Shown one piece after another: positions 1 to 64,000 of a stretch of DNA of 64,000 bases (position 1 is the stretch's first letter; the number at the start of each line of letters is the position of its first letter). The notes under the pieces were generated by a model, which made no database searches, was not told where the DNA came from, and saw only the letters and a list, made by a program, of their open reading frames with translations. The stretch comes from an uncultured Actinomycetota bacterium (GTDB taxonomy: Bacteria; Actinomycetota; Actinomycetes; Propionibacteriales; Nocardioidaceae). A program made the translations under genes and the position numbers. The stretch covers positions 222,950 through 286,949 of the forward strand of contig CAWCGH010000003.1 in the NCBI GenBank assembly GCA_963795115.1, read 5' to 3'.

Positions 1-2
1 CG

Positions 3-791
3 AAGAACCTGTTCGACGAGATCAGCCCGACGGGGCTGGTGTGGATCCGGCTCGCATCGAGCTCCCTCGTGCTGCTGGCGATCGCCCGGCCGCGGCTGAG
101 TGGGCGCAGTCGCAAGGACTGGATGACCGTGCTCGGCTTCGGCGTGACTCTCGGCCTGATGAACTGGTCGATCTACCAGTCGTTCAGCCGGATCCCGATC
201 GGGATCGCCGTCACGATCGAGTTCATCGGTCCGCTCACCCTGGCGATCATCGGTTCGCGCCGGCCGCGCGACCTGGTGTGGGTCGGGCTCGCCGCCGCCG
301 GGGTGCTTCTGCTCGGTGCCGAGCGCGCCGACCTCGATCCGGCCGGCGTCGCGTTCGCGTTGGTCGCGGGGGGTTCCTGGGCCGCCTACATCCTGTTGAG
401 CGGGCACACCGGCCGGAGGTGGGAGGGCCTCGACGGGCTCGCGATCGCCAGCGTCGTCGCCGTACTCCTGCTCACGCCGACGCTCGCCGGCATCGACGCC
501 GATCCCCTCGTCGACCCGCGGATCCTGCTGCTCGGCGTCGCCGTCGGACTGCTCAGCTCGGTGGTCCCCTACAGCTGCGAGCTGGTTGCGCTGCGTCGGC
601 TGCTCCCGGCCCTGTTCGGGATCCTGATGAGCCTGGAGCCGGCCGCCGCCGCCCTGGCGGGACTTCTCATCGTCGGCGAGCACCTCAGCGCCGTGCAGTG
701 GCTCGCGGTCGCCTGCGTGATCGCGGCGAGCGTCGGTGCGACCAGGGTCGCTGCTCCGAGTGAACCGACACCGCCGCCTGCAGCGGGATAG
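3..791 (+). CDS. EamA/RhtA-family drug/metabolite transporter (5' end beyond window edge)
   Basis: Open frame from the window edge; very hydrophobic; IPIGIAVTIEFIGP and GILMSLEPAAAAL motifs typical of RhtA-like EamA proteins. Confidence 0.85.
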   Translation, partial: KNLFDEISPTGLVWIRLASSSLVLLAIARPRLSGRSRKDWMTVLGFGVTLGLMNWSIYQSFSRIPIGIAVTIEFIGPLTLAIIGSRRPRDLVWVGLAAAGVLLLGAERADLDPAGVAFALVAGGSWAAYILLSGHTGRRWEGLDGLAIASVVAVLLLTPTLAGIDADPLVDPRILLLGVAVGLLSSVVPYSCELVALRRLLPALFGILMSLEPAAAALAGLLIVGEHLSAVQWLAVACVIAASVGATRVAAPSEPTPPPAAG

Positions 792-911
792 GCAGGATAG
801 GCGGGGCCTCGCACTCAGGCTCTTTTCACCGAGATGTCACCTGCCCGTGATGTGGATCGGTCGGATCCGGGGCTACCTTGGGCGCTACCCCATCCCCATC
901 GGAGCGATGCC

Positions 912-1139
912 ATGTTCCCCCCCATGCGCCCTCTCGTCCGACTCGGCCAGACGATCACCGAATGGCCGGTCGGGTCCCACCAGCAAGCCCGCCGCAACGC
1001 GATGGTTGCCCTCACCGCCTGCGCACAGCGTCGTGCCGAACGCGAGGAAGTGGCGTCGTTCCTCGCCGAGCGATCGACCTCGGGCGCGCGACCGGCGACC
1101 GCCGTCAGCCCCGATCCCGGAGTCGCCGCCCACGTCTGA
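912..1139 (+). CDS. Small hypothetical protein (75 aa)
   Basis: GGAG at 901-904 before ATG 912; fills the gap between two genes; MFPPMRPLVRLGQTITEWPVGSHQQARRNAMVALTA. Confidence 0.55.
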   Translation: MFPPMRPLVRLGQTITEWPVGSHQQARRNAMVALTACAQRRAEREEVASFLAERSTSGARPATAVSPDPGVAAHV

Positions 1140-1200
1140 GCGGCACCGGTGTGCGGCACGGCACACCCCGTGGGCAGCCGTGCTCGGGCAGAATCTGGAC

Positions 1201-2127
1201 ATGCCCACCTCCACACCGGACACGACCGCGACGCCGGTGGTGTCGTTCCACGACATCCTGTCCGACGACGGCACCCACGTCCGGGCGTGGACCAACGACC
1301 CCGAGGGCGTGATCGACGGCCCGACGGTCGTCCTGTGCAACGGGCTCGGCACCAACGCCTACATGTGGCCGGCCCTGCTGGATCCAGACTGCGGCGTCCG
1401 GGTGGTCTCGTGGAACCACCGCGGCGTCGGCGGCTCCGAGCGCCCGGTCGACAAGCGGCACGTCGAGATCGAGCACTTCGTCCAGGACGGCCTGTCCGTC
1501 ATGGACCACTTCGGCATCGACCGCGCAGTCCTCATGGGCTGGTCGATGGGCGTGAACACCATGTTCGAGCTCGCCGTCCGGCATCCCGAGCGCGTGGCCG
1601 GCCTGTTCGCGGTCGCCGGTGTCCCGGGCGACACCTTCCGCACCATGCTGGCGCCGCTCCGACTCCCGCACCCCGTCGCCCGGCTGATCACCATCAGCGC
1701 CTGCCGGCTCGGCAAGCTCACCGGCTGGGCGGTCAGCCCGATCACGACCCGGATCCCGATCGGTCCCCGGGCGATGGCGCTGATCACGCACAGCGGCTTC
1801 ATGTTCCCGGTCGCCGACCCCGAGCTCGCGGCCATCGGCATCGAGGAGTTCATCAAGACGCCTGTGCAGTGGTACGCCCACATCGCCCTCGGCACCTCCA
1901 AGCACGCCCGGGTCTCGCTGAGCGGCATCGAGGTGCCCGCCCGGTTCGTCGCAGCGTCGTACGACCTGCTCGCCGGGTCCCGTGACATGGCGAGCGCGGC
2001 CGAGCGGCTGCGGGACGCCGAGTACATCGAGCTGCGCGGATCGCACTTCATCCAGCTCGAGAAACCGGACGAGGTTCACGCGCTGCTGCTCGAGTTCCTC
2101 CAGAAGGTCGGGGTCAGGGCCGCCTGA
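1201..2127 (+). CDS. Alpha/beta-fold hydrolase
   Basis: CNGLG oxyanion segment, GWSMG nucleophile elbow, C-terminal GSHF; CAGAAT -10-like hexamer 6 nt before the ATG. Confidence 0.85.
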   Translation: MPTSTPDTTATPVVSFHDILSDDGTHVRAWTNDPEGVIDGPTVVLCNGLGTNAYMWPALLDPDCGVRVVSWNHRGVGGSERPVDKRHVEIEHFVQDGLSVMDHFGIDRAVLMGWSMGVNTMFELAVRHPERVAGLFAVAGVPGDTFRTMLAPLRLPHPVARLITISACRLGKLTGWAVSPITTRIPIGPRAMALITHSGFMFPVADPELAAIGIEEFIKTPVQWYAHIALGTSKHARVSLSGIEVPARFVAASYDLLAGSRDMASAAERLRDAEYIELRGSHFIQLEKPDEVHALLLEFLQKVGVRAA

Positions 2128-2141
2128 GTAGTGTCGGCGGC

Positions 2142-3302
2142 ATGAGCGTCCGTCGTACGACCGTCGCCCTGGTCGCCTCCACGGCGCTGCTCGTCGGCTG
2201 TGGCGAGGACGAGCCGTCCGATCCCGAGACCGTCGAGACGCTGACCGTCACCGACTCGGAGACCGGCTCGGCCTCCGGCCCGACGAGCGAGGACCCGCCC
2301 ACGGAGCCGACGGCCACTCCGGCAGACGAGACCGCGGTCGTCGACACCGTCGCCAGCGGCCTCGCGGTGCCCTGGGGGATCGACTTCCTGGCAGACGGCC
2401 GCGCCTTGGTGACCGAGCGGGACACCGCGCGGGTGCTGGTCATCACACCCGCTGAGGGTGCCGGCGAGGGTGAGGTGGTCGAGGTCGGCCGGATCCCCGA
2501 GACCGCCCCACAGGGGGAGGCGGGGCTGCTGGGTGTGGCCGTCTCTCCCGACTTCGACCGCGACCACCTGATCTACTTCTACGTCTGCACGGCCGAGGAC
2601 AACCGGGTGGTGCGCGCCGAGCTCGACGGCAACCAGCTCGGGGAGACCGAACCGATCCTCACCGGTATCCCGGGCGGGTTCATCCACGACGGGGGGCGGT
2701 TGGAGTTCGGTCCCGACGGCTTCCTCTACGTGTCCACCGGCGAGACCGGGGAGGACGACCTGGCCCGCGAGCGGGACGGCTACGCCGGCAAGATCCTGCG
2801 CATCACGACCGACGGCGACCCCGCCCCGGACAACCCGTTCGGCGACGAGGTGTGGTCCTGGGGCCACCGCAACGTGCAGGGACTGGCGTTCGACGACGAC
2901 GGCCGGCTCTGGGCGAGCGAGTTCGGCTCCGACTCCTTCGACGAGCTCAACCTGATCGAGCCCGGCGACGACTACGGCTGGCCGGTCGTCGAGGGCACCG
3001 GCGGCGAGCCGGAGTTCCACGACCCCGAGCTGACCTGGCCGACCGACGAGGCGTCCCCCTCGGGCCTCGCCTACGTCGACGGCGAGCTCTGGATGGCCGC
3101 GCTCCGCGGCGAGCGCCTCTGGCAGATCCCGGTCGACGGCACGGGCGTCGGCGAGCCCACCGCCCACTTCGCCGGAGACTACGGCCGCCTCCGGACCGTT
3201 GTCGTCGCCCCCGACGGCCGGCTCTGGCTCACCACCAGCAACCTCGACGGGCGCGGCGACCCGGCTGCCGAGGACGACCGGATCCTCGTCGTCCAGCCCT
3301 GA
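2142..3302 (+). CDS. PQQ-dependent sugar (glucose/sorbosone) dehydrogenase, lipoprotein
   Basis: Lipobox LLVGC; HDGGRLEFGPDGFLYV, GKILRI and WSWGHRNVQG motifs. Confidence 0.9.
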   Translation: MSVRRTTVALVASTALLVGCGEDEPSDPETVETLTVTDSETGSASGPTSEDPPTEPTATPADETAVVDTVASGLAVPWGIDFLADGRALVTERDTARVLVITPAEGAGEGEVVEVGRIPETAPQGEAGLLGVAVSPDFDRDHLIYFYVCTAEDNRVVRAELDGNQLGETEPILTGIPGGFIHDGGRLEFGPDGFLYVSTGETGEDDLARERDGYAGKILRITTDGDPAPDNPFGDEVWSWGHRNVQGLAFDDDGRLWASEFGSDSFDELNLIEPGDDYGWPVVEGTGGEPEFHDPELTWPTDEASPSGLAYVDGELWMAALRGERLWQIPVDGTGVGEPTAHFAGDYGRLRTVVVAPDGRLWLTTSNLDGRGDPAAEDDRILVVQP

Positions 3303-3314
3303 GGCATCGCCGGG

Positions 3315-4262
3315 TCAGAGGTCGGTGAGCGGGTCCCGTGGCTCGTGCGACTCGGTGTCGGTGTTGAAGTCCGAGTCCTTGCGGCTGATGATCTCGCGCC
3401 GCTCGTCGGGTGAGAGCGCCTCCAGCAGGCTCTTGACGCTCGCGGGCTGACCGCTCACCTCGGGCGCCTCGGGGATCGGGATCACGGTGTGCACGATCCG
3501 GTCGTCGTAGACGTGCACGGTGTTGAACGCCTGGTGGCCGTCGACGCCGGAGATCAGCCGGTCGACCGGCGCCGGGTCGGTCGTGTAGCAGCTCGCCGAG
3601 GCGACCGAGACGGGGACGCCGGCGAAGGTCGCGTACGACGTGTAGTGGTAGTGGCCGCCGAGGATCTGGCGTACGTCGCTGCCCTCGACCACGGCGGCCA
3701 GCCGGTCCTGCTCGAGCAGCTCGATGATCGCGGCCGGCTCGATGGTCGGCATCGGGATGGGCGGGTGGTGCATCGCGAGGATGGTTCCGTGCTCGGCCGG
3801 TGTGCTGAGCACCTCGCGCAGCCAGTCGAGCTGACCGTCGGTCAGGTCGCCGTGGTGGTACTCCGGCGCGCTGGTGTCGAGTGCGACGACCCGTAGCCCG
3901 CCGAGGTCGTAGACCCGGTCCTGCGGCCCGACGTCGTCGGAGTCGAAGAGTCCGCGGGCGTACGGCGCGCGCTCGTCGTGGTTGCCCATGACCCACACGA
4001 CCACGGCACCCATCGCCGCCGCGGCCGGCTCGACGAGCTCGCGCAGCCGGGCGTACGCCTCGGGCTGCGCCTTGTCCGCGAGATCCCCGGTGAAGACCAG
4101 CGCCTGCGGCACTGGATCGAGCCTGCTCAGCCGCTCGAGCGCGAGCACGAGACCGCTCTCCGGCACGACGACGCCGTACTGCTTCCTGCCGCGCGCGAGC
4201 AGATGGACGTCGCTGAGGTGGGCGAGGGTGAACCGAGGTGCGGGGTATTGGCCGTACTGCAC
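3315..4262 (-). CDS. cpdA: Class III cyclic-nucleotide phosphodiesterase (calcineurin-like metallophosphoesterase)
   Basis: HLSDVH, TGDLAD, GNHD, MHHPP and GHYH metal-binding motifs. Confidence 0.8.
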   Translation of the reverse strand: MQYGQYPAPRFTLAHLSDVHLLARGRKQYGVVVPESGLVLALERLSRLDPVPQALVFTGDLADKAQPEAYARLRELVEPAAAAMGAVVVWVMGNHDERAPYARGLFDSDDVGPQDRVYDLGGLRVVALDTSAPEYHHGDLTDGQLDWLREVLSTPAEHGTILAMHHPPIPMPTIEPAAIIELLEQDRLAAVVEGSDVRQILGGHYHYTSYATFAGVPVSVASASCYTTDPAPVDRLISGVDGHQAFNTVHVYDDRIVHTVIPIPEAPEVSGQPASVKSLLEALSPDERREIISRKDSDFNTDTESHEPRDPLTDL

Positions 4263-4271
4263 GAGCAGACG

Positions 4272-5177
4272 CTAGCGGGCGGCCTCGACCACGGCGAGGA
4301 TCTCGTCGATCACCAGCTGGGGGTCGGCCTCTTCGACCGCGTGCCCGGTGTGGACCACGAGCTGCGTCGCCCGGGGGCTGAGGACGAACCAGCCGCGTTG
4401 CCCCTCGACGTTGGCGCGCAGGAGCAACCGCTCGGACGCCGGAGCGGCCGCGATTTCCTCAGGAGTGGGCCCGTCGCTGATGACCGTGACGGGAATGTCG
4501 CCGACTTCGCGCTTGGCCTTCCACGCGTCTCGCTCCACCTGCAGGTAGTCCCTGTTCTCGACGTTGCCGGGTGCGTCGCACTGCGTTGCCGCCACCAGGT
4601 CCGCCGGAGGGTTCAGGTACGGCGGCGGGACCTCGACGAACACCATGCCGGCGATCTCGGGGGCATGCTCGACCGCGTAGCCGACAGAGATGTAGCCGCC
4701 CCCCGACGTACCGACGAGCACGTACGGACCGGGAACCTTCCCGGCTTCGAGCACCTGCTCGAAGTCGGTCACCAGCTCGCGGAGGCCGCGACACCGGGGA
4801 TCCGGGTCGCTCTGCCCGAGGTTCGCCCGATCGTAGGCGCACGTCGTCGTCACCGCGGCAAGGTGTTCGAACGCGAAGTCGTAGGACTGGCTGGTGTCGT
4901 CGTCACCGCCCTCCAGGATCACCGTCGGCGACCCTGTCCCCGAGCATTGGAGGAACAGCTTGCGCCCGTCGTCGATGGCGACCTGTGCTCCGAAGTCCTC
5001 GGTGGCCGTGACCGAGGCCGCGACCGAGTCGGTCGCCGAGGCGGACTCGATGGGCGAGGTCGCAGTCGAGCCACGGGAATCCTGGTCGTCGGGCGAGTCC
5101 GAACACGAGCTGAGGAGTCCTAGCGTGATGCCGACTGCGAGCGGGAAGATCTTTGCAAGAACAGGACGACCTGACAC
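4272..5177 (-). CDS. Alpha/beta hydrolase lipoprotein
   Basis: Lipobox LLSSC; CAYDRANLGQSD, GTSGGG elbow, C-terminal GH. Confidence 0.75.
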   Translation of the reverse strand: MSGRPVLAKIFPLAVGITLGLLSSCSDSPDDQDSRGSTATSPIESASATDSVAASVTATEDFGAQVAIDDGRKLFLQCSGTGSPTVILEGGDDDTSQSYDFAFEHLAAVTTTCAYDRANLGQSDPDPRCRGLRELVTDFEQVLEAGKVPGPYVLVGTSGGGYISVGYAVEHAPEIAGMVFVEVPPPYLNPPADLVAATQCDAPGNVENRDYLQVERDAWKAKREVGDIPVTVISDGPTPEEIAAAPASERLLLRANVEGQRGWFVLSPRATQLVVHTGHAVEEADPQLVIDEILAVVEAAR

Positions 5178-5317
5178 GGGAACCCTCCTTCGCGGCCGGG
5201 ATGGCTCGCCAGCTCATGGTCGCTCGACGCTGTCCCGAGGCGATAGGGCGTCGTGTCCCGACTGCCCCGGGAACTTTCGCACCCGCCAGCCGACGTGCGG
5301 CGACGCCGCTGATGCTG

Positions 5318-6211
5318 CTAGGCCCGCCGCTCCACCCGCGCGCGGCGAGCCGCGCGCCGCAGCGTGGTGAGCACCGCCGGCCCGAGCAGCGCGATCGCGA
5401 GCGCGTTGGTGATCGCGCGGCCGGTGTCCCAGCCGCCGGTGGACGTGAGCAGCGTGTAGACGACGAACCGATGCAGGTTCTCGAAGAGGGGGGCACCCGG
5501 GACGTAGGACAGGTCGGTCGAGTCCTGGCCGGGCACCTGGACGCCGAGGATGAACGGCCAGCCCCAGAGGTTCATCAGCAGTCCGTAGGCGTAGGCCGCG
5601 AGCATGCCGTACGCGACGAGCATCACGATCTCGCCGCGGCCGGTGACCCGCCGCGGCAGCAGTCCGGCGAACATCCCGACCCAGCCGGCGACGAGCATCT
5701 GGAACGGCAGCCAGGGACCCACGCCCGCGGTCATCAGCGCGGACGCGAACAGCGAGGTACAGCCGAGCACGAAGCCGAAGCCGGGGCCGAACACCCGCCC
5801 GCCGAGGATCAGCAGGAAGAACACCAGCTCCAGCCCGGCGGTGCCGGCGCTGACGCCGCGCAGCACCGCGTTGACCGCACTGAGGACACCGAGGATCGCG
5901 AGGACCCGCGCGTCCATGCCGCCCTCGCTGATCTCGGCGAGCACGACGGCCAGGATCAGCGGCAGCAGGCCGAGGAAGAGGAACGGCGGATCCACGCGCT
6001 CGGTCGGGTCGGCCTCGAGCAGCAACGGCCAGCCGAGCATCATCAGCCCGATCAGCGAGGTCAGGCCGAGGACGACGACCGACCGCAGCCGCAGGGGTAC
6101 GGCGACGCGACGCCCCTCGTCGACGACGGCACTCACGTTTTCGGGGTCCCCGCTGGGTTGTTCGCTGGAGGAGCGAAGCGGGGGAAGCGAAGAACCCGGT
6201 GGGGTATTCAC
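5318..6211 (-). CDS. cbrT: ECF transporter S component, cobalamin-specific CbrT type
   Basis: GTG start overlaps the ATPase stop (GTGA); GGRVFGPGFGF and GVGPWLPFQML motifs; last gene of the cobalamin-riboswitch operon. Confidence 0.75.
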   Translation of the reverse strand: MNTPPGSSLPPLRSSSEQPSGDPENVSAVVDEGRRVAVPLRLRSVVVLGLTSLIGLMMLGWPLLLEADPTERVDPPFLFLGLLPLILAVVLAEISEGGMDARVLAILGVLSAVNAVLRGVSAGTAGLELVFFLLILGGRVFGPGFGFVLGCTSLFASALMTAGVGPWLPFQMLVAGWVGMFAGLLPRRVTGRGEIVMLVAYGMLAAYAYGLLMNLWGWPFILGVQVPGQDSTDLSYVPGAPLFENLHRFVVYTLLTSTGGWDTGRAITNALAIALLGPAVLTTLRRAARRARVERRA

Positions 6212-7863
6212 GTCGGCACCTCCGCGTTCGCCTGCGCGTCGGCGGCGAGCGCGGCCGCCACCTCGTCGACGCGAAGCCACCCCGGCCCGAGCACCTTCGT
6301 CACCTGGGGTGCGAACGCCGGCGACTCGGCGACCACCCGACGGACGGGCCCGTTGGACACCACCTCGCCCTCGGCGAGCACCACGACGTCGTCGGCGACC
6401 TGGGCCGCGAACTCGACGTCGTGGGTGGCGACCATGATCGCCCGGCCGTCGACCGCGAGGCCCCGAAGGATCTCGGCCAGCGCGTGCTTGCCCGGGTAGT
6501 CGAGGCCCCGCGTCGGCTCGTCGAGCAGCAGCACCGGAGGGCCCGCGGTGAGCACGATCGCGACGGCGAGGGCCAGCCGCTGGCCCTCGGACAGGTCGCG
6601 CGGATGTCCGGCCGGGTCGATCCCGGGTGCCAGCCGCGCCAGGAGCCCGGCGCAGGTGCCGGAAGCCGCAGCCGCCGTACGGTCTGCCGCTGCGCACTCC
6701 TCCGCCACCATCTCCAGGTAGAGCAGGTCCGCGGGGCTCTGCGGCACCAGGCCGGTCGAGCGACGGCGGGCTTCCCCCTTGAGCCGGTGCGGGTCGTCGC
6801 CGGAGACGCGCACGCTGCCGCTGGTGGCGGCGTACCGGCCCTGGAGTGCCCACAGCAAGGTCGACTTGCCTGCTCCGTTGCGGCCCATCAGCGCGGTGAC
6901 GGTTCCCGGCCGGAGCTCGAGGTCCACCTCGTTGAGCGCCCGGACCGACCCGTGCGCGACGGTGAGGCGTCGTACCTGAACTTCCGGCCCGGTTTCTGTC
7001 GAGAATCGGGCCGAAGCTTCAGGTACGACGGGCTCCGGACCGGGCGGGGAGCCGATCCGGCCCAGCAGGTCGGTGGTACGACGACGCGCGTCGCGCACGG
7101 TGAGCGGGAGCGGCGACCAGCCCGCGAGCCGGCCGAGCTCGACGATGGGCGGGGCGATCGGGGCGTCGACCAGCAGCTCGGCGGGATCGCCCACCCGGAG
7201 CTGCCCATCATGGCCACCGGTCCCCAGCAGGCAGAGCCGGTCGGCGAACGGAACCACCCGCTCGAGCCGGTGCTCCGCGACGAGGACGGAGACGCCGAGG
7301 TCGTGGACCAAGCGGGTGAGCGTGGCAAGCACGTCCTCGGCGGCGGTCGGGTCGAGGGCGGAGGTGGGCTCGTCGAGCACGAGCAACCGCGGGTGCGTGG
7401 TGAGGACGGAGCCGATGGCGACCCGCTGCTGCTGGCCCCCGGACAGGGTGCGCAGGTCGCGGTGACGGAGGTCGGCGATGCCGAGCAGGTCGAGCGTCTC
7501 CTCGACCCTGCGGCGCATCGTGGGTGCCGCCAGGCCGAGCTGCTCCATGCCGAACGCGAGCTCTTCCTCGACCGTGTCGGTGACGAACCACGCGGGCGGG
7601 TTCTGCCCGACGTACCCAACGATGTGCGCACGCTCCCGCGCCGGCCGGTCGAGCACGCTCTCCCCGTCGATGACCACGTCGCCGGTCAGGGTGCCGCCGG
7701 TGAACGCCGGCACCAGGCCGGCGACGACCCCGAGCAGGGTCGACTTGCCGACCCCGGTGGGACCGGCGAGCAGCATCAGCTCGCCGTGGTCGACGGCGAC
7801 GTCGACGTGGTCGAGGACCGGCCGATCGCCGTAGCTGAAGGTGACGTCGCGCAGCTCGAACAT
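6208..7863 (-). CDS. ECF transporter ATPase with two fused ABC domains
   Basis: Two Walker A (GPTGVGKST, GRNGAGKST), two signatures (LSGGQ, LSEGQ), two Walker B (LDEPT). Confidence 0.92.
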   Translation of the reverse strand: MFELRDVTFSYGDRPVLDHVDVAVDHGELMLLAGPTGVGKSTLLGVVAGLVPAFTGGTLTGDVVIDGESVLDRPARERAHIVGYVGQNPPAWFVTDTVEEELAFGMEQLGLAAPTMRRRVEETLDLLGIADLRHRDLRTLSGGQQQRVAIGSVLTTHPRLLVLDEPTSALDPTAAEDVLATLTRLVHDLGVSVLVAEHRLERVVPFADRLCLLGTGGHDGQLRVGDPAELLVDAPIAPPIVELGRLAGWSPLPLTVRDARRRTTDLLGRIGSPPGPEPVVPEASARFSTETGPEVQVRRLTVAHGSVRALNEVDLELRPGTVTALMGRNGAGKSTLLWALQGRYAATSGSVRVSGDDPHRLKGEARRRSTGLVPQSPADLLYLEMVAEECAAADRTAAAASGTCAGLLARLAPGIDPAGHPRDLSEGQRLALAVAIVLTAGPPVLLLDEPTRGLDYPGKHALAEILRGLAVDGRAIMVATHDVEFAAQVADDVVVLAEGEVVSNGPVRRVVAESPAFAPQVTKVLGPGWLRVDEVAAALAADAQANAEVPT

Positions 7864-7864
7864 C

Positions 7865-8986
7865 TCAGGCCGCCAGCTCCGCCGGCTCCGCCACGGGCTC
7901 GGGAAGGATCGGTGCGCGGTTCTGCGCCGTGAGTGGTGGCGGGGCCAGGAACACCGGCGCGACACCGACGAGTACGGCGACGATCGCGCCGAGGCTGAGC
8001 CCGGGTACGACGAGCACGCCGGGGTGGGCGACGAGCGGGTCGGCGCGCTGCACCAGCCACAGGCCCGTACCGACGACGGCGCCGGACAGCGCGACGAGCA
8101 CCTCGGCGGAGCCCCACCGCTCCGGCCGGTAGCGGGTCCGCTGCACCCGGCGACCGGCGAGCACGAACCCGCCGAGCGCGGCAGTGACACCGAGCCCGAG
8201 CATCGGCCACGCCAGCACCCGCGGCGCGCTCGAGTCGAGGAACGCGTAGACGCCGACACAGATGCCGATCAGTCCGACGATCATCAGCGCCCCCGTGGTG
8301 CGACGCTGGCCCGCGGTCGCCGTACCACTGCGGCCGTAACCGCGCGCGTCCATGCCGGCTGCGAGGGCCAGCGATCGCTCGAACGCGTCCTCGAGGATCG
8401 GCACGAGCAATCGTCGTACGCCGCGCACCCGACCCTTCTCGCCGCCGCGCAGCTGCTGGGCCGCTCGTACCCGCCGGGCGCTGTCGGCGAGCTGTGGGAT
8501 CACCGTGATCGCGACGACCATCGCCGTACCGATCTCGTAGAGCGCCGGCGGCAGCGACTTCATCAGCCGCTTCGGGTTGGCGAGCGCGTTGGCCGCGCCG
8601 ACCGCGATCAGCAGGGTCGCCAGCCGGAGGCCCTCGTAGATCGCGGCCAGCAGCTCCTCACGGCTGAACGGGCCGAGCAGGCTGATGCCCGCAGCCCAGG
8701 CCGGCAGCGGGATCTCCGGCATCGAGAGCAGCACGTGTCCGGCGTCGTTGCCGCCGACGAGGACCCGGAACAGCACCCTGACCACGAGCACGACCAGCCC
8801 GAGCCACAGGTAGAGCCGGAACGACCGCGCCCACGGCTGGTCGCCGCGGCACGCGAAGACGGTGATGGTCGCGACCGCCAGCAACAGCCCGAGGAGGAAC
8901 GGGTTCGTCGTGCACGAGGCGCCGACCGCGAGACCGACCGCCCAGCACCACCAGGCGACCGGGTGGAGGTCCCGCGGCATCCTCAT
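7865..8986 (-). CDS. ECF transporter transmembrane T component (CbiQ/EcfT family)
   Basis: Hydrophobic; ERSLALAAGMDARGYG motif; ATGA overlap with the upstream gene. Confidence 0.88.
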   Translation of the reverse strand: MRMPRDLHPVAWWCWAVGLAVGASCTTNPFLLGLLLAVATITVFACRGDQPWARSFRLYLWLGLVVLVVRVLFRVLVGGNDAGHVLLSMPEIPLPAWAAGISLLGPFSREELLAAIYEGLRLATLLIAVGAANALANPKRLMKSLPPALYEIGTAMVVAITVIPQLADSARRVRAAQQLRGGEKGRVRGVRRLLVPILEDAFERSLALAAGMDARGYGRSGTATAGQRRTTGALMIVGLIGICVGVYAFLDSSAPRVLAWPMLGLGVTAALGGFVLAGRRVQRTRYRPERWGSAEVLVALSGAVVGTGLWLVQRADPLVAHPGVLVVPGLSLGAIVAVLVGVAPVFLAPPPLTAQNRAPILPEPVAEPAELAA

Positions 8987-9885
8987 CCGGTGCGCCGCCG
9001 GAGCAGGGTCACCAGGCCGGCGGCGCCGAGCACGAGTACGGCGAGACCCAGACCGATCCAGGTCGTCAGCGCACCGCCGTCGTCGTCCGACGGGTCCGTC
9101 GCGAGGTCGCTCGGCGGCGGTCCGGCGGTGATCTCCGCCGCGCCGGGCACGGTGCTGGTCGCGGACGTCGGGTCGGTGCTCTTCGACTCGGGCTTCCTCG
9201 GGCGCCCGGGCGAAGCCGACTCGGTGGTCGTCTCCGCCGTCGTGGCCACCGACGACGGCGCTGACGTGGTCGGCGCCGACGTGGTCGGCGCGGCCGTGGT
9301 CGCGTCGTCGCTGCTCCCGTTGCCGCCGTTGCCGCCGTTGCCGCCGTTGCCCCCGTTGCCCCCGTTGTTGTCGGACGGGTCGTCCGACGGCTCCACCGGC
9401 TCCTGGTGCGGCGTGGGCGCATAGTCGGGCGGCTGCGCAGGGCCCCCGCCCTCGTGCCACGCGAAAGCGACGTACCCCCCGTCCGGGACGGTCATTCCAC
9501 CGACGCCCTGGTTGGAGAACCGCCACTCACCGGACTTGCCGTCGGACCACCACAAGCTCCAGAACGAGTCGTTCTCGAGGCACGGGCGGTCGTCGGGGAG
9601 GCCGGTGATCTTGCAGACGTAGCCGGGCTGGCGAGGGTGGTACTCCAGCGAGAACCCGGCGCCCGGGAACACCTCGGACGCGCTCTGCCCGGCTCCGTCC
9701 GGATCGCAGCCGGCCCGGGACGGACCACCGACTTCGTTGTAGTCGACGATCACCGTCACGCCGTCGGCGCCGCGACACACGGCGACCGCGGCGCCCGCCG
9801 CCGGTGCGGTCGCGGGGGGCATCAGGACACCGGTTGCCGCCGTCACGAGGACGGCGACAGCCGCCGGGAGTGTCTTGATGAGCAT
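8983..9885 (-). CDS. Secreted, C-terminally membrane-anchored protein with a DUF4430/transcobalamin-beta-like domain and an S/T/P/G-rich stalk
   Basis: Signal peptide; GYVCKITG...FWSLW...W.FS..G...DGGYVAFAW; (GNG)n and T/S/P linker; TM helix plus RRR tail. Confidence 0.65.
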   Translation of the reverse strand: MLIKTLPAAVAVLVTAATGVLMPPATAPAAGAAVAVCRGADGVTVIVDYNEVGGPSRAGCDPDGAGQSASEVFPGAGFSLEYHPRQPGYVCKITGLPDDRPCLENDSFWSLWWSDGKSGEWRFSNQGVGGMTVPDGGYVAFAWHEGGGPAQPPDYAPTPHQEPVEPSDDPSDNNGGNGGNGGNGGNGGNGSSDDATTAAPTTSAPTTSAPSSVATTAETTTESASPGRPRKPESKSTDPTSATSTVPGAAEITAGPPPSDLATDPSDDDGGALTTWIGLGLAVLVLGAAGLVTLLRRRTG

Positions 9886-9891
9886 CGCCAG

Positions 9892-11466
9892 TCAGCCGAC
9901 GCGGTACGACGCCGCATTGCGGCGGTCCTTGAACCGGCCCAGCACGACGACATCGTGCTTGCCGCGCTGGCGACCGACGCCGTAGTCGGCCACGAAGCGG
10001 CCGGCGGCGTTCGCCTTGCCGCGCGCGACCACCACGCCGTCGTCCTTGACGACGACGGGCTCGCGTGCCCACAGGCCGCGCACCACGACGTGCTGCTTCC
10101 CACGAGGCGCGACCGACGACTTCAGGTCGAGGGGCAGCTTCTTCGCGGACAGGACGACCGGGCCGGAGACCCCCGCCGCCTGGTCGACCGCGTCGGCCGT
10201 GATCTGGATACGCCCGGAACGGTCCGGCACCCGGATCCGCACGCGGGCGATGCCGTCGCTGTCGCCGACGACGTGCCGGGAGTTGCGACCCATGCTGACG
10301 CACGCGCCTTCGCCGGGCGCCAGCCCGCGGACGACGACGAGCTGGCGCCCGCCACCGTCGAGGAAGGCCGGGATCCGACCGAGGGCGATCTCGCCCGTCT
10401 CGGACGCGGGCGCGACGGCGAGGGCCGGCAGCGCCTGGATCGTGGCGAAGTCCCACTGGCCGGCCGTTGCGACCTTGATGCCGTTGGCTGCGCCGGCGTT
10501 GTACGCCGCGTTGTCGTAGGCGATCGCGCCGGTCTCCTCGGAAAGCTTGCCCTCGCAGTGGAGCCCGGCCACCTGCCGACCCCGGATCCACGTCGCGGCC
10601 TGCTCGGCCGCCTCGTGCTGACCGATCAGGTCGAGCGCGTGCCCGGCCAGGCCGGTGCTGTTCGTGTTGGGCCCCTCCGTCGCCGTACCACCGTCGAACG
10701 ACCCGTCGGCCGCCTGCTGGTTCAGGATCCACGCGATCGCGTCGGCAACCGCCGCGTCGCGCGCCGCGTCGAGGCTCGGCTCGGCGATGTCGAGGTCCTG
10801 GATCAGGATCACGACCTGTGCCGCGGTGTCGACGGGCGGCTTCGGGGCGCTGCAGGGGGTGCTGAAGTTGAGGTTGAAGAATCCGGCGCCGCACTGGCGG
10901 CCGAGAAGGAACTCGGTCGCGGCAGCTGCCTCGGACGAGCCCGCAAGGGTCAGTCCACGCACCGCCCAGGCCTGGCCGAACACGTTGGAGAAGTCGCCGA
11001 ACGTGCTGACGTCCTCGATCCGGCCGGAGTTCTTGGTCACGCTCTCCAGTTGGGCGACCAGGTCGAGGCCGCCGAACGAGGTCGGGGCGTCGGGCGTGTG
11101 GTCCAGGACGAACGACAACAGCTTGCCGGTCGAGCCGGCGTAGATGTCGGAGCCCGGCGAGGTATACGCCTCGGCATTGTCCTCGAGCGCGTCGGCGATG
11201 GTCGGGATCTCGGGCGAGGCGCCCGCGGCGTCGAGCGCGTACGCCGCTTCGACGGTCGCGCCGAAGTCGTCGAAGTTGAACTGGTCGTTGTGGATCAGGC
11301 CGCCGGTGAGCTCGCTCAGCAGCCAGAGCGCGCCGAGCTGACCCGGACGAGGGTCGGCGTCGTGCGCGTGCGAGGCCGGGGTCGGCCCGGCGAGGACGAG
11401 GCCGGACGCCAGGAGCGAGCCGCCGAGGGCGGCTGCGCCGAACCGGCGAAGAGTAGAGGTGGACAT
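9892..11466 (-). CDS. Secreted alpha6/alpha6-barrel (prenyltransferase/squalene-cyclase repeat-like) protein with C-terminal beta-rich domains
   Basis: Signal peptide; repeats FLLGRQCGAGFF, WILNQQAADGSF, WIRGRQ; NTNSTGLAGHAL; first gene after the riboswitch. Confidence 0.7.
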   Translation of the reverse strand: MSTSTLRRFGAAALGGSLLASGLVLAGPTPASHAHDADPRPGQLGALWLLSELTGGLIHNDQFNFDDFGATVEAAYALDAAGASPEIPTIADALEDNAEAYTSPGSDIYAGSTGKLLSFVLDHTPDAPTSFGGLDLVAQLESVTKNSGRIEDVSTFGDFSNVFGQAWAVRGLTLAGSSEAAAATEFLLGRQCGAGFFNLNFSTPCSAPKPPVDTAAQVVILIQDLDIAEPSLDAARDAAVADAIAWILNQQAADGSFDGGTATEGPNTNSTGLAGHALDLIGQHEAAEQAATWIRGRQVAGLHCEGKLSEETGAIAYDNAAYNAGAANGIKVATAGQWDFATIQALPALAVAPASETGEIALGRIPAFLDGGGRQLVVVRGLAPGEGACVSMGRNSRHVVGDSDGIARVRIRVPDRSGRIQITADAVDQAAGVSGPVVLSAKKLPLDLKSSVAPRGKQHVVVRGLWAREPVVVKDDGVVVARGKANAAGRFVADYGVGRQRGKHDVVVLGRFKDRRNAASYRVG

Positions 11467-11469
11467 GCG

Positions 11470-11498
11470 TTCCTTCCCGCTGCAACAGCGGGAGGGAA
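11470..11498 (-). promoter_or_regulatory. RBS-sequestering hairpin (riboswitch expression platform)
   Basis: ttccctcccgctg-ttg-cagcgggaaggaa on the minus strand; the 3' arm contains GGAAGGA just before ATG 11466. Confidence 0.65.
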
Positions 11499-11556
11499 CC
11501 GGTGGCCGGCCCAACCCGCTGCTCTCCGCGACAGCGTGTTCGTCAGGTAGCGCCGC

Positions 11557-11658
11557 GACAGGTGCTCCGGCTCGCCGCACTCCCGAAAGTGCGGCCCACG
11601 GTTGCGGGTCAGCGCCGGAATCGGACCGGCTTCCCCCGTCACGGGCGTTGTGGATTGT
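11557..11658 (-). ncRNA. Cobalamin riboswitch (short form without the P6 extension)
   Basis: Minus strand reads GGGAAGCCGGT-ccgaTTCCGGC-GCTGACCCGCAACCGTG-[gccgcac/gtgcggc hairpin]-GAGCCGGAGCACC, matching the B12-element core; upstream of an ECF operon. Confidence 0.9.
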
Positions 11659-11664
11659 CTCGGC

Positions 11665-11670
11665 AGCCTA
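11665..11670 (-). promoter_or_regulatory. Putative -10 box (TAGGCT) for the riboswitch operon
   Basis: TANNNT just upstream of the aptamer and just downstream of a GC hairpin (11675-11693) after the gatB stop. Confidence 0.5.
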
Positions 11671-11696
11671 ATCCCGCAGGGGGCGACCCCGCGAAC

Positions 11697-13205
11697 TCAG
11701 GTGAGCTTCTCGAGGATCAGCGCGCGCACCCGACCCGCGTCGGCCTGCCCCCGCATCTCCTTCATGACCGCGCCGATGAGCGCGCCGGCGGCGGCCACCT
11801 TGCCGTCGCGGATCTTGTCGGCCACATCGGGATTGGCGGCGATGGCGTTGTCAACAGCGGCCGACAGGGCGCCGTCGTCGGAGACGATCTCGAGGCCGCG
11901 GGCGGCGACGATCTCCTCGGGAGTGCCCTCGCCGGCGAGCAGGCCGTCGAACACCTGCCGGGCGAGCTTGTCGTTGATCCGGCCGCTGTCCACGAGTGTC
12001 TGGACGGCGGCGACCTGCGCAGGCGTCACGCCCAGCGCATCGATCTCGGTGCCCGTGTCGTTGGCGCGCCGGGCCAGCTCGGAGAGCCACCACTTCTTCG
12101 CCGCCTGCGGAGCGGTCCCAGCCTTGATGGTTTCCCTCACCACGGCTAGCGCGCCAGCGCCGACGACATCTCGCATCTCGAGGTCGGAGAAGCCCCAGTC
12201 GGCCTGCAGTCGGGCCCGCATCGCCGTGGGGTTCTCGGGCAACGTGCCGCGCAGCTCCTCGACCCACTCCCGCGACGGGGCGACGGGCACCAGGTCCGGC
12301 TCCGGGAAGTAGCGGTAGTCCTCGGCGTCGGACTTCTCGCGACCCGACGTCGTGACGCCGGTGTCCTCGTGCCAGTGCCGGGTCTCCTGCAGGATCCGCT
12401 CCCCCGCGTCGAGGATCGCGGCGTGCCGCGACATCTCGTAGCGGACGGCGCGCTCGACCGAGCGCAGCGAGTTGACGTTCTTGGTCTCGGTGCGGGTGCC
12501 AAGGACGTCGGAGCCCGACGGAGCGAGCGAAAGGTTGACGTCGGCGCGGATCGAGCCCTGCTCCATCCGGGCGTCCGACACCCCGAGCGCGACAATCAGG
12601 TCGCGGAGCTGGGCGACGTACGCGCGTGCGACGTCAGGCGCCTTCGCGCCGGCACCGGTGATCGGCTTGGTGACGATCTCGATGAGGGGGATGCCGGCCC
12701 GGTTGTAGTCGACCAGCGAGTAGTCCGCACCGTGGATCCGGCCCGTCGCGCCACCCACGTGGAGAGACTTGCCGGTGTCCTCCTCCATGTGGGCGCGCTC
12801 GATCTCGACGCGGAACGTCTCGCCATCGCCATCTTCCGTCGGCACCGTGACGTCCATGTAGCCCTCGAAGCAGATCGGCTCGTCGTACTGCGACGTCTGG
12901 AAGTTCTTCGGCATGTCCGGGTAGAAGTAGTTCTTCCGCGCGAACCGGCACCACTCGGCGATCTCGCAGTTCAGCGCCAGCCCGATCCGGATCGCCGACT
13001 CGACCGCCTTGCCGTTGACGACCGGCATCGAGCCGGGCAGGCCGAGGCAGGTCGGGCAGACCTGGGTGTTCGGCTCGGCACCGAATTCCGTCGGGCAGCC
13101 GCAGAACATCTTGGTGACGGTGTTGAGCTCGACGTGGACCTCGAGGCCCAGCGCCGGGTCGTACGACGCCAGCACGTCGTCGAAGGCCACCAGCGTGTCA
13201 GTCAT
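11697..13205 (-). CDS. gatB: Asp-tRNA(Asn)/Glu-tRNA(Gln) amidotransferase subunit B
   Basis: [35 protein letters not shown]; ATGA overlap with gatA. Confidence 0.97.
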
Positions 13206-14725
13206 TTCCCCTCCAGGTCCGGCGCGCGGTCGAGCAACGGCCCGCCCCATTCGGCGGCCAGGAGCGCCTCGAGCGCGGCCCCGACCCGGTAGCAGCGGTC
13301 GTCGGCCAGCGCCGGCGCGAGGATCTGGAAGCCGACCGGCAACCCGTCCTCCTCGGCGAGCCCGGCCGGCACCGAGATGCCCGGCGTCCCGGCGAGGTTG
13401 GCGGGGATGGTGGCGAGGTCGTTGAGGTACATCGCCAGCGGGTCGTCGAGCTTCTCGCCCAGCTCGAAGGCCGTCGTCGGCGCGGTCGGCGACACCAGGA
13501 CGTCGACCCGCTCGAACGCGGCCTCGAAGTCGCGGCTGATCAGCGTTCGCACCTTCTGCGCCTGCCCGTAATAGGCGTCGTAGTAGCCGCTGGAGAGTGC
13601 GTAGGTGCCGAGGATGATCCGGCGCTTCACCTCCTCGCCGAAGCCGGCGTCGCGGGACGCCTTCATGACGTCCTCAGCACTGGGGTTGCCATCGGGGACG
13701 ACCCGCAGGCCGTAGCGCATCGCGTCGAACTTGGCGAGGTTGGACGAGCACTCCGCCGGCAGGATCAGGTAGTAGGTCGCGAGCGCGTGCACGAAGTTCG
13801 GGCACGACACCTCGACCACCTCGGCGCCGGCCTTGACCAGCAGGTCGACCGACTCCTGGAAGCGCGCCATCACGCCGGGCTGCCAGCCGTCGCCCGACAT
13901 CTCGGTGACGACGCCGATCCGGACGCCGGACAGGTCGCCGGACGCCCCCTGGCGGGCGGCGTCGACCAGAGACGGGAGCGGCTGGTCGACCGAGGTCGAG
14001 TCGAGCGGGTCGTGCCCGCCGATCAGCTCCTGCAGCAACGCGGCGTCGAGCACGGTCCGGGTGACCGGCCCCGCCTGGTCGAGGCTGTTGGCGAGCGCGA
14101 TCAGGCCGTAGCGCGACACGGCGCCGTACGTCGGTTTCACGCCGACGGTGCCCGTCACCGCACCCGGCTGCCGGATCGAGCCGCCGGTGTCGGTGCCGAG
14201 GGCGAACGGGGCCTCGAAGGACGCCACCGCCGCCGCCGACCCGCCGCCGGAGCCGCCGGGGATCCGGGTCTGGTCCCACGGGTTGCGGGTGGGTCCGTAC
14301 GCCGAGTGCTCGGTCGAGCTGCCCATGGCGAACTCATCCATGTTGGTCTTGCCGAGGATCGGGAGGCCGGCGGCCTTGAGCTTGCGCACCACGGTCGCGT
14401 CGTACGGCGGGATCCAGCCCTCGAGGATCTTGGACCCACAGGTCGTCGGCAGCCCCTCGGTCGCGAGCACGTCCTTGACGGCGATCGGCACGCCGTCGAG
14501 CGGGTGCAGCGGGGTGCCGGCGGCGCGGCGCTCGTCGGAGGCAGCCGCCTGCGCGAGGGCACCCTCGACGTCGACGTGGAGGAAGGCGTGAATCCCGGCG
14601 CTCGCGTCGCCGTCGACGGCAGCGATCCGGTCCAGGTGGGACTGGGTCAGCTCGACCGACGTCACTCCGCCCGCGGCGAGCGCGTCGGTCAGCTCCGCCG
14701 CGGTCTTCCGGGTCCAGTCGGTCAC
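13202..14725 (-). CDS. gatA: Amidotransferase subunit A
   Basis: Amidase signature [11 protein letters not shown]...DTGGSIRQP; [12 protein letters not shown]. Confidence 0.97.
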
Positions 14726-15021
14726 TGCTCGTCCCCCAGGATCCGCGGCACCGAGAACCGGCCACCTTCGCTCGCCGGCGCTCCGGACAGCGCCTGCTCG
14801 GCGGTCAGGGACGGCACCACGACGTCGTCACGGAAGACGTTGGTGAGCGGGATCGGGTGCGACGTCGGAGGGATGTCATCCCCCGCGACCCCGCGGATGG
14901 ACGCGACCGACTCGAGGATCACGGCGAGCTGGGGGGCCAGGTGGTCCAGCTCGGCGTCGTCGAGGTCGATCCGGGCGAGGTCGGCCAGGTGGGCCACCTC
15001 GTCACGGGAGATCTCAGGCAT
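14722..15021 (-). CDS. gatC: Amidotransferase subunit C
   Basis: [18 protein letters not shown]...NVFRDD...F.VPRIL; TAGACT 7 nt upstream (leaderless). Confidence 0.95.
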
Positions 15022-15050
15022 GGGCGCCAGTCTAGGGATGGGGTCTGATC

Positions 15051-15282
15051 GTGGTGGTGATGATCCTGATGCTCGGTCAGCCCGGGTCGCGTTCGCGATG
15101 GCGCGGGACGGCGTACAACCGCCCGCCCTGGCCAACGTGCACCCGACCTTCTGCACGCCGTGGGTGATCACGGCGATCACCGGTGTCGCGGTCGCGACCA
15201 TCGGCGGTCTGGTTGATCTCGAGACGCTGGTCCACCCGGTCTCAGCATCGGCACGCTGTTCGCGTTCGTCCTCGTCAGCCTC
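15051..15282 (+). pseudogene. Internal fragment of an APC-family amino-acid permease
   Basis: With two frameshifts reads [37 protein letters not shown]...[17 protein letters not shown]; no start or end. Confidence 0.75.
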
Positions 15283-15541
15283 GTTCGACGGCCGCACGCA
15301 CAGCCGCCTCGCGCGCCCGGTGTCGGAATACGAAACGCAACCGGTCGAGTAGTGCCGCAGAGTTAAACGACGGTCACATTCCCATAACGAAGGCCGCCCG
15401 GGGGGCCAGCCTTCTTCCCGGGTGACCGCCGTCACGGCGAAGATCTTGTGGCTGGTCCCGAAACGGGACCGCTGTCCATCACTCGGGGAGGACACTGGTG
15501 ATCCCGTTTGTCCTGTCCCTACTCGGAAGACAGGATCGACA

Positions 15542-17992
15542 ATGAAGTTGTCATCTCCATCTCGGCGCAGGGCGTGGGCCCTGGTCGCGTCGGCAGGCCT
15601 CCTGACCGGCGGCCTCATCGCGACCGGCCCGGCCACGGCTGAACCCGTCGACGACACCACGTCGCAGGGCCGCGGCGCCAAGGTCGTGGACACCGGCCAC
15701 GAGCCGAAGCACCCGCTGAAGATCAAGGCGAAGCGCGACGCCCAGCGCCAGGCAGCGCTCGAGGCGAAGCTCACGGGCAAGAAGGTCAAGAACAAGGGCA
15801 AGGGCCAGGAGGTGCCGCTCGAGCTCGAGGGCACCGACAAGATCTTTGTCGTGCTCGCCGAGTTCGGCGACCTCCGCTACGAGACGGCGACCGACAAGCG
15901 GTTCACCGACACCCCGCCGTTCACGCTGCCGAACCCGCAGCCGCAGCGCTACGACGGTCCCCTGCACAACCAGATCCCGGAGCCCGACCGCACGGTCGAC
16001 AACACGACCCTGTGGCAGCCGGACTTCGACCGTGCCCACTTCGAGGACATGTACTTCAACCGGATGAAGGAGTACTACGAGGAGCAGTCGTCCGGCCGGT
16101 ACTCCGTCGACGGTGACGTCACCGAATGGGTCAAGGTGCCCTACAACCAGGCCCTGTACGGGCGTGGCTACTGCGGAACCCCGCCGGGCGCACCCGTCAC
16201 GACCTGCGCCTCCACCAAGGCGCTCGTGCGCGACGCACTGGCGCTCTGGGTCAAGACGCAGCTCGACAGCGGCCAGACGATGACCCAGATCCGCGACTAC
16301 CTGAAGACGTTCGACGTCCAGGACCGCTACGACGTCGACCTGGACGGCAACTTCGACGAGCCCGACGGCTTCATCGACCACTTCCAGATCGTCCATGCGG
16401 GCGGCGACGAAGCGGCCGGCGACCCGACCTACGGGTCGGACGCCATCTGGAGCCACCGCTGGTACAGCAACCTCCAGGGCGGAGGCCCCGGTGGCCTGAC
16501 CGGTGTGAACATCGGCTCCAACGGCGGTGCGTTCGGACTGGGCAGCAACCCGGCCAACCCGGTCCCGAACAACCCGACCGGTGTGTGGGTCGGCGACTAC
16601 ACCATCCAGCCCGAGAACGGCGGACTCGGCGTCTTCGCGCACGAGTTCGGCCACGACCTCGGCCTGCCCGACCTCTACGACACGTCCGGAAACACCGGCG
16701 GTGCCGAGAACTCGACCGGCTTCTGGACGCTGATGTCCAGCGGCGCCAACATCGGTGACGGCGGACCCGACGGCATCGGCGACGCTCCGACCGACCTCGG
16801 CGCCTGGGAGCTGTTCCAGCTCGGTTGGCTGAACGCTCAGGGCGCCAACGGTCCGTTCTACGACGTCGCGTTCGCAGGCGAGGCGTCGCAGCACACGCTG
16901 TCGGACAACGCACCGGCGATGAACAACGGGGCGCAGGCCCTGTTCACCGTGCTGCCGGACAAGGAGGTGCCGACGACCATCGGCACGCCGTACGCCGGCA
17001 CGCAGATGTTCTGGTCGACCCAGGGCGACGATCTCAACACCTCCATGACCAAGACCGGCATCAGCGGCACGGCCCTGACCGCGCAGGTCAACTACGAGAT
17101 CGAGGACGACTGGGACTACGCCTTCCTGGAGGCCTCGACGGACGGCGGAACCAGCTGGACGCCGGTCGTCACCAACCTCTCCGACACCGCGCGTGACGGC
17201 CAGAGCGGGTTCAACACCAGCCGGACCGGGTTGACCGGCAACTCGGGCGGCTGGTCTGCCCTGACCGCAACGCTGCCGGCGGGCACCAATGCGGTCCGGT
17301 TCCGCTACCAGACGGATGGCGCCGTCGCCGAGCAGGGTCTACGGGTCGACAACATCGCCGTCGACGGCACGATCATCGGCAATGCCGAGTCGGACGAGGG
17401 CTGGACGTTCAACGGGTTCAAGCGCACGACCGGCACCGAGGTGACGACGTACTTCAACGCCTACGTGGCGGAGAACCGGCAGTACGACGGCTACGACACC
17501 TCGTTGAAGACCGCCTACAACTTCGGGTTCCTGAACACCCGGCCTGACTGGGTCGAGTCGTACAAGTACCAGGACGGCCTGCTCATCTCCTACTGGGACA
17601 ACTCGTACGCGGACAACAACGTGGGTGACCATCCCGGCCACGGCCTGATCCTGCCGGTGGACGCCCACCCGGAGTTCAACCACTGGCCGGACGGGACGCT
17701 GATGCGTCCGCGCATCCTGACTGCCGACTCGACCTTCGGCCTCAAGGCGACCGACCCGATCAACCTCCACCTCAACGGTGTCTCCGGGAAGATCGGCAAG
17801 AAGCCGGCGGTCCGGACGTTCGACGACACGCTGTCGTGGTGGTCGGGAACCGACGGTCACGAGGTCGGCGGAACCCACCCCGGCCGCTACCAGGCCGGCT
17901 GGTACGGCGTCGACGTGCCGAACACCGGCACGACGATCCGGGTCGTCTCCGACAAGAAGGGCATCGTGACGGTGGCGGTCGCACCGAAGTGA
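15542..17992 (+). CDS. Immune inhibitor A-like secreted metalloprotease (M6 family)
   Basis: Signal peptide; [14 protein letters not shown] zinc motif; [13 protein letters not shown]; WTLMSSG. Confidence 0.92.
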
Positions 17993-18022
17993 CGCGCGGC
18001 TGACTGCACCAGCCGGACCCTC

Positions 18023-18065
18023 GAGGTGGAGGGGATCCTTGGACGACAAGGATCCCCTCCACCTC
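18023..18065 (+). terminator. Intrinsic terminator hairpin
   Basis: Perfect 18-bp stem gaggtggaggggatcctt / aaggatcccctccacctc, 7-nt loop, followed by cgtgctttt. Confidence 0.85.
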
Positions 18066-18188
18066 CGTGCTTTTGCCGACCCGCACGGCGCCGTCCGGGC
18101 GAGGCACCTCGCGGATGCGCCCAACCTCTTTCGCACCCCGCGGCATCTGTCAGGGTGACCGACAACGGGGCGACGAGAGAGTGATCGA

Positions 18189-18713
18189 ATGACGCGACCA
18201 CCGACCGATGAGGAGTTCGCCGAGCTCGTGCATGCGTGCTGGGCGAGCCTCTACCGCACGGCGTACCTGATGCTCGGCGACCCCGCCGACGCGGAGGACC
18301 TCGTCCAGACGGCGCTGGCCAAGACCTACGCGAACTGGCGCAAGGTGCGCAACATCGAGGCAGCGCCAGGCTACGCACGGACCACGCTGGTCAACACTGC
18401 GGCCTCCTGGTTCCGCAAGAAGGGCTGGCGCAACGAGCGTCCGACCGAGGTGCTGCCCGAGTCGGCGCACGCCTCCCGGCTCGAGACCGACCTCAGCGAC
18501 CGGCACACGGTGATCGACGCGCTCGGCACCCTTCCCCCGCGGCAGCGGGCGGTCGTCGTACTCCGTTACTACGAGGACCTCAGCGTCGCCCAGGTCGCCC
18601 ACGCCCTCGGCATCACGGAAGGCACCGTGAAGTCCCAGACCTCCGAAGCGCTGTCCAAGCTTCGTGCGCTGCTCGGTGACAGCGTCATCCCGGCAGGAGC
18701 GAACAATGACTGA
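18189..18713 (+). CDS. ECF sigma factor (actinobacterial SigE-like)
   Basis: DAEDLVQTALAK region 2; LPPRQRAVVVLRYYEDLS...GTVKSQ region 4. Confidence 0.92.
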   Translation: MTRPPTDEEFAELVHACWASLYRTAYLMLGDPADAEDLVQTALAKTYANWRKVRNIEAAPGYARTTLVNTAASWFRKKGWRNERPTEVLPESAHASRLETDLSDRHTVIDALGTLPPRQRAVVVLRYYEDLSVAQVAHALGITEGTVKSQTSEALSKLRALLGDSVIPAGANND

Positions 18714-19815
18714 ACGACTCAAGCAGCTTCTCGACGGCGAGGCCCACGACCTCTCCGTCCCCCCTCCGGCCGCCAACGCGGTCATCCGTCAGGGCCGTGG
18801 CCTGCGCCGCCGCAACCGGGTGACCGTGGCCGCGGGTGCCGTCGCCGCCGCGGTCGTCGTCGGTGGCTCGGTCGTCGCCCTCACCGGAGGCGACTCCTCC
18901 CCGCGGGATGCCTCCGACACGGCCGCGACGACCGTCAGCGGAAATTCGGTCTTCTCCTACGACAACCACGTGTTCTACGACGGTCCGGACCACGAGGCCC
19001 AGATCGAAGACAAGTCGGTGAAGTCGCTGTATTACACGTCGGCCGGAGTCCTCGTGCGCCACGGCAACAACCCCTACAGCGACGGCGGCGGACCGCAGCG
19101 GTTCTCGCTGATCACGCCCGAGGGTGACGTGCAACGGCTCGGCCTCGAGACGGAGGAGACGGTTCACGCGAGCGACGTCGACCAGCCGTACGTCACGTAC
19201 GCCGAGGCCGTCGACGGGGAGCTCCAGGTCGTCGTCTACGACGTCAGGGCAGACGCCGAGGCCGCACGGGTCACCGTCGGGCCCACCGGCGAGACCTGGT
19301 TCCCGGTGTCGATCGACGGGGACATGGTGTACGTCGAGGACCGATCCGCCGACGAGACCTTCGACGTTGACTGGCAGGCCGGGACTGCGGAGCCGTCCGA
19401 CGCTCCGAGCGCCTTGAACGTCGTCAACGGGCGGGTCGCCACCGAGGTCGATGATCAGCCGGCCGTCGTCGACGTCGCGACCGGCGACGTGATCTTCACC
19501 GTCGACGAAGACGGGTACTTCAACCTCTCCCCCGACGGCCAGTACGCCGAGCTCTTCAACGACGAGGATCTGGCTTCCGGGGACGAGTCGGAGTTCAAGG
19601 TGTACGACGTCGACGCAGGCTCGTCCGTCTCCTACCCCGGTCCGGCGTACGACTGGGGTTGGACCGCCGACGGCGATCGGTTCCACGTGGGCGAGGGTCA
19701 AGTCCGCACCTGCGACTCGACGACGGGCGAGTGCCGAGTGGAGTCCTACGAGATGCCCGCTGACGTCAGCAAGCAGCCCGAGCTCAAGCTCGGCGGCCGG
19801 ACCTACGAGTCCTGA
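18706..19815 (+). CDS. Putative membrane anti-sigma factor with extracytoplasmic domain
   Basis: Overlaps the sigma stop; short cytoplasmic N-terminus ending RRRNR, one TM helix, large acidic C-terminal domain. Confidence 0.65.
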   Translation: MTERLKQLLDGEAHDLSVPPPAANAVIRQGRGLRRRNRVTVAAGAVAAAVVVGGSVVALTGGDSSPRDASDTAATTVSGNSVFSYDNHVFYDGPDHEAQIEDKSVKSLYYTSAGVLVRHGNNPYSDGGGPQRFSLITPEGDVQRLGLETEETVHASDVDQPYVTYAEAVDGELQVVVYDVRADAEAARVTVGPTGETWFPVSIDGDMVYVEDRSADETFDVDWQAGTAEPSDAPSALNVVNGRVATEVDDQPAVVDVATGDVIFTVDEDGYFNLSPDGQYAELFNDEDLASGDESEFKVYDVDAGSSVSYPGPAYDWGWTADGDRFHVGEGQVRTCDSTTGECRVESYEMPADVSKQPELKLGGRTYES

Positions 19816-19821
19816 CCGACC

Positions 19822-20913
19822 TCAGCGGAGGTGCTGTCGCAGGTAGCGGCCGGTGCGCTCCATCGAGGCGAAGAACTGCGGGCCGAAGGCGTGACCCTCG
19901 CCGGGGTACTCGGTGAGGGTCACGTCGACGCCGTCGCGCTCCATGAGCCGCGCGGTCTCACGGCTCCACCGGATCGGGCAGGTGTCGTCGGCGGTGCCGT
20001 GGTGGATGAGCACCGGCTCCGCTACCTGGTCGAAGTAAGTGCGGGCGCTGATGCCGGCCCAGAACTCGGGGTTGTCCTTCGGTAGGCCGTACAGCTGGTC
20101 GAGCGCGGTGACGACGTCTCTGCGCGCGGGATCGCTCCCGATCCAGCGGTCGTAGTTGTCGACCTGGTCGGAGCTGACCGGTGCCCAGACGACGCCGGCG
20201 TCGACCAGCCCCGGCTGCGCGACCAGCACGTTGTAGACGACACCGCCTCCCATCGACCGCCCGCCGACGGCCATCCGGTCATCGTCGACCGGGCCGTCCC
20301 ACGCCCGCAGGGCGAGCACGGCGTTGATGACGTCCTCGGTGTAGCCCATCCGGAGGTCGGCCTCGCCCACTCCCTGCCTCGCCAGTGCGGTGTCGTCGGA
20401 GCCGGCGTGGTTGCGATAGTCGACGTGCAGGGCGATGTAGCCGTGGGCGGCGAACCACTCCCGCTCGCGGGTCATGCCCTGGCCGTTCACGTAGTAGGCC
20501 GGGTCGATGTAGCCGTGGGCGAGCACGATCGCGGGGAACGGCCCCTCTCCCTCGGGGACGGCGATCCGCCCCGAGATGGTGAGACCGCCGCCGCGGTAGG
20601 TCACCTCGTACTGGCGCTGGGTCGAGGTGGCGTACACCTCGGTGCCGAGCGTGAGCCGGCGCCCGTCGTACTCCTTGTCCGCGAGCGCGGGCAGCGAGAC
20701 CGGGTGCGGCTCCTCCGACGGCTGGTCGGACGGCTGGTGGGACGGCTGGTCGGACGGCTGGTCGGACGGCGCCGTGGTCGGGGTCTGCTCGTCGGTCCGC
20801 GCGTCCGGAGAAGGCGCTGGGTTGGGAGTCGCCTCGGTCGGCCGCTCGTCCGGGTTGGTGCACCCGACGAGGACGAACACGCAACAAGCCATCGCTGCCA
20901 GCAGCCGCTTCAC
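19822..20913 (-). CDS. S9-like peptidase / alpha-beta hydrolase lipoprotein
   Basis: Lipobox VLVGC; AHGYIDP, GRSMGG, HHGTADD, GEGH; PSDQ repeat linker. Confidence 0.85.
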   Translation of the reverse strand: MKRLLAAMACCVFVLVGCTNPDERPTEATPNPAPSPDARTDEQTPTTAPSDQPSDQPSHQPSDQPSEEPHPVSLPALADKEYDGRRLTLGTEVYATSTQRQYEVTYRGGGLTISGRIAVPEGEGPFPAIVLAHGYIDPAYYVNGQGMTREREWFAAHGYIALHVDYRNHAGSDDTALARQGVGEADLRMGYTEDVINAVLALRAWDGPVDDDRMAVGGRSMGGGVVYNVLVAQPGLVDAGVVWAPVSSDQVDNYDRWIGSDPARRDVVTALDQLYGLPKDNPEFWAGISARTYFDQVAEPVLIHHGTADDTCPIRWSRETARLMERDGVDVTLTEYPGEGHAFGPQFFASMERTGRYLRQHLR

Positions 20914-21024
20914 AACCCCAGTCTGCAAACCCGCACAAGAAAATCCCGGACGGCTGTCGATTTCGTGGGGCGAGCGGCGACGAACAGGTGAAGGATCCAC
21001 CCCACGAGGAAAGGAACTCAGAAG

Positions 21025-21381
21025 ATGAAGTACGTGCTGATGTTCACCAGTGACCCCGCCCAGCTCGCCAACGTGAGCGAGGAGGACACCCAAGCGGTCT
21101 ACGGGAAGGTCTACGCCTGGTTCCAGGAGAACGCCGCGGTGTTCGCCGACTCCGGCGCCGAGCTGCAGTCGATCGAGACCGCGACCACCGTGAAGCATGG
21201 CGGCGTCGTCGTCGACGGTCCGTTCAACGAGGCCAAGGAGGTCGTCGGCGGGTTCAGCGTGATCGACGTCGCCGACATGGACGCCGCGATCGAGATCGTC
21301 AAGACCTGGCCGCAGCTCGTTTTCCCTGGCGTGGCGATCGAGATCCGGCCGATGGTCGAGGACTACAGCCAGTTCGAATGA
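21025..21381 (+). CDS. YciI-family (DGPF) protein
   Basis: VVDGPFNEAKEVVGGF motif; AAGGA RBS. Confidence 0.9.
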   Translation: MKYVLMFTSDPAQLANVSEEDTQAVYGKVYAWFQENAAVFADSGAELQSIETATTVKHGGVVVDGPFNEAKEVVGGFSVIDVADMDAAIEIVKTWPQLVFPGVAIEIRPMVEDYSQFE

Positions 21382-21388
21382 CCGGTCG

Positions 21389-22630
21389 ATGACGGCGAGC
21401 GATGCCCTGCTGGTAGCCACGATCCGCGAGGAGTCGGGCCGCCTGGTCACCGCCCTGTACCGCCGCTTCGGCGACTTCGACGTCGCAGAGGAGGCGGTGC
21501 AGGGCGCCGTGGTGGAGGCACTCACCGCGTGGCGACGGGACGGTACGCCGCGCCGCCCCGGTGCGTGGCTCACGACAGCCGCGCAGCGCAACGCCTCCGA
21601 CCTGCTGCGCTCCCGCGGCCGTCGGGCACGCGCCGTCGGGCGGCTCGCCGACGGCCAGCCGGAAATCGCGCCGGCCGCTGACCACCGGGCAGACCAGGAC
21701 GCCGACGACCGGCTCCCGCTGCTCTTCGCTTGCTGCCACCCTGCGCTGGCGCCCGAGGCCCGGCTGGCGCTGACGCTGCGCGCGGTCATCGGCCTCACGA
21801 CACCTCAGATCGCCCGCGCATTCCTGGTCAACGAGCAGACCCTCGCGCAGCGGATCGTCCGCGCCAAGCGAAAGATCGTCGCCACCGGCATCGACCTCAA
21901 GGTGCCCGACGCGCTCGACGAGCGGCTTCCCGACGTACTGGCCGTGGTCTACCTCGCCTACAACGAGGCGTTCGTCGCCTCCACCGGCAGCACGCCCGAT
22001 CGCGACCTCGGGGCCGACGCGGTCTGGCTCGCCGAGGTCGTCGCCGACAGCCTGCCAGCGCACGCCGAGGCGTGGGGCCTGGCCGCGCTGCTGCGGATCC
22101 AGCACGGCCGCGCCGCCGCCCGGTTCACCCCGACCGGCGACCTGGTGCTGCTCCGCGAGCAGGACCGCTCGCTCTGGGACGCCGCCGCGATCAAGCGCGC
22201 GGGCGAGCACCTCGAGCGCGCCGCGTCCCTGCACTCCCCCGGCCGCTACCAGCTCCAGGCCGCGATCGCGATGTGTCATGCCGAGGCGCCGTCGTGGGCA
22301 GACACCGACTGGCTGCAGATCGTGACCCTGTACAGCTTCCTGATCCGCGAGGATCCGTCTCCTGTGGTCCGGCTCAACGGCGCGATCGCGCTGGCCCAGC
22401 TCGGCCCCCGCCAGACCGAGATCGCGCTCGCCGACCTCGAGCGGCTCGGGGACGACCTGGCCGGCTATCACCTCTGGCACGCCGCCCGGGCCGAGCTGCT
22501 CCGACTGACCGGCCGGGACGACGACGCCGCCACGGCGGACCGGCGCGCACTCGAGCTGACCACCAACGATGCCGAGCGCCGGCTGATCCTGACCCGGCTG
22601 CGCCGGCATCCGCTCACGGACGGTTCGTGA
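21389..22630 (+). CDS. ECF sigma factor with C-terminal TPR/DUF6596 extension (ECF42-type)
   Basis: DVAEEAVQ, LLFACCHPAL, QRIVRAKRKI, YQLQAAIA..HA; follows a DGPF gene. Confidence 0.88.
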   Translation: MTASDALLVATIREESGRLVTALYRRFGDFDVAEEAVQGAVVEALTAWRRDGTPRRPGAWLTTAAQRNASDLLRSRGRRARAVGRLADGQPEIAPAADHRADQDADDRLPLLFACCHPALAPEARLALTLRAVIGLTTPQIARAFLVNEQTLAQRIVRAKRKIVATGIDLKVPDALDERLPDVLAVVYLAYNEAFVASTGSTPDRDLGADAVWLAEVVADSLPAHAEAWGLAALLRIQHGRAAARFTPTGDLVLLREQDRSLWDAAAIKRAGEHLERAASLHSPGRYQLQAAIAMCHAEAPSWADTDWLQIVTLYSFLIREDPSPVVRLNGAIALAQLGPRQTEIALADLERLGDDLAGYHLWHAARAELLRLTGRDDDAATADRRALELTTNDAERRLILTRLRRHPLTDGS

Positions 22631-22640
22631 GCCACTCGGT

Positions 22641-22683
22641 GGTCGAGTAGGCCGAGCGCCTGGCGCGAGGCCGTATCGAGACC
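22641..22683. repeat. Nested palindromic REP-like element
   Basis: GGTCGAGTA-GGCC-GAGCGC-CTG-GCGCGA-GGCC-GTATCGAGACC; single copy in this window; resembles intergenic repeats I recall from actinobacterial genomes. Confidence 0.5.
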
Positions 22684-22822
22684 CCGCACGTCTGGCTGGG
22701 GTCTGCGGACGGTGGGTGGTTGCGTCCGAAAGGGCTTTGGACGGGGACGAGCAGGGCTGGGGTTGCGCGCCACCGCCGGGCCGCGGGGTCGCAGCAATTC
22801 TCGAAGTGGACCCGCACCATCA

Positions 22823-22851
22823 TTGCTAATCGAACATCAGTTCGATAGACT
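22823..22851 (+). promoter_or_regulatory. Sigma-A-type promoter with a LexA (SOS) box in the spacer
   Basis: TTGCTA(22823-28)-17 bp-TAGACT(22846-51); TCGAAC-ATCA-GTTCGA (22830-45) is the actinobacterial SOS consensus; ATG 6 nt downstream. Confidence 0.85.
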
Positions 22852-24098
22852 GAGCGCATGACTTCTCCTGGAGCGCTCGACACGGCAACCGCCGCCGTGC
22901 AGCGCGCGCGGGAGCTGGCCGAGGTGGACTGGAGCGTTGTCGACGGCCCGGATGCGGTGGCGACCGCCGCCGAGCTCGGCCGGCTGAAGGCGATCGTCGA
23001 CGGCGCGCTGGTCGCGGTTGCCGAGCGCCTCGAGGAGACGGGCGGTGCCGACGCACTCGGGTGGGCCTCGACCAAGGACTTCCTCACCCACGTGCTCGGC
23101 GGCCGCAAGGGCGCCGGTGGGACGGTGGTGCGGGTCGCGAAGAAGTCCACCAGTCTGCCGTCGGTGCGTTCGGCGCTGGCGGCCGGCGAGATCTCGCTGG
23201 CCCAGGCCGGGGTGATCGCTGGTCGGGTCGCCACGTTGCCGCAGGTCCCCGAGCTGCGCGAGCAGGCCGCGGACAAGCTGCTCGGCCTGGTCGCCGAGCA
23301 CGGATACGACGCCACCGACCTCGATCAGGCATTCCCCGCCGTGGTCCGCGAGCTCGACCCCGACGGGTCGTTGCTGTCCGCGGACCTGGACAAGGACCGC
23401 GCCGAGCGCGGCGCCCACCACGCCCGGTTCCTTTCCGGCACGGCCGACACCCTCGGCGGAGTCCGGATCAAGGGCTACTCCACCGTGGAGGAGTGGGAGC
23501 TGGTCAAGGCGACACTGATGCCGCTCTCCGCGCCGGTGGTCACCGAGCCGGGTGCCTGCGGCGGGAAGCCGAACCAGCGCTTCGAGCTGGACGAGCACGG
23601 CCACCAGGTCGGACGCCGCTGTCCCGACCCCGACTGCGGCCACACCGGCAAGGACCCCCGCGACCACGGCGCGCGGATGTGGGATGCGCTCGTCGAGGCG
23701 TGCCGCCGCCTCCAGGCCACCGACGGCGTCCCGCACGCCCACGGGACCACCGCGCGGATCACCGTGACGATCCCGTTGCAGCAGCTCCTCGACCAGCCCG
23801 ATGGCCACCTCGACGACGGCGGTCACCTGCCCACCGGGGACCGGCTATCGGTCGCCGCCGTCCGCCGGCTGGCCTGCGACGCCGAGATCATCCCGGCCGT
23901 CCTCGGTGCTGAGTCCCAGGTCCTCGACGTCGGCCGCAGTCAGCGGCTGGTCACCACCGGCATCTGGAACGCCCTGGTGCTGCGCGACCGGCACTGCGCC
24001 TTCCCCGGCTGCAGCCGTCTCCCCATCGCCTGCGACGCCCACCACATCCACCACTGGGCTGACGGCGGTCGCACGTCGCTCGACAACCTCATCCTGCT

Positions 24099-25883
24099 GA
24101 GGCTGTCGCACGAATGGTTCGGCGGTCCTTCGAGACGGGTCGATCGCTCGGCTCGCTGTGACTCGAGCCGACCCGATCAGGCGGGAGCTCCTGCCTCAGC
24201 TTGAGGAGGTTGTGGACGGTGCACATCAGCCGCCATTCGCTCTGGACGGCGGGAAGGCTGCGGCGGGCGAATCGCCGGTATCCGAGGTTGCCTTTGATGT
24301 TGCCGAAGACGGGTTCGATGCTGGTCCCGCGCTTGTTGTAGACCTCCGCAATCTCTGGCTCGGCAAGCCTTTCGTCCATGGCCTTGCGCGCCGTGGATGG
24401 ATCGACTGCCTCGCCGCGGACGTGGGCCAGCATCGCCTTGATTCGACGTCGGAAACGGGAGTTCGTGTCGTGCCTGGCGGCGTGAGATCTCACCCGATCG
24501 ACCCGTTCGATGATCGGAATCCACTCCTGGGGCTCTGGCTCGGCGGTGCGGGCGATGCGTTGCCCGTCGGTCCCGAAGTACCGCTTCGTCCTGCTCGCGA
24601 CCGCGCTATAGGAGATCCCGAGCATCTCGCCGGCCTAGCGCTGAGACAGCTCGCCGCGGTTCACCTTGGCCAAGATCGGCGAGCTGGTCCTCATCGGGCT
24701 ATGTCAGCCTTGCGGCACGAGGTCTTCCGGGTCGCTATCAACACCTCGGCGCCGACATCAGCGATGCCATTGGCGGCCGTCCAGTACCCGACGTCGGCGA
24801 CGAAGGTGCCGACCTTCCATCGTGTGCAGCATCGGCGAGGTTCTCGGTCACGGCGGTGGCCATCGGCACGAAGTGGGGCTGGTCGTTGGTGCCGACGACG
24901 ACCGCGGCGGCGAGCACGAGCTGATCGGCGGTCGCGGCCGCCTGGCGTTGTAGGCCCGGCATCACGCCCTTCGACTCTTGGGCCATGACCCGCGAATGCG
25001 GATCGGTCGTGTTCGCCCGCCCTGGGCGGGAACGGCGCGCGGCATCCTGTTTGGGCTTGGGGCCGAGGTAACTTTCGACCGAGGTCGGCATCACTTCTTC
25101 GCCGGCTCAGCCGTCCGGGCCGCGTAGTCACGCGTCTTCTGCGACTCCAACTCATCCAGTGCGGCGCGGATCCGGGCCCGGCGACCACGACCGCCAGCCC
25201 ACTCCGCGGGAAGCTCCCCACCGCGCCGATCGCCGTGCTCGGCGTCCTCGGCCGCGTCCGTGGCTTCGGCTTCCTCGATGATCCGCTGGCCGCCTCAAGA
25301 GCGGCATCGCCGATCCAGATGACTCGCCCATCTCGGCCATCAGGGCGTCCTGCTTGCGATTGGCGAAGAACGATGCGTTCGCCGCGATCTTGGTGCCATC
25401 GATCGCGACCACACCGGCGTCGACCAGACCGGCCTGTCACACACAGGCCGAGCACCTGACCGAACAGAGCCGCGATCGCGTCCTGATGGCGGTGACGGAA
25501 CCGGGCCAGCGTGGCGTGGTCGGGCTGCTGGTTAGCGGCCACGACCCGGAGGGCGACGTCTTCGACCAACCGTCGCTCGACCCGACGCGACGACCTCGCA
25601 CCGGTGCAATAGGCGTACAACAACACCGCCAGCATCATCGCCGGGTCATAGACCGACCCGCCCCGACCATCGGCCCGATAGGCGGCGAAGAACTCAGCCA
25701 GATCCAGCTCCGCGACGGTGTCGAGAACGAAGAACGCCAAGTGGTCCTCAGGCAGCCAGTCCCTCACCGAGGGCGGCATCAACATCAACTGATCGACATC
25801 GCTTGAACGCAGATTCACGGCCACGCCCATTTCCCACACCCGCCCTCGATCGCCGGGAGACACGCGATTCGTGCGACAGCCTC
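24099..25883 (-). mobile_element. IS1182-family insertion sequence, 1785 bp
   Basis: Perfect 17-bp IRs gaggctgtcgcacgaat (24099-115) / attcgtgcgacagcctc (25867-83); 4-bp TSD TGCT at 24095-98 and 25884-87. Confidence 0.92.
24196..25830 (-). pseudogene. IS1182-family transposase, multiply frameshifted
   Basis: PPSVRDWLPEDH, YDPAMML, PDHATLARF, IDGTKI.ANAS, ANTTDPHSRVM, ADVGY and IEPVFGNIK lie in different frames, with internal stops. Confidence 0.88.
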
Positions 25884-26099
25884 TGCTCTGCAGGAAGCAC
25901 CACACCCTCACTCATCAGACGCCTTGGCAGGTCCAGATCGACCCTGGTTCTCGGAGACCTGTCTGGATCCCACCACCCAAGGTCGACGTCCGCGGAAGAT
26001 TCAGCTACCACCCAGCCAGCCGACCACCACCGCTGGTCGCCTGAGCCGTCGACTGCGCAGCAGTTCCTCAATAGGGAACCAGTGCGGCGGTCCACCTCG

Positions 26100-27056
26100 T
26101 CGGTCAGACCTCCTCCGGGGACTCGCTGGGCCGGTATCGGGCGGGTGGTGCTCGCGGTTCCGAAGGGCTGGGCCGACGCGGCAATCCGTTGCAACCAGCC
26201 GAGCCGGGACACCGTCTACTTCGCCGCCTCAACGACGACACCCGCACTGTGCCGACCGGCATTCAGACGCGTCTCCTCACTGGCGATCAGCGATCACACG
26301 TTCGAGACGAAAGCGATTGCGTTCGGCGCCGCCGACGGGGACGTCGCCGGGCATGACGTCCGGACAACCCACGGTTGCCTCCATGCGATCGACGGTCCGT
26401 GCTTCGCTAACATCAGCGTCCCCGATCTCGGCGCCTTCTTCCAGGTCACCATCCACGGCCGTGATCCCGAGGAACGCGTTCAACAGATGCGGGACTCACT
26501 CACCGTTCTGCCGGACGGCCTGGTCACCGTGCCCATCGTCTCGAGCTGGCACCGGTCCGACGTCGAGGACGCCTACGCGGAGATGGAAGCGCTCGGGCTC
26601 GAGCCGACGATCGAGGACGGCTGTCCTGCCGGCCTGTGCGACATCTCCGCATGGACCGAACCTCCGTCCGGACGTGTTGTCGCGGCCGGCACGCCCGTCA
26701 CCATCTACGTGGTCGGCTGGGGCGACGGCCCGGATCCCTATCCGCTCAATGTTCTGACCTGCGAGAGCGACTATCAGCGTGCGGACGGCGTCTACGACGT
26801 CATTCCCCCGTCATCTCCGCAGGAGGCCCGCGAACAGGGCTGGCCGACCGATCCTCTCGCCGCCGTCGAGGGTGTGCCGGATGCTCCACTCTGGCGTCAC
26901 CTCGAGATCGTCGACCTCACCCTTCTCGACTCGTTCGACGACGGGCTGACCAGGGTCTCCGCTCAGGACGCCGAGGGCCGCACGGTCCTCATCATGAGGG
27001 TCGAGGAGCTCGTGAAGGGTGCCTGGGCGATGACCGGGTCCGAGACCTGCGGCTGA
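26100..27056 (+). CDS. Extracytoplasmic-type hypothetical protein with a PASTA-like segment; probably 5'-truncated, start uncertain
   Basis: Open frame GTRWAGIGRVVLAVP...VTVPIV...TEPPSGRVVAAGTPVTIYV; paired Cys; no signal peptide, TM helix or RBS visible. Confidence 0.5.
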   Translation, partial: SVRPPPGTRWAGIGRVVLAVPKGWADAAIRCNQPSRDTVYFAASTTTPALCRPAFRRVSSLAISDHTFETKAIAFGAADGDVAGHDVRTTHGCLHAIDGPCFANISVPDLGAFFQVTIHGRDPEERVQQMRDSLTVLPDGLVTVPIVSSWHRSDVEDAYAEMEALGLEPTIEDGCPAGLCDISAWTEPPSGRVVAAGTPVTIYVVGWGDGPDPYPLNVLTCESDYQRADGVYDVIPPSSPQEAREQGWPTDPLAAVEGVPDAPLWRHLEIVDLTLLDSFDDGLTRVSAQDAEGRTVLIMRVEELVKGAWAMTGSETCG

Positions 27057-27059
27057 CTC

Positions 27060-27637
27060 TCACGGTGTGACCACCCTGCGCATGACGGTGTTGCCCTTGC
27101 CCTTGGTCCCGACGAAGGTGAACCCGGCGCGTTCGTAGACCTTGCGGGTGCCGTTGTAGAGGACCGACGAGGACTTCCGTTTCTGGCCTTCGGTGTCGTG
27201 CGGATAGCGCTCCACGACACCGCCGCCGGCACCGGCGATCAGGTCGAGCGCACCCTGCAGCGCCATCGAGACGACACCGCGACGGGGGTAGTCGCGGTCC
27301 ACGAAGATGCAGGTGATGCGGTAGTCGGGCGGCGGGTCGCCGGCGGCGTCGTACTCCTTGCGGTGGTGGGGGTTGGCAGCTCGTCGGGCGTGCCGTACTC
27401 GGCCCAACCCACGGCGGCGTCGCCGTCGAAGACCAGCGCCGCGTGGGCCTGGCCCGCGCGGACGAGACGCTCCTTCGCGTCGCGGTTGCCCTCGTAGCTC
27501 TCCCCCAGCCCGTCGCACATCCCGCGGTGGAACCAGGTGCACCAGCAGCCGCCGAAGATGCCGTTGTGCTTCGCGACCAGCGACGCGAACGCGTCCCACG
27601 TCGACGGGTCGAGCGGTCGGATCTCGAGCTCGGCCAT
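27060..27637 (-). pseudogene. GNAT-family acetyltransferase with a 1-nt frameshift
   Basis: MAELEIRPLDPSTWDAF...GCWCTWFH...YGTPDELP, then a frame change near 27375 to HHRKEYD...RITCIFVD...YNGTRKVYERAGF. Confidence 0.8.
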
Positions 27638-27665
27638 GGGTGCGTCCGTGCGATCAGTCCTTCGA

Positions 27666-30481
<2,816 letters not shown>

Positions 30482-30561
30482 CCGATTCCGGTCCTCGCCG
30501 CTGTCACACACCGGGACCGACCGGTGTCTTGTGCGTGTCCGAAGAATTCTTCGCCAAGGAC

Positions 30562-30613
30562 TTGCACGAAACGAAACGGTTCCGTACTGTCCCTTGAAAC
30601 GAAACCGTTCCGT
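30562..30613 (+). promoter_or_regulatory. Promoter with two imperfect-palindromic TetR operators
   Basis: TTGCAC-17 bp-TACTGT; GAAACGAAAC(G/C)GTTCCGT at 30568-85 and 30596-613. Confidence 0.75.
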
Positions 30614-30634
30614 TCCATCTGCGAGGAGCCTCCG

Positions 30635-31240
30635 ATGTCCCCCACTCAAGCCGCCCAGGCTGCCGAGGCGCAGTCGCGTCCACGCATCGAGGGCGAACGT
30701 GAGCAGGAGATCCTCGACGCGACGATCGACACCCTGGCCGAGGTCGGTTACGACCGGCTCACCATGGACGCCGTCGCGGCGCGGGCCAAGGCATCGAAGG
30801 CGACGCTCTACCGACGGTGGAACAGCAAGGCCCAGCTGGTCATCGACGCGCTCATCTCGGAGAAGGAGCCGATGACGGCTCCGGACACCGGCAGCCTCCG
30901 CGGCGACCTGCTCGCCGCGTTCTGCGGCATGGGCGGCCTGACCGATGGTCGCCAGATCGCGATCCTCGGCAGTGTCATCACCGCGATGGCGCGGGACGCC
31001 GAGTTCGCCGAGGCGTTCCGGCGTGACTTCATCGGACCCAAGAAGGCGCTCTCGGCCGAGATGTTCCGCCGGGCCCGGGCGCGCGGCGAGATCCGGGACG
31101 ACTTCGACCTGGAGCTCATCGCCGCTGCCCTCCCGGGCATCTGTCTGCACCGCACCTTCCTCCTCGGCGAACCGCCGACCGACGAGCTGGTCGCCCAGGT
31201 GGTCGACCAGATCATCCTTCCTGCCTTGACCCGCAGCTGA
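30635..31240 (+). CDS. TetR/AcrR-family regulator
   Basis: HTH ILDAT...GYDRLTMDAVAARAKASKATLYRRW; PDTGSLRGDL; GAGGAG RBS. Confidence 0.92.
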   Translation: MSPTQAAQAAEAQSRPRIEGEREQEILDATIDTLAEVGYDRLTMDAVAARAKASKATLYRRWNSKAQLVIDALISEKEPMTAPDTGSLRGDLLAAFCGMGGLTDGRQIAILGSVITAMARDAEFAEAFRRDFIGPKKALSAEMFRRARARGEIRDDFDLELIAAALPGICLHRTFLLGEPPTDELVAQVVDQIILPALTRS

Positions 31241-31293
31241 TCAACCCTTTCGACGACCTCACCACCCCACAACACCTCAAGGACATCCAACTC

Positions 31294-32973
31294 ATGACCC
31301 ACACCGATTCCGTCGGCACCGAGGGGACGATCTCCCCGGACGCGCCGCTGGAGCAGGAGAAGGCTCCGCAGGCCTCCAGAGTCCCGCACGCGGGTCTCGC
31401 CCTCGTGCTCATCCTCACCGCGCAACTGATGGTCGTGCTCGACTCGACGATCGCGAACATCGCGCTGCCCTACATCGGCTCCGACCTCGGCATCTCCCAG
31501 GCCAACCTGACCTGGATCGTGACGGGCTACGCGCTGGCCTTCGGTGGCCTGCTGCTCCTCGGCGGCCGTCTCGGCGACCTCTACGGACGCCGGCTGCTGT
31601 TCATCACCGGCCTCACCGTCTTCGCGGTCGGATCGCTGCTCGGCGGACTCGCCCAGAACGAAGCGCTGCTGCTCGGCTCGCGTGGCCTCCAGGGCGTGGG
31701 CGCCGCGCTCGCCGCACCTGCCGCACTGGCCCTGATCACCACGACGTTCCCGGCCGGACCCCAGCGCAACCGGGCGATGGCGGCGTACGCCACCATGTCC
31801 GGCATTGGTGCGGCCATCGGCCTGATCCTCGGTGGCTGGCTCACCGGTCTCGACCAGCCCCTGGGCGTCGACGGCTGGCGGCTGACCTTCCTCATCAACG
31901 TCCCGATCGGCCTGCTCGCTGCCGTCGCCGCCCCGCGGGTGCTGAAGGAGTCGGAGCGGCACACCGGCTGGCTCGACATCCCGGGCGCCATCACCGGCAC
32001 CCTCGGCCTGCTCGGCCTCGTGTTCGGCCTGTCCCGTGCCGGCGAGGAGGCCTACGGCTGGGACCACGTGCAGACGATCAGCTCGCTCGTCGCGGGTGTC
32101 ACCCTGCTGGTCGCGTTCCTGGTCATCGAGTCGCGGGTCGACCACCCGTTGCTGCCGATGCGGATCTTCGCCAACCGCACCCGGGCCACGAGCTTCGTGG
32201 CGATGATGATCGCACCGGCCGCGATGTTCTCGATGTTCTTCTACCTGAGCCTGTTCATCCAGCAGATCATGGGCTTCAGCCCGCTCGAGGCCGGCTTCGC
32301 GTTCCTGCCGTTCTCGTTCGGCATCGTGATCGGCGCCGGTCTCTCGTCCAACCTGGTGAGCCGGATCGAGCCGCGATTCCTCGCGGGCACGGGCACCCTG
32401 CTGGCCGGGATCTCGCTGTTCATGTTCTCTCGGATCACGGTCGACGACAGTCCGTCGGCGATCCTCGGCGCGCTCGGCGCCAACGAGTCGCTGGGCACGG
32501 GCGTGAACTACTGGACCGAGCTGTTCCCGTTCATCATCCTCATGGCGATCGGTATGGGCATGGTGTTCGTGCCGCTGACCCTGACCGCGGTGCACCACGT
32601 CAGGTCCGAGGACTCGGGCATCGGCTCCGGCGTGCTCAACACCATGCAGCAGGTCGGTGGTGCCCTCGGGCTCGCCGTGCTGAGCACGGTGGCGCTGCAG
32701 TTCACCAACAGTCGGGCCGACGAGATCGCCGGACCGCTGAAGGACGGGTTCAACCGGGCCGGCATCGACCCGACCACGCCGGTCCCGGGCACCGACTCGA
32801 CGCTGTTCGACATCGGGATCTTCCAGGGCACCTTCACCTCAGGGGCCAGTGCCGCGTTCCTCGTGGGTGCCTTCATGATGGTCGCCGCGTCCGCGGTGAT
32901 CTGGATCTTCCTCAACGTCAAGCACACCGAGCTTGCGACGGACGCCACTGAAGGCCCTGTGCACGTCGGCTGA
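31294..32973 (+). CDS. MFS efflux transporter, DHA2 (14-TMS) type
   Basis: MVVLDSTIANIALP, GGRLGDLYGRR, about 14 hydrophobic segments, QQVGGALG. Confidence 0.92.
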   Translation: MTHTDSVGTEGTISPDAPLEQEKAPQASRVPHAGLALVLILTAQLMVVLDSTIANIALPYIGSDLGISQANLTWIVTGYALAFGGLLLLGGRLGDLYGRRLLFITGLTVFAVGSLLGGLAQNEALLLGSRGLQGVGAALAAPAALALITTTFPAGPQRNRAMAAYATMSGIGAAIGLILGGWLTGLDQPLGVDGWRLTFLINVPIGLLAAVAAPRVLKESERHTGWLDIPGAITGTLGLLGLVFGLSRAGEEAYGWDHVQTISSLVAGVTLLVAFLVIESRVDHPLLPMRIFANRTRATSFVAMMIAPAAMFSMFFYLSLFIQQIMGFSPLEAGFAFLPFSFGIVIGAGLSSNLVSRIEPRFLAGTGTLLAGISLFMFSRITVDDSPSAILGALGANESLGTGVNYWTELFPFIILMAIGMGMVFVPLTLTAVHHVRSEDSGIGSGVLNTMQQVGGALGLAVLSTVALQFTNSRADEIAGPLKDGFNRAGIDPTTPVPGTDSTLFDIGIFQGTFTSGASAAFLVGAFMMVAASAVIWIFLNVKHTELATDATEGPVHVG

Positions 32974-32985
32974 CCCCGACTGACA

Positions 32986-33027
32986 GGAAGGCCGGGTCGA
33001 CTCAACACGAGTCGGCCCGGCCTTTCC
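32986..33027. terminator. Hairpin between convergent genes (probable bidirectional terminator)
   Basis: ggaaggccgggtcgactc-aacac-gagtcggcccggcctttcc. Confidence 0.75.
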
Positions 33028-33032
33028 GGCGT

Positions 33033-34058
33033 TCAGGACTCGTCCGGGTGCGCGTCGGAACCTTCGAGAGCGCGAGCCACCGCCCTGCTGAGCTCGAGCG
33101 CCCGGCGTGCCCACGCTGGGTCGGCGCCGGCCAGCCCGCAGGTCGGCGAAACAACCACGTGCGAGCCGACTTCGGCCGGATCGAGACCGACCAGATCCAG
33201 CCAGCGCAGCACCTGCTCGACCAGCGCCGTGACGCTCGGCGCGGACGACGACGCCTGGGTCGGCACCACGCCGAGCGCGACTGTCTCCCCTGCCTCCAGC
33301 GCCTCGGCGAGGGCCTCGTGGCCGTCGGCTCCGACGAGGGACAGGTCCACGGCCAGTCCGACGGCGCCCGCACCGCGGAGCAGGGCGAGCGGGGCTTCGG
33401 GGGCGCAGCAGTGGACCCACGGCTCGGCACCGGCATCGCGGACCGCACTCAGGACCCACCCCAGAGCCTCGCTCGCCTCGGGCGGGTGGACCGTGCGGTG
33501 CCGGCCGAAGCCGGACGCCGTGGGCACCGCACCGGCGAGTACGGCGGGCAGGGCGGGCTCGTCGACCTGGACGATGATCCGGGCGGCCCGCGACAGGCGG
33601 CGTCGTACGTCGGACACGTGGTCGGCAACGCCCGCGGCCAGCGCCTGCGCGAGGTCACGCCGGGCACCGTGGTCGGCCAGCACCTTGTCGCCGCGCGGCC
33701 GCTCGACCGTCGCGGACAGCGTCCACGGCCCGGCGACCTGCACCTTGAAGCTGCCGGCGTGGTCGGCCGCCTGGTCCTCGAGCCCGTCGAGATCCTGGTG
33801 GAGCAGGCTGCGGGCGCGGCGCTGGTCGAGCGCGGGGGCACCGGAGGTCCCGGTCAGTCGCCAGCCGACGGGCTGCAGGTCCGCGTCGAGCTCGGTGACC
33901 AGCCCGAGCGTGCGTCCGACCATCCCCGCGATGACACCGCGGCCGGGCACCTCCGGCAGGAACGGCAGGTCGAGCTCGCCGATCACGACCCGAAGGGCCT
34001 CGTCGAAGTCGCGCTGGTCGGCCCCCGGGAAGGAGCCGACACCAGTTGCGAGCGTCAC
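33033..34058 (-). CDS. Methionine synthase II C-terminal-half ('core' MetE-like) protein
   Basis: [25 protein letters not shown], zinc ligands WVHCC and SPTCG; GTGA overlap with mnmA. Confidence 0.8.
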
Positions 34059-35164
34059 GCGGGGACCCGCTCGGTGGCGTCGATCGTCGCCGAGCCGACC
34101 ACCCGGCTCCCCTGGTAGATCACGGCGGCCTGCCCGGGAGCGATGCCGTAGGCGGGATCGAGCAGCTCGATCTCCACCCAGGCCCCGGCGTCGTCGACAC
34201 GCACCACCGCCCGGTGCTCGTCGCCGTGGGCGCGCAGCTGCACGGTGGCCTCGGACGTCGATCCGGGCGGAAGTGGCGCTCCGCACCAGCGCGGCTGGTC
34301 GGCGCGGATCCGCTCGACCGCGAGTCGCTCGCGCGGCCCCACGGTCACGGTGCCGGAGACGGGCTCGATGTCGAGCACGTAGCGGGGTCGCCCGTCCGCG
34401 GCCGGCCGCCCGATCCGGAGGCCCTTGCGCTGGCCGATCGTGAAGCCGTAGGTGCCCTCGTGCTCGCCGAGGACGTCGCCGGACTCGTCGATGATCGCCC
34501 CGCCCTGGTTGGGAACCCGATCACCGAGCTTCTCCCGGAGCCACCCCGCGTTGTCACCGTCGGCGACGAAGCAGATGTCGTGGCTGTCCGGCTTGTCGGC
34601 GACCAGCAGGCCCCGCGCGGCCGCCTCGCGGCGTACCTCGTCCTTGGGGGTGTCCCCCAGCGGGAAGAGCGAGTGCCGCAGCTGCCGCTCGTCGAGCACG
34701 CCCAGAACGTAGGACTGGTCCTTCCCGTGGTCGGCGGCGCGGTGCAGGTCCACTCCCCCGTCGACCGCCGACTCGAGCCGGGCGTAGTGACCGGTCGCGA
34801 CCGCATCGAACCCGAGAGCCAACGCCCGGTCGAGGACCGCGGCGAACTTGATCTTCTCGTTGCAGCGCAGGCACGGGTTGGGAGTGCGTCCGGCTGCGTA
34901 GGTGTCCATGAAGTCCTCGACCACGTCCTCGTGGAACCGGTCGGAGAGGTCCCAGATGTAGAACGGGATGCCGATCACGTCGGCCGCGCGGCGCGCGTCG
35001 TTGCTGTCCTCGATCGTGCAGCAGCCGCGGGCACCGGAGCGGTAGGACTTCGGGTTGCGCGACAGCGCGAGGTGGATGCCGGTGACCTCGTGCCCCGCCT
35101 CGACCGCGCGTGCAGCGGCGACGGCAGAGTCGACCCCACCGGACATGGCCGCGACGATCTTCAT
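34055..35164 (-). CDS. mnmA: tRNA 2-thiouridylase
   Basis: [36 protein letters not shown]. Confidence 0.97.
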
Positions 35165-35197
35165 CGTGCCCCGCTCATCCCGCTCATCGCCGCTGCC

Positions 35198-36370
35198 TCA
35201 CGCGCGGGCCGCGCGCGCCCGCTCGACGCACGGGCCGAGCGCCTCCGCGACGGCGTCGACGTCGGCCTCGGTGCTGGTGTGGCCGAGGGAGAAGCGCAGC
35301 GAGCTGCGGGCCACGTCGGGATCGCGACCCATGGCGAGCAGGACATGGGAAGGCTGCGGCACACCGGCCGAGCAGGCCGACCCGGTGGAGCACTCGATGC
35401 CGCGGGCGTCGAGCAGCATCAGCAACGAGTCGCCCTCACAGCCGGGGAAGCTGAAGTGCACGTTGCCGGGCAGCCGGTCGTCCGCGCCGTTCAGGACGGC
35501 ATCGGGGACCGCGCGTCGTACGGCATCGACGAGGCGGTGACGCAGGCTCGTGAGCCGGACCGCGCTGTCGGCCTGCTCCTTGACCGCCATCTCGACGGCG
35601 GCCGCGAATCCGGCGACCGCAGGCACGTCGAGCGTCCCGCTACGGACGTCGCGTTCCTGGCCGCCACCGTGGACGAGGGCGGTGAGCTCGATCTCGCGGC
35701 GTACGACGAGCGCACCCACACCGAGCGGGCCACCCACCTTGTGCCCGGAGATCGACATCGCGTCGACACCGGAGGCCGCGAAGTCGACCGGGACCGCGCC
35801 GAGTGCCTGGACGGCGTCGCTGTGGACCGGAATCCCCTGGGCGGCGGCGCGCGCGACGACGTCGGCGATCGGTTGGATCGTGCCGACCTCGTTGTTGGCC
35901 CACATGACGCTCACGAGGGCGACGGTGGCGGGATCGCGGGCGATGCTCTCCGCGAGTGCGTCGGTGTCGATCCGGCCCATGTCGTCGACTGACAGCAGCT
36001 CGAGGTCGGCGTCCTCGTGCTCTGCCAGCCAGTGCAGCGGGTCGAGGACGGCGTGGTGCTCGACGGAGCTGGCGAGGATCCGGCGGCGTACGGGGTCGGC
36101 GGCGCGGCGCGACCAGAAGAGGCCCTTGACCGCGAGGTTGTCGGCCTCGGTGCCGCCGGAGGTGAAGACCACCTCGCCCGGCCGACAGCCCAGCGCCTGC
36201 GCAATCGTCTCCCGCGACTCCTCCACGACCCGCCTCGCCCGGCGTCCGGACGCGTGCAGCGAGCTCGCGTTGCCGACGTCGGCGAGGTGTGCGGTCATCG
36301 CCTCGACGGCCGCGGGAACCATCGGGGTGGTCGCGGCGTGGTCGAGGTAGACCGTCGGGGCGTCGTACAT
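35198..36370 (-). CDS. iscS: Cysteine desulfurase (IscS/NifS type)
   Basis: [20 protein letters not shown] (PLP lysine), RSGT, STGSACS. Confidence 0.92.
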
Positions 36371-36550
36371 GGCGCCTCCAAGGGTACGGCGCAGGCGGTC
36401 CCGGCGCCGAACCAGAGTCGCTGGCGGTCAGCCCACCACGCGCAGCGCCGACAGCTTCTGCGCCGCGAGTCCCGTCGGGACCTTCACGGCATCGCGCCTC
36501 GGCTCACGCAACCGCCTGCGACGACCGACGTTTCGGGCTACGGTCGCAAT

Positions 36551-37321
36551 ATGCTCCACCAGCTCCAGCGCACAGCTCTCGTGCTCGTCGCATCGGCGGC
36601 ACTGACGCTCCCCGCGGTCGCGACGGCTGCGGCTCCAGCCCCCACCGAGGGGGCCCCGCCGTCACCGCGGTGGGCCGAGATCACGCGTAACGATGTCGGT
36701 TTCCGCTACCTGGCGTCCAAGCACGACAGCAACCTCACGGTCACCCGGGTCGGAGACCGCCTGGTGTTCAAGGACCGGGCACTCAAGCGCTTCCGGTCGC
36801 TGCCGGCGAGCTGTCGGAAGATCGCGGTGGACACCGGCATCGGTGCCAGCTGCCGGATCCCGGCCACGGCCACGCCGGCGAACCCGCTGCGGCTCGAGAT
36901 CTCACCGCAGGCGGGCAACGACCGGGTCAATGGGTCGTCACTCGGGGCGGAGTTCGAGATGCTCTTCCAAGGCGCGGCCGGCGACGACGTGGCCACCGGA
37001 GGAGCCGGCGACGACGAGCTCAACGGCGCACTCGACAACGATCGGCTGACCGGTGGCGCCGGCGCGGACTGGATCCGTCCCGGCCCCGGCAACGACATAG
37101 GGGACGGCGGCGACGGGGAGGACCGCCTTGTCGGCACCGACGGCGCCGACCACCTGTCCGGCGGCGAGGGCGAGGACCTCCTGGAGGGCGGCCCGGGCGA
37201 CGACACTCTCCTCGGCGGTCCTGCGTCGGACATCCTGCTCTGCGGCTCCGGATTCGACACCACGGACGACGACGGCGACCTGGACAGCCAGGTCCACCAT
37301 TGCGAGGCGGTCGTCCCGTAG
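36551..37321 (+). CDS. Secreted Ca-binding protein with RTX-type nonapeptide repeats
   Basis: Signal peptide; repeated GGxGxDxLxG (GGAGDDELNG, GGEGEDLLEG, GGPGDDTLLG). Confidence 0.85.
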   Translation: MLHQLQRTALVLVASAALTLPAVATAAAPAPTEGAPPSPRWAEITRNDVGFRYLASKHDSNLTVTRVGDRLVFKDRALKRFRSLPASCRKIAVDTGIGASCRIPATATPANPLRLEISPQAGNDRVNGSSLGAEFEMLFQGAAGDDVATGGAGDDELNGALDNDRLTGGAGADWIRPGPGNDIGDGGDGEDRLVGTDGADHLSGGEGEDLLEGGPGDDTLLGGPASDILLCGSGFDTTDDDGDLDSQVHHCEAVVP

Positions 37322-37372
37322 TGGGGGAGCCGCTCGTGATCGTCGGCGGCGCCTTCCCCTGGTAGTTCCGCG

Positions 37373-38488
37373 CTACAACAAGACCAGGTCGTCGCGGTGG
37401 ACGACCTCGCGTTCGTACGCCGCACCGAGCTCGCGCTTGAGGTCCTTGGTCGACCGGCCGAGCAGGTCGGGGAGCTCGGCGGCGTCGAAGTTGACCAGTC
37501 CGCGGCCGACGACGGCGCCGTCGGGGCCGACCAGGTCAACCGGGTCGCCGGCCACGAAGCCGCCGGAGACCGACGTGATGCCCGCGGCCAGCAGGGAGGC
37601 GTGCCGCTCGACGACCGCCCGTACGGCGCCGGCGTCGAGCACCACCGCACCCTTGGCCTCGGTCGCGTGGCGCAGCCACAGCTGCCGGGTCGGCCGGCGC
37701 CGGCCGCTGGCGTGGAAGAGGGTGCCGACCGGTTCGCCGGCGAGGGCGGCGGCGGCGTGCTCGGCCGAGGTGAGGACGACGGCAATGCCCGAGCCGGTCG
37801 CGATGCTCGCCGCGTCGAGCTTGGTCGCCATGCCGCCGGTGCCGACGCCGGCCGTGCCTGCGGCACCGATCGCGACGCCCTCGAGGTCGGCCGCTGACCG
37901 CACCTCCGGGATCAGGTTCGTACCGGGGCGGTGCGGTGGTCCGTCGTACAGACCGTCGACGTCGGACAGCAGGAGCAGCAGGTCGGCATGGACCAGGTGT
38001 GCGACCAGGGCCGCGAGCCGGTCGTTGTCGCCGAACCGGATCTCGGTGGTCGCGACTGTGTCGTTCTCGTTGACGATCGGGATCACGCCGAGCTCGAGCA
38101 GCTTGGTGAAGGTCTGGTGCGCGTTGCGGTAGTGCGAGCGGCGGGTGACGTCATCGAGCGTGAGCAGCACCTGCCCGGCCGTCAGCCCGTGCCGGGCCAG
38201 CTCCTCGGTGTAGCGATGCACGAGCAGCCCCTGACCGACGGATGCGGCGGCCTGCTGCGCGGCCAGACCGCGGGGTCGCTTCTTCAGACCGAGCGGAGTG
38301 AGACCGGCGGCGATCGCACCCGACGACACCAGGACGACCTCGGCACCGGCGGCCCGCGCGGCAGCGAGTACGTCGACCAGCGCGCTGATCCGGTGGGGGT
38401 CGATGCCGCCCTCGGCAGTGGTGAGCGAAGACGAGCCGACCTTCACGACGACCCGGCGGGCGCCGACCACGACCGACCGGTCAGTCAC
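37373..38488 (-). CDS. proB: Glutamate 5-kinase with PUA domain
   Basis: [33 protein letters not shown]. Confidence 0.95.
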
Positions 38489-40031
38489 CAGGGTCCTCTT
38501 CGAGCCAGGCTTCGTCGTCGGTCGCGTCCGGGTCTTCCACGGAGCCGATCTCGTAGGCGAGCGGGCCGTACTCCTCGGGCCGGTCAAGTCGGCGCGCGAC
38601 GTCGGCCCGGGTCTCGGTCTCGCCGCGCTCGGGCAGGGCCTCCTGGATGTCACGGCGGCGCTGGTGGGCCGGCCGTTCCTCCTGGAACCGCTCGTCCTGA
38701 CCGCGACGGGAGAGGTTCTCGGCACCGGCGTCGATGCCCGGCTTGAAGTCGAAGACCACCGAGTTGTCGGGGTGGCCGATGAGGACGGCGTCACCCTCCT
38801 CGGCACCGAGCTCGAGCAGCTTGGCCTCGATGCCGAGCCGGTTGAGCCGGTCGGCGAGGAAGCCCACGGCCTCGTCGTTGCTGAAGTCGGTCTGGCGCAC
38901 CCAACGCTCGGGCTTCACGCCTCGCACCCGCCAGCCGGCGCCGGTCTTGCGGACGGTGAACTCGTCGTCGTCGACGCCCTTCGGCCGCAGCACGATCCGC
39001 TCGACGACCTCAGCGGCCTTCTCGGCCCGGGCCGCGAGCACGATCTCGGCCATCGCGTAGATCAGGTCGCGGGTGCCCTCCCCCGACGCCGCCGAGATCT
39101 CGAAGACCCGCAGGCCGCGCTCGCGGAGCTCGTCGACGACCATCCCGGAGATGTCGCGACCGTCCGGCACGTCGACCTTGTTGAGGGCGACCAGCCGGGG
39201 CCGGCCGTCGAGCCCGCCGTAGCGCGCCAGCTCCGCCTCGATGACGTCGAGGTCGTCGACCGGGTTGCGGCCGGGCTCGAGCGTCGCCGTGTCGAGCACG
39301 TGGACCAGAGCGGCGCACCGCTCGATGTGACGCAGGAAGTCGTGGCCGAGACCGCGGCCCTCGGCCGCGCCCTCGATCAGCCCGGGCACGTCGGCGACCG
39401 TGAACGTGGTCTCGCCGGCAGTGACGACCCCGAGGTTGGGGATCAGGGTGGTGAACGGGTAGTCGGCGATCTTCGGCCGCGCGCGCGAGATCGCGGCGAT
39501 CAGGCTGGACTTGCCGGCGCTCGGGAAGCCGACCAGGCCGATGTCGGCGACGACCTTGAGCTCGAGAACGACCTCGAGCTCGTCACCAGGCTCGCCCAGC
39601 AGCGCGAATCCCGGAGCCTTGCGCGTCGCCGAGGCCAGCGCGGAGTTGCCGAGCCCGCCGCGGCCGCCCTGGGCGATCACCATCTCAGTGCCCGCGCCGA
39701 CCAGGTCGGCGATCAGCTCGCCGTTGGCGTCGTTGACCACGGTGCCGTCGGGCACGGGCAGGACCAGGTCGCCGCCATGCGTGCCGTTACGGCGGCCGCC
39801 GGCGCCGTGGCCGCCGTGCTCGCCGGTCCGCTTCGGACTGTGGTGGTAGTCGAGGAGCGTGGTGACGTCAGGGTCGACCCGCAGGATGACCGAGCCACCG
39901 GGGCCGCCGTTACCCCCGTCGGGGCCGCCGAGCGGCTTGAACTTCTCGCGGTGCACCGACGCGACGCCGTTGCCCCCGCGACCGCCGGCGACGTACAGGG
40001 TCACCCGGTCGACGAATGTGGGAACGGCCAT
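38481..40031 (-). CDS. obgE: GTPase ObgE/CgtA
   Basis: Gly-rich Obg fold, [24 protein letters not shown]. Confidence 0.97.
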
Positions 40032-40056
40032 GGGATCAGTCTTTCCTAAATAGATA

Positions 40057-40082
40057 GAGGGCGCCCCTTTCGGGACGCCCTC
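40057..40082 (-). terminator. Hairpin downstream of rpmA
   Basis: gagggcgtccc-gaaa-ggggcgccctc followed by tatctattt on the minus strand. Confidence 0.7.
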
Positions 40083-40105
40083 CGAAGCCTGTTGTCAGCT
40101 GAGCG

Positions 40106-40363
40106 TCACTCAGCCGCCGGCACGATGTTGACGACCTTGCGGCCGCGCTTTCGACCGAACTCAACCGCGCCTGCCTCCAGCGCGAACAGGGTGTCGTCAC
40201 CGCCACGTCCGACGTTGGAGCCGGGGTGGAAGTGGGTGCCGCGTTGACGGACGATGATCTCGCCGGCGTTGACGAGCTGGCCGCCGTAGCGCTTCACGCC
40301 GAGCCGCTGAGAGTTGGAGTCGCGACCGTTCTTGGTGGACGCCGCGCCCTTTTTGTGTGCCAT
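40106..40363 (-). CDS. rpmA: 50S ribosomal protein L27
   Basis: [24 protein letters not shown]. Confidence 0.98.
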
Positions 40364-40406
40364 CTCTTAGTCCTTTAGAGGTGTGAGCCGACCTGACGGT
40401 CGAGTC

Positions 40407-40709
40407 TCAGAGCTTGATGTCGGTGACCTTGACCTGGGTGTACTTCTGGCGGTGACCCTGCCGCTTCTTGTAACCGGTCTTGTTCTTGTACTTCTGGATG
40501 ACGATCTTCGGGCCCTTGGTGGCGCCGAGGACCTCGACGGTCACCGCAGCCTTGTCGAGACCGGTGGTGGTGACGGTCTCGCCGTCGACCGTCATGACCA
40601 CGGGCAGCGTCAGGGTGTCGCCGACCGGCGTGGAGATCTTGTCGATCTCGATGATGTCGCCAACAACGACCTTCTGCTGCTTGGCGCCTGCGCGCACGAT
40701 CGCGTACAC
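40407..40709 (-). CDS. rplU: 50S ribosomal protein L21
   Basis: GTG start after AAGGAG; [13 protein letters not shown]...[18 protein letters not shown]. Confidence 0.97.
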
Positions 40710-40826
40710 CGCGGTCTCCTTCGTCTGAACATCTGAGTCTTGGTCTGCGGCACACCACAGCCTCGTTCCGTGAGGACTGAGAGCGGGATGCCAGGCAGGC
40801 AGGCACGCGCAGCGCGCCGACGTTCC

Positions 40827-40855
40827 ATAGTACGGATCCCCGTCGGCCACGGCAA
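40827..40855 (-). promoter_or_regulatory. rplU-rpmA promoter
   Basis: TTGCCG-17 bp-TACTAT on the minus strand. Confidence 0.75.
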
Positions 40856-40869
40856 AACGCGAACCACCG

Positions 40870-41418
40870 TCACCGGGCGGTGCGGCGTCGGACGACCCCA
40901 AAGGCGATCAGGAAGATCCCCACGAGCGTGCCGCAGAGGCCGCCGGCGAACCCCGATACCCGGTGCCCGGAGGCGGTCAGGTGCACCGTGACGTCTCGGT
41001 TGTAGGCGGTGATCCCCGCGGGCTGCGCCTTCCCGACGAGGGTGTAGTCGCCGGCCTCGCTGACGACGAACTGGCTGACCGAGACCGGGGAGATGCCGTT
41101 CTCGTCGGTCCCACCATCGCAGTGGCCGGTGCGCTCGGGCGCGAGCGGCCGGCCATCGTCCCCCGGAATCAAGGTCAGCTTCATCGACTGGACCAGCGGA
41201 AACTCATCGGAGCTGTCGCACTGACCCGCGGTGGCCAGGTGGTTCTTGACGTAGATCCGGTACTCACCAGGGTCGAGGTGGACCTCGACCTCCCCTGGCG
41301 GGGTCATCTCGGTGCCGTCGACGGCGCGAAAGCTCATCGCAAACAGCCACCAGCCGAACAGGGAGGCCAGCAGCACCACGACCCCGACCAACGCGAATAT
41401 CTTGCGCACGAGCGCCAT
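40870..41418 (-). CDS. Hypothetical membrane protein (two terminal TM helices, extracytoplasmic loop with a Cys pair)
   Basis: Hydrophobic N- and C-termini with an RRR tail; codon pattern compatible with coding. Confidence 0.6.
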
Positions 41419-41478
41419 CGAACCATCACCGTCGGCGCGCCGCATTCGCCGTTCGAATGATTCTCGCGAGTCGCTCGA

Positions 41479-44352
41479 TCAGCGCTTGCGGGTGCCCCTG
41501 CGCTTGATCGGCACGTGCTCGACGTGCGGCTCGTCGTGCGCGGGCTCGGGCTCGGTGGCCGTCGCAACCTCGGTCGTCCTGGTGCTGGCGGGGGGGCCCG
41601 CCGGGCGAGTCGCAGCCCGGCTGCGGGTGCGGGTGACGACCTTCGGCGCGGCCGGCTCGACCGGCTCTGCCGGCGCGGGGGGCTCAGGCGGCTCAACGAT
41701 CTCGGGCGACTCGGCCTCGGGCTCCGGAGCGGAGTCGAGCGGCTCGGGCCCAGCGTCCTCCGCGGTCTCAGCCTCCTCCGTGACCTCGGTGGCCTCCGGC
41801 GCAGCCTCGGCCCCCGGTGCCTCGACAGCTCCGTCGCCCTTGGTCACCTCATCGGCAACGACGACCGTCGCGTCCTCAGCGTCGTCGGCGTCCTCGCCGT
41901 TCGGCGCGGGCGGCTTCGCCATCGCGGCGACGTCCTTGGGCGAGGGCACTGCCTTCGCAGCCGGCTCGTCGGCCTGGGCTCCGCCGCTCTTGCCCCGGCG
42001 GCGGCGGTTCCCACCGCCGCGACGGGCGTCGTCGTCGTCTCCGCCACCGCGGCGCGGCTCGACGGGCAGGTCGTGGATGACGAGTCCGCGGCCCTGGCAG
42101 TGGTCGCAGGTCTCGCTGAACGCCTCGACCAGGCCGGTGCCGATCCGCTTCCGGGTCATCTGGACCAGGCCGAGCGAGGTCACCTCCGCCACCTGGTGCC
42201 GGGTGCGGTCGCGGCCGAGGCACTCCACGAGCCGGCGCAGGACCAGGTCCCGGTTGGACTCGAGCACCATGTCGATGAAGTCGACGACGATGATCCCGCC
42301 GATGTCGCGGAGACGGAGCTGCCGGACGATCTCCTCGGCGGCTTCCAGGTTGTTCTTGGTGACCGTCTCCTCGAGGTTGCCGCCCGAACCCGTGAACTTG
42401 CCGGTGTTGACGTCGACGACGGTCATCGCCTCGGTGCGGTCGATGACCAGCGATCCACCCGAGGGGAGCCACACCTTGCGGTCGAGTCCCTTGGCGATCT
42501 GCTCGTCGATCCGGTAGGTCGCGAAGACGTCGGGCTTGTCGGACTGACCGGGCTCGCCGTCGACCGAGGTCTTGTACTGCTCGAGCCGCTCGCCCAGGTC
42601 AGGGGCGATCTGCTCGACGTACTCGTGCACCGTGTCCCACGCGTCGTCACCCTGGACGACCAACTTGGCGAAGTCCTCGGTGAAGAGGTCACGGACGACC
42701 TTGAGCGTGAGGTCGGGCTCGCCGTAGAGGAGCTGCGGTGCGTTGCCCTTCGCGGACTTGGCCTCGACGTCCTCCCAGCGCGCCTTGAGCCGCTCGACGT
42801 CGCGGGTGAGCTCGTCCTCGGAGGCGCCCTCGGCGGCGGTACGGACGATGACGCCGGCCGTGTCGGGGACGATCTCCTTCAGCAGCGCCTTCAGCCGGCC
42901 CCGCTCGGTGTCGGGCAGCTTGCGCGAGATGCCGGAGGTGGTGCCGTCGGGGACGTAGACGAGGAACCGGCCGGCGAGGCTGACCTGGCTGGAGAGCCGG
43001 GCGCCCTTGTGGCCGATCGGGTCCTTGGTGACCTGGACGAGCACGGTCTGACCGGAGGTCAGCACCGACTCGATCTTCCGCGGCTGGCCCTCCTTGTGGC
43101 CGAGGGCCGCCCAGTTCACCTCACCGGCGTAGAGGACCGCGTTGCGGCCCTTGCCGATGTCGATGAAGGCAGCCTCCATGGAGGGCAGCACGTTCTGCAC
43201 GCGGCCGAGGTACACGTTGCCGATGATCGAGGTCTGCGAATCGCGGGCGACGTAGTGCTCGACGAGGACCTTGTCCTCGATCACCGCGATCTGGGTGAGG
43301 TCCTTGCGCTGCCGGACGACCATCACCCGCTCGACGGACTCGCGTCGAGCGAGGAACTCGGCCTCGGAGACGATCGGGGCGCGGCGGCGGCCGGCCTCGC
43401 GACCGTCGCGGCGGCGCTGCTTCTTGGCCTCGAGGCGCGTGGATCCGGAGATCGAGGTGATCTCGTCCTCGGCTGCGCGCGGCTTGCGGACCCTGGTGAC
43501 GGTGTTCGTGTCGTCGCCGTCTCCGCCACCCTCGCCCTCGCGCCGTCGCCGGCGACGGCGGCGCGACGAGGACGACGTACCGCCGCCCTCTCCCTGCTCA
43601 CCGCCCTCGGCGTCGTTGGTGTCGTTGGTGTCGTCGTCCGCGGCTTCGGTGCTCCCGCCGGTCACGCCCTCGGCGTCGGCCTTCGCGTCGCCGTCGTCGG
43701 GCTCGTCGTCATCGTCGGTGCCGGCACCGCCTCCGCCACCGGCCCCGCCCGGCTTGCGGCGGCGACGGCCGCCACGCCGGCGGCGGCGGCGCGCCGCCGT
43801 GCTGGCACCGCCCTCGCCCTGGTCGGTGTCGTCGTCCTCGGTCTCATCGCCGCTGTCGTCGCCGCGGTCGTCGCCGCTGTCCGCCGGGGCGTCGCCCTGG
43901 CCCCGGTCGGCGTCCTTCGGAGCAGCAGCCTGCTTCGGCTTGCTCTTCTTGGCGGCCGGCTTCTCCTTCGGCGCCTGGAACAGCACCGCGGCGGTCGGGA
44001 CCACTGCCTCATCGACCGTGACCTCGCCGGCGGCGTCCGTCGTCGCGGCTGCGGGCTTCTTGGCGGTCGACTTCTTCGCCGTGGCCTTCTTCGCGGGGGC
44101 CTTCTTGGCCGGAGCCTTCTTCGCGGGCTTCTCGTCCGCGGGCTTGTCGTCCACGGGCTTCTCGTCGGCCGGCTTCTGGCTCGTGCTCGTGGCCTTCTTG
44201 GCCGGAGCCTTCTTCGCCGCGGCCTTCTTGGCGGGAGCCTTCTTCCTCGCCGCCGGCTTCTGCTCGGGCGCCGCGTCGGCAGCAGAGCCGGTCTCGGCGG
44301 GTGCTGCTTCGTTCGCGGGGGCGTCGACGTTGTCGACGGGGGTGTCAGCCAT
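41479..44352 (-). CDS. rne: Ribonuclease E/G
   Basis: S1 domain AFIDIG, LVIDRTEAMTVVDVNTG, DFIDM, Zn-link CDHC; long low-complexity N- and C-tails. Confidence 0.96.
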   Translation of the reverse strand: MADTPVDNVDAPANEAAPAETGSAADAAPEQKPAARKKAPAKKAAAKKAPAKKATSTSQKPADEKPVDDKPADEKPAKKAPAKKAPAKKATAKKSTAKKPAAATTDAAGEVTVDEAVVPTAAVLFQAPKEKPAAKKSKPKQAAAPKDADRGQGDAPADSGDDRGDDSGDETEDDDTDQGEGGASTAARRRRRRGGRRRRKPGGAGGGGGAGTDDDDEPDDGDAKADAEGVTGGSTEAADDDTNDTNDAEGGEQGEGGGTSSSSRRRRRRRREGEGGGDGDDTNTVTRVRKPRAAEDEITSISGSTRLEAKKQRRRDGREAGRRRAPIVSEAEFLARRESVERVMVVRQRKDLTQIAVIEDKVLVEHYVARDSQTSIIGNVYLGRVQNVLPSMEAAFIDIGKGRNAVLYAGEVNWAALGHKEGQPRKIESVLTSGQTVLVQVTKDPIGHKGARLSSQVSLAGRFLVYVPDGTTSGISRKLPDTERGRLKALLKEIVPDTAGVIVRTAAEGASEDELTRDVERLKARWEDVEAKSAKGNAPQLLYGEPDLTLKVVRDLFTEDFAKLVVQGDDAWDTVHEYVEQIAPDLGERLEQYKTSVDGEPGQSDKPDVFATYRIDEQIAKGLDRKVWLPSGGSLVIDRTEAMTVVDVNTGKFTGSGGNLEETVTKNNLEAAEEIVRQLRLRDIGGIIVVDFIDMVLESNRDLVLRRLVECLGRDRTRHQVAEVTSLGLVQMTRKRIGTGLVEAFSETCDHCQGRGLVIHDLPVEPRRGGGDDDDARRGGGNRRRRGKSGGAQADEPAAKAVPSPKDVAAMAKPPAPNGEDADDAEDATVVVADEVTKGDGAVEAPGAEAAPEATEVTEEAETAEDAGPEPLDSAPEPEAESPEIVEPPEPPAPAEPVEPAAPKVVTRTRSRAATRPAGPPASTRTTEVATATEPEPAHDEPHVEHVPIKRRGTRKR

Positions 44353-44781
44353 GCGCTGCTCCTCCGCCCGCCGCCTCTCGGCAGTCCGGGCGTGTCGTTC
44401 GCCGACCGGCTCCCCGCGAGGGGCTCCGGCGGCGCAAGCCTTCAATGGGACGACATCCTCCGCAGGAGCGTCACTGGCGGCTCAGGCCTGCCTGCCGCGG
44501 TCGCTCGGTCCTGGCCCCAGATTCCATGTCTGGGTCCCGGGCGCCGGATCGCTGTCACCGATCCGTCCACCTGCGTCGCGGTCTGGCGAGGGTCTCAACC
44601 TCCACCGTGCCGGGCCCGTCTGACAGCTACGGAAACCGGCGAGAACGTCGTCGGATCGGTTTGTCGGGCGCCTCGTCGGAGGTGCGCCGTTGGGGGCCGA
44701 TCTGTGGCGAGTATCGCACACGGCGGGTGGACGGCAGGTATCCCGGCGGAACCCGGCGCGGGTGATCCGCCGAGACGCGCC

Positions 44782-45495
44782 TCAAGCCAAGGGGTCGCCG
44801 ACCGAGCCGTTCGTCTCGTCGAGCGGACCCTGTGCGAGCCGGGTCAGCAGCGCCGTCGTCGGCGGCGTGAAGCCGGAGACCGCGGCGAGCCCCGACAGCA
44901 CGTCGTCCGGTCGTACGGCGGGCACGGTGTGGCGCAGCACGAGCGCGAGCCCCGGTTCGCCCTCGGTCTCGGAGACGTCCAGAGCGACGACGGCCGCGCG
45001 GCAGTCGAAGGTCCGCAGGCCCTTCTTCGTCATCCGCTCCACCGGCACCGACCCGGTGCCGAGGAAGGTCGCCACCGCCGCAGCCACCAATGCCGGGTCG
45101 GCACCGCGCAGCTCGACCAGCCAGGAGCTGGCGATGAGCAGGTCGGCGAGCGACCCGCCCGGCGACTCCACGATGGCCGCGACGTCGAGCCCGTCGGGCA
45201 GGGCGTCGTCGAGGGCGCGTCCTACGTCCTCGGGCTCGCGGCGCTCGGCGAGGCCGAGCTCGAGGTACTCCGCCTCGCTCGCCGCACCCGTCGGCGAGGC
45301 GCCGGCGTAGGAGATCCGCGGGTGGGGGTGGAAGCCCGAGGAATAGGCCATCGGGATCCCTGCCCGGAAGACCGCCCGCTCGACGGCCCGGCTCACGTCG
45401 CGGTGGCTCGTGAACCGCAGCCGGCCGCGCTTCGTGTAGCGGATCCGCAGCCGCTGGACGGGCGGGGCCTGCTGCTCGGGCTGCTGACGACTCAC
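44782..45495 (-). CDS. Radical-SAM-linked protein (DUF2344/TIGR03936 type)
   Basis: QRLRIRYTKRGRLRFTSHRD...MAYSSGFHPHPRISY. Confidence 0.88.
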   Translation of the reverse strand: MSRQQPEQQAPPVQRLRIRYTKRGRLRFTSHRDVSRAVERAVFRAGIPMAYSSGFHPHPRISYAGASPTGAASEAEYLELGLAERREPEDVGRALDDALPDGLDVAAIVESPGGSLADLLIASSWLVELRGADPALVAAAVATFLGTGSVPVERMTKKGLRTFDCRAAVVALDVSETEGEPGLALVLRHTVPAVRPDDVLSGLAAVSGFTPPTTALLTRLAQGPLDETNGSVGDPLA

Positions 45496-45511
45496 GGGTG
45501 CTGATCGTAGG

Positions 45512-46693
45512 TCAACCGAGACGTGCGCCCTTCATCTGCGGGGAGGCGTAGACGTTGACGATCCGCACGCCGTCGAGCCAGGCCGTGAGCCGCGCGGCCT
45601 CCGCGTCGAGCGCCGCCGCGGCCTCCGTCCCGACGTCGTGCCGCAGCACCACCCGGACCGCCGCGTCGTCGTCCTGTACCCAGCAGCCGACGACCCGGCC
45701 GTCCCACCACGCCGTGTTGCCGGCGTTGCCGTTGCTGTCGAAGAGGTACGGCGTGTCGGCCGGGTCGAGATAGAAAGCCCTCTCCTTCCAGCCCATCACG
45801 GTCGGGTCGAGCGTCGGCAGCAGCGCGGCCCACGGCGCGACCGGCTCGTCGGGCTCGAGGTCGTCGGGCAGGACCCAGCCGGTGCCGTTGCCGTCGAGCG
45901 TCACCTCGACCGCGCCGATGTCAGTCAGCGCCCGTCGGACGATCGTCTTGGTCGCGCCGAGCCACCAGACGATGTCGGTCTCGCTGCCGGGGCCGAAGGT
46001 CGCCAGCCAGCGCCGCACCAGCTCGGCGTACCCCTTGTCCTCCGGCCACGCGGGCGGGGCCGCGTCGAGCCAGAGGTCGGTGCGCACCCAGGTCGGCTTG
46101 TTGAGCCGCCAGTGGCCCGCATTGGTGCCGCGAACCACCCGGCCCTCGGCGCCGAGCGTGGTCATCACCCACGCGCCGATCGGGAAGTCTCCGCCCCACT
46201 TCTTGTCCGGCGTGCCCAGCGAGAACCGTCCCTCGAGCGCCGGCACCAGGCCGCGCAGCTCGCGGGTGGTGCGGGGCTCCCCGTCCGCCATCGCCGCGAG
46301 GACGTCGGCGAGCACGGCGGCGAGCCACGCATCCGGCTCGTCAGCCAGGCCGGCCTCGACGATCCACTTGATCAGCTGCTTGCGCTGTTGGACCGCCACC
46401 CGGGCCGCCGCGCTCCCCCACGCCGCCGGCAGCAGGTCGCCCGGGAACGCGAACAGCGTGCGCCGCATCGCAAGCTGCTTGACGAGCGTGCGGTCGTTGT
46501 AGAGGGCAGCCTCGACGTCGGCGAGGGTCAGCCCTCGCACCCGCGCCCACAGCGCGAGGTGAACGGTGGCTGCTTCGGTGGCGTGGAGGACCGTCATCGC
46601 CCGGGTCGCACTGAGCACGTCGGGGAGGCCTCCGGTGAAGCCCTGCCGCCGGGCGAGGCGCGACCGGCGCTCGGTGTCGTCGATGTGCCGCAC
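45512..46693 (-). CDS. Winged-helix (HTH_42) AlkZ/YcaQ-like DNA glycosylase
   Basis: LHATE...LALWAR, KQLAMRRTLF, RRWLATFGP, LLPTLDPTVMGWKER, WWDGRVVG.W. Confidence 0.8.
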   Translation of the reverse strand: MRHIDDTERRSRLARRQGFTGGLPDVLSATRAMTVLHATEAATVHLALWARVRGLTLADVEAALYNDRTLVKQLAMRRTLFAFPGDLLPAAWGSAAARVAVQQRKQLIKWIVEAGLADEPDAWLAAVLADVLAAMADGEPRTTRELRGLVPALEGRFSLGTPDKKWGGDFPIGAWVMTTLGAEGRVVRGTNAGHWRLNKPTWVRTDLWLDAAPPAWPEDKGYAELVRRWLATFGPGSETDIVWWLGATKTIVRRALTDIGAVEVTLDGNGTGWVLPDDLEPDEPVAPWAALLPTLDPTVMGWKERAFYLDPADTPYLFDSNGNAGNTAWWDGRVVGCWVQDDDAAVRVVLRHDVGTEAAAALDAEAARLTAWLDGVRIVNVYASPQMKGARLG

Positions 46694-46780
46694 GGGGTCA
46701 TCGTCCCCGACTCCGCCGACACAGGTCCGGAACGGCGAATCTGCTCTTTTCCGACATCCGTCCGCCGTACGCTGCTGCCC

Positions 46781-47413
46781 GTGAGCAACCCTTATGGCAA
46801 CGACCCCTACGGCCAGCAGCCCCCGAACCCCTATGGCCCGCCGGGAGGTGGCTCCAGCTTGAACGAGCCGCCCAAGACGGATGTGGTGTCCATCTCCGCG
46901 CTCGTGCTGAGCCTGCTCTGCTGCTCGCCGGTCGCCCTGGTGCTCGGCATCGTCGGGATCGTGCGGACCAAGGGTGGTCGGCGGAAGGGTCGCTGGGCCG
47001 CGATCGTCGGCCTGGTCCTGAGCGTCATAGGTCTCATCGGCGGCGTCGTGCTCATCGCCGCCGGCGGCATCTTCCTCAGCTCGGTCGTCGCGCCCGAGGA
47101 CGCCGAGGTCGGCCAGTGCATCAACATCGACACCGACGACGACACGGTCCTCCTCCGCGAGGCCGAGTGCAACGAGGAGCACGACGGCGAGATAGTCGGT
47201 GTCGCCGAGGTGACCGACGAGAACCTCGAGCAGGTCGAGTCGCTGATGGCCGGCTACTGCGCCGAGGCGATCTCCGACGAGGACTTCGCGAAGCTCACGG
47301 ACTACCTCGAGGACATCAAGGCCGTCACCCAGGACCCCAACGACGTGGAGGTCGGCGACGAGCTGGTCTGCTACGTCGAGCCGGGCGACAAGCTCGACGA
47401 GCCGATCCTCTGA
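46781..47413 (+). CDS. DUF4190-type membrane protein with Cys-rich (septum-formation-like) domain, paralogue 1
   Basis: PYG-rich N-terminus, two TM helices, VGQC...ECNEEHDGEIV...C...VGDELVCY. Confidence 0.75.
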   Translation: MSNPYGNDPYGQQPPNPYGPPGGGSSLNEPPKTDVVSISALVLSLLCCSPVALVLGIVGIVRTKGGRRKGRWAAIVGLVLSVIGLIGGVVLIAAGGIFLSSVVAPEDAEVGQCINIDTDDDTVLLREAECNEEHDGEIVGVAEVTDENLEQVESLMAGYCAEAISDEDFAKLTDYLEDIKAVTQDPNDVEVGDELVCYVEPGDKLDEPIL

Positions 47414-47420
47414 GCCGAGG

Positions 47421-48113
47421 TTGAGCAACCCGTACGGCGGTCCGCCGGGCTCACCGTCGGACCGCGAGCCCGGCGAGCAACCGTCGTACTCGCCGTACGG
47501 CGGCAACGCGTACGGCGGCGAGCCGCCGTCGCCGTACGGGCCCACCGGCACGGCTTCCGGCACCGATCCCGTGTCGATCACCGGTTTCGTGCTCAGCCTG
47601 CTGTGCTGCACCGGGTTCGTCGGCGTGATCCTCGGCATCATCGGTCTCAGCCGGACCAAGGACGGCGTCCGCAAGGGGCGCTGGGCCGCTGTCTCGGCCA
47701 TCGTGATCGGCGCCGTGACAACCGTGTTGTCGGTCGCCGCGATCGGGTTCTTCACCTGGTTCGGGACCAGCACGGTGCTCCTCGACAGCGCCGACGTCGG
47801 GCAGTGCGTCAACGTCGACGAGCTCTCCGGCAACGACGCGACGCTCTTCAAGAAGGACTGCGACGAGCCGCATGAGGCAGAGATCGCGGTCGCCGACGAC
47901 TTCACCAGCGAACAGGCCGGCGCCTTCCAGCAGGGATTCCCGGATGCGGTGTGCGGCGACCTCCTGACCGACGAGTACGCAGCCGCGTTCGACACCGGCA
48001 CCTACGACATCGGCCTGGTCTTCGAGGCCAGCGAGCCGGACGCGGGCGATGCCTTCATCTGCTACCTCGAGCGCGCCGACGGCGACGACCTCGAGGCAGC
48101 GATCGGCGACTGA
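47421..48113 (+). CDS. DUF4190-type membrane protein with Cys-rich domain, paralogue 2
   Basis: MSNPYG start like paralogue 1; VGQC...DCDEPHEAEI...C...AGDAFICY. Confidence 0.75.
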   Translation: MSNPYGGPPGSPSDREPGEQPSYSPYGGNAYGGEPPSPYGPTGTASGTDPVSITGFVLSLLCCTGFVGVILGIIGLSRTKDGVRKGRWAAVSAIVIGAVTTVLSVAAIGFFTWFGTSTVLLDSADVGQCVNVDELSGNDATLFKKDCDEPHEAEIAVADDFTSEQAGAFQQGFPDAVCGDLLTDEYAAAFDTGTYDIGLVFEASEPDAGDAFICYLERADGDDLEAAIGD

Positions 48114-48124
48114 CCAGCCGCCTG

Positions 48125-48688
48125 ATGCCCGAGCAACCCGACGACTGGCCCTGACCTGGGTGGGAGCGCCAGTCGCGGGCTTCCACGGATTCCTCGGGCT
48201 TCGCCGTACGGCTGACGGCACGTGCTCGGGGCGTCGGGCGGCCATCCTCGGTGTGGTCTTCGGCTTCCTAGGAACGTTCGGTCTGGTGGCCGGCGTCGCG
48301 GGCGCCACCTGGTTCCGCGACAACATCAACAGCGTCGGGAGGGTGGAAGCCGGCGAGTGCGTCGACGTCGGCAGGTCGGACGGAGTCAGCCTCGACATCC
48401 GGGACTGCAATGAGCGGCACCGGGCCGAGGTGGTGCCCGCCGCTGAGGTGGACAGCTCGTCGTACGACGCCCTCGTCAACGGCAGCGCGGCGGAGTTCTG
48501 CTTCAGCCAGCCCGAGGAGCCTTACAGGAGTGCCGCCCGGCACCGGCCGTTACCTCGTCACCGTCGTGCTCGATGAACCTGCTGACCGACCCAGGGTCGG
48601 CTATGACTTCGCGTGTTTCTTCGAGTCCGCGGACGGCCTGTCGCTCGACGCGCCGATCGACGGGAGCACGGAGGAAGGCAATGTCTGA
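48125..48688 (+). pseudogene. Decayed paralogue 3 of the Cys-rich membrane protein family
   Basis: TM helix plus AGECVDV...DCNERHRAEVV...FC, frameshift near 48537, then VGYDFACF; broken 5' end. Confidence 0.65.
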
Positions 48689-49089
48689 GGCGCAGCGTTG
48701 GAGCGCGCCCGACCGAACGAACGCCGACCCGGCCATCGTGCTGATATCGGATCTCCACATCCGCGACTGCTTCGACGATCCCACTCTGCGCGGCAGCGAG
48801 GGCCCGATCAGGAAGGTCGCCTGCGGCGAGCCGCACGATGCCGAGGTGATGAGGTTCCTTTCGATCACATCCGAGCAGTTTCCCGGCCTCCGTTCCGTGC
48901 ACGAACAGGCGCGGGGCTGCCGCGCTGTCTTCGGGAGTACGTCGGCGAGCCGCTCCGCGAGTCGAAGCTCGCGCTGACCTACTACTACTACCCACCGCCG
49001 CCAGCTGGATGGACAGCCGCAGCCGGGCGATCACGTGCGTCGTGCTCGATGCCAGCGGTCCGTTGAAGGAGCCGGCGTGGCAACAGTGA
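48681..49089 (+). pseudogene. Decayed septum-formation-like domain (paralogue 4)
   Basis: RDCFDD...VACGEPHDAEV...GC../EYVG.PLRESKL..YYY.P...W/RAITCVV; two frame changes; no TM helix. Confidence 0.65.
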
Positions 49090-49164
49090 CACCGAGCCGA
49101 GTCGGTCACGCAGACTGAGCCGAAATCGCCCGACACAGTCCTCCGCGGCCCTACGCTGCGGTGC

Positions 49165-49875
49165 GTGGGTCAGGGGCAGGATCAAGGTCCGTACGACGCG
49201 GGCGGCTTCACGCCGTACCAGCCCGACGCCACGCCCGACGCCGAACCGCCCGTGGGGGCGCCTCCGCCGGCTCCCGCGCCGTTCGTCCCTTACGGCGGCG
49301 AGCCGGTCGTGCCGTACGGCGGCGCCACGCCGCAACAGTTCTACGCGACGACCACCACGACGTCGGGCGCCCGCCGGGTCCTGCCGTGGCTGATCGGGCT
49401 CGGGGTGCTGGTCGCCACCTGCGGTGGTGGCATCGCGGCGCTCATCGGAGCCATCGGGAGCATCGACTTCAGCTCCGACGATGCCACTGCGAGCGGCGAC
49501 GTCTACGTCAACGACCTCAAGGCTGGCCAGTGCTTGAACGGCGCCGGCTTCGCGACGGACGAGCCGGTCTCCGGCCTCGAGATCGTGGACTGCTCCACCG
49601 CGCACGATGTCCAGGTGCTCGAGGTCAACCTCCTGGACTCCGAGGAGGCCGCCGACTACAAGTTCGACGACCCTCAGAGCTCTGCTCGGGTGTGCAACCC
49701 CGTCCTCTCCGAGAGCCAGAAGGCGCTCGTGCAGAGCCGTGACTACGGCCTGGTCGCCTTCACCGAGACCGGCAGCCCGGTCGTCGGCGACAAGGTCGCC
49801 TGCCTGGTGAAGCGCGCAGACGACGAGAAGATTCGCGAGTTCCTCCCCGTGCCGACGCCGGAGCAGCTGACGTAG
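49165..49875 (+). CDS. Single-TM protein with PYG-rich tail and Cys-rich domain, paralogue 5
   Basis: PYGG repeats, LVATCGGG TM, AGQCL...DCSTAHDVQVLEV...C...GDKVACL. Confidence 0.75.
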   Translation: MGQGQDQGPYDAGGFTPYQPDATPDAEPPVGAPPPAPAPFVPYGGEPVVPYGGATPQQFYATTTTTSGARRVLPWLIGLGVLVATCGGGIAALIGAIGSIDFSSDDATASGDVYVNDLKAGQCLNGAGFATDEPVSGLEIVDCSTAHDVQVLEVNLLDSEEAADYKFDDPQSSARVCNPVLSESQKALVQSRDYGLVAFTETGSPVVGDKVACLVKRADDEKIREFLPVPTPEQLT

Positions 49876-49890
49876 CCCTACGCTGCGGAC

Positions 49891-50679
49891 GTGGGCCAGG
49901 ATCAGGATCCGTATGACGAGTCCGGCGGCTTCGCGCCGTACCAGCCGTCCGGCGTGCCGCAGGGCGAGCCGGGCGAGCCGGGCGGCAGCCCACCTGCGGA
50001 GCCGTTCGTGCCGTACGGCGGCACGCCAGAGGTGCCGTTCGTGCCGTACGGCAGCGCGCTCCAAGGAACCTCGACCACTCCGTTCGTCGCTTCGACGTCG
50101 GGTCGACGCTGGGTCGGCTGGGTCGTCGGCTTCGGCATCCTGATCGCGACCTGCGGCGGCAGCATCATCACCGGCCTCGCCGGCCTCGTCTCAGACTTCG
50201 GGTCCGACTCGGGGTCGGATACGTCGCCTGAGGTCGTGGTGCCGGAGATCGAGTTCCCGAGCTTCACCGTCCCCACCTTCGACGCTCCCAGCATCCCGAC
50301 CCCGAGCGTCCGGACCGAGGTCTTCGCCAACGACCTCCGGCGTAGCCAGTGCCTCCTCGGCGTCGGCTTCGACCCCTCCAGTGACGGCGGCATCTCCAAC
50401 CTCGAGGACACCGATTGCGCAGGTGCCCACAACGCGCAGGTCCTCGAGGTCCGGGTGCTCAGCGACCGCGAGGCGTCGGACTACGACTTCCTCGACGGCG
50501 AGCAGGGCAACCGGAGCTGCTTCCCGCTCTTCTCCCGCGAACAGAAGGAGCTGTTCCAGGGCGACAAGTACACCCTGCTCTCCTTCACCGAAACGGCGAA
50601 ACCGACCGGCGGCGACAAGGTGGCCTGCCTCATCGTCCGCTCCGACGGCGCGCTCTACCGAGGCTTCCTCCCGCGCTGA
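49891..50679 (+). CDS. Single-TM protein with PYG-rich tail and Cys-rich domain, paralogue 6
   Basis: Close paralogue of 49165-49875 (LIATCGGS, DCAGAHNAQVLEV, GDKVACL); shared upstream gccctacgctgcgg. Confidence 0.75.
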   Translation: MGQDQDPYDESGGFAPYQPSGVPQGEPGEPGGSPPAEPFVPYGGTPEVPFVPYGSALQGTSTTPFVASTSGRRWVGWVVGFGILIATCGGSIITGLAGLVSDFGSDSGSDTSPEVVVPEIEFPSFTVPTFDAPSIPTPSVRTEVFANDLRRSQCLLGVGFDPSSDGGISNLEDTDCAGAHNAQVLEVRVLSDREASDYDFLDGEQGNRSCFPLFSREQKELFQGDKYTLLSFTETAKPTGGDKVACLIVRSDGALYRGFLPR

Positions 50680-50685
50680 ATCGTC

Positions 50686-52650
50686 CTAGACGACGCTGAG
50701 CGGAAGCATCTGGCGCCCGGTTGGGCCGATCTGGATCTCCGTGCCCATCTCCGGGCACACCCCGCAGTCGTAGCAGGGCGTCCAGCGGCAGTCCTCGACC
50801 TCGAAGTCGGACTCCCCCGACGCGACGGCCAGGGCGTCCTCCCAGTCCGACCACAGCCAGTCCTTGTCGAGCCCGGAGTCGAGGTGGTCCCAGGGGAGCA
50901 CTTCGTCGTACTCGCGATCGCGGGTGGTGAACCAGTCCACGTCGACGCCGGTGCCCTCGAGCGCCACGTCGGCAGCGGTCATCCAGCGGTCATAGGAGAA
51001 GTGCTCGCTCCAGCCGTCGAAGCGGCCGCCGTCGCGCCAGACCTGCTCGATGATCGCGCCCACCCGGCGGTCGCCGCGGGACAGCAGGCCTTCGACGATG
51101 CCGGGCTGGCCGTCGTGGTAGCGGAAGCCGATGGCCCGGCCGTAGCGCTTGTCGGCGCGCACGGTCTCGCGCAGCTCGCGGAGGCGACGGTCGGTGGTCT
51201 CGACGTCGAGCTGGGCGGCCCACTGGAACGGCGTGTGCGGCTTGGGCACGAACCCGCCGATCGACACGGTGCAGCGGATGTCGTTGCGGCCGGAGACCTC
51301 ACGACCCTTGGCGATCACCTTCTTGGCGAGCTCGGCGATCTGCAGGACGTCGTCGTCGGTCTCGGTCGGGAGGCCGCACATGAAGTAGAGCTTCACCTGG
51401 CGCCAGCCGTGGGAGTACGCCGTCGCGACGGTGCGGATCAGGTCCTCCTCGGTGACCATCTTGTTGATCACCTTCCGCATCCGCTCGCTGCCTCCCTCGG
51501 GCGCGAACGTCAGGCCGGAGCGCCGGCCGTTGCGGGAGAACTCGTTGGCCAGGGTGATGTTGAACGCGTCGACCCGCGTCGACGGCAGCGACAGGGAGAC
51601 GTTGGAGCCCTCGTAGCGATCAGCCAGTCCCTTGGCCACCTCGCCGATCTCGGTGTGGTCGGCGCTCGACAGCGACAGCAGCCCGACCTCCTCGAAGCCG
51701 GTCTTCTTCACGCCGTTGTCGACCATCGCCCCGATCGTCTCGATCGAGCGCTCGCGCACCGGCCGGGTGATCATGCCGGCCTGGCAGAAACGACAGCCGC
51801 GCGTGCAGCCGCGGAAGATCTCGACACTGAACCGTTCGTGCACCGTCTCGGCGAGCGGCACCAGCGGGTTGGCCGGGTAGGGCCACGAGTCGAGGTCCAT
51901 CAGGGTGTGCTTGCGGACCCGGTCCGGGGCCCACGGACGATTCGGTACGACGCTCGCGATCTGCCCCTCGACGCCGTACGACACGTCGTAGAACTGGGGC
52001 ACGTAGACGGCACCGCTCACCGCGAGCCGACGCAGCAGCTCCTCGCGCCCACTTCCCATGGATCCAGCAGGGCAGCCCTCGCCCTTCCACTCGCGGATGA
52101 CGTCCGAGATCGCGAGCACGACCTCTTCGCCGTCACCCAGGACAGCGGCATCGACGAAACCAGCGATCGGCTCGGGGTTGAAGGCGGCGTGGCCGCCCGC
52201 GATGACGATCGGGTCCTCGTCGGTGCGGTCGACCGCCCGGATCGGGATGCCGGCGAGGTCGAGCGCGTTGAGCATGTTGGTGTAGCCGAGCTCGGTCGAG
52301 AAGCTCACGCCGAAGACGTCGAACGCGCCGACCGGCCGGTGGCCATCCACGGTGAACTGCGGGATGCCTTCCGCGCGCATCACGGCTTCCATGTCCGGCC
52401 ACACCGCGTAGGTGCGCTCGGCGAGGATCCACGGCCGCTCGTTGAGCACTTCGTAGAGGATCTGCACGCCCTGGTTGGGCAGACCGACCTCGTAGGCGTC
52501 TGGGTACATCAACGCCCAGCGCACCAGGGGGTCGACGGCGTCGTCGCCCCACTCCTTGACCACCGAGTTGAGCTCGCCACCGACGTACTGGATCGGCTTG
52601 GACACCGACAACAGGTGCGGCTCGAGGCGGGAGAAGAGGGACGCGGGCAT
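50686..52650 (-). CDS. Radical SAM protein (TIGR03960 type)
   Basis: CTRGCRFC motif; YPDAYEVG.PN.G; KLYFMCGLP; KPHTPFQW; terminal CxxCxxC. Confidence 0.9.
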   Translation of the reverse strand: MPASLFSRLEPHLLSVSKPIQYVGGELNSVVKEWGDDAVDPLVRWALMYPDAYEVGLPNQGVQILYEVLNERPWILAERTYAVWPDMEAVMRAEGIPQFTVDGHRPVGAFDVFGVSFSTELGYTNMLNALDLAGIPIRAVDRTDEDPIVIAGGHAAFNPEPIAGFVDAAVLGDGEEVVLAISDVIREWKGEGCPAGSMGSGREELLRRLAVSGAVYVPQFYDVSYGVEGQIASVVPNRPWAPDRVRKHTLMDLDSWPYPANPLVPLAETVHERFSVEIFRGCTRGCRFCQAGMITRPVRERSIETIGAMVDNGVKKTGFEEVGLLSLSSADHTEIGEVAKGLADRYEGSNVSLSLPSTRVDAFNITLANEFSRNGRRSGLTFAPEGGSERMRKVINKMVTEEDLIRTVATAYSHGWRQVKLYFMCGLPTETDDDVLQIAELAKKVIAKGREVSGRNDIRCTVSIGGFVPKPHTPFQWAAQLDVETTDRRLRELRETVRADKRYGRAIGFRYHDGQPGIVEGLLSRGDRRVGAIIEQVWRDGGRFDGWSEHFSYDRWMTAADVALEGTGVDVDWFTTRDREYDEVLPWDHLDSGLDKDWLWSDWEDALAVASGESDFEVEDCRWTPCYDCGVCPEMGTEIQIGPTGRQMLPLSVV

Positions 52651-52710
52651 GCGGCCAAGGGTACGGCGGCGCGCCGGGTCGGCCGAACTCGCGCGATCGT
52701 GACGAGGGGG

Positions 52711-53286
52711 CTAGTGCTGCGCCGCCCAGCCCGGGTCGCGGCCGAACGACGCGATCAGGTCGTCCTGGGGGTCGCCGGTCCCGGCCGCCGCCGGCCCGAT
52801 CGCCCCGGCTCCGCGGTAGAGCTCCTCCCGATCCGCGAACCAGGCGGCGATCGCCGCCACCACCTCCGGGTCGAACCGCCGGTCGCCGCCGGTCGCGGCG
52901 GCGAGGTCCCATCCGTGGACCAGGTGGTCGGCGGCGATCTGGGTGACGTACTCGTCGACCGGGGTGTCTCCGAAGGACAGGGCGACCGTTCCGCCCTCCG
53001 GGATCCGCGTGGCAGCCGCCGCCACGGCGTCCTCGGCCGCCGCGAGCGATGCCGCAGCCGGGTCGTCGCCGAGCAGATCGCCCTCGAACTGGTCACCGAC
53101 GTCCTCGATCGAGGAGCCGGCGAAGAGGGGCAACGCCCACTTGTTCTCGTAGGTCACGTGGTTCACCAGCTCCCGCACCGACCAGTCCTCGCACGGTGTC
53201 GAGTCCGACCATGCGTCGTCAGGTACCGCGGCCACCCGGTCGTTCCAGGCGTCAACAGTGCGGCGGTACAGCTCTTCCGGGTCCAT
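52711..53286 (-). CDS. TIGR03086 / MDMPI-N family metal-binding protein
   Basis: WSDSTPCEDWSVRELVNHV, DHLVHGWDLA, FGRDP. Confidence 0.85.
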   Translation of the reverse strand: MDPEELYRRTVDAWNDRVAAVPDDAWSDSTPCEDWSVRELVNHVTYENKWALPLFAGSSIEDVGDQFEGDLLGDDPAAASLAAAEDAVAAAATRIPEGGTVALSFGDTPVDEYVTQIAADHLVHGWDLAAATGGDRRFDPEVVAAIAAWFADREELYRGAGAIGPAAAGTGDPQDDLIASFGRDPGWAAQH

Positions 53287-54266
53287 CAGATCTCTCCCGT
53301 CTCGAAGGCAAGCCGGGCTTGTCCCAGCCACCAGATGAGTCCTTGTCGTTCCCGCTCACGCACTGCTTCGTCTGGGTGCTCGACGATGTCGAGCGCCTTG
53401 TTCCAGCCCAGCCAGGCGACGGCGCCGAGCAGCGACAGGAGCAGCGAGACCTCATCGCGGTCGGCCCCGGCCACCTCGCGCTGGATCGCGGTGAACTCGT
53501 CGAAGGTCACCTCGAGGATGTGAGCGCTGCCGACGAGCAGTCGGGCGACGTCAATCTCGGCCGGGCCGACCGTGGCAACGCCCCAGTCGAACAACGTCAC
53601 GACACCCGGCTCGAAGGCGAGGTTGACGGTCGAGGCGTCGCCGTGGAGCAGCGTCGAAGGCCGGGCCTCCATCGCGCGCACGAGCGGGGTCCCGTCCAAC
53701 GCGAGCGCCAGGACCCGTTGGCCGACCTCGTCCGGTGCGACCTCGGCGAAGTACTCCCAGCCCCGCAGCGCCGCGTCGACAAGGCCGTTGCCCGCGAACG
53801 GCCTGATCCGGTCGGGCTCGAAGAGCCTCACGACGTCTTCGAGGCTGTTCGGCATGACCAGGGTCCGGCCGCGGTACGCCGAGTGGAAGTCGGCGAGTCG
53901 CTGCAGAAGGAACCGGACCTGCTCCGCGGAGAGCACGTCGTCCCAAGTGAGTACGGCGTCGCCGAGGTCGCGCATGACGACCACGCCGCGGCCTTCGTCG
54001 TCGTACCAGGCACCGAGGATGGGGTGCCGCACCGTCGGCGGAAGGTCGTCGAGCACACCGCTGAGGAAGATCTCGACCTCACGGCCGCGGTCGTCGCCGA
54101 TCATCCGCATGACCAGGTCCGCGGCGGGGTCGTAGCGCTTCACGACGACGAGCCGCCCGTCCGCGAGCGTCACCCGTTCGAGAGCCGCTCCGGACCGCCC
54201 GTCCTCCCCGAGAGGACCCAGCGCGGTCGCCGATTCCAGCGCGGCCCGGTCGATCAGTGCGGCCAT
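53286..54266 (-). CDS. Aminoglycoside/choline-kinase-like phosphotransferase
   Basis: GRSGA loop, VVKR, TLLHGD...NL, LFDWG. Confidence 0.8.
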   Translation of the reverse strand: MAALIDRAALESATALGPLGEDGRSGAALERVTLADGRLVVVKRYDPAADLVMRMIGDDRGREVEIFLSGVLDDLPPTVRHPILGAWYDDEGRGVVVMRDLGDAVLTWDDVLSAEQVRFLLQRLADFHSAYRGRTLVMPNSLEDVVRLFEPDRIRPFAGNGLVDAALRGWEYFAEVAPDEVGQRVLALALDGTPLVRAMEARPSTLLHGDASTVNLAFEPGVVTLFDWGVATVGPAEIDVARLLVGSAHILEVTFDEFTAIQREVAGADRDEVSLLLSLLGAVAWLGWNKALDIVEHPDEAVRERERQGLIWWLGQARLAFETGEI

Positions 54267-54376
54267 GCCCCTATGGTGCCTCCGACCGACCGGGCGGCGC
54301 ATCATCCGGCGGGTTAGAGCTGTCAGCGCGCCGGGCGGCTGTCGATGCGCTCAGGTCGTCCCGGCAGACTGGTCGC

Positions 54377-55252
54377 GTGCACCGCACGACACCTCACCCG
54401 GCCTCTTTCGCTCTGGCTGCGGCTCTCCTGCTCGGAGGCTGCTCGGACGAGCCGACCACGGACCCCGACCGGATCGTGCTGCGTCCGCCGGCGGAGGGCG
54501 CCGACCACACCCACGCCCCGGGCGAATCGGACCCGGCGCCGGTCGGCGACGGCACCACGGCGAGCGCCAGCGGCTACCGACTCGTCGACCTCAGCCTCCC
54601 CGGGCCGACCGACGGCCCCGGAGACCTGCGCTTCCGGATCCTCGGGCCGGACGGGCTGCCGGTCACCGACTACACCCAGCAGCAGACCAAGCTGATGCAC
54701 CTGTACGTCGTACGCACGGACTATGCGGTCTACCGCCACCTCCACCCCACCCTGGACGACGACGGCACCTGGACGGTCCCGGTCGACCTGTCGGCGTCGG
54801 GCGGCTACCGGGTGATCGCCGACTTCCTGCCGACCGGTGCCGAGCGCCCGGTCGTGCTGGGCCAGGAGACCCTGCTGCCTCCGGCCGGGCCCCCCGCGCG
54901 GGTGCCCACGGTGAGCGAGGACGACGACGGCGTGGTCCGGGTGCGGGTCGCCAGCACCGGCAGCGTCGGGCCGGACGGCAGGCTCCGCCTGGTCGTGAGC
55001 ACCTCGGACGGCGAGCCGGTCGCGCTCGGCTCCTACCTCGGCACCTCCGCGCACGTCTCCGGGTTCCGGAGGAGCGTCCGCGACCAGGTCTTCGTCCACC
55101 TCCACCCGTACGGCGAACCCGAGCAGGCCGCGGACGGCATGATGCTGACGTTCCACACGACGTTCGAACGACCCGGCGACTACCTACTCTTCGTGCAGGT
55201 ACGGGTCGACGGGATCGTGCACACGGTGCCGGTCACGGCAGCCGTCTCGTAG
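54377..55252 (+). CDS. His-motif secreted lipoprotein, probably heavy-metal (Cu) associated
   Basis: Lipobox LLGGC; HTH; MHLYVVRTD...HLHP; YLG..AHV...FVHLHP; Y.LFVQ....G.VHT. Confidence 0.65.
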   Translation: MHRTTPHPASFALAAALLLGGCSDEPTTDPDRIVLRPPAEGADHTHAPGESDPAPVGDGTTASASGYRLVDLSLPGPTDGPGDLRFRILGPDGLPVTDYTQQQTKLMHLYVVRTDYAVYRHLHPTLDDDGTWTVPVDLSASGGYRVIADFLPTGAERPVVLGQETLLPPAGPPARVPTVSEDDDGVVRVRVASTGSVGPDGRLRLVVSTSDGEPVALGSYLGTSAHVSGFRRSVRDQVFVHLHPYGEPEQAADGMMLTFHTTFERPGDYLLFVQVRVDGIVHTVPVTAAVS

Positions 55253-55272
55253 CGCTCAGCGCCCCCCGAGGC

Positions 55273-57005
<1,733 letters not shown>

Positions 57006-57077
57006 CTGCCCATGCTCACAGTGAAACGCGTCGAGCACCGAGGAATGTGGAAGCCCGCTGGAAAACCTTGAGCCGAC

Positions 57078-58712
57078 CTACTCGACGTCGACGGTGAGCG
57101 TGGTGACCGGGTTGTCGAACTCGTCGATCCGCAGGCTGACCTGGACCTTCCACTCCCCCGGCTTCGGGAAGCTGACCGTCGCCAGGAAGGTGCCGGTGCC
57201 CGTCGGCGTGACCGGCACGGTACCCAGGTCGACCCCGGTGGTGCGGAGCGACACCTCCGGTCGCTCACCCAGGTCGACGGGCTCACCGCTCAGGTCCTGT
57301 ACCTGCACCAGCAGCTGTCGCTGACGTCCGGGCGTCCTGTCGAGCACCGCCAGCACCTGCAGGTCACCGACGACCGCCCGGGCGACGTCGGACGCCGGTG
57401 CCGCAGGGACCGCCGTCGGCTCGGCGCGCGGCGGTTGCTCGACAAGGAAGCCGGTGACACCCAGCAGGCCGACCAACAGGGCGGCTTCGAGGAGGACCAC
57501 CCGGCGGACGGCGAACGTCGCGCGCCTCCTGGTCTCGTGGGGACCGTCGCTGACGCTCGGGAGCACACGGAAGCGGTTGAACGCCGCGACCGCGCCGACG
57601 GCTGCCGCGATCCCGACCTTCACCAGCAGCAATCGCCCGTACGTGGTGTCGACCAGGCCGCTCCAAGAGCCCAGGATCCGCCAGCCCAGCAGTACACCCG
57701 CGACCGCGAGCACGCCGAGCAGGCCGGCGGCGGCGGTTGAGAATCGGCTCAGTACGAGCGCACCGTCGCGCTCGCGGCCGGCGAGCGACGGGAGGACAAC
57801 GGCCAACCCCACCAGGCCGCCGAGCCAGACCGCCCCGGCACTGAGGTGCAGGGCGTCGGTCAGGACGAGGAGCGACACCGGTTCGTAGGCGCGGGTATGG
57901 CCGACCAGAGCCGGGGACCAGACCGCCAGCCCTGCGCCGATATCGCCCGCCAGCGAAGGCGTCCGGCGGCCCGCCATGACGACCGCCAGGCCGAGGCCCA
58001 TCACCTGGAGAGCGAAAACGGTGAGGTCGTCCCCGATCAGCTGCAGGTCGAAGGACGCCGACTCGAGCAGGCCACCGGCACCGGCTCCGCGCTGATAGGC
58101 CCCGGAGACGGCCACCCCGATCGCGGCGACGGCCACCGCGGCGATGGCCGAGCCCCGTTGGAACAGCAGCAGGCGCCTTCGCACGGCGTCCTGAAGGCGG
58201 ACGCCGCGCGAGATCCAGGACAGGAAGATGGTGAGGCCGCCTGCCAGCAACAGGGCCAGGTAGGACAGCGCCTGGACGACGCTGGCCACGTCCCGCATGG
58301 CGGAGTCGTCCGTGACCGGAGAGTCACGCGGAGGTACGACGCTCTCGCTCGGCGCCCCGACGTGGAAGGTCAGGGAACCGGCGATCGGGTGACCGTCGGA
58401 GGACACGACCCGCCAGGCGACGACGTAGGTGCCGTCGCCAAGATCGTCGGGCAGGTCGGCGGTCACCACGACGTCGCGCGCGGACGCGTCGACGTCGACC
58501 GGCTCGCCGGAGGCGTCGTACGCCTGGATCGAGTCGCCGGCCAGAGACACCGGCTCGTTGAAGGTGAAGGTGACCATGTCCGGCGCCTCGGGCACGACCG
58601 CGCCCTCCGCCGGGTCGGTCGAGACCAGGGAGGCGTGCGCCGACGCCGGCGCGCCCGCCGAGCCCACGAGGAGCCCGGCGAGCAGCACCGACGCCAGCAC
58701 ACGCCTGACCAT
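57078..58712 (-). CDS. Copper resistance CopC-CopD fusion (YcnJ-like)
   Basis: AHASLVSTDPAEGA, WRVVSSDGHPI, GHTRA, HLSAGAVWLGG, YGRLLLVK. Confidence 0.9.
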   Translation of the reverse strand: MVRRVLASVLLAGLLVGSAGAPASAHASLVSTDPAEGAVVPEAPDMVTFTFNEPVSLAGDSIQAYDASGEPVDVDASARDVVVTADLPDDLGDGTYVVAWRVVSSDGHPIAGSLTFHVGAPSESVVPPRDSPVTDDSAMRDVASVVQALSYLALLLAGGLTIFLSWISRGVRLQDAVRRRLLLFQRGSAIAAVAVAAIGVAVSGAYQRGAGAGGLLESASFDLQLIGDDLTVFALQVMGLGLAVVMAGRRTPSLAGDIGAGLAVWSPALVGHTRAYEPVSLLVLTDALHLSAGAVWLGGLVGLAVVLPSLAGRERDGALVLSRFSTAAAGLLGVLAVAGVLLGWRILGSWSGLVDTTYGRLLLVKVGIAAAVGAVAAFNRFRVLPSVSDGPHETRRRATFAVRRVVLLEAALLVGLLGVTGFLVEQPPRAEPTAVPAAPASDVARAVVGDLQVLAVLDRTPGRQRQLLVQVQDLSGEPVDLGERPEVSLRTTGVDLGTVPVTPTGTGTFLATVSFPKPGEWKVQVSLRIDEFDNPVTTLTVDVE

Positions 58713-58717
58713 CGCGG

Positions 58718-59416
58718 CTACGCCCTCCGGCTCCGAACCAGCGCGATCCCTCCGATGACGATCCCGGCGATGCCGGTGCCGAGGCCGGCGAGGGCGAGGC
58801 CGTTGCCGTCCTCGTCCGCCTCGCCATCCGTTGACGCTGCGGGCGCCTCGTCCGATTCCTCGGCGTCGTGGCCGTGGCCGTCACCCTCGGCCTCGGTGAT
58901 CGTCACCAGCGGCGCCGGGTGCTCGAGCTCCTCGGCGTCCTGACCCTCCTCGGCGACCTCGGTCCAGCCGGTCTCGCCTTCCGTGCAGGTCTGGACGATC
59001 GGGAACGCGAAGGTCTCGCCGACCGCGTCGGGCAGCTGGACCGACAGCTCGAAGGTGTCGCGGTCCGGGTCCGGCAGTGGCTCCTTGGCGGTGTAGACGA
59101 CGACGGCCTCGCGCTCGGTGATCTCGTTGCCGTGGGCGTCCTCGATCGGCTCCGCGAGCGGCTCGCTCCGGACCTCGAGGTCCCAGTAGGGGTTGCGGGT
59201 CGCGGTGACCTGCGGGATCTCCTCGGGCATGGAGATCGCGACCTTGGTGGTGGCCGAGCCGTCGCAGCCGTGCGGCACGCTCACGGTGAGGACGGCGTAC
59301 GAGCCCGCCGCCGTGGTGTTGGGCGAGATCGTGACGTGCGCGGACGCCGGGGCGACGGCGAGGGCCAGTGCTCCCGCCGCGCCGGCGGCGGGCAGGACGA
59401 TACGTCGGATGTGCAT
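58718..59416 (-). CDS. YcnI-family (DUF1775) copper-binding membrane protein
   Basis: AHVTI, VPHGCD, FPIVQTC...W, C-terminal TM anchor. Confidence 0.9.
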   Translation of the reverse strand: MHIRRIVLPAAGAAGALALAVAPASAHVTISPNTTAAGSYAVLTVSVPHGCDGSATTKVAISMPEEIPQVTATRNPYWDLEVRSEPLAEPIEDAHGNEITEREAVVVYTAKEPLPDPDRDTFELSVQLPDAVGETFAFPIVQTCTEGETGWTEVAEEGQDAEELEHPAPLVTITEAEGDGHGHDAEESDEAPAASTDGEADEDGNGLALAGLGTGIAGIVIGGIALVRSRRA

Positions 59417-59495
59417 GGTTGTTCCTTGTCTGAAGATTGGTGGATGGCAGGCAGGTGCGGCCACCGATCAGCCAGGAACAGTCCGGGAGGTTCGG

Positions 59496-60041
59496 TCAGG
59501 CGGCCGCGGGCAGTGCCGACGGCGGTCCGCGCGTCGGTAGTGCCGTCACGCGACGCCCGGCAGGCGTCGGCCGGCTGTCGTGCGCCGTGAACCGGGCCCG
59601 GTGCGGGATGTCCGGGGTCGGCGAGTCGGTCCAGCCGAGGAGTACGTCGACGGCGCGCCGCCGCACCACCCACGCGACCGCCGCGACCAGTCCCGCGGCA
59701 ACGTGCGCGAGCAGCATCGGCCAGGTCAGACCGAGCAGCACGTCGGCACCCGATCCGTGCGGGTGCGCACCCGTGCCCGCGGTGAGAGTGGCCAGCCAGG
59801 CGTGCGAGAGAACCTGCAGCCCGACAAGGACCGGCACCATCACCCGCACGGGTGCCCGGCCGCGAAGGACCAGCAGGCTCGCGCCGTACGCCGTCACCGC
59901 GATCGCCACCAGCCAGCCCGCGGACGGCAGCGTGCCACCGGCGGCGGTGTGCGCGATCGCGAGTGCGGCCGTGGCCTCCACTGCCGTGAGTCCTGCGGAC
60001 AGGCGGACCCCGGACCGGGGCACCTCGCGCAGGATCAGCAC
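59496..60041 (-). CDS. His-containing small membrane protein upstream of ycnI
   Basis: AHTAAGG.LP, QVLSHAWL, HPHG, MLLAHVAAG; co-oriented with the Cu genes. Confidence 0.65.
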   Translation of the reverse strand: MLILREVPRSGVRLSAGLTAVEATAALAIAHTAAGGTLPSAGWLVAIAVTAYGASLLVLRGRAPVRVMVPVLVGLQVLSHAWLATLTAGTGAHPHGSGADVLLGLTWPMLLAHVAAGLVAAVAWVVRRRAVDVLLGWTDSPTPDIPHRARFTAHDSRPTPAGRRVTALPTRGPPSALPAAA

Positions 60042-60378
60042 GCGAACATGATGCCGTACTGGATTCCATTCACGTCCGGCTGGGGCTATGACTCCGCGGC
60101 GTCGTGGCCGTCGCGGTGATGACCACGCCACTTTGGTTCTTCGTCGTTGCTCGGGGGACGAGCCTGACGAATGACCCTTTCCTGCTCGCTCTCGCAATCC
60201 TGTCGGGTGCCGTGACTGTGCTGGGCTGTCTGCTTGCGAGCGGCGGTTGCGGGCGGGTGGGTCGACACGCGGACGTACCAAAGTGCAAGCGTCTCGATAC
60301 GTCCTCGCGCCAGAGCGCTCGGACTACTCGACGAGCGATATTCGACATGATGCGGACACGCCGATGGCGGACAGAGGG

Positions 60379-62238
60379 TCAGCCGACCGCTGCCTCGGCC
60401 TGTTCGACCAGCGGCTTCACGACGTCGACCGCGCGGATCCTGCCGCTGATCGCCCCGGTCCCACCCGGGTCGAACTCGACTGCCGTTGGGATGCCGATGA
60501 GGAGCCCGGCGTTGTCGATCGCCATGCCGCCGGAGTTGCCGGGCGTGATCCGCGCTTCGGTGTCGAACTCCCAGTGCGACCCGAGGTCGGGATCGGTGAG
60601 CACGGTCGAGATGGCGCCGGTCGTGACCGTGATCGAATCAACCGATCCGGACAGTGCCGGGAAGCCGAGCACCGTGACGTCGTCGCCGGCTCGCAGCGCG
60701 GCCGACTCCCCGATCGAGACGGCGGGGAGGTCGAGCCCGCCGTCGAGCGCAGAACCATCCGCGTTGGCGTAGATCTGGATGACCGCAGCGTCGAGGACAC
60801 CGTCGGCTGCGACGACGCGCGCGCGGTACTCCGGGTCCGAGGTGGTGTCGGTCGAACCGTCAGTGGTGGAGATGAGGAGGAACTCGGGATTGGCGATCGC
60901 GGCCGCCGGCCCGTACTGGTCGACGATGCCCGGCGACTCGGGGGCCGCGACGTGCGCATTGGTCAGGATCAGCCCGTCCGACCTGATGATCGAGCCGGAG
61001 CCGCCGTACACGAACTGCTCGTCGGGGTTCTCCAGCGAGTGGCTCTCGGCAATGATCCGCACCGTCGCAGCCTTCGCGGCGTCCAGCTCCTCGTCGGTGA
61101 CCTCGTCGGGCGAGCCGGACCCGTCGCTCGAGTCGGTCTCGTCGATGGTCGGCTCCGACGTCGCGTCGGCAGCGGTCGGATCGTCGTCACCGTCGTCGCG
61201 CCCCAGGAGTACCGCGACCGCGGCGATGCCCAGGATCAGGACGAGTACGCCGGCAGCGATGCCCGCGAACAACAGGTTGCGCCCAAGCCGACGGCGGGCG
61301 ATCCGCTTCTCCTCCTCGACGGCCGAGAGGATCGGCACCAGCGTGACCTCGGGGCCCGCGACCGGGTGGCCGAGCCGCAGCTCGGTGCGGTCGTCGAACT
61401 TCTTGGAGGTGATCCGGCGCCCGTCGAGGAAGGTGCCCTCGTTGGACTGGTTCGTGTAGGTCCAGGCGCCGGGGACGCTGGCCACGGTGCCGTGCATGCG
61501 GGACGCGGCCGGGTCCTTGAGCACGACCGTGCAGTCCGGCAGCCGGCCGATGGTGATCTGGGCCGGGTGGCGGAACCGGTGCTCCTGACCTTCCGCGACG
61601 AGCAGCAGGTCAGGACCGGAGCGCACCGGCGGCGGCCCACCGGGGGTGGCTCCCCCGCCGGGCTGGGCGGCCAGCACCTGTGTCTGGTCGAGGCCGGCCG
61701 GGATCAGCTGCGGCGGCTGGGCGGGCGACGGGCGGGCGACCGGGCTGCCCGGGGGTGCGGGCGGAACCGGCCGCGACGGAGGGGCTGCGGGCGGCGGTGA
61801 GGGTGGCGGTGGGGGCGGCGGCGCGAAGCGCGAGTGCGCGGCCGGCCGCTTTCCCGGCGCGGGGGGAATCGTCGGCTCGTCGAGCGCGGGCGGTGGCGGC
61901 GGAGCCGGCGCGCGTACCGACGCCTGCACCTCCTCCGACGCCATCGAGGCCGGCGAGATGATCAGATCCGATCCGGTCGAGATCGGGCCGCAGCGGACCA
62001 GGGTCCTGCCCCTGATCGTGTGCTCGACGACGCGGACGCCGTTGACGTAGGTCCCGAACTGGCTGCCGGTGTCGACCAGCACCCACAACCCGTCCACCGG
62101 ACGGAGCTCGGCGTGCTGGCGGGAGACCGACCCGGCGGTGAGGACGATCTCCGCATCGATGGCGCGGCCGATCCTGATCACGGAGCTCCCCTCGAGGCGA
62201 AGGACGCGACCGTCCACCTCGACCACCAACGGCGACAT
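60379..62238 (-). CDS. FHA-Pro linker-FHA-TM-trypsin-like serine protease
   Basis: Two GR...SxxH...G FHA motifs; TM helix after RRRLGR; triad TNAHV / DAAVI / GNSGG. Confidence 0.85.
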   Translation of the reverse strand: MSPLVVEVDGRVLRLEGSSVIRIGRAIDAEIVLTAGSVSRQHAELRPVDGLWVLVDTGSQFGTYVNGVRVVEHTIRGRTLVRCGPISTGSDLIISPASMASEEVQASVRAPAPPPPPALDEPTIPPAPGKRPAAHSRFAPPPPPPPSPPPAAPPSRPVPPAPPGSPVARPSPAQPPQLIPAGLDQTQVLAAQPGGGATPGGPPPVRSGPDLLLVAEGQEHRFRHPAQITIGRLPDCTVVLKDPAASRMHGTVASVPGAWTYTNQSNEGTFLDGRRITSKKFDDRTELRLGHPVAGPEVTLVPILSAVEEEKRIARRRLGRNLLFAGIAAGVLVLILGIAAVAVLLGRDDGDDDPTAADATSEPTIDETDSSDGSGSPDEVTDEELDAAKAATVRIIAESHSLENPDEQFVYGGSGSIIRSDGLILTNAHVAAPESPGIVDQYGPAAAIANPEFLLISTTDGSTDTTSDPEYRARVVAADGVLDAAVIQIYANADGSALDGGLDLPAVSIGESAALRAGDDVTVLGFPALSGSVDSITVTTGAISTVLTDPDLGSHWEFDTEARITPGNSGGMAIDNAGLLIGIPTAVEFDPGGTGAISGRIRAVDVVKPLVEQAEAAVG

Positions 62239-62248
62239 GGGCATGAGC

Positions 62249-63577
62249 CTAGGCGGGTGCGCCGGGAGTGTCCGTGGCCGGACGCCGTACCTGGACAGTC
62301 GCGTTGCGGATCTGGATCCGCGCACCGGCGACCAGCTCGATGGTGCGGTCCGGCTCGAGCACGAAGCTCTGCCCGCCGGGGTAGGCAACGGGCCAGGGGA
62401 AGTCGGACGCGTTGTGGAGGCCCCACCGGTCGGGTACTTCGGGGTGCTGGCGGAGGTCACCCAGCACGACGGGGTGGTCCACTCCAGACGCCAGGTGATC
62501 GGACCGGATCGCCGCCTGCGGACCGACCGCGACGGTCCGTCGTCCGACCTGGAGGAGGTACGGCGGACGCACGAGGGTGCCGTCCTGCCAGCACACCGGG
62601 TCCGGCTCGCCACTGCTCCAGAAGTTGGTGGTGCCGCAGGTCGGGCACGCGAGCAGCCCGTCTCGCAGTCGGTCCATGGCCTTGATCCACTGGCCCTCGG
62701 TGACGCGCGCGCCGGGCTTGTTCATGCCGTCGACGAACGCCTGGACGAACAGGTCGCGGAGGAACTGCGGGTAGATCTCCCAGTACTGCTGGACAATCTC
62801 GGCCGGCCGGTTGTCGTCGTTGGTGGGGTGCATGCAGAACTGCGGCTCGGTGCCGAAGTGAGTCATCAGCCAGTAGGCGTCGCGCACCCCGGCGTCGGTC
62901 CGGTTGCCCTCCAGCGGGTGGCCGAGGAAGAGCGAGTAGAACAGCAGGACCGCGAGCGAATGCCGGTCGGTGTCGGTGTTGGGCAGCGTCCGGTACGTCG
63001 TGTCGCGGACCACCTCGGGCGCCATGAAGTACGGCGTCCCCAGCACCCGCCCGGTGCCGTTGTCGATCCCGACGTTGTCGTTGTCGCAGATCAGCACGTC
63101 GCCGCCGGCCGGGTCGAAGAACACGTTGCCGAAGGAGATGTCCCGGTAGCAGAGCCCACGCGCGTGCAGCCGCAGGAAGCTGTAGCTCAGCTGGCGGCAC
63201 AGCTCGATGATCGAGGAGAACGAGACGTCGAGCGGGTTGCCGTCGCGGTCGGCGTTGAGGAGGAGGTAGCTGAGCTCGAGGTAGCGCACGTCGCGCAGGT
63301 GCATCACGTAGCCGAAGCTCGGCTGGCTGGGGACCCGGGCCATGCTCAGCGGCCAGAGGAAGCGGCGGTGCGGGGAGCCGATCTCGACCAGCTGCTGCAT
63401 CTCCTGGTACTGCTCGGTCGTGGCGCTCTCAGGTTTGTACCACTTCAGCGCGAGGGGTTCGCCCGTGTCGCGACGTACCTCAAAGACGTAGCCCTGGCCG
63501 CCCTGGCCGAGCAGTGACGTCACCCGGGCTCGACCTAGTGGCCCGAGGTCGACCTCGACGCCCTCCGCCAGCACCAT
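62249..63577 (-). CDS. TerY-associated Ser/Thr-type protein kinase with Zn ribbon
   Basis: LGQGGQG, ALKWY, YRDISFGNVFFDP, ICDNDN, GTPYFMAPE, HPLEG, CPTC...CW. Confidence 0.85.
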   Translation of the reverse strand: MVLAEGVEVDLGPLGRARVTSLLGQGGQGYVFEVRRDTGEPLALKWYKPESATTEQYQEMQQLVEIGSPHRRFLWPLSMARVPSQPSFGYVMHLRDVRYLELSYLLLNADRDGNPLDVSFSSIIELCRQLSYSFLRLHARGLCYRDISFGNVFFDPAGGDVLICDNDNVGIDNGTGRVLGTPYFMAPEVVRDTTYRTLPNTDTDRHSLAVLLFYSLFLGHPLEGNRTDAGVRDAYWLMTHFGTEPQFCMHPTNDDNRPAEIVQQYWEIYPQFLRDLFVQAFVDGMNKPGARVTEGQWIKAMDRLRDGLLACPTCGTTNFWSSGEPDPVCWQDGTLVRPPYLLQVGRRTVAVGPQAAIRSDHLASGVDHPVVLGDLRQHPEVPDRWGLHNASDFPWPVAYPGGQSFVLEPDRTIELVAGARIQIRNATVQVRRPATDTPGAPA

Positions 63578-63698
63578 GGGTGTCGCCGACCTCCGTGCCT
63601 CTCGTTCCGCCGCGATCCCAACCAGATCAGGGTCCGTGTGTGACAATCTATAGCCTGAGCAGCGACAGCGGCGTCCAAACCCGGTATCAGGAGATGGC

Positions 63699-64000
63699 AT
63701 GAGTGACCGCTTGGGCGGCGCCTTGGCGCGCAAGCCCCTTCACTTCATTTTCGTGCTGGACGTGTCCGGCTCGATGATGCGTGGCGGCCGCATCCAGGCG
63801 CTCAACAACGCGATCTCCGAAGTGCTGCCGCACCTCAAGGACGAGGCGCGCGCCAACCCGCACGCCGAGATGCTGATCCGCGTCCTCGCATTCGCCAACG
63901 AACCGCGCTGGGTGATCGAGGAGCCGACGCCCGTCGACCAGATCCACTGGGAGCGTCTCGAGGCCGTGCCGCGCGGTTTCACCGAGCTCGGCAGCGCGCT
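63699..64000 (+). CDS. terY: TerY-family vWA domain protein (3' end beyond window edge)
   Basis: AGGAG RBS; KPLHFIFVLDVSGSM (MIDAS DxSxS), IQALNNAI...NPHA...IRVLAF...PTPV...TELGSAL. Confidence 0.82.
   Translation, partial: MSDRLGGALARKPLHFIFVLDVSGSMMRGGRIQALNNAISEVLPHLKDEARANPHAEMLIRVLAFANEPRWVIEEPTPVDQIHWERLEAVPRGFTELGSA

Follow-up and report, generated by a model that had tools for sequence, protein, structure and literature searches.

What two exported proteins might do in front of an ECF transporter is the question raised by a five-gene locus in a 64,000-nucleotide stretch (the window) of the genome of an uncultured member of the Nocardioidaceae. Most descriptions of ECF transporters have them work without binding proteins, and the ECF-CbrT paradigm has no extracellular receptor, unlike BtuG/BtuB in Bacteroides. 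How cobamides are acquired by Gram-positive bacteria, Actinomycetota above all, is poorly understood. The best explanation of the locus, and a likely one, is that it represents a B12-repressed corrinoid capture-and-import operon of a Nocardioides species.

Five translationally coupled genes on the minus strand follow one probable compact cobalamin riboswitch. These are gene A (9892-11466, 524 aa), assigned from an AF2 model and from profile and Foldseek matches to a secreted α/α-toroid protein; gene B (8983-9885, 300 aa), assigned from AF2 and Foldseek to a transcobalamin-β-like (SLBB) domain with a stalk and a membrane anchor; and the genes of EcfT (7865-8986), a fused EcfA-EcfA' double ATPase (6208-7863) and an ECF S component (5318-6211). 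The gene B stop codon is overlapped by the EcfT ATG (8986), and start/stop overlaps likewise mark the beginnings of the genes for the fused ATPase and the S component. EcfT, the transmembrane coupling component, belongs to the CbiQ family (Pfam PF02361, 1.7e-11), the ATPase contains two ABC_tran domains (5e-54) and matches ECF_ATPase_1 and ECF_ATPase_2 of NCBIfam with ~260 bits each, and the S component matches PF12822 (ECF_trnsprt, 7.3e-12). The presence of PF02361, two PF00005 domains and PF12822 together, with overlapping start and stop codons, corresponds to a Group I (dedicated-module) ECF transporter. All genes were found on the minus strand exactly where the preliminary description of this locus had placed them, and Pfam supports its naming of EcfT, a dual ATPase and an S component 3' of the two surface-protein genes.

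A candidate for the riboswitch proposed to head the operon was also recovered. The compact aptamer (RF00174; 11545-11672, minus strand) scores 29.5 bits (E 1.3e-5 locally), which falls just short of the Rfam gathering score of 31.5 bits. Of 78 related loci, 76 have its core, GGGAAGCCGGT...CCGGCGCTGACCCGCAAC, 5' of their toroid gene, and the orthologous leaders of loci L010 and L066 reach 35.7 and 37.3 bits, both above the gathering score. Just 5' of the gene A start, a hairpin (11469-11500, minus strand) that appears in the MFE and centroid folds alike pairs the GGGAAGGAA ribosome-binding site and, as read from the sequence, is a probable translational expression platform; the folding z-score of the whole leader is -0.9, which is not significant.

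Gene B encodes a signal peptide (~9787-9885), a β domain (~9436-9780), a stalk of ~120 residues rich in S/T/P/G/N (~9061-9435) and a transmembrane segment followed by RRR (~8986-9060). The protein carries the motifs GYVCKITG, FWSLWW and DGGYVAF, its four Cys residues are invariant or nearly so among homologues, and the WSLWWSDG and VPDGGY motifs are also kept. With the motifs, the four cysteines and the hydrophobic segment plus RRR all located, the small Cys-containing domain, long stalk and C-terminal anchor described previously are accounted for. In the AF2 model (pLDDT 87.9), DSSP assigns the elements E14-19, E28-32, H40-46, E51-53, E61-64, E78-85, E93-95 and E108-116, in the order b1-b2-helix-hairpin-b3-b4-b5. 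The modelled fold, a five-strand β-grasp core with one helix and a β-hairpin insert after the helix, is that of the transcobalamin-like SLBB clade, and its strand order agrees with the definition of this clade (PMC1796856). The setting of gene B, with a signal peptide, a TM + RRR anchor and neighbouring toroid and ECF genes, is likewise that of the clade. The best 19 Foldseek PDB matches are all β domains of transcobalamin (TC), haptocorrin or intrinsic factor (IF), or DUF4430 (3u7z), with probabilities of 0.77-1.00 and TM scores of 0.61-0.70 normalised to stand-alone β-domain targets. The predicted transcobalamin β/DUF4430 fold, which had been suggested from the sequence, is therefore recovered at a Foldseek probability of up to 1.0.

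Sequence models, Pfam DUF4430 included, do not detect this domain. With E values allowed up to 1, DUF4430 (PF14478, gathering score 23.8 bits) matches neither gene B nor any of 46 homologues, and a DUF4430 scan of its own genome did not pick up gene B. Comparison of the β-domain profile with TC by hhalign gave no match (E 0.52), and comparison with a DUF4430 alignment built in this analysis gave E 0.021 in full-length register. The β domain of gene B belongs to a 4-Cys actinobacterial clade. Its profile yields 1,933 clusters at 50% identity and is positive in 30 of 301 sampled Actinomycetota genomes, with canonical DUF4430 in 53 more of them.

Gene A encodes an N-terminal signal peptide (~11362-11466), a toroid (~10411-11361) and a C-terminal pair of Ig-like domains (~9895-10374; residues ~365-524), which the preliminary description had overlooked. 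The AF2 model (pLDDT 93.1) has 12-13 helices followed by two β-sandwich domains and is confidently read as a true, single α6/α6 toroid with two Ig-like domains. Neither a TM segment nor a sorting signal is seen at the C terminus, in agreement with the secreted, unanchored α-barrel protein that had been proposed. The gene A profile matches the QW repeats of squalene-hopene cyclase (SHC) at 6.8e-20, the Foldseek matches of the barrel include drimenyl diphosphate synthase (TM ~0.4), and homologues carry the database names 'terpene cyclase/mutase family' or 'prenyltransferase/squalene oxidase repeat-containing'. Both in sequence and in Foldseek rank, class II terpene cyclases and complement TED domains come closer to the toroid than TC does, and TC is not among the 50 Foldseek matches listed. 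Pfam PF01122 (Cobalamin_bind) matches neither gene A nor its 52 homologues, and the toroid and β domain, which share one chain in the PF01122 architecture, are encoded by two separate genes in the window. The position aligned to SHC D374-x-D-D reads P-[PDS]-[VT]-D-[TA]-T-A in the gene A family; the DxDD motif of class II cyclases is absent from this site in all 52 homologues, and the central Asp is the only invariant residue of the aligned motif xVDTA. Class II terpene cyclases combine DxDD with a two-toroid architecture, and gene A is exported and has a single toroid. A local hhalign match to TC spans 60 columns (E 0.006), in which the gene A repeat VDTAA...QaaDGSF...NSTGLA lines up with TC SVDTAAM...AQTPEGHFGNVYSTPLA. 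The earlier view of the barrel as the transcobalamin α half holds as far as an α/α toroid lacking DxDD is concerned; the missing TC among the Foldseek matches listed speaks against it.

The gene order riboswitch-α-β-EcfT-EcfAA'-EcfS is found in 80 Nocardioides-type loci wherever the contig extends far enough, a few of which are expanded by an inserted gene or by another α-β pair, and the identical order occurs in four loci of other Actinomycetota genomes (L129, L132-L134). The survey of co-occurrence that had been called for thus shows that, in Nocardioides and in other families of Actinomycetota, the toroid-β pair closely accompanies a Cbl riboswitch and an ECF module. In a Streptomyces-like genome the order is riboswitch-β-T-AA'-S-α-DUF4430, and the α protein bears an LPLTG sortase signal. 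Furthermore, one clean ORF of locus L129 (4108-6381) encodes a signal peptide, a toroid, a 4-Cys β domain and three CWB2 domains, which makes it a natural Rosetta-stone fusion of toroid and β domain.

The S component is the sole PF12822 protein of the genome and shows 65-91% identity across Actinomycetota. It had been called CbrT-like, a label that finds no support in its sequence: with E values allowed up to 10, neither phmmer nor a 27-sequence profile picked up a solved S component, and no CbrT model is among the NCBIfam matches. ECF-CbrT, the vitamin B12 ECF transporter of Lactobacillus delbrueckii, is not known, as characterised, to use extracellular accessory proteins. CbrT-family operons are also regulated by B12 riboswitches, and the importer of the window, too, is of the ECF type and expected to carry a corrinoid, although the S component of the window has no detectable sequence similarity to CbrT. 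The window's operon is the only riboswitch-controlled importer in the genome, which has two further Cbl riboswitches, 5' of cobG-cobH and of cobN, with a gene for the cobalt transporter CbtA between these sites on the same contig. CbiM was searched for and is absent from the genome, so cobalt supply is plausibly already covered by CbtA. Since aerobic B12 biosynthesis genes are present, the host seems to produce B12 itself, and uptake is not obviously needed.

Operons of this kind have been predicted before. Burroughs, Balaji, Iyer and Aravind (2007) described a layout with a toroid, an SLBB protein and CbiO/CbiQ, predicted to scavenge B12 or its precursors (PMC1796856). The window shares with it an extracytoplasmic β-grasp with a post-helix hairpin, an α/α toroid and genes for an ECF-type ATPase and T component; it differs in its separate genes for toroid and β domain and in a 4-Cys β clade invisible to Pfam DUF4430, and its host has the B12 biosynthesis genes that carriers of the 2007 layout usually lack. 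In Lactobacillus sakei, the split α/β pair of Lsa1836-1840 was proposed by Verplaetse et al., in a 2019 preprint, to scavenge outside the cell and supply an ECF transporter (10.1101/864751). There, separate exported α-like and β-like proteins are likewise accompanied by EcfS, a fused EcfAA' and EcfT, and HHpred recognises the proteins as TC domains, whereas divergence is far greater in the Nocardioides pair, whose β protein, unlike its L. sakei counterpart, is stalked and membrane-anchored. No riboswitch is mentioned for the L. sakei operon in the available text. The animal carriers transcobalamin, intrinsic factor and haptocorrin (PDB 2bb5, 2bb6, 4kki, 2pmv) also combine an α6/α6 toroid with a β-grasp domain; their β domains can be overlaid with the gene B model, and the gene A toroid shares the VDTAA...Q..dG.F...ST.LA repeat with TC. 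However, the animal proteins are single-chain, soluble and receptor-targeted, the window's two proteins match neither PF01122 nor PF14478, and gene A has two additional Ig-like domains and, in the hhalign alignment, no His where TC has its cobalt-coordinating histidine. Finally, gene A matches the NCBIfam family NF053823 ('SCO2321 family membrane protein', 3.4e-11), and the Streptomyces-like counterpart of gene B matches NF040672 ('SCO2322 family protein') at 3e-08, under the curated cut-off of that model. The operon content is identical, in contrast to the gene order, the additional Pfam-positive DUF4430 protein and the LPLTG-anchored toroid of the Streptomyces-like locus. SCO2321 and SCO2322 are family names without an assigned function, and no functional discussion was found in the literature searched.

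The preliminary description had regarded genes A and B as two halves of a transcobalamin-type binder. The toroid-β fusion in a relative speaks for this pairing. In genome G216, however, an independent β protein with the stalk and TM segment of gene B comes after the complete toroid-β-CWB2 fusion, which makes gene B more than just 'the missing half' and weakens the plain picture of two halves. A relay instead of a sandwich is an alternative that we regard as rather unlikely; in it, the toroid would serve as scavenger or scaffold in the wall zone, and the stalked, tethered β domain would act alone as the dedicated binding protein and dock on the S component. Besides the case of G216, this is consistent with the Streptomyces-like locus, where a gene B-type β protein stands at the operon head and the toroid and the DUF4430 protein at its end, with the human TC β domain, which binds cobalamin in isolation (PDB 5np4, among the Foldseek matches of gene B), and with the operons with a second paralogous SLBB protein noted by Burroughs et al. 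(PMC1796856). On the other hand, the Nocardioides operon encodes one β domain only and none in the toroid, which would leave the toroid of a relay without a partner to close its binding site, and the adjacency and translational coupling of genes A and B are invariant.

Import of a different tetrapyrrole such as heme, as claimed for L. sakei lsa1836-1840, is very unlikely here. The one functional study of an operon of this kind reported heme rather than B12 uptake because deletion of the whole operon lowered intracellular heme, and docking placed heme between the modelled α and β proteins (10.1101/864751). The cobalamin riboswitch of the window and of 76 of its 78 relatives makes no regulatory sense for heme, and the other Cbl riboswitches of the genome govern cob genes. 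It is highly improbable that the operon encodes a B12-regulated ECF transporter for cobalt or another metal, beside two surface proteins with an unrelated wall function. Cobalt transporters are often under B12 riboswitches, EcfT matches a family named CbiQ 'cobalt transport protein', and a host that makes B12 needs cobalt; yet the S component is PF12822 and not CbiM/CbiN, CbtA is already encoded between the cob-gene riboswitch sites, and the TC-β fold and toroid are strictly co-inherited with the ECF module. A reading of gene A as an enzyme of the terpene cyclase or prenyltransferase type that acts outside the cell, and of gene B as an unrelated hypothetical protein, is hardly credible, since the homologue names and the best barrel matches in sequence and fold are outweighed by the missing DxDD, by export away from isoprenoid diphosphate substrates, by one toroid in place of two domains and by the B12 riboswitch and ECF importer context.

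Corrinoid capture and import would then proceed as follows. At low cellular adenosylcobalamin, the leader RNA would leave the ribosome-binding site of gene A open and the five coupled genes would be translated. The gene A protein would be exported and retained in the cell envelope, where it would present its toroid, possibly held in position by the two Ig-like domains. The gene B protein would be exported and anchored in the membrane by its C-terminal helix, with the β domain on a flexible stalk that may be long enough to span the wall. This domain would bind a corrinoid from outside the cell, be it cobalamin or a precursor like cobinamide, most likely jointly with the toroid as in transcobalamin, and pass it to the S component, and the dedicated EcfT-EcfAA' module would drive its import with ATP. 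More tentatively, and with considerable doubt, the operon may exemplify an ECF transporter served by its own membrane-tethered binding protein, a Pfam-invisible, disulfide-stabilised transcobalamin-β domain on a wall-spanning stalk that would collect corrinoid from a toroid scavenger in the wall and carry it to the S component. On this reading, a host that produces B12 might use the operon to take back its own cobamides, or to keep them for itself, once the intracellular pool drops.

To conclude, the concept of such an operon has already been published (PMC1796856; 10.1101/864751) and the window is a clean further example, whose value therefore lies in being well supported and tractable: Nocardioides and Streptomyces are culturable, and Streptomyces genetics is established. 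The operon family is widespread and consistently found behind a B12 riboswitch, yet it is annotated as 'terpene cyclase' and 'hypothetical protein'. If corrinoid binding is true, thousands of annotations would be corrected, ECF transport would gain a binding-protein-assisted mode, and the bacterial ancestry of the B12 carriers of animals would be documented.

The operon is encoded on the minus strand in a genome of Nocardioides type (4.6 Mb, 9 contigs); all homologues come from Nocardioides, Pimelobacter or Aeromicrobium. The arrangement proposed in the preliminary description, a cobalamin riboswitch followed by two surface-protein genes and the genes of an ECF transporter, was confirmed, with all five genes present. 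The leader, matched by the Rfam cobalamin riboswitch model at 11545-11672, begins right after the gatB stop codon (11697), and is followed by gene A (9892-11466, 524 aa), which encodes a secreted toroid protein, gene B (8983-9885, 300 aa), which encodes a stalked beta-domain protein, EcfT (7865-8986; Pfam CbiQ, 1.7e-11), EcfAA' (6208-7863), a fused double ATPase with two ABC_tran domains and ~260 bits each for ECF_ATPase_1 and _2, and the S component (5318-6211; PF12822, 7e-12), all on the minus strand. The start and stop codons of the five genes overlap or abut. The aptamer starts only about 25 nt (11673-11697) after the stop codon of gatB, a gene on the same strand, therefore the promoter must lie inside the gatB 3' end, or transcription reads through from gatCAB. 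Near the leader and past the S component gene, consensus scans for promoters and terminators returned none and are uninformative for a high-GC actinomycete. Just past the gatCAB genes, and unrelated to the B12 operon, a plus-strand gene (15422-17992) encodes an 856-aa secreted protein with a zinc-metalloprotease motif that resembles peptidase M6 (immune inhibitor A).

The leader scores 29.5 bits with the Rfam cobalamin model (local E 1.3e-5), which is two bits below the curated threshold because the aptamer is compact. Of ten loci scanned, L010 and L066 have orthologous leaders above the Rfam thresholds (35.7 and 37.3 bits). Seventy-eight related loci extend far enough upstream of the toroid gene for the core GGGAAGCCGGT-N-CCGGCGCTGACCCGCAAC to be sought, and 76 of them have it, 130-280 nt 5' of that gene. 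A hairpin between the aptamer and the gene A start codon pairs the GGGAAGGAA ribosome-binding site, which fits translational control by the leader; the leader folds no more stably than shuffled sequences (MFE z-score -0.9, not significant). The host genome has just two further cobalamin riboswitches, located 5' of cobG-cobH and of cobN. In two related loci, strong canonical cobalamin riboswitches occur near the operon (L115:575-768 and L046:392-610, both minus strand, 91.6 and 84.6 bits), and that of L115 faces away from it.

For gene B, Pfam, NCBIfam and PDB phmmer and profile searches match the low-complexity stalk only. A confident AlphaFold2 model of residues 30-155, based on 46 homologues (pLDDT 87.9, pTM 0.83), agrees in fold with the predicted transcobalamin-beta or DUF4430-type domain: the 19 best Foldseek matches in the PDB are all beta domains of transcobalamin, haptocorrin or intrinsic factor, or the DUF4430 structure 3u7z, with a probability of 0.77-1.00 and TM scores of 0.61-0.70 when normalised to isolated beta-domain targets. 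The next matches (DIX, ubiquitin-like) drop to a probability of ~0.5 or below. The strand order of the model, b1-b2-helix-hairpin-b3-b4-b5, is the hallmark of the SLBB 'transcobalamin-like clade' of Burroughs et al. (PMC1796856). The Pfam DUF4430 model does not match gene B, and a profile-profile comparison with a DUF4430 alignment built from 28 actinobacterial matches gives only E 0.021, over the full domain and correctly in register with the structure. Compared by hhalign with a shallow mammalian transcobalamin alignment, the beta profile gives no signal (E 0.52). The motifs quoted for gene B in the preliminary description are each present, and its family carries the signature WSLWWSDG...VPDGGY together with four invariant or nearly invariant cysteines, which probably form two disulfides. 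The beta domain is followed by a ~120-residue stalk rich in S/T/P/G/N and by WIGLGLAVLVLGAAGLVTLL-RRR, which is read as a membrane anchor rather than an LPXTG signal.

In the very confident model of gene A (pLDDT 93.1), the signal peptide is followed by an alpha/alpha toroid of 12-13 helices (residues ~40-351) and by two beta-sandwich domains of Ig-like type (~365-524). The Ig-like domains had been overlooked at first, and shorter homologues are devoid of one or both. With a family profile, matches are obtained to squalene-hopene cyclase in its QW-type repeats (6.8e-20), to drimenyl diphosphate synthase, and to the TED domains of complement C4 and alpha-2-macroglobulin, and the Foldseek matches of the barrel are drimenyl diphosphate synthase at TM ~0.4. 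A cyclase role can be rejected, as was anticipated, since the site aligned with the DxDD motif of squalene-hopene cyclase reads xVDTA with only the central Asp invariant, DxDD never occurs there in 52 homologues, and the protein is exported. As for the proposal that gene A is one half of a transcobalamin-type binder, the alpha/alpha toroid stands, but nothing about it is specifically transcobalamin-like. Transcobalamin is absent among the 50 Foldseek matches listed for the whole model, a list that the two C-terminal domains of the query fill mostly with Ig/MG-domain proteins. Alignment by hhalign with transcobalamin, using database records named transcobalamin-2 that were gathered with a human TCN2 sequence as bait only (mammals only, at least 72% identity), yields just a local 60-column match (E 0.006), in which P-V-D-T-A-A ... 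A-W-L-x-x-Q-A-A-D-G-S-F ... N-S-T-G-L-A of gene A pairs with S-V-D-T-A-A-M ... A-Q-T-P-E-G-H-F-G-N-V-Y-S-T-P-L-A. On the basis of this match, the toroid and the transcobalamin alpha domain share one broad superfamily, with no specific likeness between them. The signal peptide contains a twin-arginine-like motif, TLRRFGAAAL, at the gene A N terminus (11440-11466), and an RR-x-hydrophobic motif is found in 27 of the 52 homologues, so the toroid may be exported pre-folded by the Tat route; a fused relative in genome G216 has no such motif.

The gene pair and the ECF module occur together: the order alpha-beta-EcfT-EcfAA'-EcfS is retained, wherever the contig allows, in 80 Nocardioides-type loci, nearly always with the riboswitch core. 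Searched against 1.84 billion proteins, the profile of the beta domain yields 1,933 clusters (50% identity). Of 301 Actinomycetota genomes sampled, it has matches in 30 (25 of 199 genera), and 53 have canonical DUF4430, chiefly small genomes of other classes. Four loci from other Actinomycetota genomes (L129, L132, L133 and L134) read riboswitch core-alpha-beta-T-AA'-S, and L115, from a Streptomyces-like genome, reads riboswitch (26.9 bits)-beta-T-AA'-S-alpha-DUF4430, where the last protein passes Pfam DUF4430 (33.6 bits) and the toroid ends in an LPLTG sortase signal. Between the window and the Streptomyces-like genome, alpha and beta are ~31% identical, and the S component is remarkably conserved (65%). 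NCBIfam labels these alpha and beta families only 'SCO2321' and 'SCO2322', and a literature search found no paper on either.

Several loci depart from the common layout. In Nocardioides sp. TF02-7 (NZ_CP092535.1, L010:5000-10400), the toroid-beta pair is tandemly duplicated; the second copy, again a toroid gene and a 4-Cys beta gene, separates the first from EcfT, and a second aptamer may lie between the pairs, because the stretch separating them translates like a riboswitch leader. At L046:7928-8728, an extra gene between the beta gene and EcfT encodes a ~266-aa protein in which a long Pro/Gly/Ser/Asn low-complexity region lies between a signal-anchor and a C-terminal TM segment; the extra gene occupies the same position in L053, L056, L058, L059, L061, L074 and L075. 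At L116:7604-8370 (Streptomyces-like genome G191), a weak cobalamin riboswitch (27.1 bits) directly precedes a stand-alone DUF4430-like gene with no ECF genes of the operon within the 16 kb fetched, and its product may be a B12-regulated solo beta-domain protein.

Whether the toroid and the beta domain are two halves of one binder is best addressed by natural fusions. In G216, one clean 758-aa ORF (L129:4108-6381) joins a signal peptide, a toroid, a 4-Cys beta domain and three CWB2 cell-wall-binding repeats (Pfam 4e-31), and as judged by this architecture it is a genuine single-chain bacterial 'transcobalamin'. This fusion supports cooperation of the two domains as in transcobalamin, but a separate stalk-TM protein of the gene B type is kept 3' of it, ahead of the ECF genes, which shows that gene B is more than the detached half of the toroid; it may serve the S component as a tethered shuttle. 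The two-halves proposal thus holds in part. Two further apparent fusions from the 1.84-billion-protein search, P0260 (896 aa) and P0355 (665 aa), were judged frameshift or gene-call artefacts, because their linkers are Arg-rich and of out-of-frame type and their beta parts have their own signal peptides.

The riboswitch points to a corrinoid as the substrate. The S component had been described as CbrT-like, which finds no support: searches with the protein itself and with a 27-sequence profile brought up no solved S component. A cobalt role for the ECF module is unlikely, because the S component is not CbiM/N and is the only PF12822 protein of the host genome, which has no CbiM, and because a CbtA cobalt transporter gene (C1:964119-964826) sits on one contig between the two cob-gene riboswitches (G000:C1:952939-987842, outside the window). 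Genes for aerobic B12 biosynthesis are present in the host, which appears to make B12 by this route, since cobG-cobH and cobN stand behind those riboswitches, whereas in a 2007 survey (PMC1796856) the pathway was usually missing from genomes with such systems. Salvage, recapture, or import of precursors or alternative cobamides is possible.

Overall, the operon probably serves corrinoid capture and import. In the scheme that we infer for ligand, alpha-beta contact, hand-off and regulation, low B12 would open the leader, the toroid would be secreted to the wall zone, and a wall-spanning stalk would display the beta domain from its membrane anchor. External corrinoid would be bound by toroid and beta together, or by beta alone, the tethered beta domain would pass it to the S component, and EcfT-EcfAA' would power import. 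Within this reading, joint enclosure of the corrinoid by both proteins and docking of gene B alone on the S component are roughly evenly balanced.

Burroughs, Balaji, Iyer and Aravind (2007, PMC1796856) described bacterial transcobalamin-like SLBB proteins, secreted or Gram-positive-anchored, that are fused to alpha/alpha toroids and encoded in operons with CbiO-like and CbiQ-like genes, often with a second SLBB paralogue, and predicted B12 scavenging. In a 2019 preprint, Verplaetse et al. (10.1101/864751) report that the L. sakei ECF operon lsa1836-1840 encodes alpha-like and beta-like transcobalamin proteins as separate chains, and propose that the pair feeds the S component, with heme. In view of both, the locus is another case of a known, only predicted kind of system. 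Its own traits are the split architecture, a Pfam-invisible 4-Cys beta clade carried on a stalk, a toroid with Ig-like domains, and apparent B12 production by the host.

Follow-up and report, generated by a model that had tools for sequence, protein, structure and literature searches.

The right-hand end of the analysed stretch of DNA (the window, 64,000 nucleotides), part of a Nocardioides chromosome, encodes a Ser/Thr kinase of the TerY-P type, a membrane protein with two FHA domains and an HtrA-like protease domain, and a divergently transcribed TerY-like vWA protein, the gene for which is followed by a PP2C gene. On balance, the evidence leans towards a TerY-P-type phospho-switch with a functional link, via the FHA domains, to a membrane protease. 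This reading draws on the gene content of the locus and its operon structure, on catalytic and binding residues that are intact, and on homology to the ter triad and conserved linkage of the genes.

The kinase is encoded in the open reading frame at 62249..63733 on the minus strand and likely starts at ATG 63577, giving a protein of 442 aa. The protease gene, on the same strand, starts at ATG 62244, 4 nt past the kinase stop codon, and from this gap the two genes are predicted to form one operon. In public gene calls, the FHA-protease starts at ATG 62238 (619 aa; identical protein P0001). A reading made earlier from the sequence alone (the sequence-only reading) had placed the kinase directly upstream of a protein with two FHA domains, a transmembrane helix and an intact trypsin-like domain, with the vWA gene divergent 121 bp away, and all of these features were found at the positions given. 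No match to the sigma-70 consensus was found in the 121-bp intergenic region. The full vWA gene ends at 64397 (232 aa; L002:4649-5347), and its stop codon overlaps by 4 nt a PP2C ORF of 299 aa, which had been correctly predicted to lie just past the right edge of the window. The features of the locus are as follows.

60379..62244, minus strand: gene for the FHA-linker-FHA-TM-HtrA-like protease, 621 aa from ATG 62244
60382..61002, minus strand: S1C (HtrA/DegS/AlgW-like) protease domain, predicted extracytoplasmic
60526-60540, minus strand: catalytic Ser in GNSGG
60781-60795, minus strand: catalytic Asp in LDAAV
60949-60963, minus strand: catalytic His in TNAHV
61201..61275, minus strand: single transmembrane helix LLFAGIAAGVLVLILGIAAVAVLLG, aa 324-348
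61411..61557, minus strand: core of FHA domain 2, aa 230-278, GR and SxxH conserved
61669..61689, minus strand: DQTQVLA island in the linker, aa 186-192
62029..62181, minus strand: core of FHA domain 1, aa 22-72, GR and SxxH conserved
62249..63577, minus strand: gene for the TerY-P-type Ser/Thr kinase, 442 aa
62279..62560, minus strand: C-terminal beta-sandwich of the kinase, predicted FHA-like fold, AF2 pLDDT 87.7
62582..62647, minus strand: Zn-ribbon-like element CPTC...CWQD, with Asp as the fourth ligand in the window's kinase
63014..63508, minus strand: catalytic core of the kinase, with G-loop GQGGQG, ALK, YRDISFGN and ICDNDN, to FMAPE
63578..63698, no strand: divergent intergenic region between the kinase and vWA genes, 121 bp
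63699..64000, plus strand: 5' part of the TerY-like vWA gene from ATG 63699, continuing past the right edge of the window
64394-65293, following the vWA gene and outside the window: PP2C gene (L002:5344-6243)

The kinase matched Pfam Pkinase at 6.6e-14. An AF2 model of its core had a pLDDT of 91.5 and gave protein kinases as Foldseek matches, and the K/D/N/D residues are conserved in the homologue alignment. It carries the strings LCYRDISFGNVFF and VLICDNDNVG, both invariant in 25 kinase homologues (43-93% identity). The motifs YRDISFGN and ICDNDN, which had been regarded as TerY-linked, are thus present and conserved, but the exact strings do not occur in the kinases of ter loci; at the same positions, the Klebsiella ter kinase has HSDLSYKN and IIDVDG, and YegI has GDVNQNS and LIDSDS. 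They are variants of the catalytic and Mg loops specific to this kinase family and not TerY-linked motifs as such. The Zn ribbon that had been claimed for the kinase is present as a ribbon-like element, though with Asp rather than Cys as the fourth ligand. From the CPTC...CWQD sequence, the window's clade is therefore of a type with three Cys and an Asp, and more distant relatives have the canonical CxxC...CxxC. When the model of the C-terminal domain was compared with the PDB using Foldseek, the top ~40 matches were all FHA domains (TM about 0.6). Sequence searches gave no support for this likeness, and the FHA-like fold of the tail, a new detail of this family, is predicted from the model.

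The vWA protein matched Pfam VWA_2 at 4.9e-9, and its MIDAS motif (DxSxS..T..D) is conserved in at least 95% of 123 sequences. It is 24% identical over its full length to a vWA protein from a ter plasmid (E 4e-8) and 30% identical to YegL. The PP2C protein (PF13672 PP2C_2, 1.2e-29) is homologous to PphC/YegK and retains the metal-binding Asp motifs. The window's kinase matched the kinase encoded on 2188 enterobacterial plasmids that carry ter genes (about 33% identity, E 5e-24). With the Klebsiella ter-plasmid kinase, identity is 33-34% over the C-lobe, the helical extension and the Zn ribbon; with YegI it is 25%. Given this architecture and the homology to ter-plasmid proteins and to YegL, PphC and YegI, the triad can be assigned to the TerY-P type, as had been proposed. 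Of the PP2C and ter genes looked for beyond the edge, PP2C was found, while searches of the neighbouring genes with Ter-family Pfam models detected no ter genes within 19 kb. In the one Klebsiella ter locus inspected, the order is terW-vWA-TerD-vWA-TerY-C-PP2C-kinase.

A possible function in antiphage defence, with the protease as an abortive-infection effector, was considered and is improbable. In its favour, antiphage activity of a TerY-P variant has been validated (Gao 2020, as cited in PMC11090510), the distribution of the kinase family is patchy (4/401 genomes in the phylum and 22/151 in the genus), and relatives are on plasmids beside nuclease-type genes. However, the validated kinase has a C-terminal OB fold (PMC11090510), whereas the tail of the window's kinase models as an FHA-like beta-sandwich, and hence an antiphage role is not indicated. 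PADLOC did not call the locus: the vWA protein gave only a marginal match to TerY (5e-4, without a significant stretch), the kinase matched generic kinase models only (mad6 and PD-T4-6), and PP2C had no match. Further points against defence are that the locus is syntenic across Nocardioides species (56-97% kinase identity), has normal GC content, keeps a conserved Na+/H+ exchanger flank in most loci with the whole block, and showed no mobile-element genes. An extracytoplasmic protease would also be an odd effector against an intracellular phage.

The protein encoded downstream of the kinase matched two Pfam FHA domains (2.2e-25) and Trypsin_2 (1.5e-20). FHA domains are binders of phosphothreonine. 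In the first one, the canonical Asn of the beta6-beta7 loop is not conserved (SQFGT), and the binding specificity of the FHA domains is therefore uncertain. The linker of ~130 aa between them is Pro-rich and otherwise hypervariable, apart from a motif, [DE]xTQ[VI]LA, that is invariant across homologues and is a new detail. T188 is Thr in 70/70 Nocardioides orthologues, and 74 of 75 sequences have the hydrophobic L191 at pT+3. DQTQVLA is a candidate phospho-acceptor and FHA-docking motif. The transmembrane helix has the positively charged flank KRIARRRLGR on its N side and the acidic flank DDGDDD on its C side, and the positive-inside rule therefore predicts an N-in/C-out topology. The protease domain matched DegQ, AlgW and HtrA1 at 1e-11 to 1e-6, and the catalytic His, Asp and Ser are conserved in at least 95% of 75 aligned sequences. 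No PDZ domain was found in the protein using Pfam, and it ends about 35 aa past the protease domain.

The tie between this protein and the kinase was borne out among kinase homologues. Within the genus, an intact FHA and protease ORF lies directly downstream of the kinase in 52/78 loci; in 8/78 more, the contig stops after an FHA piece, while two others are frameshifted. The linkage figure of 60/78 comprises the 52 intact and the 8 cut loci. The linkage recurs in distant lineages despite shuffled gene order (L079, L080, L082, L083, L094 and L099), with loci organised as vWA-PP2C-(vWA-EssC)-FHA2-TM-protease and the kinase divergent. Loci of the Acidimicrobiia type with the pairing have other gene orders, and genes for an EssC-like ATPase and an EmbR-like FHA regulator are often among them. 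In a Sporichthyaceae locus (L077), the slot after the kinase is occupied by a gene that encodes three FHA domains and an ABC transporter, the architecture of Rv1747. Among metagenomic relatives of the kinase, most are found as vWA-PP2C-kinase in one direction without the FHA-protease, and the coupling is therefore a feature of a subtype and not general to TerY-P.

A chance adjacency, in which the protease gene has no functional relation to the triad, is disfavoured and highly improbable. The linkage is not universal: seven loci (L042, L060 and L066-L070) retain the triad without the protease, and one genome (G475) has an FHA-FHA-protease on another contig, with the triad absent from the roughly 8-10 kb on each side. 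A chance adjacency would accommodate these cases. Against it are the 4-nt spacing, the retention of the pair across classes despite rearrangement, and the finding that the partners beside the kinase/phosphatase pair are exclusively FHA-bearing.

In L079 and L083, a gene for an EssC-like three-ATPase FtsK protein, flanked by two vWA genes, immediately precedes the FHA-protease gene. The L082 locus includes an EssC with two N-terminal FHA domains, and L086 and L090 likewise contain EssC. These arrangements would suit a type VII-like secretion accessory, the FHA-protease being a mycosin-like partner of a triad-regulated EssC/FtsK ATPase that has become unlinked in Nocardioides. An association of TerY-P with WXG100-FtsK has been published (PMC4978471, PMC11090510), and Esr signalling governs Esx in Actinomycetes (PMC13622651). 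However, the only EssC-like gene in the window's genome is on a separate contig (C5), and EssC is missing from the vicinity of the protease gene in L094, L080 and about 60 Nocardioides loci. No gene for a WXG100 protein was identified. A secretion accessory is considered quite unlikely.

In the favoured reading, coupling of the phospho-switch to the protease, we infer the topology, phospho-acceptor, direction of signalling, input signal and protease substrates. The components would be a cytoplasmic MIDAS vWA protein, PP2C, a soluble Ser/Thr kinase bearing a Zn ribbon and FHA-like tail, and a membrane protein whose two cytoplasmic FHA domains are connected by a disordered linker and whose HtrA-like protease domain lies outside the membrane. 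The kinase, opposed by PP2C, would phosphorylate threonines, for which the invariant Thr of [DE]xTQ[VI]LA and the activation loop of the kinase itself are the best candidates. The FHA domains would then bind these phosphothreonines, intra- or intermolecularly, and the resulting change in how the membrane protein clusters or oligomerises would switch the protease at the outer face. An inside-to-outside relay of this kind had also been proposed in the sequence-only reading. Experiments on PknF and Rv1747, an FHA-linker-FHA ABC transporter, have demonstrated the same logic (PMC3138270, PMC8339232), and the kinase/phosphatase pair of the Esr pathway phosphorylates a Thr in the disordered region of an FHA output that is variable (PMC13622651).

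Signalling could run in the opposite direction, from the outside in, with the HtrA-like domain sensing envelope stress or peptides, as DegS and AlgW do, and the protease protein serving as the input of the triad rather than its output. The cytoplasmic FHA domains would in that case recruit the soluble kinase to the membrane or release it. The stress sensors AlgW and DegS are among the closest solved relatives of the protease. The kinase, vWA protein and PP2C lack a membrane segment, and the FHA-protease (with U545) is therefore the sole link of the triad to the envelope; the FHA-like domain modelled in the kinase could itself read phospho-marks. However, PDZ, the peptide-sensing element of DegS and AlgW, is missing from the protease, and both the ABC transporter in the same slot in L077 and the FHA-bearing EssC in related loci look effector-like, not sensor-like. 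This direction is considered unlikely.

Beyond the coupling of kinase and protease, it is possible, and proposed here tentatively, that a hitherto undescribed Actinomycetota TerY-P subtype with the kinase divergent from vWA-PP2C and with interchangeable FHA-tethered outputs forms a modular 'phospho-FHA bus' parallel to the newly reported Esr pathway. In such a bus, a kinase of kinase-ZnR-FHA-like architecture, with vWA and PP2C, would address the HtrA-like extracytoplasmic protease, an ABC transporter, an EssC secretion ATPase and an EmbR-like regulator via phosphothreonine motifs in disordered linkers. If so, the steering of a protease across the membrane by cytoplasmic phosphorylation would add a new principle to the regulation of HtrA-type enzymes.

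Triads of the TerY-P type are widespread and are found on ter plasmids, as yegI/pphC/yegL in E. coli, in CoCoNuT systems and in defence islands. To our knowledge, their phosphorylation targets are not known. In the actinobacterial subtype, likely targets are encoded next door, each with phosphothreonine readers, and there is a single invariant Thr motif; hence, the question of TerY-P targets becomes directly testable. We know of no earlier case of an HtrA-like extracytoplasmic protease under cytoplasmic Ser/Thr phosphorylation control, and the window's protease, if the reading is true, would be the first known to be controlled in this way from the cytoplasm. TerY-P would also be tied to the emerging kinase/FHA control of the envelope and of type VII secretion in Actinobacteria. 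The sequence-only reading had not recognised the FHA-protease as a described TerY-P output, and no published description was found in a search of literature other than the founding TerY-P paper.

With HtrA, DegS and AlgW (S1C) and with MarP, the window's protease shares the Trypsin_2 fold, H-D-S triad, membrane tethering and predicted extracytoplasmic site. The HtrA/DegP family (MEROPS S1C) has one or two C-terminal PDZ domains, whereas the window's protease has none and carries two FHA domains on the predicted cytoplasmic side.

The TerY-P (TerY-phosphorylation) triad reportedly was described by Anantharaman, Iyer and Aravind in 2012 as TerY vWA, PP2C and a Ser/Thr kinase-Zn ribbon protein. 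By the membership criteria defined in PMC11090510, the same three proteins are present here, each homologous, and the EssC/FtsK association of related loci fits the published TerY-P/T7SS theme. Linkage to ter genes (TerD/TerC/TerZ), typical of the founding examples and not required, is absent from the window's locus, as are DNA-processing partners; its partner set consists of FHA proteins. It differs further in that the kinase is divergent from vWA-PP2C, shares a predicted operon with the FHA-FHA-TM-protease and has a tail modelled as FHA-like. Kaur et al. 2020 (PMC7159879 section 29) described an actinobacterial kinase-ZnR-'beta-strand-rich domain' protein with PP2C and vWA in GAP1-N2 neighbourhoods, and this kinase family and triad are very probably the same as those of the window. 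GAP1/GTPase genes are absent from the window's locus, and in that account the beta-rich domain is not named FHA-like and an FHA-protease partner is not mentioned.

In Esr, a threat-sensing pathway of Actinomycetes (bioRxiv 2026, PMC13622651), vWA and a kinase/phosphatase pair lead to Thr phosphorylation in a disordered region of an FHA output, and only this kinase, phosphatase, vWA and FHA portion is shared with the window's locus. The FHA outputs of Esr have many domain configurations, and the pathway is genetically linked to Esx/EccC and occurs in Propionibacteriales. The text of PMC13622651 does not mention a protease output. Pfam domains for the Esr hallmarks (MoxR AAA+ ATPase, EsrA beta-propeller surface sensor and transglutaminase) were absent from 12 neighbouring genes, and the window's vWA protein is instead TerY-like and stand-alone.

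PknF is a receptor-type Hanks kinase, whereas the window's kinase is of the soluble TerY-P type with dedicated vWA and PP2C partners, and the effector Rv1747 is an ABC transporter where the window has a Trypsin_2 protease; the ABC version is found in L077. In both systems, the cognate kinase is encoded in the same operon (predicted here from a 4-nt gap, with the arrangement conserved in 52-60/78 loci), and two FHA domains and a disordered Thr-bearing linker form the N-terminal part of a membrane effector.

The kinase gene and the gene immediately downstream of it are carried on the minus strand of a high-GC (~70%) Nocardioides chromosome (the window corresponds to G000 contig C3:222950-286949). 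The sequence-only reading had described a TerY-P-type kinase followed by a protein with two FHA domains, a transmembrane (TM) helix and a trypsin-like domain (FHA-protease), with a divergent vWA gene 121 bp away and a PP2C gene predicted past the right edge. The ORFs and Pfam domains bear this out (L002 denotes the window's own genome past the right edge):

62249..63733, minus strand: kinase ORF; likeliest start ATG 63577, giving 442 aa; Pfam Pkinase 6.6e-14
62244 (ATG) to 60379, minus strand: FHA-protease gene, 621 aa; Pfam FHA 2.2e-25, Trypsin_2 1.5e-20
From 63699 past the right edge, plus strand: vWA gene, 232 aa with the sequence past the edge (L002)
Past the right edge (L002), overlapping the vWA stop: PP2C gene, 299 aa; PP2C_2 1.2e-29

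The vWA start at plus-strand 63699 gives the divergent spacer of 121 bp between kinase and vWA, and 4 nt separate the kinase stop from the ATG of the FHA-protease gene. Directly 3′ of the module, a copper-handling pair (window 57078-59464, minus strand) encodes a DUF1775/YcnI-like protein (8e-44) and a CopC-CopD fusion; these neighbours are common only to the closest relatives. A secreted subtilase of 520 aa (window 55273-56835, minus strand; Inhibitor_I9 and Peptidase_S8 with a C-terminal extension) has no evident link to the module.

TerY-P consists of a TerY-like vWA protein, a PP2C-like enzyme and a Ser/Thr kinase with a fused C-terminal zinc ribbon (PMC11090510). By sequence homology, the locus holds all three components, each related to bona fide examples. 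A search with the window kinase hits the kinase genes carried by 2188 enterobacterial plasmids (33% identity, E 5e-24). The gene order in the one Klebsiella plasmid inspected is terW, vWA, TerD-family, vWA, TerY-C, PP2C, kinase, and the pairwise alignment with its kinase (E 2e-31) extends from the C-lobe, across a helical extension, into the Zn ribbon. The plasmid TerY-type vWA is alignable with the window vWA over its full length, and YegI, PphC and YegL of E. coli align with the triad proteins at 25-30% identity. More than 100 relatives keep the MIDAS of the vWA, the metal-binding aspartates of the PP2C and the catalytic residues of the kinase. This three-protein homology to ter-plasmid and E. 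coli examples supports the TerY-P family assignment. The literal strings cited earlier as TerY-linked are, as judged by the kinase alignments, peculiar to this actinobacterial kinase family, and PADLOC did not recognise the system. Neither PADLOC nor NCBIfam gave a specific family for any triad member. No ter genes were found within 19 kb, and a search for a GAP1-N2 GTPase context (Kaur 2020) around the locus was negative.

The same triad has another partner set on the Prevotella plasmid L169 (NZ_CP091789.1:30788-48047), which carries a full-length kinase relative (30% identity) in the order TerY-C / kinase / vWA / PP2C. ADP-ribosylglycohydrolase genes lie upstream of these, and the triad is followed by three hypothetical genes and then by genes for a formylglycine-generating-enzyme-family protein and a 3'-5' exonuclease.

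At window 62582-62593, the kinase Zn ribbon of the window clade has CWQD (Cys-x-x-Asp) for its second CxxC, with Asp in place of the fourth Zn ligand, as compared with CxxC in relatives at ≤76% identity; CWQD may be either a Cys3Asp site or the mark of a decaying ribbon. The final ~100 residues, C-terminal to the ribbon, form a tail left unnamed as a 'beta-strand-rich domain' by Kaur et al. 2020 (PMC7159879). The model pLDDT is 87.7 for the tail and 91.5 for the whole kinase. A Foldseek search of the tail against the PDB returned FHA domains as all of the top ~40 matches (TM ~0.6, best E 4e-3), including those of APLF, MDC1, PNKP and Rv0020c. At the sequence level, Pfam found no FHA domain in the tails of 15 members, a profile search against PDB sequences did not find an FHA relationship, and hhalign against the FHA profile gave a Prob of 1.7% only. 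The canonical phosphate-binding Ser position is occupied by Arg, with no conservation of Ser there. The assignment as a true FHA domain was dropped on these grounds, and the tail is called an FHA-like fold, as suggested only by the fold search. Experimentally validated antiphage TerY-P has an OB fold (PMC11090510), whereas the tail of the window kinase is predicted to have the FHA-like fold instead.

The FHA-protease is composed of FHA 1, a Pro-rich linker of ~130 aa, FHA 2, a single hydrophobic helix with a basic N-side and an acidic C-side flank, and a Trypsin_2 domain of the HtrA/DegQ/AlgW/DegS group; no PDZ domain was found in the protein. Across 75 aligned sequences, five distant ones included, the catalytic His, Asp and Ser of the protease, like the GR and SxxH motifs of each FHA domain, are retained in at least 95%. 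The linker is hypervariable, and its sole conserved island is [DE]-x-T-Q-[VI]-L-A, in which the Thr is invariant in 70/70 Nocardioides orthologues and the pT+3 position is Leu. Many bacterial FHA domains prefer pT-x-x-(I/L/V). The island Thr would be a candidate for both the target of the kinase and the FHA docking site.

Retrieval with the kinase gave 78 genome loci, mostly Nocardioides, at 56-97% kinase identity. An intact FHA+protease ORF lies directly 3′ of the kinase in 52 of the 78, and in eight the contig ends right after an FHA piece. The gene is frameshifted in two Nocardioides genomes (L028:10878-13385 and L061:11313-13259), where the FHA and protease parts are in different frames, from either pseudogenisation or misassembly. 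Three loci have an FHA remnant alone (L025, L034 and L051), and three others have FHA+protease elsewhere within 10 kb. In a single locus, L077 of Sporichthyaceae, the slot holds a gene whose product joins three FHA domains to an ABC transporter, the same architecture as in Rv1747. The FHA-protease is absent from seven loci, and two are too short for judgement.

Retention through rearrangement in distant lineages is more telling evidence of linkage than this tally. It was seen in L079 (Acidimicrobiaceae), L080 (Microthrixaceae), L082 (genome G017, another class), L083 (Nocardioides genome G421, where it is a second, divergent system) and the metagenome contigs L094 and L099. Here a series in the order vWA, PP2C, (unknown genes, second vWA, EssC-like FtsK ATPase), FHA-FHA-TM-protease is divergent from the kinase, and L080 and L083 also include an EmbR-like Trans_reg_C-BTAD-FHA regulator. 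The association of TerY-P with FtsK-WXG100 has been published already (PMC4978471; PMC11090510, section 10). Since these loci and L077 have FHA-protease, EmbR-like or FHA-ABC partners, the subtype whose kinase is divergent from vWA-PP2C pairs consistently with FHA-bearing membrane or regulatory proteins. The survey, with its 52 directly adjacent genes and the rearranged lineages, upholds a conserved linkage of FHA-protease and kinase.

Most other kinase relatives are co-directional (vWA-PP2C-kinase or kinase-vWA-PP2C); these are from gut/soil metagenomes and Prevotella and Methylomonas plasmids, and no FHA-protease was seen with them. The coupling is not obligatory, because seven loci are without the protease and genome G475 has an FHA-FHA-protease without a nearby triad. 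The G475 gene (L167, G475:C41:37000-56900; 894-aa stop-to-stop ORF for FHA-FHA-TM-protease) is on a contig other than that of the triad; the ~8-10 kb to each side of it hold no triad genes, and a gene for an FHA-FHA-ABC transporter (932-aa ORF) is ~5 kb away.

The triad is part of a larger phospho-signalling block. In Nocardioides this block has the order Na+/H+ exchanger, FHA468, U539, second kinase, U545, PP2C, vWA, kinase, FHA-protease. Its synteny is kept in most Nocardioides loci, the GC content is normal, and no mobile-element genes were seen at the block. The block genes past the right edge, given as the equivalent of window 67030-71588, are:

L002:6264-7901, minus strand: U545, with a predicted N-terminal helical domain (NDOM), Pro-rich stretch, TM helix and extracellular domain
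L002:7980-8855, minus strand: second kinase, a stand-alone Hanks kinase of 291 aa
L002:9003-10622, plus strand: U539, 539 aa, 72-99% identity, two GxGxxG-like motifs, no Pfam family
L002:11132-12538, plus strand: FHA468, with an N-terminal domain, disordered region, Zn ribbon and FHA domain

U539 and an FHA468-like protein are also found near the kinase in L077. An apparent fusion of the second kinase with FHA468 in L080 was dropped; the middle of the ORF is Arg-rich and looks out of frame, so that a frameshift or two separate genes are the probable explanation. NDOM (~100 aa; L002:7600-7901, minus strand), for which there is no Pfam match, has ~9 paralogues in the window's genome. It heads some FHA-proteases (L079, L083 [N-terminus of L083:2447-4813, minus strand] and L099), and on a Methylomonas plasmid (L168:12864-17415) it recurs in four genes in a row immediately behind kinase-vWA-PP2C. 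NDOM appears to be an adaptor domain associated with the triad.

The distribution of the kinase family is patchy: of the 401 Actinomycetota genomes sampled, 4 have it. The idea of a core locus for the whole genus was dropped, since only 22 of the 151 genomes that share the window's GTDB genus have the kinase. Given this patchiness and a syntenic block of normal GC content in which mobile-element genes were not seen, a clade-restricted accessory signalling system fits better than a hopping defence island. The accessory system may have a conflict-related role.

What the sequence-only reading observed is confirmed, and its interpretation is supported as regards the architecture, the assignment to the family and the conservation of the linkage. 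The locus is best read as a TerY-P triad with an FHA-tethered protease as its probable output; the proposed relay across the membrane, the direction of this relay and the module's biological role are inferred. TerY-P is a widespread, mechanistically opaque phospho-switch, for which the locus yields a specific and testable hypothesis about the substrate.

In the literature texts searched, a set without the primary 2012 TerY-P paper, no FHA-FHA-TM-HtrA-like protease was found to be described as partnering TerY-P, and the actinobacterial kinase-ZnR-beta-rich/PP2C/vWA theme is the subject of a single sentence in PMC7159879. PknF/Rv1747 provides a precedent for a kinase able to regulate a membrane effector via an FHA-linker-FHA module whose linker carries phospho-threonines (PMC3138270, PMC8339232), and a Deinococcus vWA-kinase-FHA-PP2C operon has been studied too (bioRxiv 10.64898/2026.01.23.701218). 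Esr, an actinobacterial vWA/MoxR-kinase-phosphatase pathway shown by experiment in a September 2026 preprint, controls Esx and phosphorylates a Thr in the disordered part of its variable FHA output protein; FHA468 resembles its EsrG-type outputs in architecture (PMC13622651). Esr has MoxR, a beta-propeller sensor and a transglutaminase, whereas the window locus is without all three; hence it is not Esr, though by analogy it would follow the same logic.
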